From: Eledone cirrhosa
Lineage: Eukaryota
Assembly: GCA_964016885.1 (NCBI GenBank)
Contig: CAXHJY010001643.1
Coordinates: forward strand, 1,137-65,136
DNA: 64,000 nucleotides
Reading direction: 5' to 3'
Shown: piece by piece, positions 1-64,000 of the stretch
How the letters are laid out: each line of letters begins with the position of its first letter
Numbering within the stretch: the stretch's first letter is position 1
Program-made: the position numbers and the translations under genes
Notes under the pieces: model-generated
Databases searched by the model: none
What the model saw: only the letters and a program-made list of their open reading frames with translations
What the model was told of the DNA's origin: nothing

Positions 1-219
1 GCTCCTGGAGATGAGGGTTGTACTTTTTTTCGGGGTCTGTACAACCCCTGTGTAACACCTCCCCCTATTGGGGATTTCAATTGTTATTTGTTATTGTATT
101 AATAGTTTTATTTTCATATACCTGTATGTAAACTCCCCATTTGTATTTGTCCCCTTCTTTTGTGCCCTTGTGGCTAATAAAGAAATTTATGAAAATTTAT
201 CTATATAGCTGTCTCTGTT

Positions 220-256
<37 letters not shown>

Positions 257-294
257 CTATTTCTCTCTCCCTCCCTTTCTCTTTCTCTCTCTTA

Positions 295-375
<81 letters not shown>

Positions 376-399
376 TCACTCTATTTATCTACCTGTATG

Positions 400-461
<62 letters not shown>

Positions 462-2962
462 CATCTATCTATCTATCTATCTATCTATGGGGTCGATTTA
501 ATCCACTTTACCCCGAAAAAAAAAAAAAATATTGGTCTTGTGCTTAAATCAGAAACGAATATTTAGAATCTTAGTAAAGTTGCTGGAATCGAATTTTGAT
601 CAAGAAACATCTTATGAGTTGTCTAAGGACGCTACAAAATGATGAATTGGCCTTAACATTATTTTTATATTAAAATGAAAATATGAATTTTATGATGAAT
701 TATTTATATTAGAATTTACTGTCATGTATCTATTATAAAGCAAAGATGGCAAATCACGTGTAATATCGATTCAAGGCATTCATAAATGTTTTATATTAAC
801 GTGAGAGCGGCAGAGACCAGATACTAAAAAGTATCGATGATTATGGAAATACATATGGCATACGGTTTAACAAATAGAGTTTCATAAGACCTATGTTGTG
901 CTATAGTTTGTTAACCTCAGGTCAGGCCCATGTTTGTAATCGTTCCAACCAGGAACAATCCATATCTTTTTATATACAGGGTGACTAAATATATACTAGC
1001 CTTATTTTTATATGTGATCCCTATTTGTTTCCATATTTTCCCTTAGTTCAGTGATGATCCTGGGTTTGTTGATATATACCGTATGCTTCAGATAGCCCCC
1101 AAGAAAGAAATCAGTGTGTCTGTATTGTCCATTGTAGACATATATATTTTAGATGGTTGTTTATAATTTCAGAGAGATTTAGTTGCGACTCCTATTGTGT
1201 CGAGTGGCCGTTTAAAGGCTTCTTTCCTAGCTCTTTAATAGAAATACAATTTTAAATATCTCGCCTAGACAAACATATAACTAATATAAAATAATAACTA
1301 AAAGCCAATAAACTAAACATCCGAATTAAAGAGGACATTGATTCAATTACCAAAGTAAAAGTTTATAATTTTTACCCGTAACTGTATTATTGAAATCTCA
1401 TGTCTCCTCGCTAAGATGTTAACGCCTTATAGAATCCTGTTTATGTCCTGACGTTAATGTCAACAGTACAATAAAAGGGTATGTTATGTCTTTACACATT
1501 GGCTTGGTAGATAGGGAATAAGCCCTGTAGTCACTAATTAAAATGAAAATGAATTACAGATATTAAATGAAATATATTATTTCTCAGACAGTTTCCCAAT
1601 TACACAAAGTTTAACTACATTTAAATCAGGATGATATCACAACTAGATTGAACATACCCATAATACATACACGAATCAATGAAGTCATTCACACTTGTTA
1701 CCTCGACGTGTTAGAAATAGCATATAACTCTCTCACTCTCAAAATAGACCCTACACGCAATCATAATAGAACGTCATATATATATATATATATATGGCTA
1801 TCAAATTTAAGCTCTATCACCTATAACGTTTTAGAATTTAGACAAAAAAGGCTTACATACACACAATATATTTCCTGTCTAGGTGACGGTGCTACAATAA
1901 ATGTTTCGCGTTTCAATGACAAGTTTCTGGGTTCCAAACCTACATTCTCCGTCCCTATAAATTGTCATTTCTCCAAAGCCACTCTTACATTTAATCAGTA
2001 TGTCATTTGTACATATATGTAATTATATCTTAGAAATAAATAATTAAAATATCGTTTCTATCTTTTCAACTTAAACTATAGGGCCTCTCGTATGCAAATA
2101 TTAATTCATCAAAATAATGTCTATTGTCTAGGATGTGTACGGCGTATTTTCCATTTTCAGTGAATATTCTCACGTAAATGTTTCTGTATAAGGGTTTCCA
2201 TATACATCGAATTACTTATTTCTCTTATGTTCCTAACGCTTTTCATTAAGCATATAAACATTCCATCTCTCTGAAATATATAACTATCTATCTCTGTAAG
2301 TTATCATTATATTTATAATAGCAATTGTTAACAGACTCCATAGGGCACCAGGCGGCAAAGCACTTTGATGTATTTGGACACCTCTGTTTACATTCTGGGT
2401 TCAAATTACTGCGACGTTGACCACACTGTTTGAACCTCCAGGATCGATAAAATAATTGCATAGATATCAGTTTAGTAACAATGGTTGATTTAATCAATAA
2501 TCGACCATTGGTAAAATATGTAAATTTGAATTTATCTTAGAAACAATTTATAATAATTTTGTTCATATGAATAGGTGTGGAAATTTTAGAAACGGTCTAG
2601 TGTCGGATTAAAATAAACCATGGTATTTAGTAACAACCCCTTATGTCATTACTTCTAATAATGATTTCTGATTAAGGCACAAGGCCAACAATTTATGAGA
2701 AGGGGAAATATCAACCCCAGCACGTGATTGGTTCTTTATTTTATCGACCCCGAAAGGATGAAAGGCAAAGTAGACCATGTGGAGTATTTACTTCTAGTAA
2801 TGTTGGTTTCCACATCAACTTTCATCTTTTCTCCATAGCTTGTCTGTTTATCACTTCTATACAAATTTATCAGAAAAAGGAAATCACTGTTTCGTTTTTG
2901 CTTTTGTAATAGATACAAAATATCAGAGCCTCTATATTCTTTATCAGCTCGCCCCGAATTTG

Positions 2963-3715
2963 CAGGTATAAATATAGTCTAGATAGATGAGAAATAAAAC
3001 GAGGATGTAGTTTATGGAACACCCAAATGATTTAGAAGTCGACCTCAAGTAGGAGCAATAACATTAAGAAAGACATGAACGACACCACATGATTTTGTAT
3101 TGAACATTTTGAAAGTAGGTTTATAAGTATGAATTTTCATAGGATATTCGTAGTTGTCTCTGTGGGCTAGCGGTAGGTACTAGAGTCGGTGGAGATCCTG
3201 GTCTTGGGTTCAATCCTGGTCAAGAAGTGCATGTAACTTTTTCAGTTTTTATTTTACAACCAATAGAAAAAAAAACTGAAAAGGTTTACCGGGAACCCTT
3301 CTCCCGCCCAGGATAGAACTTCAAACCCGGATTACCACCATCTATGACTCCTCCAACTCAGCCACTGAGACAGATACGAGAGTAAAATGAAAATTGATAA
3401 TTATAAACCTACTTTCAAAATCAAAGTTAAAAAGATGTGGTGTCGTTCATGGCTTTCCTAGAGCTATTAGTAATATTTAGAGTCGACTTCTGGTCATTAG
3501 TGAAAGTCTCTGGATTTCGCAAAATACATAATATATCTTATTGGAGAAGGTAAGATATTTTTCCGCAAAAATTTGATTGCATTGTTTTGTTTCCACTTAT
3601 GTATTTTTCGAAAATGTTATTTATTCATTATAAAAATTAAATGATAGCATTCTATATGTAGGTGGGCCCCCTTCATCTCCTGGCAACCAATATTTTTAGA
3701 CCGAGTCCGCCACTG
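2963..3715. mobile_element. Non-autonomous DNA element with hAT-like end and internal diverged inverted arms
   Basis: Ends TCCGCCACTG (reverse complement CAGTGGCGGA). Left part recurs at 63668-64000, right part at 45141-45530. Confidence 0.55.
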
Positions 3716-3746
<31 letters not shown>

Positions 3747-5198
3747 TTGTGTGTTTGTGTGTGTGTGTGTGTGTGTATTCTTCACTTCTTCTCTGTCATT
3801 CTATGTACAAGAATTAGGATCAATAAATTTCCACAAGTCATTGTCCCTTTTTTGATCTTCGAATCAAAATTATGATTAGCATTGCAAAATGTGATACCTC
3901 ATTTTTTTTAGGTCACAACTTAATGGAGACTTTTCAGACCTTTCAAGCTTGCTGAAGGAGCGTAGTTTAAACTGTGCAGTATAATGAGACAATGTTTTCA
4001 TCAATTAGGTTCTTGCGATCACATTAGACCACATACTATAGACCCAATGTAAATATTAGTTTCATGTAGCTTGAAAATATCATGTTTGCAGAGTAATTTG
4101 TGAATTAAATTATTCCTATGAAGTTATTTAATTCCACGCGTGATCGGGAATTCACACTGAATATTAATTGAAATTTTGGTTTTGTTCTATAATATTTTAT
4201 TTATGATTTGTTACAGAACTTTGATTGATGAAAGCCATGCTTTGTTTGACGAGGGCTTCCCATAACGTGTTGCTTTTACTGTAGAACCAGGGTTCATTTG
4301 GTTTATGCAATATATATAATTAATTTTGTTGTTTAATTTATACTATTACTTTTATTTTGTTGAATCTCTTTCCTTTATTTTCTTTCCTATGATTACTAAA
4401 TTATGCTGTATATCCATTATTCTCGAGTCATTATTTGATTCCATTAATTCTTTTGATTTATATTTCTTCATTGGCGGAGGAAAAGTAACTAATAAAAAGG
4501 ATTGTTTGAGTAAGGATTTTATAAATTACATGTTATATCTGTACTGACATTAATTATGTCTATAACTATATAAGCACTTATTGTTTTATTTTTAATGCTT
4601 AAAGATTCAATATACGTATTAATTATATTTCGATCCTTACACTTACAAATAGTGTTGTTGATGAATGCCCTGTGTATTGAATTAAACTAGATGGCAGATA
4701 TTTCGTCAGCTTGCCATCTTTAGCTTGTCGAGCAACAAAACCTGAGGATCGCAATCTGTTGAAGTAACTTTCCGATAGGTTTGTAGTTGAATCTATAGTG
4801 ATGGAGACTTCGGAGGTTTAAGTCCTTCAATTATTTCTCTACTCATTGCTATGAAGACAGAGTTAGCCTCTCGCAGTAATGAGTCTCCAGGTTTTGAATG
4901 TCGCTATCCTCCAAGGCAGCGATTTCTCCGTTCCGTCTGCTCGGAGCTGAAGGCGTCATGCATCTGTGATTCAACACACCGAAGACACACACACACTCTC
5001 TCTCCACTCTTTCTCTCTCACTCACACGCGCACACACACACACACACATACATGCTCTCTCTCCCATTCTTTCTCACTCACACACACTCACACACGTCCT
5101 TCATCGTTCATTTAATAAGGAAAATTACATTATTGTTGAATGCTGGGATATCGTATTACATATTATTTTTTAAATGACGTTTTTTCTCGTAGACATAT

Positions 5199-5293
5199 TG
5201 GAGGTGTTGTAATGCTGGAGGTGTTGTAATGCTGGAGGTGTTGTAATGTTGGAGGTGTTGTAATGTTGGAGATGTTGTAATGTTGGAGGTGTT
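5199..5293. repeat. 17-bp minisatellite, about 5.5 copies
   Basis: TGGAGGTGTTGTAATG(C/T) in tandem. Confidence 0.9.
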
Positions 5294-5847
5294 TGTTTGT
5301 AACGTTATTGTTGTTTGAGAGAGCAGACGATATATTGGTAAAAGGTCATTACAGACATGACCAATATATCACCTTCTATTTTGGAAAAGTGTACACAGGA
5401 GAATGTTATCTCTGGCCTATATTCACAAGAAGTGCATATAAACAGATAAAATGAGTAATAAATTTACTCAAAGTCTGCCGTGAGGAATACTAAAAGTCTA
5501 ACATTGATAGAAACCGTCACCACACAGACTTTCTGCCTAAAATGTTAGAATTTTTTACTCTTCCTGAGAATTCTCATAAATTCATTGATTAGGCAAATTA
5601 AAGAAATGATATTAGAAAATTTCCCATGAGTTTATTCCGCATATAGAACGCATAGTTAGGAGCAAATTACCGTGTTTCGGCGTTAGACTGCAAATAGATT
5701 TTTAAAACAATTGATATTATAACACTGAGATTTTCGAATATCATTATTTTGAATTGTGGAATCAGTGAATTATCAGCCCACAACATCCTATATCTTTTAG
5801 TCAGCATGAGGTCTATGTATTGCTATAGTGGTGTCTTTTTATAATAA

Positions 5848-6029
5848 GGGTGGCGGAGTGGCAGTATCGGTAGAGCGTCAGGCACACTGCTTTACAGCAG
5901 AGAGTTACGCCTCTTACGGTGTAAGTTCAAATCCCGCCGAGGATAGCTTTGCCTTTCATCCTTACGAGGTCGATAAAATAAAGTACCAGTAATACACTAG
6001 GATCGGTTTAATCGACATTCCCCTCCCCA
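5848..6029 (+). mobile_element. Abundant tRNA-derived SINE (core GCCTTTCATCCTTACGGGGTCGATAAAATAAAGTACCAG)
   Basis: A-box-like TGGCAGTATCGG and B-box GTTCAAATC; more than 15 copies in the window. Confidence 0.8.
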
Positions 6030-6040
6030 TGTGTGTGTGT

Positions 6041-6217
6041 GAGTCCCGGCTTCAATCGGGGGTAAACACAGTAGGTAAGGTACTTAAGACATTAGTAGAG
6101 TGTAAACATCATGTTTAATTTAGAAATTGCTTCTACAGGACTAGAACTATTTCATTCTTGATGATTTCTTTTGAATGAAACAGTTCTAGTCATGTAGAAG
6201 CCATTTCTATATTAAAC
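6041..6217. mobile_element. Penelope-like element fragment, family B (hairpin 6113-6217)
   Basis: Arms TAGAAATTGCTTCTACAGGACTAGAACTATTTCATTC and GAATGAAACAGTTCTAGTCATGTAGAAGCCATTTCTA; loop retains TTGATGA; homologous to 28053-28188. Confidence 0.65.
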
Positions 6218-7797
6218 TTGATACATATATATATATATAAGGGAAATCTTATATAAACGTCTGTATGAGTGAGACTTTATGTTTACCGGTGTAAATATGG
6301 ATTGATAAAATAAGTCCCAGTTGAAATTATATACCGGGTTTTATATGCAATTACTGACAACCTTGAAGAGGATGTTACAGCTTTGTAAGAAGAACAAACA
6401 AAATACTATAAGAATAGAGTGCAGTCACTGGAAAATAAAGTCGTTTTAGTTTATAAATGAAATAACATTGAATTTATTCTCGGTTATTATACACTTAAGG
6501 TAGAGAATAAAACAAATATTATTTACACTTAACCCCATGAGGAGGTGGTCATATCAGATTCGTTTATGCTTAATGAAAACAAATTACTATGATGTTTTAA
6601 GAATCTCTAAAAACAACACTATGACTGTACAACATTGATGTCTTTACTTAAGGTTATTGCGAATTTCCATAAAGATATGTCCACTAGTAAAAACACATAT
6701 ATTAAACATTTGAATTAACAATTCTAGATTTAGATTGCTTTTGTTAATTGATTTTTGTGTGTGTGTTTGATAAATCATTAAATGATGTAAGAGGTAATGA
6801 TTAAATTTAACCAAGAGCGGGGTAAGAGAAAGGCTTTTAATTTATTAAAACTACAATGTCGGCAATACAGTAGTGGCAGTCAGTTTAAACTTGTGAATTT
6901 ATTTAGTACTAGAATTTTTTTCCATACGCTGACGGGTATGTATATGTGTGTGTGTGTGTGTATATGTGTGTGTATGTGTATATGCATACATTTATATATA
7001 TGAGTATATAAATATAAACGCACAAACAGACACACTTACAAAAATACACACTCACAGACATACATCCACACAAACACATAGATGTATTCACACAAACACA
7101 TACATTTACACAAACACACACATATAACCATACACACATACAGCGTAGTCTTTTCACCATCCCCTTCCTTCCTTTTACACACACATATATTCACTCAGGC
7201 AGCAGACGTAAAAAGAGAGGAGTAGTATGAGGTAGTCAAACTACTCCTTTCTCCTTACATGTTGTGACAGAATCGCAGAAATTTGTATTTAAATAAGACC
7301 CTATTCTAGATCAACAGTAAATAATGAAGAACTATAAAAAGTAATGGAAGCAAATGGAATGGACTGACGGGAAGATAGCAAGGTGGAATATAGGTAAAAT
7401 ATACAGCAACTGAAACAGCTTCAGGTAGCACATACACACACATATATACATATATACACAAATATACATATATACACATACACTCATACATATACACCTA
7501 TACACATCCACATATACATATATATATACATATATACACAAATATATATATACACATACACACACATACACATATATACATATACACATACACTGACGTG
7601 CACACATACAAACTTATACACATATACAAATATACATATATACACACATCGATATAGTAAAATAACTGCCACTGAAATCCCAATTCACAACAATAACAAT
7701 AACAAAGATCTATAGGTGTGTATATAGTATAGAGGTAGAATAAGAGAAAATACACACACACACACACACATATATATAAATATGTGTGTATGTATAT

Positions 7798-7855
<58 letters not shown>

Positions 7856-8243
7856 TTATATATATATACATATATATATGTATATATATGCCTTGGCTAT
7901 GTGTCTGTGTGTGTAACATACAGATAGATAAATAAATATACAGATCGATAGTGATAGGTAGATAGTTAGCTAGATATATAGTTAAACAGAGCGTCCGATT
8001 AGAAGTGAGATAGTATAGATGCAGATTTGGCGAGACGGTTTGCTTGTAGTGTCATAGAAGACATTCTAATAGGTGGCCATTAGAGTAGATAATTGCTAGC
8101 TTCCTTCTCTCAAGGCTGGAGTTATTACCCCAAACACAACACACTGCTTTATTGACATTACAGGTCAATAAGAGTAGTTTCAAATACAGCCTTATAGATC
8201 GGAAGGCCAGTTAGTGTACATGGCTATATAAGCTGGTCTGTGT

Positions 8244-8283
<40 letters not shown>

Positions 8284-8729
8284 GTGCTTGTGGTGCTGGT
8301 GTTGGTGATGGTTGTTGTTGGTGCTGTTGTTGTTGTTATTAGTGCTTGTGGTGCTGGTGGTGGTTGTTGCTGGTGTTGTTGTTGTTGTTGTTAGTGCTTC
8401 TGGTGGTGGTGGCGTTGTTGTTGTTGGTGGTGGTTGTTGCTGGTGGTGTTGTTGTTGTTATTAGTGCTTGTGGTGCTGGTGTTGTTGTTGGTGGTGGTCA
8501 TGTTAGTGCTGGTGTTGGTACTGTTGTTGTTGGTGGTGATACTGGTGCTGCTTGGCTTGTGTGAGAAGGACATGTGTTAATCACGTGTTTACACTTGGAT
8601 GTTCTGTCGCGGGATAGTCTTTCTCTATCTCCCATCTTCCTTGTTACATTACAAGTTGTCATGGTGACTATCTAATTTCCAACCTAGTCTGGCCAAAGCC
8701 ATTTGTCACTCCGTATGTGTGTAAGGTTA

Positions 8730-8799
<70 letters not shown>

Positions 8800-8946
8800 G
8801 TATGTATGTATGTATGTATATATATATATATATATATATACATCACTTAATCACTCACCCTTCATTCGTCCTGACTGTCTGTCATTATGTCTTTTTATTC
8901 CTGTATACACACCCACACACAAACCCACACACATACACACACACGC

Positions 8947-9009
<63 letters not shown>

Positions 9010-9919
9010 CAGAGGAATAAATAGCTAGATAGATAAATCGGTAGACGAATTGATTGATAGATTGATAGATATAGTGACATCAAACACAAGAAGAAGAAGA
9101 AGAAGAAGAAGAAGAAGAAGAAGAAGAAATTATCGACTGTAGGATTGGACTGGTACTTCTTTATCGACCTCGAATGGATGTGAGGTAAAGCTGCCCTCGG
9201 CGGGTTTTGACCTCGGAGGGCAGCGAGAGGGACCGAATACCTGAAAGCATTTTATCCGACATTCTAATAACTATGCTAGATATACAGTACTCGGAGATGA
9301 AGGTGATTGACATGTGATTGGCCTTCGATCCCCTATCTGCTTGATGAAGGTTTACTTGGTATTTGGGGCCTAAACTGCAAACGTCAATTTACCTCTGTTT
9401 TCCCATATAAGGTAATCAATTTACATGACGGAAAACTTGTGAGCGAAATTGCGTAGACAAAATTTTATAGCTCTCAAGGCCATCTCTGTACGTAATTAAA
9501 GAGTCAGCTTTGTTGATCGTTGTGTCATACTGAATCTTCCTGAGATTTTCGTTAAATGTTTATGTGTAATACACTTCTATTCATTAGTAAAATTAGTCAA
9601 AAGGCTGTTCAATTACTTATGCAACTAAATCAATCATCGTGGAAGCTGACGGCGGTCCATTTACTACTTTCACTGCAGAGGCTAATTTATGAAAAATAAC
9701 CTCGAGCGGGTTGACAGAACAGAAATGTATCAATTTAAGATTTTGATAACTAGAAATAAATAACGTTTGTTGGAGAGTGTTGTCAGAATGAAGCAATATT
9801 TGGCACCAGTAGACAGTTAATAAATGGGAATAGTCAGGGCAGTGACACGTTGGAAATGGGAAATGATGGATACTCAATTATATATTTATTTGATTATATA
9901 TAGCATATTGTGAACTAGA

Positions 9920-10013
9920 GTGTCGTTGAATACAGGTTTCTGTCGGGTCAATCTCTGGTTTGTAGCCACATGTGTCGTTGAATGCAGGTTTCTGTCGGGT
10001 CAATCTCTGGTTT
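9920..10013. repeat. 42-bp direct duplication, 52-bp period
   Basis: GTGTCGTTGAATRCAGGTTTCTGTCGGGTCAATCTCTGGTTT twice. Confidence 0.9.
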
Positions 10014-11243
10014 TTACTACGCGATCTCATTGAAAATGAATTTCCCGAGAGGGAAAATCTAAATTCAGTAAGTGTTGTTGATATGTTTGTAGTTTCTTTA
10101 TATATTTTAGATAACCTATATAACATCACAGTGAGTGTGTGTCTTTGATATAATTGTTTCTACTTTTGGCACAAGGCCAGTACCTACCCTGTGTATTATT
10201 GGTACTTTATTTTATCGACCTCGTAAGGATGAAAAGCAAAGTTAACCTCAGCGGGATTTGATATAATGTTTACTAAAGTGATTAAAACTCTAGTGAAATA
10301 AACTGATAAAGAAGCCAAATCATTGATAAAGATTCTTCGTTAAACTTTCTGCAGTACTTCGTTACTTTCTGCATTGGAACATATAATGGCAAAGTGTTTC
10401 TCCAGGGTTTCCACAAGATCATAGACGTGATTTCATACGACCAGTTCATGATAAAATATAGTCCAACGGTATAAGACCAGTTCGAAGGAAGCATAGTCTT
10501 TATTTATTTAAACTATTGAGTGTGTGATACGCTTTAAAAGTTGACAGAACTGGCTTAAATGATTGAGGGTTGAAATTTGAGAGTTTATCACAAGATTCCT
10601 CCGAAAGGTATGTCTTGTGATCAAATAACATCAAAAACACGAACAACAACAATGATACTATCACCAAACATTTTGACAGAGTTCAGTTTTTGGTTCACGC
10701 TCAGTAGAAAGTTAGTTTAATTTTTGTTCTGATTTAAAAATAAACTAAAAATAAACCCCACCCCAAATCTATTATAAACCAACAATAATAAAAATAGCCC
10801 CCCCCCCACGAAAATACCATTTAAAAAATTACAAACAACAAAGAACATAAACAACAACAACCACGAAAGCAACAATGACAGCATCATCAACAACAACAAC
10901 AGCAAAAATAACAACACCACCAGCACCAACTCCAACACTAACAACAACAACAGCACCACCACCACCAGCAACAACAACCACCACTAACAACAACAACAAC
11001 AATAACAACATCAAGGATCAAAAGCAACCAAATATAAAGTAATCAAAATAAATGGAATAATTGTTATATATTTGACTTTAAAATAGAGCCGTGGTGATTC
11101 TAAAAGCTTATAGCTCTGCCCTCTCAAGATGGCGGATATTAAGGTATAAACCTGCCACCAGACAATAAAAACAATATATAAAGATCAGTTTCAGTCAGTC
11201 ATCATTATTTATTTTCTTTACCGCAAAGAATTTTATATTGTGT

Positions 11244-11487
11244 TCTTATATATTAACCGACCTCTCTATACTGACACACGAGCGTAAGAGCTCTCTCTCT
11301 CACCCTCTCTCTCGCTCTCTCTCTCTCGCTCCCTCTCTCTCTCTTATATATTAACCGACCTCTCTATACTGACACGCGAGCGTAAGAGCTCTCTCACTCC
11401 CTCTCTCTCGCTCTCTCTCTCTCGCTCCCTCTCTCTCTCTTATATATTAACCGACCTCTCTATACTGACACACGAGCATAAGAGCTC

Positions 11488-11532
<45 letters not shown>

Positions 11533-11760
11533 TATATATTAACCGACCTCTCTATACTGACACGCGAGCGTAAGAGCTCTCTCTCTCCCCTCTCTCTCGC
11601 TCTCTCTCTGTCTCTCTCTTATATATTAACCGACCTCTCTATACTGACACGCGAGCGTAAGAGCTCTCTCTCTCTCTCTCTCTCTCCCTCTCTCTCTCTC
11701 TCTGTCTCTTTCTTATATATTAACCGACCTCTCTATACTGACACACGAGCGTAAGAGCTC
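11244..11760. repeat. Six copies of a ~50-bp unit separated by variable (CT)n
   Basis: TCTTATATATTAACCGACCTCTCTATACTGACACRCGAGCRTAAGAGCTC x6. Confidence 0.9.
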
Positions 11761-12352
11761 CGTCTTTCTCTCTCTCCCCCCCCTCTCTCTGTCTTTCTCT
11801 CTTTCACACATACACTCTCTTTCTTTCTCTCATTCTCTCTCCTCACTTTGTGCCATTAGTTTCATTCTTGATGTTTGTTCCTGTTAGTCTCCCCTCCCAC
11901 CTATTCTCCCATCATAATCTTCCTGCTGTAGTGTATTACTGGTACTTTATTTTATCGACCCTGTAAGGATGTAAGGCAAAGTTAACCTCGGCAGGATTTG
12001 AACTCAGAATGTAAAGGGCTAAGAATTTCTTCTTCTTCTTCTTCTTCTTCTTCTTCTTCTTCTTCTTCTTCTCCTCCTTCGTCTTCTACTCACACCTCCC
12101 TCCCCATCCCCACCCCACGACAATCCATCATTTGTTTCTCCTTTATCTCTTATTTTCCACATTCTTCCAGTTTCCAAGTATAGACCAAACAGCGTGAACA
12201 AGACAAACATGTCATAAACACACTACAACACACTAACACACATAACACACACGTACACACTATAACACACAGGTATATATATATGTATATATATATATAT
12301 ACATATATATATATACATATATGTATACATATATATATATATATATATATGT

Positions 12353-12438
<86 letters not shown>

Positions 12439-12529
12439 GTATATATATATGTATATATATATATGTATATATATGTATATATGTATTTATATATATATAT
12501 GTATATATATATGTATATATATATGTATA

Positions 12530-12560
<31 letters not shown>

Positions 12561-15109
12561 GTATTTATATATATATATATGTATTTATATATATATATAT
12601 GTATTTATATATATATATACATTATATATATATATATATACATTATATATATATATATACATATATATACATATATATATATATATACATATATATACAT
12701 ATATATATATATACATATATACATATATATTGCATACAAATATATAAACATATATATATATATTTGCATACAAATATATAAACATATATATATATATTTG
12801 CATACAAATATATAAACATATATATATATATAAATACGTGCACATACATACACATATACACATATACACATATACATATAAAAGCTCATACTCAAACAAT
12901 GAAAGTATGTAGTACTGTAGTACTGTACTACTATATATGTCTAAGAAGACAAGAATTATGTCGGCCATTTCCAATCTCATACAGTAATGAGCCGACAAAC
13001 GTGGCCAAGAAAAATTTGATCGTTAAAGAATAGGGTTATCATCATTTATCGTAACAGGTTGAAGTAAAGATGGCGGATTTTACGTTGAAAATGTGGCAGG
13101 TTACTTTTCTAACGAGGCAACTACAGATTAACGGAGACGACTTTTATAGCTAATCGTTTGCACTTAGGCGCTCAATATCTCAGTGTTTTAAATATATCTG
13201 GTGGCTATCAGCCAATCATGTGCTACACTCCACTGCCTAACAGAGTGAAATTAACCGTCTTCCTTTTGACGTAAATACACACACAATGTATATATATATG
13301 TATGTATAAATATAATATATATATATATGTATATATATGTATATATATACGGGTGCATATACATATATGTATGAATATATATTTACATGCATACAAATGC
13401 AAACATTACATACATACGTACGTACACACATACACACACACACACACACATATATATAAATATATATATACGCATGTATATAAATATTTGTAAGTGTGTG
13501 TGTGTGTGTGCCTGTGTTTGTGTGTGCAAGTGTGTGTATGTGTGTGAGAGTGATGCCTAGCTTGAAGGCATATACTTGTTTTTCTCTGACACTTGAATAA
13601 TTACACATATCCGACAAACCTGACAATGTTGGGCTAACAACCTACCCCTGACGCAGCCCTCCAAGCGAAACCAGGGTGTGTATATATTATGTCTGTATTG
13701 TGCTCTAGCTCTGTATGCTTCTGTGAGCATACGTATGTTTGCGGCTGTCTCTATGTATGCATGTACATATGTATGTATATATGTGTGTACGTATGTATGT
13801 ATATATGTGTGTATGTATGTATGTATGTGTGTATGTATGTATATATGTATATATGTATCTATGTATGTACATATGTATGTATGTGTGTATGTATGTGTGT
13901 ATGTATGTATGTGTGTATGTATGTATGCATGTACATATGTATGCATGTACATATGTATGTATGTATGTATGTGTGTAAGTGTGTATGTGTGTATGTGTGT
14001 ATGTATGTATTTATGTACATATGTGTGTATGTATGTGTGTATGTATGTGTGTATGTATGTGTGTATGTATGTGTGTATGTATGTGTGTATGTATATATGT
14101 ATGTATGTGCGTATGTATGTATGTATGTATGTATGTATGTATGTGTGTATGTATGTGTGTCTGTATGTATGTTTGTATGTATGTGTTTGTGAATAGGTAT
14201 TTCTGAGAAAGAGGATTTAAGAGAGGGTGTTCCTGTATATGTCAGTGTATGTGTGTGTGTGTGTGTATGTGTGTGTATGTGTGTGTACGTGTGTGTATGT
14301 GTGTGTATGTGTGTGTGAGAGAAGCGAGGATATGTGACTGTTCAGTAATGTATGGAGAAATGACTATGTGAATGTGTGTGTAAGTATACAGACGTGTGCA
14401 TGTGTGTGTGTAAGTATGTAGACGGCGGTGTGAATGTGTGTGTATGTAGACGGTGGTGTGAATGTGTATATATGTGAATGTGTATATATGTGAATATGTA
14501 TATATATGAATGTGTATATATATGAGTATGTATATATATGAATGTGTATATATATGAATGTGTATATATATGAATGTGTATATATATGAATATGTATATA
14601 TGTGAATGTGCATATATGTGAATGTGTATATATGTGAATGTGTATATATGTGAATGTGTATATATGTGAGTATGTATATATATGAATATGTATATATATG
14701 AATGTGTATATATGTGAATGTGTATATATGTGAATATTGATATATGTGAATGTGTATATATGTGAATATGTATAATCAAAACTAGAACTGACATAGTTTC
14801 AGCAGAGAGTATTATGTCTTTTAGCAGATGTTATCATCAATGGTATACAGTTCTTTGGCTACAACCAAAGAGACAGAATCATGGTGTACAAAAGAGAGAC
14901 GGAGTGGTGGGGTGCCTGAGTCACCCCTGGGTGGCCCACCCCTCCCTTTTGGGGAATTTATTTTGTTATATTTTTATTGATAATTGTCTTTGTTAATTTG
15001 TTTGTTGTCGATTTTATTGAAAGCCAGCACTGTCCCCGCGTTGTCCCCTATCTGTTGACCATAGCAGCCGATAAAAAATTATTATTATTATTTTTTTAAG
15101 ATGGAGTCG

Positions 15110-15430
15110 TCGGTGGATGGGAAGTATTGGTACAGGGCAGGGCAACATGTTTGTGGCATGTAGTTACGGACTTTTAGGTTCTGAGCTCAAATCACGGCGA
15201 GGTTAGCTTTGCCATTCATCCTTACGGGGTCGGTCGATAAAATAAAATACCAGTAATGCACTGGGGTCGATTTAATTGACTTTCCCCTTCCCCTAAAATT
15301 GTTGGGCCTTGTGCCTATATCAGAGACCATTAGGTTGACTTTGCCTTTCATCCTTACGGGGTCGATAAAATAAAGTACCAGTAATGCACTGGGTAATTGC
15401 TGGCCTTGTGCCTAAAGTAGAAACAATTAT
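15110..15430 (+). mobile_element. Same SINE with duplicated 3' half
   Basis: Core occurs twice (about 15205 and 15335); ends GGCCTTGTGCCTAAAGTAGAAACAATTATT. Confidence 0.8.
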
Positions 15431-15765
15431 TGTATAAGAGGAGGAGAAGGGGATGGAGGTGGGCGAGAAGAAGAAGAAGAAGAAGAAGAAGAAGAGGAGG
15501 AGGAGATGTAGAATCTAGTGTAAGCTAGCGTATGACATAAGTATTTCATAATTGTAATTACTATTTCAAACATATATTTGTAGTCTTGAAGGGATATCAA
15601 TCAATTCTTTGTAGAAACAACTGTTTAGTAAGTTCTTAGAAACTTCCAGAAGGATAGCAGATATTTAATTAACAATTCTCTTGTCACTAAAGGCAATACA
15701 GATTTCATTAATTGCTCCGCGTGTATACACGCACCATTCTCATATACTTACATACAAACATATAC

Positions 15766-15844
<79 letters not shown>

Positions 15845-15969
15845 TGTATATATATATATATATATATATATGAATTGTATATATATATATAATATATATA
15901 TATATAATATATATATATATATATAATATATATATATATTTACATATATATATATGTATATATATATAG

Positions 15970-16001
<32 letters not shown>

Positions 16002-16006
16002 CATAC

Positions 16007-16037
<31 letters not shown>

Positions 16038-16064
16038 TACATATATATATATATATTTACATAC

Positions 16065-16133
<69 letters not shown>

Positions 16134-16178
16134 AATATACATATATATATACATATATATATATATATATTTACATAC

Positions 16179-16380
<202 letters not shown>

Positions 16381-16562
16381 ACATGTATGCATGTACGCAC
16401 TTATACGCACACACAAACTGAGCCAGACATATGAAATAATTGATAGAGTGTGTTTAATTATTTTTCTCACTGAGTCATTTTATTTCGTGTTTTGCTGACA
16501 AGCACTGCCTTCGTTGCGGTTTCGCTTCTCTATTGAAACCCTTTCATTATATTAACCATCAT

Positions 16563-16745
16563 AGGGCGGTGGATCGGCAGTATCGGTAGAGGATCGGACG
16601 CCATGCTTTGCAGCATAGAGTTACGGCCCTTTATGTTCTGAGGTCGATAAAATAAAGTACCAGTCACCCAGCGGGGTCAATTTCATCGACTTCCCCCCTC
16701 CCCCAAATTGCTGGCCTTGTGCCTATATAAGAAACCATTATATTA
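16563..16745 (+). mobile_element. Same SINE, internally deleted
   Basis: Head GGGCGGTGGATCGGCAGTATCGGTAGAG joined directly to GAGGTCGATAAAATAAAGTACC. Confidence 0.75.
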
Positions 16746-17186
16746 GCCATCACGAATATGCTGTGAGAAGGGGTGTACTGTTTATATTTCACTCTGTATA
16801 AAGAATATATTTTAACTTCAGTTTGGTTCGTTGATCTGTACCCATCGTTTGACGGCTTAACATTAAGAAGCTGTTGCAGCGAAAAACCGCGTAACTAGAA
16901 GTGGACTTGGCGAAATGGCTATTTAACGCAACACACAACACACAAAAACAAGATGATGTAGGACAGAACAAAGGAGAGACACAAAATAAAAACACAATCA
17001 CTGAGGAGGTCACACAATGTGTGATGAAAGAGCATTGACAATATATAAGCAACCATCCGGTTATTGATCCAGCCAACCGGAAATTTATCATCAATTGAAA
17101 TGAAAACCAACAGGTGCATGTGCTTTTATAGGCAGCATGACCCTCCCAAAGTATAACAATTAATATATGTATATATATAATATATA

Positions 17187-17231
<45 letters not shown>

Positions 17232-17232
17232 T

Positions 17233-17299
<67 letters not shown>

Positions 17300-17323
17300 T
17301 ACACACACACATATATATATATG

Positions 17324-17427
<104 letters not shown>

Positions 17428-17449
17428 TACACACACACATATATATATG

Positions 17450-17548
<99 letters not shown>

Positions 17549-17577
17549 GTATATATATATATGTATATATATATATG

Positions 17578-17645
<68 letters not shown>

Positions 17646-18050
17646 TATATACATATATATATAAATATATATGAATATATATACACACACATAAATATAT
17701 ATATGTACGTATATATATTTACATATATACGTATCTATATATATCTATATAAATGCACGCACATATACATGTATGTACACATATACACATCGACATGGAG
17801 GTATAACTTACTTCTAAAAGATATGTGAAGTGGAATATAAGGAAACTTATATAACCTCGGATTACTTTCTAAGTTACCTGCATCTCGAATATAATTCGTG
17901 AGACAGGTAATATAGAGAATGAGACTTGGCAGGTAGAGCTGTAGATTAGGAATGACAACAATGAAGGCGAGGAGTGGCGTTGCTAGATAGCATTTTTTGT
18001 AAGTAGAGAGAATATATATATACGTACATATACATATATATACATATATA

Positions 18051-18130
<80 letters not shown>

Positions 18131-18162
18131 CATACATATATATATATATGTTTGTAATCTTT

Positions 18163-18438
18163 TCATTTCACTGCTACCTTTTCTTGATTATAGGAGCTTA
18201 CAGACATTTTTGAATTTGCAGCTGAAGTTGGTAATTTAACCTGGTCCAGTATCCACGGGCTGTTTAATATGTCATGTATCTTCAACCGTGACTCGGGTTC
18301 TGGATATAAAATCCCCTTTATGAGATTTTTGCAAGCACGCGATATATTCCTTTTTTTTCTGAAATTAAACCTCTGGTGCAACTGGTCAGCTATGGCTTTC
18401 TTAATATTGCTGTCATCAAATGGCATTGCGGCACATAT
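18163..18438 (-). CDS. TSSK: TSSK-family kinase, exon 4 (terminal)
   Basis: TTCTTCAG|ATA acceptor. Translates [49 protein letters not shown] (kinase subdomains X-XI; MPFDDSNI is TSSK-typical). Spliced total 306 aa. Confidence 0.93.
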
Positions 18439-19324
18439 CTGAAGAATAAAAATACCTCTAGATAAAATGCCACCTAAAATGTTTGACAAATATACTGAAA
18501 ATATATACCAAATGATGTAAAACTAGTTGATTTTCGTTTAAATCGTGATTTTTTTTGTCAACTAACCAGACTGGATTCCAAAAGTGTCAGGAACGCTGGG
18601 GTCGGTGTATTGCTGCTCAAGGTGACAATTTCGAAGGAAATGATGTTAAGACCAAGGAAAATATATATTCCACGAATTTCTGATACTATCTCGTATATTT
18701 AACAAAAATTATATAGTCTATTCTACAATAAAACCTACTTCATATTATGTAATATGAATGTATATATTAGAGAAAAAGTATTCACTATTCATAGTTAAGT
18801 TTAGTACTTCGTCTGAACGACTCTAAAGAAGTGTGTTATTTACGCAGCAACAGATAGCTTGGAGCAATTGCTCTCAGAATATTGGAACAGAAAATAACCT
18901 CCTGTTCGTATTTTGTCTTTGTACAATTAAACAAATCAGGGCCTCTAGGTTTCATAAGAGAGAACTGTGAGACAAATCACAACTCCTTGGTTATATTTAA
19001 AATGGAGGCTTCTGATAAACGTTAGAACAGAGTAGTCATGCTAAATGACCCAAAACTAAGAGAGGTGCTAAATTAGTTGACAGATTATTTCTACAATCAT
19101 TTACGAACATCCTCCACTGAAATATTGCTCTTGGAAATGTTCCTCTTGTTTAACAAATGTAATTAAATATATAATAGTGGTCGTTAATGTCCCCCCCCCC
19201 CCCCAACCAAAAAAGGGACAACATAATTGTGAATAGGTTTCTACCAGAAACAAACTATTCAAGACCTTACCAGTTTCACAAGTTTCAGTATTTTCAAGTG
19301 TTAAGAGAGAAGGAAAGATATGTG

Positions 19325-19732
19325 GCTATGCGAGTACTGACATACGGCGTTTCTTGAGCAATTTAAATCTGGCAAAGCCCATCCCTCTCCAGGCCTGAGT
19401 ACAGCAGATTTCTTCCAGAGAAGGATAGGAAGTGAGAGAGAGGAAATGAGAAAGAGTTATAGAAGAAGAATTGACCCCAGTACTAGGCTGGTACTGTATA
19501 TATATATATATATATATATATATGGAGGGACAGGGTGAGAGAGGGGAAATGAGAAAGAGATATACAGGAAGAATCGACTCCAGTACTAGACTGGCACTTT
19601 TTTTTATCGACCTCGAAAGGATGAAAGGCAAAGTTGACCTCGGTGGGATTTGAACTCAGAGAGTAGAGAGCCGGAATGAATACCACAAAGTATTCTATCT
19701 GATGTTCTAACGACTCTGACAATTCGCCGCCT
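19325..19732 (-). mobile_element. SINE subfamily with extended 3' region, TSSK intron 3
   Basis: Core reverse complement at about 19590-19660; extension GACATACGGCGTTTCTTG..TGAGTACAGCA shared with 22705-22980. Confidence 0.7.
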
Positions 19733-19796
19733 ACACATACTACTTATGTTATATACAATTGATAGACTTATTAATTTTTGGTAACGAAAACATTAC

Positions 19797-20004
19797 CATA
19801 TTGTAAAGAATCACGCCTAGGGCCCATAGATCATGTAGAACAGGGTTGTACGGGATTCCTTGTAATATCTCTGGAGGTGCATATGCAGCACTGCCACAGA
19901 ACGTCTTCAACAAATCGTTTGTTTGGAAGTACCTGGCAAAGCCAAAATCAGTCAGTTTAATGTTGTTTTCACCATCTAACATAATGTTTTCACATTTCAG
20001 GTCC
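19797..20004 (-). CDS. TSSK: TSSK-family kinase, exon 3
   Basis: Pyrimidine tract then CAG|G, completing the Arg of HRD. Translates [52 protein letters not shown], then GTAATG donor; 208 nt, phases match neighbours. Confidence 0.95.
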
Positions 20005-21180
20005 CTGTTGGAAAAGAAAAAGAAAATCAGCAAACAAAGACAGTCACACGAAAGCGCATGCGCATGCACGCGAGTGCACATACACACACGTCTCCACACG
20101 AAAGTGGAGACACGCACCATACACGTACACATAAGCTAGCGCACATACAAACATACACATAAATCAACACGTACACACACACACACATGAACGAAAACAT
20201 AGTCACACATGCACACATAAATCAACAGACACACACACAACCCTCCCCCCATACAAACCTAACCAACACATAATCACACACAGTGACACCCTCATCCAAA
20301 CAAACACATACACATGTAAACCAAAACACACACACACACATGTAAACAGACACAGACACCTTCATCAAAACACACACATACACACACGTAAAGCAACACA
20401 CACACACACAGACACATTCATCGAAACACACACTTAAAGAGTACACAAACTGGTTTTCCCTGGCGATCTTCTTCTGTTTCATTCAACAATGACCAATCTA
20501 CTTCTGTCTTTGTTCCGTCCTTATCCAAGGCAAGCTACGTAGTTTCACATAAAATAATGTAGAATATGTTTAGATTCTCAAACTGTGAAATACACGTCTT
20601 TCTCAATGCACATCCAACATGTTTAATGTTACTTTAAGCTAGTTTTAGGATTCACAAGAGTAGGCTTTAGTTTACTTGGTCTTGTCAAATCTCATCAAAT
20701 CAGAATTAAAACTTCTTAAAAATAAATGCTATTAGTTGAGAAAAATATCTGCTTTTGCAAATCTTCGTATATTACTTGGTTGGTCGGACAATGAGATTCA
20801 AGGGAAAATCCTAGGATTTATCTCTTCTGTCTGTGTTTCAGTTATTACCATCGCTGACGAGGTTGGAGTCGACGTATGTATTTGATGGAAGCAACACGGA
20901 GTTTTATGATTTTGAAGCCAACTTCTGAAAAGCTAATCTCTACCTACACCTGCTCCCCCCCACACACATACAGTGCATTACTGGTACTTCATTTTATCAA
21001 CCCAGTAAAGATGAAAGGCAAAGCTAACCTCGACGGGATTTAAACGCAGAACGTAAAGGGCCGTAACTCCATGCTGCAAATAATAATAATAATAATAGCA
21101 GCTGCGCTATAGCAGATATCCATCGAATTATAAGAAGCAGCCAATATATATATATATATTTATATATATATGTGTGTGTG

Positions 21181-21243
<63 letters not shown>

Positions 21244-22704
21244 ATGTGTGTGTGTGTGTGTCGATCATACGCATCAGCAAGTTATAATGCAAGTTAGAAT
21301 CAATCTAAATATTTTAAGGAGTGTTTATTATTGGAGTCGCCCGAAGAACCAGTCTTTTGGATAAGGTACACCTAACTCTGCACGGTATCTTCCAGCATAT
21401 TATTTGTAACGGGATTTACCTATCACACATCCTTCACCATATGCACTTTTTTCCTTTAGACAATTTGCGGTTTAGCCTTCAAAACGATACATATTTGACA
21501 AGGTAAAATTTGACATGTGCTTCAAACGAGTTTGCAAAAGATATACGAAATTTTAAAAGAAAACCTACAGGCTTCACTCAAAATCATGTTCTCATTTTCC
21601 TTAGCTTCTAACGGTACATAAAGAAGTTACCATGAAAATAAATCGCCAGTGAGGCAATAACAAGCAAAAGAATAACTATAGACTAAGAAAGGTCCTGCTC
21701 CAGGATAAGATTAAGCTTGATGAGAAGTGTGTAGAGACCATTGTTAATACGATAGTGAAGTCATTGTGCTTCCACTGGAATAGACGTAATAAAAATGTTG
21801 CCTGACACAACAGCTCAGTCTACCAGAGTGAGGAAGGATTACGATTTACTTCATGCTTGGCAGAAATGCTCAGCAGGCGTGACCAAGAATCAGTATGATA
21901 AGAACAAGAAAAGATTTTCTATGCACTTTCTGGGGACCATTGCATGGTGAAGGTTGTTCAGGAAATCCTCTACAAACATGGAAAACACAAAACACAAGCA
22001 TATTCCTCAGTAATCGCCACCGGCTACACTATTTCCAATAGCTGATGATGATGATTAAAAACCAGACATTTTAGAAAAATCCTATTGTTCAGCACTTGCT
22101 AGAAAAGTTCTGTTGTTTACACAGACAATGACGAATATAAACGCAACTACACACCTAGAAATAAAATATATCTGAAAAGACACTACTTATCCAGGTTGAT
22201 CATTCTGAGCTATTGCCCATAGAAAAAATATATGAAATGACCTGGTTTTTCATGATCCATATTACTTCTATATACATTCATACCTTTTATTCAGCGACAA
22301 CTAAAGTAAAAGCAACTTAAACGGATAAACTGTCTGATACAGCTTAGATAACTTACATTTCATTTCTACTTTCTTACGATTGCGAATATCACCAGAAAAT
22401 AGACATATTAACAATATTGATTTAGGTGAACCTTCATTAATTGTATTCTTAAAACCATTTATTGCATGAATTAAAAAAATGATAAAACGCATTTCTGTTC
22501 TATTTCAAGGAGCCAAGAAGTTTTCAATAGGAATATTCAACACAGTATTAATCATGTAAGTTATGTAGCATCATTCGTCATGCGCTTACGTCAACTATAT
22601 ATTAGAAAAGTCCTCACAGTATTTTGTACCAGAAACTTAGACAATTCTCCACCACAGTATGCTATGGTATAGTCCCGTAACTCATGATAGAGTCGTATGG
22701 GCAC

Positions 22705-22980
22705 CCTATTGACATATGGCGTTTCTTGGGCATTTTAAGACTGGCGGAGCCCATCGCTCTCTAGTCCTGAGTACAGCATATTTCTTCCAGAGAAATATAG
22801 AATGTGAGAGGAAATGAGAAAGAGCTATAGAGGACGAACCGACCCCAGTACCAGACTGGTTCTTTTTTAATCGACCTAAAAAGGATGAAAGGTAAAGTTG
22901 ACCTCGGTGGGATTTGAACTCAGAGAGCAGAGAGTCGGAACGAAGACCATAAAGCATTCTATCTGACGTTCTAACGAATT
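22705..22980 (-). mobile_element. SINE subfamily with extended 3' region, TSSK intron 2
   Basis: Colinear with 19325-19732. Confidence 0.7.
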
Positions 22981-23284
22981 GATAATCCAAGTGTACAATC
23001 GGAATTGATGGAGATGCCCTATAGAAAAAGGCTTTCAAATTATAACAATTCTATTTCGGTTTAAGCATTTAATTTTCCAAATATATACTTGTGTGGTTTG
23101 AGTAAGATTCAACTGCTTTATCCAGTAGATCGAATGGACGTATAGAAGCTTCTGTTGGTTTAGTCCAAACCACATGTCGCTACATCTCATAATGGAAATC
23201 ATTACAATGGGTTTATTTTACATTACAGAAATCTAAAATTATAATGTCAAATAGTTTCTATTTCAAGACACTCTACATCTCACT

Positions 23285-23545
23285 ACACATGTGATATCTC
23301 CACACTATCTTTTCTATCTCTTTCATGGTGTCTGCCTCCCCGAATTGGCTGCATTTCTACGACATTTCTTCGCAGTAACTCATGTTTATTTCCTTCTCTC
23401 GTTATACACATTGTATCTTGTCCACTCGGCACTAACCATTTCCTCCAACCTATTCTTCCTAAACTGTGACACATCTGCAACTGAGACCCTCACCCTATTT
23501 TCATCCCACGGTCAATGTTTAACATGAACAGCAACCCTATCAACC
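23285..23545 (+). mobile_element. Degenerate CR1/Jockey-group LINE 3' ORF fragment in TSSK intron 2
   Basis: LFYLFHGVCLPELAAFL..RTNHF.. resembles the YR..HG.C..EL...RT..F..SF.P..WN.LP C-terminus; frameshifted. Confidence 0.45.
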
Positions 23546-23579
23546 ACTCCAGTATCAATAGCATAATTATAACACTTAC

Positions 23580-23728
23580 CTGTGCACTATGAAGTTTGAA
23601 TGAAGATAATTTACTGCATTAACTATGGGGAGGTACATTTTTCTGGAATTCGCTTCGCTTAAACTGCCTCTCAAGTTGATATACTCCAGCAGTGTGCCAT
23701 GACTCGCAAATTCCATGATGATAAATGT
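23580..23728 (-). CDS. TSSK: TSSK-family kinase, exon 2 (not in ORF track)
   Basis: CAG|ACA acceptor. Translates TFIIMEFASHGTLLEYINLRGSLSEANSRKMYLPIVNAVNYLHSNFIVH-R. Ends AG|GTAAGT; 149 nt, phase 2. Confidence 0.93.
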
Positions 23729-24984
23729 CTGTGATTAGAGTTATGACACATCATTGGGTTTACACAAGCCAGAAAAATTAAACTTATAATAAGATATATG
23801 ACAAGATTATTATTCATCACATGTGCAAATAACACTGACAGACGAATACAATATGGAGGTGTTTATGTAGACGCCCAACTTGGGACAAAAGTCAATGTTT
23901 ACCCTACACTCTTATGAAAGGATACGGTAGTAAATATAGACTTGCGTCTCTTGCATATAGAAACATGTTTCACATTTTACAGTTCCGTAAATATACTTGC
24001 AATTTCCCAGTGAGCCATGTTTTATTGACTGCAGGAAGATTAAATACAAAATTTGCTTCGGTGGAATTTGATCTCAGAACGTGACAACATGAAGTTAAAT
24101 GTTATCTGTCTATGTTCCCATTTCAAGATGGCGATATTATTTGAGTTGTTGATCTTCAGCCTGAGTTTGTCCCTGTCATTAATTAAGCAGAACTATGATA
24201 TAATCTAAGTTGTTTAGAAACAGATCAGTTCTGATTATGTAGAACTATGATATCATTTGAGTTGTCTAGCCTATATATCAGTTCTGATTAAGCCAAATTG
24301 ATTGAATCTATGACTATTGCTTATTTTTAGGAGGGACGTGGCTTAAACTACATACCCATTAAGTGTGTTCTTTAAGCAGTTATGGTATGATATTTTGGAT
24401 ACTATTTCTAATAGGTGGAGTGACAATGTTCAACTATCTTCAGCTCGCCACTGAACCCTGGAAGCAACTTTATTGTACGAAATTACATCGGAACGTTAGA
24501 ATGTGATACTTAGTGAAATAAGATGAGATGAAAGGTTGAATTATCTTGAATCACTGAATGAATTCCACGAGATGATATAAGATAGTTGAGTTGATAGGAT
24601 CTTTAACAGACGTGCTATCTATCACCAACACAATGAAAATTACTAATTCAATATGTAATATAATTTGAAATTATATGGTAATACCTATGGGCACGATAGT
24701 TAATATTTTGGACGAAGGAATATAATTTAGCTAGGTTAACTGTGGGGTTAAATTACGTGTTGTGACATAAATTACAACGAAAGGGAATTCAACATGGTGG
24801 GCTAAATTAAATGAGTTGATGATAGTGTCTTCATACCCTTACCATATGACCTTCATAATGGAAATATCTGATGCAATAATTTAGAATAGCAAATAATCCT
24901 CATACACAAGCACTCTCACACACAGGCATGTGAGTGTGGGGATATATTTTTGCTGCTTTACAGGGGGGAAATGAATGAACTAAC

Positions 24985-25272
24985 CTTTTTCTCAATCGTG
25001 AGTATCTCGTAAACAGCAGCTATATTTGGATGTGTAACCGCTTGGACTATTGCAATTTCTCTTGGTAAAAATCGATCTCTAAACTCAGCCGGAATTTTAT
25101 TCAAATCAATGATTTTGATAGCGACCTTTTTGCGCTCGTTTTCACTGAAGCCCAATTTAACTTTACTGTATGACCCATGACCGATAGTTGGACCAAATTT
25201 ATATCCGCTTATCTCTAGTTGGTTGTCTTCCGAATAGCGCGTTGATTTCTGTGTTTCCGCGTCAACATTCAT
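24985..25272 (-). CDS. TSSK: TSSK-family kinase, exon 1 (96 codons)
   Basis: ATG with an in-frame TGA three codons upstream. Contains Gly-loop GHGSYS, VAIK lysine and the TSSK-typical RFLPREI and HPNI. Ends AAG|GTTAGT (phase 0 donor). Confidence 0.93.
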
Positions 25273-25611
25273 GTTTAGTCATTTTGAGATTCAGTAATGA
25301 TGGTAGCTTTTCTAATTTGGGGGAGTCTTGTTGTTTTTGGTCTAAGGTTTTGATCTTTTTTGAAGAAATATTTCTGTCCCTTTTTCTAGTTATACGATCG
25401 AAAGTTTCGAAACGGTCGAAATTGCAACCAGAAAATCATTTCCCTTCCATATTTTTCAGTGAAACGATCGATAAAATATAAATAAATGAGAACATTTAAT
25501 TTAATAATTGATAGTAAAATGAAATAAAAAAAATTCTTCCTACTTTTAATTTATATTTTATTTTTCTTATTTTTTCTTTACGTATTTCCTCGTGGTTGTA
25601 TAACATTCATT

Positions 25612-25623
25612 TATGACGTCATA
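25612..25623. promoter_or_regulatory. Perfect CRE palindrome TATGACGTCATA about 340 bp upstream of the TSSK ATG
   Basis: TGACGTCA at 25614-25621, extended to a 12-bp palindrome, in CpG-poor surroundings 5' of the gene. Confidence 0.6.
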
Positions 25624-26274
25624 GCAAACTGTTGTCTTTGCGTACTGAGATTTGCCACAACATATCCATTTAGCGACCGTTATAGAAGAATATTATTTTT
25701 ACAATGTTTTGGTCCAATCGAAGGTATGAAAGAAATCCCTTGCTTAAGGTGGCAGTGGAATAAAGCATCTATGTGGGAATAAAATGTCGAACTCAGACCG
25801 TATATATTACATATACATTTAAATTTGTTCTAATCCTTCCGCCAATTTATCGCAAGTACTCATTAATGTCTTAGAATAGTTAGTATACTTGATTGATAAA
25901 TTTTATTTATATCCTGAATATATTATGTAAATACAGTTTAATAGAAAAAGAAAAAAAGAAAATTTAGATTGAGAAGAAAGAATGGAAATATAAAATAAGA
26001 AAATATAAAGAAAGAACGGAAAAGGGAGAGAATGGCAAGGATTCTAGTATCACTGAAGAATGTGGAGGGTGTTGATGATTGGGTTCTGAGTCCAGGGCGC
26101 GGGGTGATGGGGACAAGGGCATTAAAGCTTTCAACAAGTTATAGTTGAATCGGTGAGATGTTCAAATGGCAACGGCACACAACAGCAACAACATCACCAA
26201 CAACACTAACACCCCAACAAACACTCCCTCACCACAACGACCATCAACAGCAACAATCGGTGAATTGGCAGACA

Positions 26275-26460
26275 CCCTGCTTTTCTACACAGAGTTATGG
26301 CCCTTTACATTCTTACTTCAAATCCTGCCGAGGTTAACTTTGCCTTTCATCCTTACAGGGTCGATAAAATAAAGTACCAGTAATGTACTGGGGTCAATTT
26401 AATCCGACTTTCTCCTGCCCTAAAATTGCTGGCCTTGTGCCTAAAAGTAGAAACATTATT
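26275..26460 (+). mobile_element. Abundant SINE copy
   Basis: Core and 3' end present. Confidence 0.75.
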
Positions 26461-26614
26461 ATTATTATTATTATTGTTATTATTTCTTTTATTAGCCACA
26501 AGCACCTAAAACTTTTGTGACGATATAAGGATATAATTGTTTCCACCTTTGGCAGCAGGCCAGCAATGACCCCGTAATTAACCATAATTACCTAATTGTA
26601 GGCATTCTCCGAAT

Positions 26615-26932
26615 ACGAATAACCATTGCTTTGCATTTAGAAAGCTCCCCTCCGAGGCAGAAGCATGGGCAAGGTTGTTTGTGGAAGACCAGCAATTACC
26701 CATGTATACTGGTCTCCCCTCTCCTGGTCACCATGTTGACCAAGGAAAGGCAATGACTGATACAGCTAGACACCAGTGACCTCGTAGCTCATTTCTACAG
26801 CTGAGTTAATTGAAGCAACGAGCAATAATGTGTCTTGCTCAAGGACACATCGCATCATCCAATACGGGAATCGAACTAACAAATTATCGATTGCAAGCCC
26901 AACGATCTAACCACTAAGTCATGCACCTTCCT
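26615..26932 (-). mobile_element. Different tRNA-derived SINE
   Basis: Minus strand: A box TGACTTAGTGG, B box GTTCGATTCCC, then GTGTCCTTGAGCAAGACAC core. Confidence 0.7.
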
Positions 26933-27564
26933 AAATATACTAATTACGCACAAATTGAATATTCAAGACTGAATTTTACCAGAAAGTGGTATGTTATGAA
27001 AACGGCTAACATCTTTTAGATAGAAATTTAAATTATTAATATGACTTCATTGATAGTGAAAAAAACATAGCTCTAATTTGCTAATTCTATTTTATTTAAT
27101 AAGCAGCCAATTTTAATGAAACGTTAGTATATAGAAGTTATTCTTTCCAATTAATTATAGTTGGAATCAACTGAATTTCAGATTTATCTTCATATTGTTG
27201 AAGTACAATTAAAGTGGTTTGTATCCTTATTTTAATGAGTAACAGTTTGAAGAAAATAATCAACAGCAAGAAACAAAGAGGAAATAAAAATGAAATGAAA
27301 TGCGAAGGCCAATTAACAAACTCAACTAATAAACATTATTCAATTAGATAAATATAAATTTCTTACATCGTTTGGATGTCACATTTCTTAGGAGTCGTTT
27401 AAAGATTCACTAATAATATTAGTATAGAGACCCTTGAATTGTAAAGTTGCTGAGTTTGACATATTAGGAATAGAAATGTTTCTATGATGGGAGAAGTAAG
27501 ATAGGGATATAATGAGACACTTTGCTGTGTTACACAGTCTACTTCTCATTATATTGCATAGATT

Positions 27565-27890
27565 GGATTGTCAGTATCAGTAGAGGGTCGGACGCCATGC
27601 TTTCCAGCATAGTTACGTCCCTTTACGATCTGAGTTCAAATCCCGCCGAGGTTGACTTTGCCTTTCATCCTTACGGGGTCGATAAAATAAAGTACCAGTA
27701 ATGCACTGGGTAATTGCTGGCCTTGTGCCTAAAGTAGAAACAATTATATTGCATAGATTTAGGGTCTGAGTTCAAATCCAGCCGAGGTTAACTTTGCCTT
27801 TCATCCTTACGGGGTCGATAAAATAAAGTACCAGTAATGTACTGGGACAATTGCTAGCCTTGTACCAAAAGTAGAAACTATTATTATATT
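27565..27890 (+). mobile_element. Abundant SINE with tandemly duplicated 3' part
   Basis: CTGAGTTCAAATCC..GTAGAAAC occurs twice. Confidence 0.8.
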
Positions 27891-28122
27891 GTTTGGATTA
27901 AGGCCCATATGTAAATTTGGCTGAGATTTCTCATACAACATAAACGCACAAACACACATACACACAGATATATACATAAGTGGGCCTTTGTGTGCATATT
28001 TCAATCTAAATATATACATATATGTATTGGTATGTGTATATATATATATATATCCCGTGTTCAATCGGGGGTAACCACAGTAAGAAAGGTACTCAATACA
28101 TAGCAGAGTATAAATATTCAAT

Positions 28123-28188
28123 ATAGAAATGCCTTTCCTGATGATTTCTCCCGAATGAAACAGTTCTAGTCCTGTAGCAGCCATTTCT
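28123..28188 (+). ncRNA. Type I hammerhead ribozyme motif
   Basis: CTGATGA 28138-44; stem II TTC/GAA over a U.U pair; GAAA 28157-60; stem III CAG/CTG with loop TTCTAGTC; GUA cleavage triplet (after 28176); stem I AGAAATG/CATTTCT with an imperfect proximal part. Confidence 0.7.
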
Positions 28189-28197
28189 CTCTCTCTC

Positions 28198-28262
<65 letters not shown>

Positions 28263-28659
28263 GTATAGATATTGAGAGTCAGAGACTTACCTATAAACGT
28301 AAAGACAATTTGAGTGAGTGTACGTGCGCAGGAGCGTGTGTGCGTGTGTGCGCCTCAGTGTGTACGTGTTTGCACGTTCAGTGTATGTGTGTGAGTGTGT
28401 GCGCCTCAGTATGTGCGTGAGTGTACGTTCAGTGTGTGAGAGTGTGTGCGTGTGCGTACCTCAGTGTGCGTGTTTGCACGCTCAGTGTGTGCGTGCGTGT
28501 GTGTGTGTATGTGCGTGCGTGTGTGCGTGTGTGGGTGTGTGTGTGCGTGTGTGCGTGTGTGTGTGTGTGTATGTGCGCGTGTGTGTGCCAACGTTAAGGT
28601 AGAAACGCAGCCTGCATATTAGGTCGGTTCCATGCAGTCGTAAATGAAATTATACACAT

Positions 28660-30672
28660 ATACCGACCTTACATATACATATACGTTACATATACATACA
28701 TATACAGATACATTACATATACATATACGTTACATATACATACATATACAGATACATTACATATACATATACGTTACATATACATACATATACAGATACA
28801 TTACATATACATATACGTTACATATACATACATATACAGATACATTACATATACATATACGTTACATATACATACATATACAGATACATTACATATACAT
28901 ATACGTTACATATACATACATATACAGATACATTACATATACATATACATTACATATACAGATACATTACAGATACATTACATATACGTACATATACAGA
29001 TACATTACATATACATATACGTTACATATACATACATATACAGATACATTACATATACAGATACATTACAGATACATTACATATACATACATATACGTTA
29101 CAGATACATTACATATACAGATACATTACAGATACATTACATATACATACATATACGTTACAGATACATTACATATACAGATACATTACATATACATACA
29201 TATACAGGTACATTACATACGTATTTCTATACCAACGTTACGTTAGTGCTTATCACCAATAGTTTATGGTTCGCTGTTATGTCTGTGAACTACACTTATA
29301 GAATACACTACAAACACACACACGTACACACATAGTACCACACACACACACACATAGTACCACACACACACACATACACATAGTACCACACACACACACA
29401 CATAGTACAACACACACAGACACACACAGACACAAACAGACACACACATACACACATACACACACACACAGACACACATACAGACACACAGACACACACA
29501 CAGACACTCAGACACACACCAACACACATCTATATATATATATACGTGCATATATGTATACAAACACGTACATATGTATACATATATACATGTATTTAGA
29601 TAATATATATATATAAATATATATGTGTGTCTCTCTGTGCGTGTGTGTGTCTGTGTGTGTCTGTGTGTCTGTGTGTGTGTGTGTCTGTGTGTCTGTGTAT
29701 CTCTGTGTGTGTGGTTGTGTCTGTGTGCGTGTACGTGTGTCTGTGTGTGTGTGTAGATGTCTCTTGTGTCTGTGTGTGTGTGGTTGTGTCTGTGTGCGTG
29801 GTTGTGTCTGTGTGTGTGGTTGTGTCTGTGTGCGTGGTTGTGTCTGTGTGTGTGGTTGTGTCTGTGTGTGTGGTTGTCTCTGTGTGTGGTTGTGTCTGTG
29901 TGTGTGTGTACTATTGTCTGTGTGTGTATGTAGATGTCTCTCTGTGTCTGTGTGTGTGTGTGTGTGTGTAGATGTCTCTTGTGTCTGTGTGTGTGTGGTT
30001 GTGTCTGTATGTGTGCGTGGTTGTGTCTGTGTGTGTGTACGAGTGTCTGTGTGTGTGTGTGTGTACGAGTGTCTGTGTGTGTGTGTAGATGTCTCTCTGT
30101 GTCTGTGTGTGTGTGTGTGTGTAGATGTCTCTTGTGTCTGTGTGTGTGTGGTTGTGTCTGTGTGAGTGGTTGTGTCTGTGTGTGTGGTTGTGTCTGTGTG
30201 TGTGGTTGTCTCTGTGTGTGTGTACTAGTGTCTGTGAGTGTGTACTAGTGTCTGTGTGTGTGTACTAGTCTCTCTGTGTGTGTGTGTGTGTGTGTAGATG
30301 TCTCTTGTGTCTGTGTGTGTGTACGAGTGTCTGTGTGTGTGTGTGTACGAGTGTCTGTGTGTGTGTGTACGAGTGTCTGTGTGTGTGTGTGTACGAGTGT
30401 CTGTGTGTGTGTGTACGAGTGTCTGTGTGTGTGTAGCTGAAGGTATATATCTGGATGACGGAGCAGGACTGGCTATGTTGTATATGTATACACTATGTTG
30501 TATATGTATACACTATGTAGTATGTGTATACACTATGTATACACTATGCTGTATATGTATACACTATGTAGTATGTGTATACACTATGTATACACTATGT
30601 AGTATATGTATACACTATGTAGTATGTGTATACACTATGTATACACTATGCTGTATATGTATACACTATGTG
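28660..30672. repeat. Block of compound minisatellites (TACA-rich, TG-rich, TATACACTATG)
   Basis: Higher-order repeats of microsatellite-derived units at 28660-29220, 29620-30435 and 30474-30672. Confidence 0.85.
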
Positions 30673-30847
30673 TGAACAGAGATATATTTACTGGAGCTCG
30701 GCTGGTGTGAAAGGTGATGTACTTCACCTTGTAAGGTATTTAATCTTTATTGAGTAGGAAGACTTGTCAACTGTTAATTAACAGCAATGACATATAGACT
30801 ATTTGATGGGTGGTAGTAAGAGGATGTGTGAGGAAGAGCGACGTATG

Positions 30848-30895
<48 letters not shown>

Positions 30896-31333
30896 TATAT
30901 GTATATGTATATATATATGTGTGTGTGTGTGTATGAATATAAAATATGTATATACATTTGTACATATATATATATATAAACATATATGTCTATATTTATG
31001 TATCTATATATATGTATATATGTGTGTCTGTGTGTGTGTGTGTATAAGTGTGTATATACATGTGGCTGTTATAGTGTGAGAGATATAATATGGTGATAAA
31101 GATAAAGGAAAGAGAGAAGTTGTGATCTAGAAGGATATCAAAGTCAAATAAAAAACAGAACGACATACATGAGAGTGGAATAGCATTGAGTGGCAGAGAG
31201 AAAGATGGTCGACCAGGTGGACATACAAATGGATTAATAGGTAATTAGAATTGCATGCATACGTATTTATATATATACAGATACAATATATATATATAAT
31301 AATAAATTTGAAGACTAAAATCCAAAGAGGGTT

Positions 31334-31384
31334 AGTTTCAGCAGATCCTGTTAAGGGTGAAAGCAGCGATTCTTTGCTTAAACT
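31334..31384 (+). ncRNA. Second copy of the variant hammerhead (core CAGCAGA, probably inactive)
   Basis: AGTTT-CAGCAGA-TCCTGTTAAGGGT-GAAA-GCA..TGC-TT-AAACT; same family as 56556-56631. Confidence 0.5.
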
Positions 31385-31395
31385 TTAATCTGTTA

Positions 31396-31424
<29 letters not shown>

Positions 31425-31427
<3 letters not shown>

Positions 31428-31618
31428 GGAACAAGTAAGACCCCGACGGCTGAGCTCAAGCCGTTTCAACGGCTAATTCTGTACAGAATTAGCCGTCGAA
31501 ACGGCTTGAGCTCAGTCGTCGGGGTCTTACTTGTTCCTATTACCCACTCTACTACCCTAAGTATTGAGTACTTTGGTGCGTTATGGTCCACCTGGTTCCT
31601 TACCACATTTCCTTCGTT
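31425..31618 (+). mobile_element. Penelope-like element fragment: 116-bp palindrome plus tail (family A)
   Basis: Palindrome 31425-31540 centred on GTAC, 2 mismatches. Includes the hammerhead 3' half GAAACGGC-TTGAGCTCA-GYCGTC. Tail GAGTACTTTGGTGCGTTATGGTCCACCTGGTTCCTTACCAC is shared with 36379-36456. Confidence 0.7.
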
Positions 31619-31946
31619 ATATATATATATATATTTATATATTCGAGTGATCAGTGGCCTTTAGACTCACCTGATCAAAGAAACAATTGTTAATACTGTA
31701 AATAAAACCCTTTCTGTACAGACGACCATGTTATTCTTCACTCTTTCACTACTGTCACTCCAAGAATAACCTACATGGGAATTCTCGCAAACTCACCACC
31801 GAACTAAGGAAACCTCTTGTTGAGTCAAACAACGCCGTACGTCAAAACTATCCATAATACAGAGTACCCACAACCTCTAACTGGATTACCTAAAACGATA
31901 ACTTGTTAGTTATCCAATATATATATACACACACATGCAGTATATA

Positions 31947-31982
<36 letters not shown>

Positions 31983-32168
31983 TATATATATACATACAGT
32001 ATTTTGATAATTTGACTGGTATAAGCAGTATTTAAAATCGAGTGTCACAACAACATTGCAGATAGTAATTTTAAGACGGATTCAACCACAAAGTCGCAAT
32101 GAAACACATGTTAATACTTGGAATAAATCCTACTGTATAGCTTATCCTCGTTATTCTTCATTGTTTCG

Positions 32169-32205
<37 letters not shown>

Positions 32206-32263
32206 TATATATATATGTCGATTCAATTTGGATTGCCTCGGAAACATAACAGAAATGTAACAA

Positions 32264-32337
32264 GCTGTCTGATGATGTCACGACACTCGCACACAGAACA
32301 GTGTGGCCAGTGTCGCCATTGAAATATATATCACAGC
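32264..32337 (+). ncRNA. Type I hammerhead ribozyme motif
   Basis: Stem I GCTGT/ACAGC; CTGATGA 32269-75; long stem II (CGACACT/AGTGTCG, CACAC/GTGTG; base imperfect); GAAA 32321-24; palindromic TATATA minimal stem III; AUC triplet (after 32332). Confidence 0.8.
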
Positions 32338-32786
32338 ATTATTATTAAAGGACTTGAACATCTGAAACTACTTCGCTTTTCCTTATTCGATATTTACTCC
32401 GTCACTCCTATGTGGAAAAAGTACGTTGAGTGCTTGAATTGAATTGCATCAATGTTTACCCTAATATATATATATATATATTAGATACAAAGCGTAGCGT
32501 AGAATTTGAAATGGTAAAATAGTGCTTCCGCCGTATATTTGACTAAGTAAATTATCCTATTAGTTGGAGTTATAAAACCCCATAGAATATGAAAAATGGG
32601 ATGGCCATTGACGTACAAGAGACACGAACCCACATATATGTATATGTGCGTGCGTGTATATATATATATATGATTCCAGTTCCTCAGAGAAATAACAACG
32701 CAACCAGGAGCTGGACATATCGGAGTATTGACGGAGTAAAACACACTTCAACAACATGTGTACCTGTCTTTCCCACACCAATTCGG

Positions 32787-32841
32787 ACTGCCTGAAGAGG
32801 TCACAGCCAATGATGGCTGTCACCGAAATATATATAGCAGT
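32787..32841 (+). ncRNA. Type I hammerhead ribozyme motif
   Basis: Stem I ACTGC/GCAGT; CTGAAGA 32792-98; stem II GGT-C-ACAGCCA/TGGCTGT-C-ACC; GAAA 32825-28; TATATA minimal stem III; AUA triplet (after 32836). Confidence 0.88.
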
Positions 32842-33022
32842 ATATCTATAATTTATAATAAACGAAGCCAAATTTTACCTATTTGACTTAATTATTTTAT
32901 ATATATATATATTGACTGTTGGTTAATCAATGATAAACATTGATTATCAGCTGAATTAATTATACAAGTATAAAATATACTGAAAGGAAAACCATCTCAA
33001 ACTAAACACTGTTTTTTTTTAC

Positions 33023-33060
<38 letters not shown>

Positions 33061-33169
33061 AATCGGTTATCCATCCATAAGTATATATATATAGGACTAG
33101 AACTGTTTCATTCCAATGAAACCAACAAGTCGCTTAGAAAGTATTTCTATATTGATTATATATATCCTG

Positions 33170-33292
33170 TTGCTTAAACTTTAATCTGTTATTTTATTAA
33201 ATATTTGCTCTACGGTTCTTATATATTTGATATATATTTATCCCTATCGAGCACTCTTTGGATTTTAGTCTTCAAATTTATTATTATTACTA
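33170..33292 (+). mobile_element. Tail of the variant-hammerhead family (reverse complement of 56451-56575)
   Basis: TTGCTTAAACTTTAATCTGTTATT..GAGCACTCTTTGGATTTTAGTCTTCAAATTTATTATTATTACTA; related pieces at 31298-31400 and 49521-49578. Confidence 0.6.
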
Positions 33293-33827
33293 TATATATA
33301 TATATATATTCCATTATTTAAACATAGAGCAATCCATCTCTCTATCTCTTCATATTCTATATCAATATACATAAGTGTGTGTGTGTGTGTGTGTGTGCGT
33401 GTGCGTGCGTGTGTGTGTGTGTGTGTGTGTGTTTGCCTGTTCGTGCGTTTCATTTAATAAACGTGATTGATGATACACGACCTACCACCTGTAGAGCTTT
33501 GATCTGTTACTTCCGCCATCAGGTAGGATGTTATTAAGGTGTTATATTGTAGAATGAATGGAGTGAGGTGGGGGTGTCAAGAAGAGGAGGAGAATAAGGA
33601 GGAAGAAGGGGATTAGAAATAGGGAAGAGTATGAGGGTAATGATGGATATTCCCAATGGCAGTCAGCCTGCAAATTTTATAACATGATAATGTATCACAC
33701 ATAATTTGGGATGAAATGTAATACAATCGTTTATACACCATATATAATCTCAGGCACACACGCAGCCCCTCATATATATATATACATACGCGCGTACACA
33801 GACGCACACACACATACACACACACAC

Positions 33828-33953
<126 letters not shown>

Positions 33954-34581
33954 GTCTGTGTGTGTGTGTGTGTGCATGTACGCTTGAGTAAGTGTGTGTT
34001 TATGTGTGAATCTTTGTAGTACCGACTTCATGACAATGGTGTATTTTTAATAGGTCACATTCAATTTTCCTTTATTTACGGATCTTAGATTTTATTGTAC
34101 ATATCCAATATCATAACTTGATTTAATGTGAAATAAAGTATTAAATCTTTTATAGAGTCCAGTCTACTATAATAATTGTATTAAATTGTACAAGATTCAA
34201 AGAAGAGATATTTTATATTGTTGATTTATTTCAGACACACCTACACATACATACACATACACTCAGACACACACACACACATGTAAACGTCTAAGTGGAT
34301 CTCCGTCAGTTTAATGATGTATATTCTAGATGATTGGTGATTCACAGTAATGAAGCCATGACAGCAAAACACACTGAGTGAAACGACAGAACATTTTAAC
34401 TACATATATAGTTCAACCTACGGTCTTCCAAATAATATATATATATATATATATATAAGTATTGAAATTTCCGTTGGAAACAGAAAAGGTCATAGAAATG
34501 AAGAGTGCTTTTATTTCGTATTCGCCTCATTCGGGAAACCTCTGGTAATGAGGTAATTATATTGTATTGATATTTTTATAC

Positions 34582-34643
<62 letters not shown>

Positions 34644-34706
34644 AATATTTATATTTATATTTATATAAATATGTATATATACATATATACTTATACATGT
34701 GTATAC

Positions 34707-34765
<59 letters not shown>

Positions 34766-34795
34766 AGAAGAAAAGATGGTTAAAGGAGTTCCATG

Positions 34796-34866
34796 TATTT
34801 TATTATGCGCATTTCAAAAACAAATATCATCATGCAATAATATTTGAGTTTTCATCAGATAAAACA
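34796..34866 (-). ncRNA. Type I hammerhead ribozyme motif (left arm of the large palindrome)
   Basis: Mirror copy: TCATCAG at 34852-58 and TTTC at 34812-15; stem II CAAATATTAT/ATGATATTTG; predicted cut between 34804 and 34803. Confidence 0.78.
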
Positions 34867-34988
34867 GGAAGACATGATATGAAGGTTAAAGACACTTGTG
34901 GATAGTGCAGTTTTAAATCAACATATCATATGTTGATTTAAAACTGCACTATCCACAAGTGTTTTTTAACCTTCATATCATGTCTTCC

Positions 34989-35059
34989 TGTTTTATCTGA
35001 TGAAAACACAAATATTATTGCATGATGAGGTTTGTTTTTGAAATGCGCATAATAAAATA
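34989..35059 (+). ncRNA. Type I hammerhead ribozyme motif (right arm of the large palindrome)
   Basis: Stem I TGTTTTAT/ATAAAATA; CTGATGA 34997-35003; AT-rich stem II; GAAA 35040-43; palindromic ATGCGCAT stem III; AUA triplet (after 35051). Confidence 0.75.
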
Positions 35060-35184
35060 CATGGAACTCTATTAACCATCTTTTCTTCTTATATATTATG
35101 TATACTCCAGTCCTACAAACTGTAGAGTGCTTCTTATCCGATATCTTTTATGTATTTATTGTACTACAATAAAACTCACCTCCT

Positions 35185-35287
<103 letters not shown>

Positions 35288-35298
35288 CATATATATAC

Positions 35299-35330
<32 letters not shown>

Positions 35331-35388
35331 TAATATTTATATTTATATAAATATGTATATATACATATATACTTATACATGTGTATAC

Positions 35389-35441
<53 letters not shown>

Positions 35442-35648
35442 ATATATATATATATATATGCTTATAAAAAACCCCGCATGACCAAGTCTTTAGAATAAGA
35501 GGGCACACAGGACAAAGACATTGGAAAAAAGAACCTAAACACAGACAGACTCTGTAACAGAATATACCTACAATACTTCTGATAAGAAATATATAATTTA
35601 CACACACGCTGAATTGTTTTTCTCCTCCAGGAAGGCTTACTTAGTAAG

Positions 35649-35701
<53 letters not shown>

Positions 35702-36193
35702 CTGTGTTTGTGTAGGCGTCATTGTATGCGTGTGTGTGAGTGCTCCTGTGTGTATGTGGGCATCCTTTTATATATGTGTGTATGTGCTTGTATGAGTATG
35801 TGGGTGTTATCTTGTGTGTGTTTCTGTGTTCATGTGTAAATACGTGCGGATATGCGCGAGGCTATTCGCAAATATTTGTGTTGGAATTTTTTGAAAATAT
35901 TTATTACGTTGTAAAACCAATTGCAATACCGCTTTCTTATCAGTGTGGCATTTTTTTCTATTCTTTGATAAAAGATAACACGATTCTGACCTCTAACGAA
36001 AGCCTCCTTCAAGGAGCCACATTTGACATGCAATAACGTTCTCCTATAAATTCTCTGAAATATTATTCTCATAAATTTCCCGCCGAATGTATTGTATGTT
36101 TATAGAAGCCACACAGCAGAACATAAGGCACCTATTGAGACAAACACGCACACGCAATCCAATGGTATAGCAAATATATATCATACATACAGT

Positions 36194-36242
<49 letters not shown>

Positions 36243-36245
<3 letters not shown>

Positions 36246-36454
36246 GGAAAAGAGTCAGAACCCCGACGGCAGAGCTCAAGCCGTTTTGACAGCTATTTCT
36301 GGAGGCTATTTGAGTCCAGAAATAGCTGTCGAAACGGTTTGAGCTCTGCCGTCGTCGTAGTTCTGACTCTTTTCCTATTATCTACTCTACAACCCAAAGT
36401 ATCGAGTATTCTGGTGCGTTATGGTCCACCTGGTTCCTTACCACACTTCCTTCG

Positions 36455-36456
<2 letters not shown>
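36243..36456 (+). mobile_element. Penelope-like element fragment: hairpin plus tail (family A, copy 2)
   Basis: Inverted repeat 36243-36378 with an 11-nt loop; same tail as 31541-31618; lies between (TA)n tracts. Confidence 0.7.
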
Positions 36457-36493
<37 letters not shown>

Positions 36494-36742
36494 TGTTAAT
36501 ATTCGACCTGTTTGTATTTATCTTAGTTGTGGTATAAGTATTGCCATCTGAATTAAAAGTAAGTCGCTTATCATGGTGTTACATTTTCTTAATCTTTGTA
36601 TTCTCTCTAATGTGTTAAATCTTTGTATCACTGAGTGCTTTGTGATTGCCAAAAACAATACGATTGGTGTCTGCTATAACTTTGGATTATTCATACATAC
36701 ATACTTACACACACACACATATATATATATATACAGAGAGAG

Positions 36743-36809
<67 letters not shown>

Positions 36810-37254
36810 ACTCTGAGACTATGGGCATGTGGTTAGAATGTCTTAGGAAAAAATCGATGACTAGATTTTACGGGCAAAACCAACCGGCAGGAAGAAGAAG
36901 AAGAAGAAGAAGAAGAAGAAGAAGAAGAAGAAGAAGATTGATGCAGATGAAATCGATGAAACCCATCTAAAAACAGGAAAGTGTTATTCTATATCTGACG
37001 ATGACAAGACATGTATAATTTACTATTGAATCCAACCTGTATATAAAATATTTTGAAATTAGAAAGTTATATAATATGTATATTATAAAATTGAAATGAA
37101 CGCCTTTTATATATTTGTCGATATTTGTCAATACAGGATATTTTATATGTGATATTAAATATATATTTGAGAACAGTTTGATTATGTTTGAATTTAATTA
37201 TGGAAATATTTGCCGTGCAATATTTCGAATTATTTTGAATATTAAATTTAGCAA

Positions 37255-37660
37255 TGACACCTCCTCCCTGTTTGTGTTTTATTAATTTGATATTTGACTG
37301 GTTCCAGTCATTGCACAGCTATTTTGCTGTAAAGGTAGAAGGGAAAATCTATGTAGTTTTTAGACCTGCTAAAAATAGTTGCGATATATGTCTCAAATAT
37401 CATCATAGGGATTTAAGTGGCCCGATGTTGCTTTCAGATATAAGGAAAACGTTGCATTGTCAAAACCGAAATACCTTTCCTTATAAGTCGGCCTGTACAG
37501 AGATGATGATATGTTAAACAATAAATGCAACAATACGGCTTGTAGAGTGTTTACTCGATCATATGAAACCCAGTACGTATTTCATTGCATAACATATTGG
37601 ATCGATCATTTTTTATCAAGTAGCTGATATGTTTTTCACAGAAACAGGGAGGGAAATTGC
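37255..37660 (-). pseudogene. Possible third Tudor-like relic
   Basis: RYFGFDNATF / ISESNIGPLKSL**YLRHISQLFLAGLK; weak match to the Tudor C-terminal half. Confidence 0.25.
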
Positions 37661-37698
37661 AGAGAAAGAAATAATTGAATTTATGTGTTACATATATT

Positions 37699-37831
<133 letters not shown>

Positions 37832-37899
37832 ACATATATATATATACACACATATATATATATATATATATATACATATATACATATACATATATATAC

Positions 37900-37930
<31 letters not shown>

Positions 37931-38004
37931 AATATATATATACATACATACATACACAACTGCACACACACACACATATATATACATATATACATATACA
38001 CATA

Positions 38005-38200
38005 TGTAAGGAGCAAATACATTCCATAAATGAATATTCTTCAATTTAATGAAATAACGAAATGTGTTGTGAACCAGTTATTACAAATCTAATACATGTC
38101 GCCCATGATCGAAGCAACCAACATACATATAATCAGGTTTTGTTTTTCATTCAGGAAATATTTAATAAATTTATTGGAAGTTACCATTTATTTATTAATG
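38005..38200 (-). pseudogene. Second Tudor-like relic
   Basis: [19 protein letters not shown] .. / [12 protein letters not shown] resembles Tudor V.F.D.G..C.L. Confidence 0.35.
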
Positions 38201-38279
38201 TATATATGTACGTACACTATATACGTATGGATAACTCAACACTTCTAAATCTGTTACACATACACATGTACACCCACAA

Positions 38280-38353
<74 letters not shown>

Positions 38354-38379
38354 TTATATATATGTACATGTGTATATAC

Positions 38380-38454
<75 letters not shown>

Positions 38455-38616
38455 TATGTATGCATGTATATATATGTATATATACTATTATATATACTAT
38501 TATATATACTATTATATACATTGATATATAACACTTCCCAACCTGTAACACATACACTGACACACACAGACCTCTCTCTCCTTCTTACACATACACATGC
38601 GCACACAAACATATAC

Positions 38617-38683
<67 letters not shown>

Positions 38684-39079
38684 TATGTATGTATATATGT
38701 ACATACACTATTGTATACATTCATATCTGAGCACATTCCAACAAACTCACACACTCTCTCTCTCACGCACACACACGCACATACACACATATAATCACAC
38801 ATATATATGCATGTATATATGTATGTAATTATGTATATATGTTTATATGTATATATGTATATATGTATGTATGTAGGTATGTAATTATGTATGTATGTAT
38901 GTATATATGTATGAATGTATAATGTGTGTCTCTGGGTAACCACAATATCCATGATACTTGCTGTAATTGTTTTTACTACTACTACTACTACTACTGCTAC
39001 TGCTACTACTGCTACTACTACTACTACTACTACTGCTGTTACCACCATCACCACCACCACCACCACCACCACACATGGT

Positions 39080-39492
39080 TAACTTGCGTAAATCGGTTGT
39101 TCAATTTATGAATATGAAAAGCTCGGCTGATATCCTGATCATGGGAATATATTTGATATCCTTACATGGGAATACATTTGTTGGCAACATACACACAGCT
39201 TATCAATGCAAACCCTGGATGAATGGACATGCAGGACAGTACCACCGTCATATGTTTATGTCACATAGTATAGGTTTCTGGTGTCTCATGCACAGTTGTA
39301 TCACCCGATATTTTTTCCGATAAGACCAGATACCAAATATATTTGAATATGATTCGTTTTACCCAACCTGAACGGCCTCTAGAGGATTCAACAAAAGTTG
39401 TACCCGTCACACTTAGACTTGTTCCCTCGTGTTCACATCAGTCCATTTATGGTCTACGTGACTGATATAAAATGCGGATGTTGAATTTCCAT
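39080..39492 (-). pseudogene. Extended Tudor-domain-like exon relic
   Basis: NSTSAFYISHV..EAVQVG*..GIWSYRKK..YDGGTVLHVHSSRV / CMLPTNVFPC / RISNIFP. Order matches eTudor FY..VG..WYR..D.G..V..LP..C.I.NI.P; stops and frameshifts present. Confidence 0.5.
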
Positions 39493-39495
39493 ATA

Positions 39496-39690
39496 ATAAT
39501 TGTTTCTACTTTTGGAACAAGGCCAGCAATTACCCCACTGCATTACTAGTACTTTATTTTATCGATCCCGTAAGGATGAAAGGCAAAGTTAACCCCGGCG
39601 GGATTTGAACTCAGAATGATAAGGGCCGTAACTCTAAACGTCAAAGCATGGCGTCCGACTCTCTACCGATACTGCCAATCCATCGCCCCT
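39496..39690 (-). mobile_element. Abundant SINE, full length
   Basis: Reverse complement of head, core and tail. Confidence 0.8.
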
Positions 39691-40177
39691 AATAATGAGA
39701 ATATAACACACAGCTTAAAATAGAAACTGAGATTTTAATAAGAAATACAATACAAGAACCTATAAATGGTAAATCAATGAAGTAAAAGATAAATTCTGAA
39801 AAGATACAATTACTTCTTGGAAAATGAAATTTCTTAGAGTAGCGAAGGTAAAAAATTATTCTGCAGAGAATGAAATGCAATAAATTCCAAGAAAACATTC
39901 TCTATTCAAAATAAGTTAGTAGAAATCCTTTAAATAATAATTGTGGTATAGAAAATGATAGAGAACGAATTGAGTGGAGTCTTTTTTATGGACAGGAGAT
40001 TGAGCAATACATAGGTTGAGAAAATTTAGTGGTGATTTACAACTTATCTATTAGAGGCTTGTTCCAGCGCCTTTCTACGTTGTGAACTCAAAACTCAAAG
40101 AAAATTCGTGTATGTATTTTCAATAAACAACAACAACTGTACGTATATACACGAATACCTGCTCTCACACGCACACG

Positions 40178-40213
<36 letters not shown>

Positions 40214-40373
40214 TATATATATATGTGTGTGTGTGTATAATAAATAAACGAAAAGAGCAATCAACGCATATTGTTGAAGTTGGGATTATTTATATTAAGT
40301 TTGAATTATTTCATAGACGTAAACGATTTAAAACCCTGCTGATACCAGGAAATAATCAAATATATATATATAA

Positions 40374-40512
<139 letters not shown>

Positions 40513-41764
40513 TCTGTGTGCGTATGTATATATAAATATATATGTATAAAGGGAATATGGTTTATTTTCTAATTCTGTGTGTCAACAATGTGTAGATACA
40601 AAAATACCTCAGTCGAATGTTCACCAAGGAATACGTATAAATCGTCTTCAAGCAACAGAGAACTGAGGTTATCATCACAATTTCAATCTCAAAATTCTCT
40701 TTGGAAATTTGAACATTCCAAGAATCATGTGACATATCTAAAACATAAAGTCTGACAAAAGGTTGAGTTTTCGAGCATTTTTAGACAATTCAGTAGAAGC
40801 GAAATCCCTCCATAAAATTTGTCCTCACATATTTCGAAATTCTTTTGTAAGATACAGGTAAATTTTTGAGTCGTGCATTGTACGATAATCATAGAAGTTT
40901 TTCGGTTTCCTACCTTCTCTCGAAATTCTCTTTTGATATCTGAAAATCCCAAGAATCCTACGACAATCTAAAGTCTGAGAAAAGGTTGTTTTCAAGCACG
41001 ATATCTCACCATAAAATTTGTCGTTACATATTTCGAAATTCTTTTGTCGAATACAGGTAATTTTCTGAGAAATATATTATACGTTAATCATAAAAACTTT
41101 TCGGTTCCCTACCTTCTATATATGTTTCTTTTAGAAGGATTATGTCACCTGGTACAGGGTTCCCCCTCGTATTTCCAGAAATTTCCATCAAGATACAATC
41201 TTCCGAAGAGGCAATTAAATGTAATTTTCCGTTATCATTTTGGTTTCGGGGAATTTCCTTAATTTCTGCTTCTGGGACAATTGCATCCATTTTAAATTCT
41301 CTCTGATACTCAACTCCTCTTTTTTCTGTCTCTGAAATAAATGAATTATTTGTTCTTCTTCCGTTTTTTCTTGATTTGTATTGTTGGTCCTGATAATATT
41401 ACTTATGGAGCTTGTGTTGTTGAACTAAACATGGCGTTGATAAGGAAGATAATGTTGATATGGCTAATAATGATGACGATGGGGAAGACGATGACGACGA
41501 AGAAGAAGAAGAAGAAGAAGAAGAAGAAGAAGAAGAAGAAGAAGAAGAAGAAGAAGAAGAAGAAGAAGAAGAAGAAGAAGAAGAAGAAGATAGTTATAAT
41601 GAATAGGATTTAAATCTTGTATTTTCTTCCTTTTGTTGGAGATTATTGTCTACAGCAGAAGAGAACGTGTTGATAAGTTAAGTGTCTTATTAATGAGGAC
41701 GATGGCGAGAGTATTGTTGTTTTATTTACTTTGATGTTGTTGTTCCTGTTATAGATTAGTCACT

Positions 41765-42350
41765 TGAAACGCTGAAACGTTGCGCCAGTCCACTCAGTTG
41801 CCAAAAATGAGTTGTACCTGTAGTTCCAAGTACCAGCCTTGTCACACTCTGTGTCACACTGAATCTCCCTGAGAACTAGGTAAAGGCTACACGTGTCTGT
41901 GGAATGTTCAGCCACTTGCACGATAATTTTTATCAATAGGCTGTCCGTTGATTGGATCAACTGGAACACTCATCGTCGTAACCGACGGAGTGCCTCCACT
42001 AGTAATATGGTTTGTTTAGCCCTAGGTCAAACTAGATCGAGAGTAAATAATTGTTTCTATTTTAGGCACAAGGCCAGAAATTTAAAGGGGAGGAGAATAT
42101 CAATTAAATCTGGTACTTTATTTTATTTACCCTCGTAAAGGGCCGTAAATCTATGCCACAAAGACCGAGAATGAATAATGGTTTCTTATGTAGGAACAAA
42201 GCCAGCAATTTTGGGGGAAGGGAAAGTCGATTAAATCGACCCCAGTGCGTGACTGGTACTTTATTTTATCGACTCCGTAAGGATGAAAGGCAAAGTTAAC
42301 CTCGGCGGGATTTGAACTCAGAACGTAAAGGGTCGTAACTCTATGCTACA
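41765..42350. mobile_element. SINE cluster (3' part of a second family on +, two copies of the abundant SINE on -)
   Basis: 41765-42000 is similar to 9420-9660; 42045-42350 carries the core reverse complement. Confidence 0.7.
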
Positions 42351-58462: not shown

Positions 58463-58658
58463 ACTCTAGTTATATATATAAATTTATATATATATATGTG
58501 TTATATATGTGCGTGCGTGTATTTACATGAAAACATATAACCACCCACCAACATATATAATATATATATATATACAGTGTATATATATATATATTATATA
58601 TATACAGTATATATGTATATATATTATATATATATACAGTGTATATATATATATATAA

Positions 58659-58715
<57 letters not shown>

Positions 58716-58774
58716 AATATGTATATATATATAAATATGTATATATATATATATAAATATGTATATATATATAA

Positions 58775-58812
<38 letters not shown>

Positions 58813-58813
58813 G

Positions 58814-58855
<42 letters not shown>

Positions 58856-58874
58856 TAAATATGTATATATATAA

Positions 58875-58905
<31 letters not shown>

Positions 58906-58907
58906 CG

Positions 58908-58967
<60 letters not shown>

Positions 58968-58973
58968 AATATG

Positions 58974-59081
<108 letters not shown>

Positions 59082-59089
59082 AATATGTA

Positions 59090-59120
<31 letters not shown>

Positions 59121-59678
59121 TTGTATATACACATGCATATATATATATATATACTAATGTGTCTATATATACACATTAGATCTCTCGTTATAACCGACTG
59201 GCTAATGTCCTGCTGGTACACAACCATAGCCACTACACATTCTATAGTCAGCCTTCCTCGGATGACCAATGAGGTAAGAGTAAATCTGTCGCTGCTGCGC
59301 TTATTTGTAATTCGTCGGGATCAGTGGGTTCATCCAGGATCCCAACTATCAGAATGTCGTATGTTTTTAAATTCAATTATATCCATACGATGTCGCTGTC
59401 TCTTTTTCTGTTGCAGCTTATTTAACGAGATGTGGGGGGGGGGGGGGGGGGGGGCGCAATCACAAGGTATTCTATATATATATAGAATAAGGTTTGTGTA
59501 TATATGTGAGTGTGTGTGTGTAATGTATTTATATAAATGTATGTTTATATACATATATATATATGTGTATATATGTATATGTATATATATATATATGCAT
59601 ATATATGTATATATATATATATGTATATGTATATATATGTATATATATATGTATATATATGTATATATATATGTATAT

Positions 59679-59780
<102 letters not shown>

Positions 59781-59803
59781 GTATATATATGTATATATAT
59801 ATG

Positions 59804-59962
<159 letters not shown>

Positions 59963-59963
59963 G

Positions 59964-59995
<32 letters not shown>

Positions 59996-60066
59996 GTATA
60001 TATATATATTAATATATATATATATGTGTGTGTACATATATGTAGACATATATAATGATAATACTA

Positions 60067-60097
<31 letters not shown>

Positions 60098-60194
60098 CAT
60101 ATATATACGTGTGTGTTTGTGTGACTATGTGTGCATGTCTGTATGTATTTATATAAAATTATGTATATATATACACACACACACATATATACAT

Positions 60195-60312
<118 letters not shown>

Positions 60313-60345
60313 ATATATATGTATATATATATATATATATGTATA

Positions 60346-60438
<93 letters not shown>

Positions 60439-60924
60439 TTGTGTGCCTATGTATGTACACTTCCATACAGTCAAGGAAAGTGATTCATGTTTATTTGAAA
60501 AATTACAATCTTTCATATTATTAGAAATATTTCATCTCTGAGAGCTTAACAACAAATACGATAGCCGATTCTTGATCGTAATTAAGAACATTATTAAAAT
60601 ATATTGATTTCTTATTATTTGCCTCTTAGTTCATGTTATATTGTGATAGTTTCATTAGAAGAGACAGTTCCATTCTCAGATAATTATCCACAATTTGAAA
60701 CTAACTTCTCCCCATCCCACCATATCTCAGCAGGAACCCGCCTAACGTAACCAACATCATTCAACGTCTAACACGAATCTCTGGTCGTTTTGCTTTTCCT
60801 TCCAGGTTATTGGACAATGTTATGTTTTCTATTTTACTTGTTTCATAATTCTAGAATCGTATCCCTTGTGATACAGAACAAAAGGAATTAAATTAACATT
60901 ATAATACAATAACATAATATACAT

Positions 60925-60957
<33 letters not shown>

Positions 60958-61036
60958 TATATATATTATACATACATATATATATATACAGGTACATATA
61001 CGTCTATGTGTACATATGTATGTGTGCATGCATATA

Positions 61037-61068
<32 letters not shown>

Positions 61069-61110
61069 CAGGTACATATATGTCTATGTGTACATATGTA
61101 TGTGTGCATG

Positions 61111-61141
<31 letters not shown>

Positions 61142-61181
61142 AAGATACACATATATATAATATATATATATATAAATATAC

Positions 61182-61213
<32 letters not shown>

Positions 61214-61589
61214 AATATACATATATATAATATATGTATATATACAGGCACATTATATATATATATTTTTACTTATGTATATATATGTATATATATATAT
61301 ATATGTACTGTGTATATATATATACCCATATATTTATGCATATATACAAATATATATGCAATCATACATAATGTTAAACAATGAAGGAATCAGACTAGCT
61401 GTAGAAGTTAATTAATCCATTGTTTTACGATTGTTCCTGAGGGCAAATTTATCGATCTGTAAATCAGTTATGGAACTCCATATAAATAGCCTTAGATGTC
61501 CGGCATAAACCATATATATATATATATATATATGGTTTATATATTCATATGTAACCCATGTGCAACCACGAAGCGGTCCATTTTTCTCA

Positions 61590-63241
<1,652 letters not shown>

Positions 63242-63261
63242 GAGAGAGAGATAATATATTT

Positions 63262-63482
63262 TGAGCTCTGCAGTCTGTGCCTTAACAATTTGTAGCAGAA
63301 CCTTTTCGGTTACTTCTGGACCAAGGATACTGATTAGCATAGAGCTTCTATAATCTTTACCAGGATATATATTGGTAAACTCCAATATAACCAACATATA
63401 CTTATACACGAACTACTGACCAAATAATATTTGGTATCAATGGGTAAAGACATCTGTCAAATCCATTAGTGGTGAAGGTGGT
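63262..63482 (-). pseudogene. LOTUS (OST-HTH)-like exon relic
   Basis: PSPLMDLTDVFTH*YQILFGQ*FVYKY, then a frameshift to [11 protein letters not shown]. Matches the LOTUS pattern Y..(F)G..F.YK.(L/V)G(Y/F)..L..Y(L/I); two stops. Confidence 0.45.
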
Positions 63483-63564
63483 GTATATAGTAACCGACAT
63501 GAAAAAAAAAAATATATAGGAATAAGGTAAGCCCAAATCGTAGTAGATTCAAATATCAGAGAGA

Positions 63565-63638
<74 letters not shown>

Positions 63639-63667
63639 GGGGTGGAACAGAAATGAAACATGGATTA

Positions 63668-64000
63668 CAGGTATAAATGTAGTCTAGATAGATGAGAAAT
63701 AAAACGAGGATTTAGTTTATGGAACACCCAAATGATTTAGAAGTCGACCTCAAGTAGGAGCAATAACATTAAGAAAGACATGAACGACTCCACAAAACTT
63801 TGTTTGGAAAATTTTGAAAGTAGGTTTATAAGTATGAAATTTCATAAGATTTTCGTAGTTGTCTCTATGGCCTAGCAGTAGGAACTAGAGACGGTGGAGA
63901 TCCTGGTCTTGGGTTCAATCCTGGTCAAGAGGTACATATAAGCTTTTTCAGTTTTTATTTTACAACCAATAGAAAAAAAACTGAAAAGGTTTACTGGGAA
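63668..64000. mobile_element. Second copy of the left half of the 2963-3715 element (runs off the window)
   Basis: Highly similar to 2963-3295. Confidence 0.75.

What the first reader, a model, noticed from the sequence alone, without database searches (positions are those of the whole stretch)
32787..32841. Best-preserved hammerhead uses a TA microsatellite-like sequence as its stem III
Both this motif and 32264-32337 read GAAA-TATATA-T(A/C). The self-complementary stem III is itself a TA run, too short to fold alone but suited to dimer formation. The two motifs are about 520 nt apart on the same strand and share the same stem III, so one transcript could form a heterodimeric ribozyme that excises the intervening ~500 nt, a retrozyme-sized piece (inference).
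Basis: partly seen in the sequence, partly recalled or inferred. Interest (0 to 1): 0.75.

Follow-up and report, generated by a model that had tools for sequence, protein, structure and literature searches.

The report
Hammerhead relics of Penelope-like retroelements
The two self-cutting RNA motifs are real, but they look like leftovers of two separate, very common jumping-gene families of an already described kind, and they fit each other too poorly to cut out the stretch between them as a pair.

Summary
32787-32841 is an intact type I hammerhead and 32264-32337 a decayed relative. Both have the palindromic helix III A-TATATA-T, and the cut sites lie 504 nt apart. No such motif appeared in 300 shuffles.

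The interpretation mostly fails. A palindromic helix III that works only in dimers is the published hallmark of hammerheads in Penelope-like elements (PLEs); Drosophila Penelope already uses an AU-run there. The two motifs sit in separate ~230-250 nt multicopy modules between (TA)n tracts and share only the ribozyme, so the interval is not a retrozyme unit.

A double hammerhead swaps stem I strands. The intact core would meet the other site through a C.A closing mismatch plus A.C; the other core has a broken stem II base. The cis heterodimer costs 11-14 kcal/mol, a modelled homodimer of the intact motif 0.9.

Best reading: two 5'-truncated PLE pLTR relics (or non-autonomous derivatives) in TA microsatellites, probably silent here. 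No PLE ORF was found nearby and no RNA data were available. A new member of a known kind.

The parts
32787..32841 (+). HHR2: intact type I hammerhead of the PLE (dimer) type; helix III palindrome 32828-32835; predicted cut after 32836
32264..32337 (+). HHR1: related hammerhead with a decayed stem II base (no G10.1-C11.1 pair); palindrome 32324-32331; predicted cut after 32332
32671..32897 (+). Module M2 (227 nt) between (TA)n tracts, carrying HHR2; multicopy; read as a 5'-truncated pLTR piece (inference)
32216..32464 (+). Module M1 (249 nt) between (TA)n tracts, carrying HHR1; multicopy; aligns with M2 only over the ribozyme
32481..32656 (.). Spacer between M1 and M2; low-copy (one 177-nt contig without differences; 32535-32605 has some diverged relatives)
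32465..32480 (.). (TA)n tract inside the proposed excised piece; offers 6 competing ATATATAT registers
32657..32670 (.). (TA)n tract at the 5' edge of M2; offers 4 competing ATATATAT registers
34766..35089 (.). Context: inverted repeat (95% identity) holding two copies of a third hammerhead family with a TGCGCA palindrome (cores at 34997 + and 34858 -)

Best explanation
Each motif is the hammerhead of a pseudo-LTR piece from a Penelope-like retroelement family, or from a short non-autonomous derivative. Two related families left separate 5'-truncated copies in neighbouring (TA)n microsatellites. Shown: the core, the stems, compensatory differences between the motifs, multicopy status, and no homology outside the ribozyme. 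Inferred from the literature: in a tandem parent transcript two copies of the SAME family join their palindromic helices III and swap stem I strands into a double hammerhead that cuts the precursor, probably weakly or with protein help. Inferred: these two solitary copies are relics; HHR2 could cut only with a second M2-family copy, and HHR1 is probably dead.
For: The motif is not chance (0 of 300 shuffles). It fits the published PLE consensus: 4-5 bp helix I, long helix II, G10.1-C11.1, palindromic 15.2-16.2, and mostly single dispersed copies (PMC4209133). Between HHR1 and HHR2, 2 of 5 stem I pairs and 4 of the 7 outer stem II pairs differ on both sides and stay paired. 37,439 and 34,483 contigs of runs X1 and X2 (one sample) lie on the 1.9-kb stretch, most under 95% alike; variants inside the two ribozymes stand in 53-80 separate contigs; summed depth over HHR2 is 545,458 against 180 and 1,647 in the spacer bins of X1 (not a copy number). 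Run X5, another organism, also holds pieces of both modules. Both modules lie between (TA)n tracts within 250 nt, against 12% of non-TA bases in the window and 38% locally. A third family sits as an inverted pair, an arrangement described for PLEs (PMC4209133, PMC8557442). A modelled HHR2 homodimer costs 0.9 kcal/mol.
Against: No reverse transcriptase or GIY-YIG remnant was found: 0 Pfam families in six frames of 31050-36300, and none of that kind among 140 of 169 longer open frames of the window. The PLE link therefore rests on ribozyme architecture and context. HHR2 lacks the unpaired base between positions 9 and 10.1 of the min-HHR consensus, though two published rows lack it too. The TA-flanking signal is weak locally (38%). 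The papers read name (TA)n targeting for Naiads, which lack canonical hammerheads, and only hypothesise it for Neptune. X1/X2 may be the window's own source sample. No genome was held, so full-length parents were not seen.
Confidence: 0.78

Rival explanations
1. M2 and/or M1 are solo monomers of a non-LTR retrozyme family that forms short tandem arrays and small circular RNAs elsewhere in the genome. The ribozyme would still work as a same-family dimer.
For: Module sizes of 227 and 249 nt fall in the 170-400 nt range of animal retrozymes (PMC7229834). Monomers are common and retrozymes are argued to derive from pLTRs (10.64898/2026.07.22.740005). A joint going back from 32764 to 32669 in X1 and X2 hints at partial tandems.
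Against: No tandem unit exists at this locus. The ribozyme has a 5-bp stem I and long stem II like PLE variants, not the canonical 6 bp/4 bp form of most retrozymes. The back-joint does not include the ribozyme.
Confidence: 0.13
2. One reading: one transcript folds HHR1 and HHR2 into a heterodimeric double hammerhead, cuts after 32332 and 32836 and frees a 504-nt RNA that may circularise.
For: Same strand, same 8-bp palindrome, 523 nt apart. The fold is nested and so topologically possible. The middle 3 bp of stem I are shared, and the HHR1 5' arm can pair the HHR2 3' arm with two G.U wobbles.
Against: The intact core would pair through C.A (closing pair), G-C, U-A, C-G, A.C. The other core lacks G10.1-C11.1 and pairs with its own TA arm (P 0.55-0.70). 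The probability of the inter-site helix III in 32230-32880 is 0.002, and 10 other ATATATAT registers lie between the two sites. The constrained fold costs 10.8-14.3 kcal/mol. The circle junction keeps the same C.A mismatch. The ends are not direct repeats. Even matched PLE dimers cleave weakly in vitro.
Confidence: 0.04
3. The TA palindrome doubles as a targeting tract: after cleavage the upstream RNA ends in a UA run that anneals to nicked (TA)n DNA to prime reverse transcription, or the core cuts (UA)n transcripts in trans.
For: The modules sit between (TA)n tracts, and the upstream product would end in a UA run.
Against: The modules run on about 60 and 130 nt past the cut sites, so the insertions do not end there. 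The TGCGCA family also lies between TA tracts. In the one PLE tested, reverse transcription starts downstream of the ribozyme at a site not homologous to the target, and cleavage is dispensable (PMC11167929). Of 5,248 ATATATAT-H sites on both strands, only the motif's own site gives 4 or more stem I pairs for either core.
Confidence: 0.03
4. Chance motifs in AT-rich, microsatellite-rich DNA.
For: ATATATAT occurs 2,791 times in the window, and Rfam finds no hammerhead.
Against: 0 of 300 shuffles; compensatory pairs. Of 19 loci matched by core-plus-TATATA patterns in public contigs, 18 have at most 1 WC pair in stem I and are chance, unlike these motifs.
Confidence: 0.02

Closest known systems
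PLE hammerheads with a small palindromic helix III (Cervera and De la Pena 2014, PMC4209133: Drosophila Penelope, Aedes, rotifer, Marsupenaeus)
   Same: Type I topology, short stem I, long stem II, palindromic 15.2-16.2, dimer requirement, dispersed single copies. The D. virilis-type rows of Fig. S3 read A-UAUA-U and the D. willistoni row has a 6-nt palindrome of the same length as here (my reading of PDF text whose GAAA column was displaced).
   Different: The palindrome here is UAUAUA (6 nt); HHR2 has no unpaired base after A9; both motifs keep a C.C mismatch at the fourth position of stem II; no PLE ORF is shown next to these copies.
Small dimeric hammerheads of Penelope-like retrotransposons (Lunse, Weinberg and Breaker, RNA Biol 14:1499)
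   Same: Cleavage as dimers, according to its title and two reviews.
   Different: The paper was not held, so features were not compared.
Metazoan non-LTR retrozymes (PMC7229834; bioRxiv 10.64898/2026.07.22.740005)
   Same: Type I hammerhead in short non-coding repeats; module size; some act as dimers; proposed to derive from pLTRs.
   Different: Retrozymes are tandem repeats with the same hammerhead in each unit. The 504-nt piece is bounded by two different families and has no repeated unit.
Double hammerhead of avocado sunblotch viroid and newt satellite RNA (via PMC6466107, PMC6155905)
   Same: Two unstable helices III merge into one.
   Different: Those join identical tandem copies, so the swapped stem I strands match. 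Here they do not.

Membership tests
PLE-type dimer hammerhead | CUGANGA + GAAA + UH core in type I order | tested here: met
   (both motifs)
PLE-type dimer hammerhead | Short helix I (4-5 bp) and long helix II | tested here: met
   5 bp; 10 bp with a C.C mismatch in HHR2
PLE-type dimer hammerhead | G10.1-C11.1 pair (HHR2) | tested here: met
PLE-type dimer hammerhead | G10.1-C11.1 pair (HHR1, this copy) | tested here: not met
   U.U in the unbulged register; at best G.U if U32276 is bulged. The family's usual letter was not among the 40 of 136 variant rows shown.
PLE-type dimer hammerhead | Palindromic 15.2-16.2, unstable as a monomer | tested here: met
PLE-type dimer hammerhead | Unpaired base between 9 and 10.1 (minimal form) | tested here: not met
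   Absent in HHR2; also absent in the Marsupenaeus and Saccoglossus(2) rows with longer palindromes, so not universal
PLE-type dimer hammerhead | Many dispersed, divergent copies | tested here: met
   (contigs of one sample, plus a second organism); not a genome count
PLE-type dimer hammerhead | Self-cleavage as a dimer | not testable with these tools
   folding models only
Penelope-like element | pLTR adjoining an RT + GIY-YIG ORF in at least some copies | tested here: inconclusive
   None in this window; truncated copies need not carry it; no genome held
Penelope-like element | Partial tandem or inverted 5'-truncated copies | tested here: inconclusive
   Seen for the TGCGCA family; for M2 only a back-joint 32764 to 32669
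Non-LTR retrozyme (the 504-nt piece) | Tandem or direct-repeat units with the same hammerhead | tested here: not met
   M1 and M2 align only over the ribozyme, score 37, z 4.0; no tandem array
Non-LTR retrozyme (the 504-nt piece) | Joined monomer rebuilds a full hammerhead | tested here: not met
   C.A closing mismatch and 3 WC bp only
Non-LTR retrozyme (the 504-nt piece) | Expressed as linear and circular RNA | not testable with these tools
   No RNA run listed; this is no evidence either way

The most novel reading that the evidence does not exclude
Two abundant, related ribozyme families with the same UA palindrome are cross-compatible in one direction: an intact M1-family core can take an M2 cut site through two G.U wobbles. 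Chance neighbours from different families could then cut host or element RNA and, with chaperone help, release chimeric fragments or circles such as the 504-nt piece. That would be a route to new retrozymes from unrelated insertions.
Probability: 0.05. Interest if true: 0.6.

Novelty: new member of a known kind. Interest (0 to 1): 0.17.

Why it matters
As it stands it adds two or three hammerhead families with 6-nt palindromes, and a shared C.C mismatch in stem II, to a catalogue that already spans about 40 animal species. It also gives a simple rule for such scans: dimer partners must match in stem I, not only in helix III. If cross-family cleavage were shown, it would give a testable route by which dense dead repeats create new self-cleaving and circular RNAs.

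Tried and rejected
Rfam: 0 hits at gathering score in the window; 56 matches at E<=10 in 31000-34000, none a hammerhead and all below their gathering scores. The window's own genome is not held. Pfam: 0 families in six frames of 31050-36300; 140 of 169 longer frames gave three kinase exons and weak or low-complexity hits only.

Sequencing runs: no RNA holder listed, which is no evidence on expression. 4 of 15 listed runs were laid. X6 gave 13 contigs and is uninformative. X5 and X6 have no cover of the spacer bins, and no listed piece spans both ribozymes, but contigs are cut at the microsatellites, so this is not counted. None of the 15 joints shown (93 hidden) joins the two cut sites.

Pattern scans: the strict two-family pattern gave 0 hits in metagenomes. 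Looser patterns gave 2 (metagenomes), 12 (viral) and 5 (prokaryote genomes); only L001, 1 of 19, folds as a hammerhead. Upstream of the L001 motif I saw what looked, from recall, like a decayed GIY-YIG end. Three tests did not confirm it: Pfam, a word search with 0 of 32 candidates, and a full phmmer search whose single hit was a spurious tandem-repeat protein. It is not used as evidence.

Trans-cleavage of microsatellite RNA: no second site with 4 or more stem I pairs. Earlier findings by sequence and by place: none.

Literature: hammerhead + octopus + Penelope gave 1 listed paper; cephalopod + hammerhead ribozyme gave 2; double hammerhead/heterodimer/ribozyme gave none on natural cross-family dimers among 15 listed of 1,126. 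The host looks cephalopod-like to me from a recalled SINE resemblance only; a window SINE word was not in the supplement text of PMC13282606, so the taxon is unconfirmed and not relied on.

Full report
Context. The window is AT-rich animal-like DNA. About a third is short tandem repeat (21,092 of 64,000 bases masked), with many dispersed repeats. The only gene found is a kinase with three exons on the minus strand at 18166-25278; its best solved relative is testis-specific kinase 6. The motifs lie about 7 kb upstream of its first kinase exon, on the opposite strand. No whole genome was held.

Observation. HHR2 (32787-32841) has a 5-bp stem I, CTGAAGA, a stem II of 3 bp, a C.C mismatch and 7 bp closed by G10.1-C11.1, GAAA, TATATA and TA. 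HHR1 (32264-32337) has the same layout but a decayed stem II base. The cuts would fall after 32332 and 32836, 504 nt apart. A descriptor written after seeing the motifs finds 3 strict and 4 relaxed hits in the window and none in 300 of 300 block-wise dinucleotide shuffles. The two motifs differ on both sides of 2 of 5 stem I pairs and 4 of the 7 outer stem II pairs while staying paired, which points to selection on the RNA fold. Rfam does not detect them.

The TA run. A15.1 and U16.1 are core positions, so the free part is a 6-nt palindrome. It cannot fold alone (+4.7 kcal/mol) and gives a weak 8-bp duplex (-3.2, against -10.5 kcal/mol for the TGCGCA version). A palindromic helix III that forms only between two copies is the published signature of PLE hammerheads (PMC4209133). 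In its Fig. S3, six Drosophila rows read as A-UAUA-U and D. willistoni has a 6-nt palindrome (my reading of displaced PDF columns). An unrelated metagenome contig, L001, has the same TATATA helix III with proper stems, and a third family in this window uses TGCGCA. So the run is one of several palindromes in use, not a captured microsatellite.

Surroundings. HHR1 and HHR2 lie in modules of 249 and 227 nt between (TA)n tracts. The modules align only over the ribozyme. I laid 4 of 15 listed runs on 31430-33370. X1 and X2, one sample and possibly the window's source, gave 37,439 and 34,483 contigs, most under 95% alike. Variants inside the ribozymes stand in 53-80 contigs. In X1, summed depth is 545,458 over HHR2 and 130,619 over HHR1, against 180 and 1,647 in the two spacer bins; these sums are not copy numbers. 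X5, another organism, holds pieces of both modules. The commonest listed variant in HHR2 (32811) lies in the stem II loop, and one in HHR1 (32316) turns a stem II mismatch into a pair; 96 variant rows were not shown. The interval is thus a mosaic of two repeat ends and a low-copy spacer. No RT or GIY-YIG remnant was found, so PLE origin is inferred from architecture. The inverted pair at 34766-35089 matches arrangements described for truncated PLEs.

The heterodimer. In a double hammerhead the two helices III merge (PMC6466107). By topology (my inference) each core then cuts the other copy's site and pairs its 5' stem I arm with the other copy's 3' arm. Here the intact HHR2 core gets C.A at the closing pair, three WC pairs and A.C. 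The HHR1 core gets U.G, three WC pairs and G.U, but lacks G10.1-C11.1 and tends to pair with its own TA arm. In 32230-32880 the inter-site helix III has probability 0.002, and 10 other ATATATAT registers lie between the sites. Forcing the full fold costs 10.8-14.3 kcal/mol. Linked-dimer models cost 0.9 (HHR2:HHR2), 10.0 (HHR1:HHR1), 9.95 (HHR1:HHR2) and 3.3 (third family) kcal/mol. These are rough nearest-neighbour figures, and much of the heterodimer cost comes from HHR1's own misfolding rather than from the mismatches. A circle of the 504-nt piece would keep the C.A mismatch. At best one cut, after 32836, is structurally open.

Mechanism. Most likely these are relics. In a tandem parent transcript, same-family copies would form a double hammerhead and cut the precursor. 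Published activity is low in vitro, and in the Anolis Poseidon element it needs the element's protein and is dispensable for insertion (PMC11167929). Reverse transcription from a point downstream of the ribozyme, with 5' truncation and insertion into AT-rich targets, would leave just such short modules (inference).

What I saw of each paper. PMC4209133: parts 1-2 of 4 of the text and parts 1-2 of 3 of the supplement. PMC11167929: parts 1-2 of 4. 10.64898/2026.07.22.740005: parts 1-2 of 5, no supplements. PMC8557442: passages and a supplement search. PMC7229834, PMC6765202, PMC6155905: passages. PMC6466107: passages and section 1.3.1. PMC13282606: passages and a supplement search. Lunse et al.: title and citations only. 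Searches for a natural cross-family double hammerhead or for cephalopod hammerheads found nothing specific, within a library that lacks most subscription papers. Two earlier scan notes on other genomes reached the same kind of verdict; they are not independent support.

Verdict. A real and well-spotted motif of a known kind. The heterodimer-excision model is unlikely. Interest 0.17.

Noticed in passing
window 34766-35089: 324-nt inverted repeat (95% identity) between (TA)n tracts with two copies of a third hammerhead family (TGCGCA palindrome; cores 34997 + and 34858 -); stem II is A-U rich and the monomer folds poorly (z 0.69).
   Followed up: partly
window 31428-31617 and 36246-36455: Two copies (79% alike) of an element that starts with a ~110-130 nt near-perfect hairpin, lies between TA tracts and is among the deepest-covered parts of the laid stretch; MITE-like by inference.
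   Followed up: partly
window 31675-31747 and 32096-32167: Two diverged copies of a ~72-nt segment (z 11.7) in TA-bounded modules upstream of HHR1; the first is multicopy. No hammerhead found in them; origin unexplained.
   Followed up: partly
window 18166-25278 (-): Three exons of a TSSK-like Ser/Thr kinase.
   Followed up: partly
window 27583-27889, 39491-39694, 46865-47058, 52001-52186 and about ten more: Dispersed ~165-190 nt SINE-like family; resembles a cephalopod SINE from recall only, unconfirmed.
   Followed up: partly
window 6045-6220, 28054-28185, 44956-45103, 33094-33164: Family of short palindromic elements next to TA tracts.
   Followed up: no
window 2960-3713, 45141-45529, 63665-64000: Longer repeat family with internal inverted segments.
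   Followed up: no
window 33170-33277, 31306-31400, 56466-56618, 49522-49549: Very high-copy short repeat; the copy at 31306-31400 joins pieces of it in opposite orientations.
   Followed up: no
window 32669-32764: Contigs of X1 and X2 go back from 32764 to 32669, suggesting partial tandems of the M2 5' part elsewhere in the genome.
   Followed up: no
L001 889-945 (-): Unrelated hammerhead with a bulged U after A9, a 5-bp stem II and the same TATATA palindrome; the upstream GIY-YIG-like remnant was not confirmed.
   Followed up: yes
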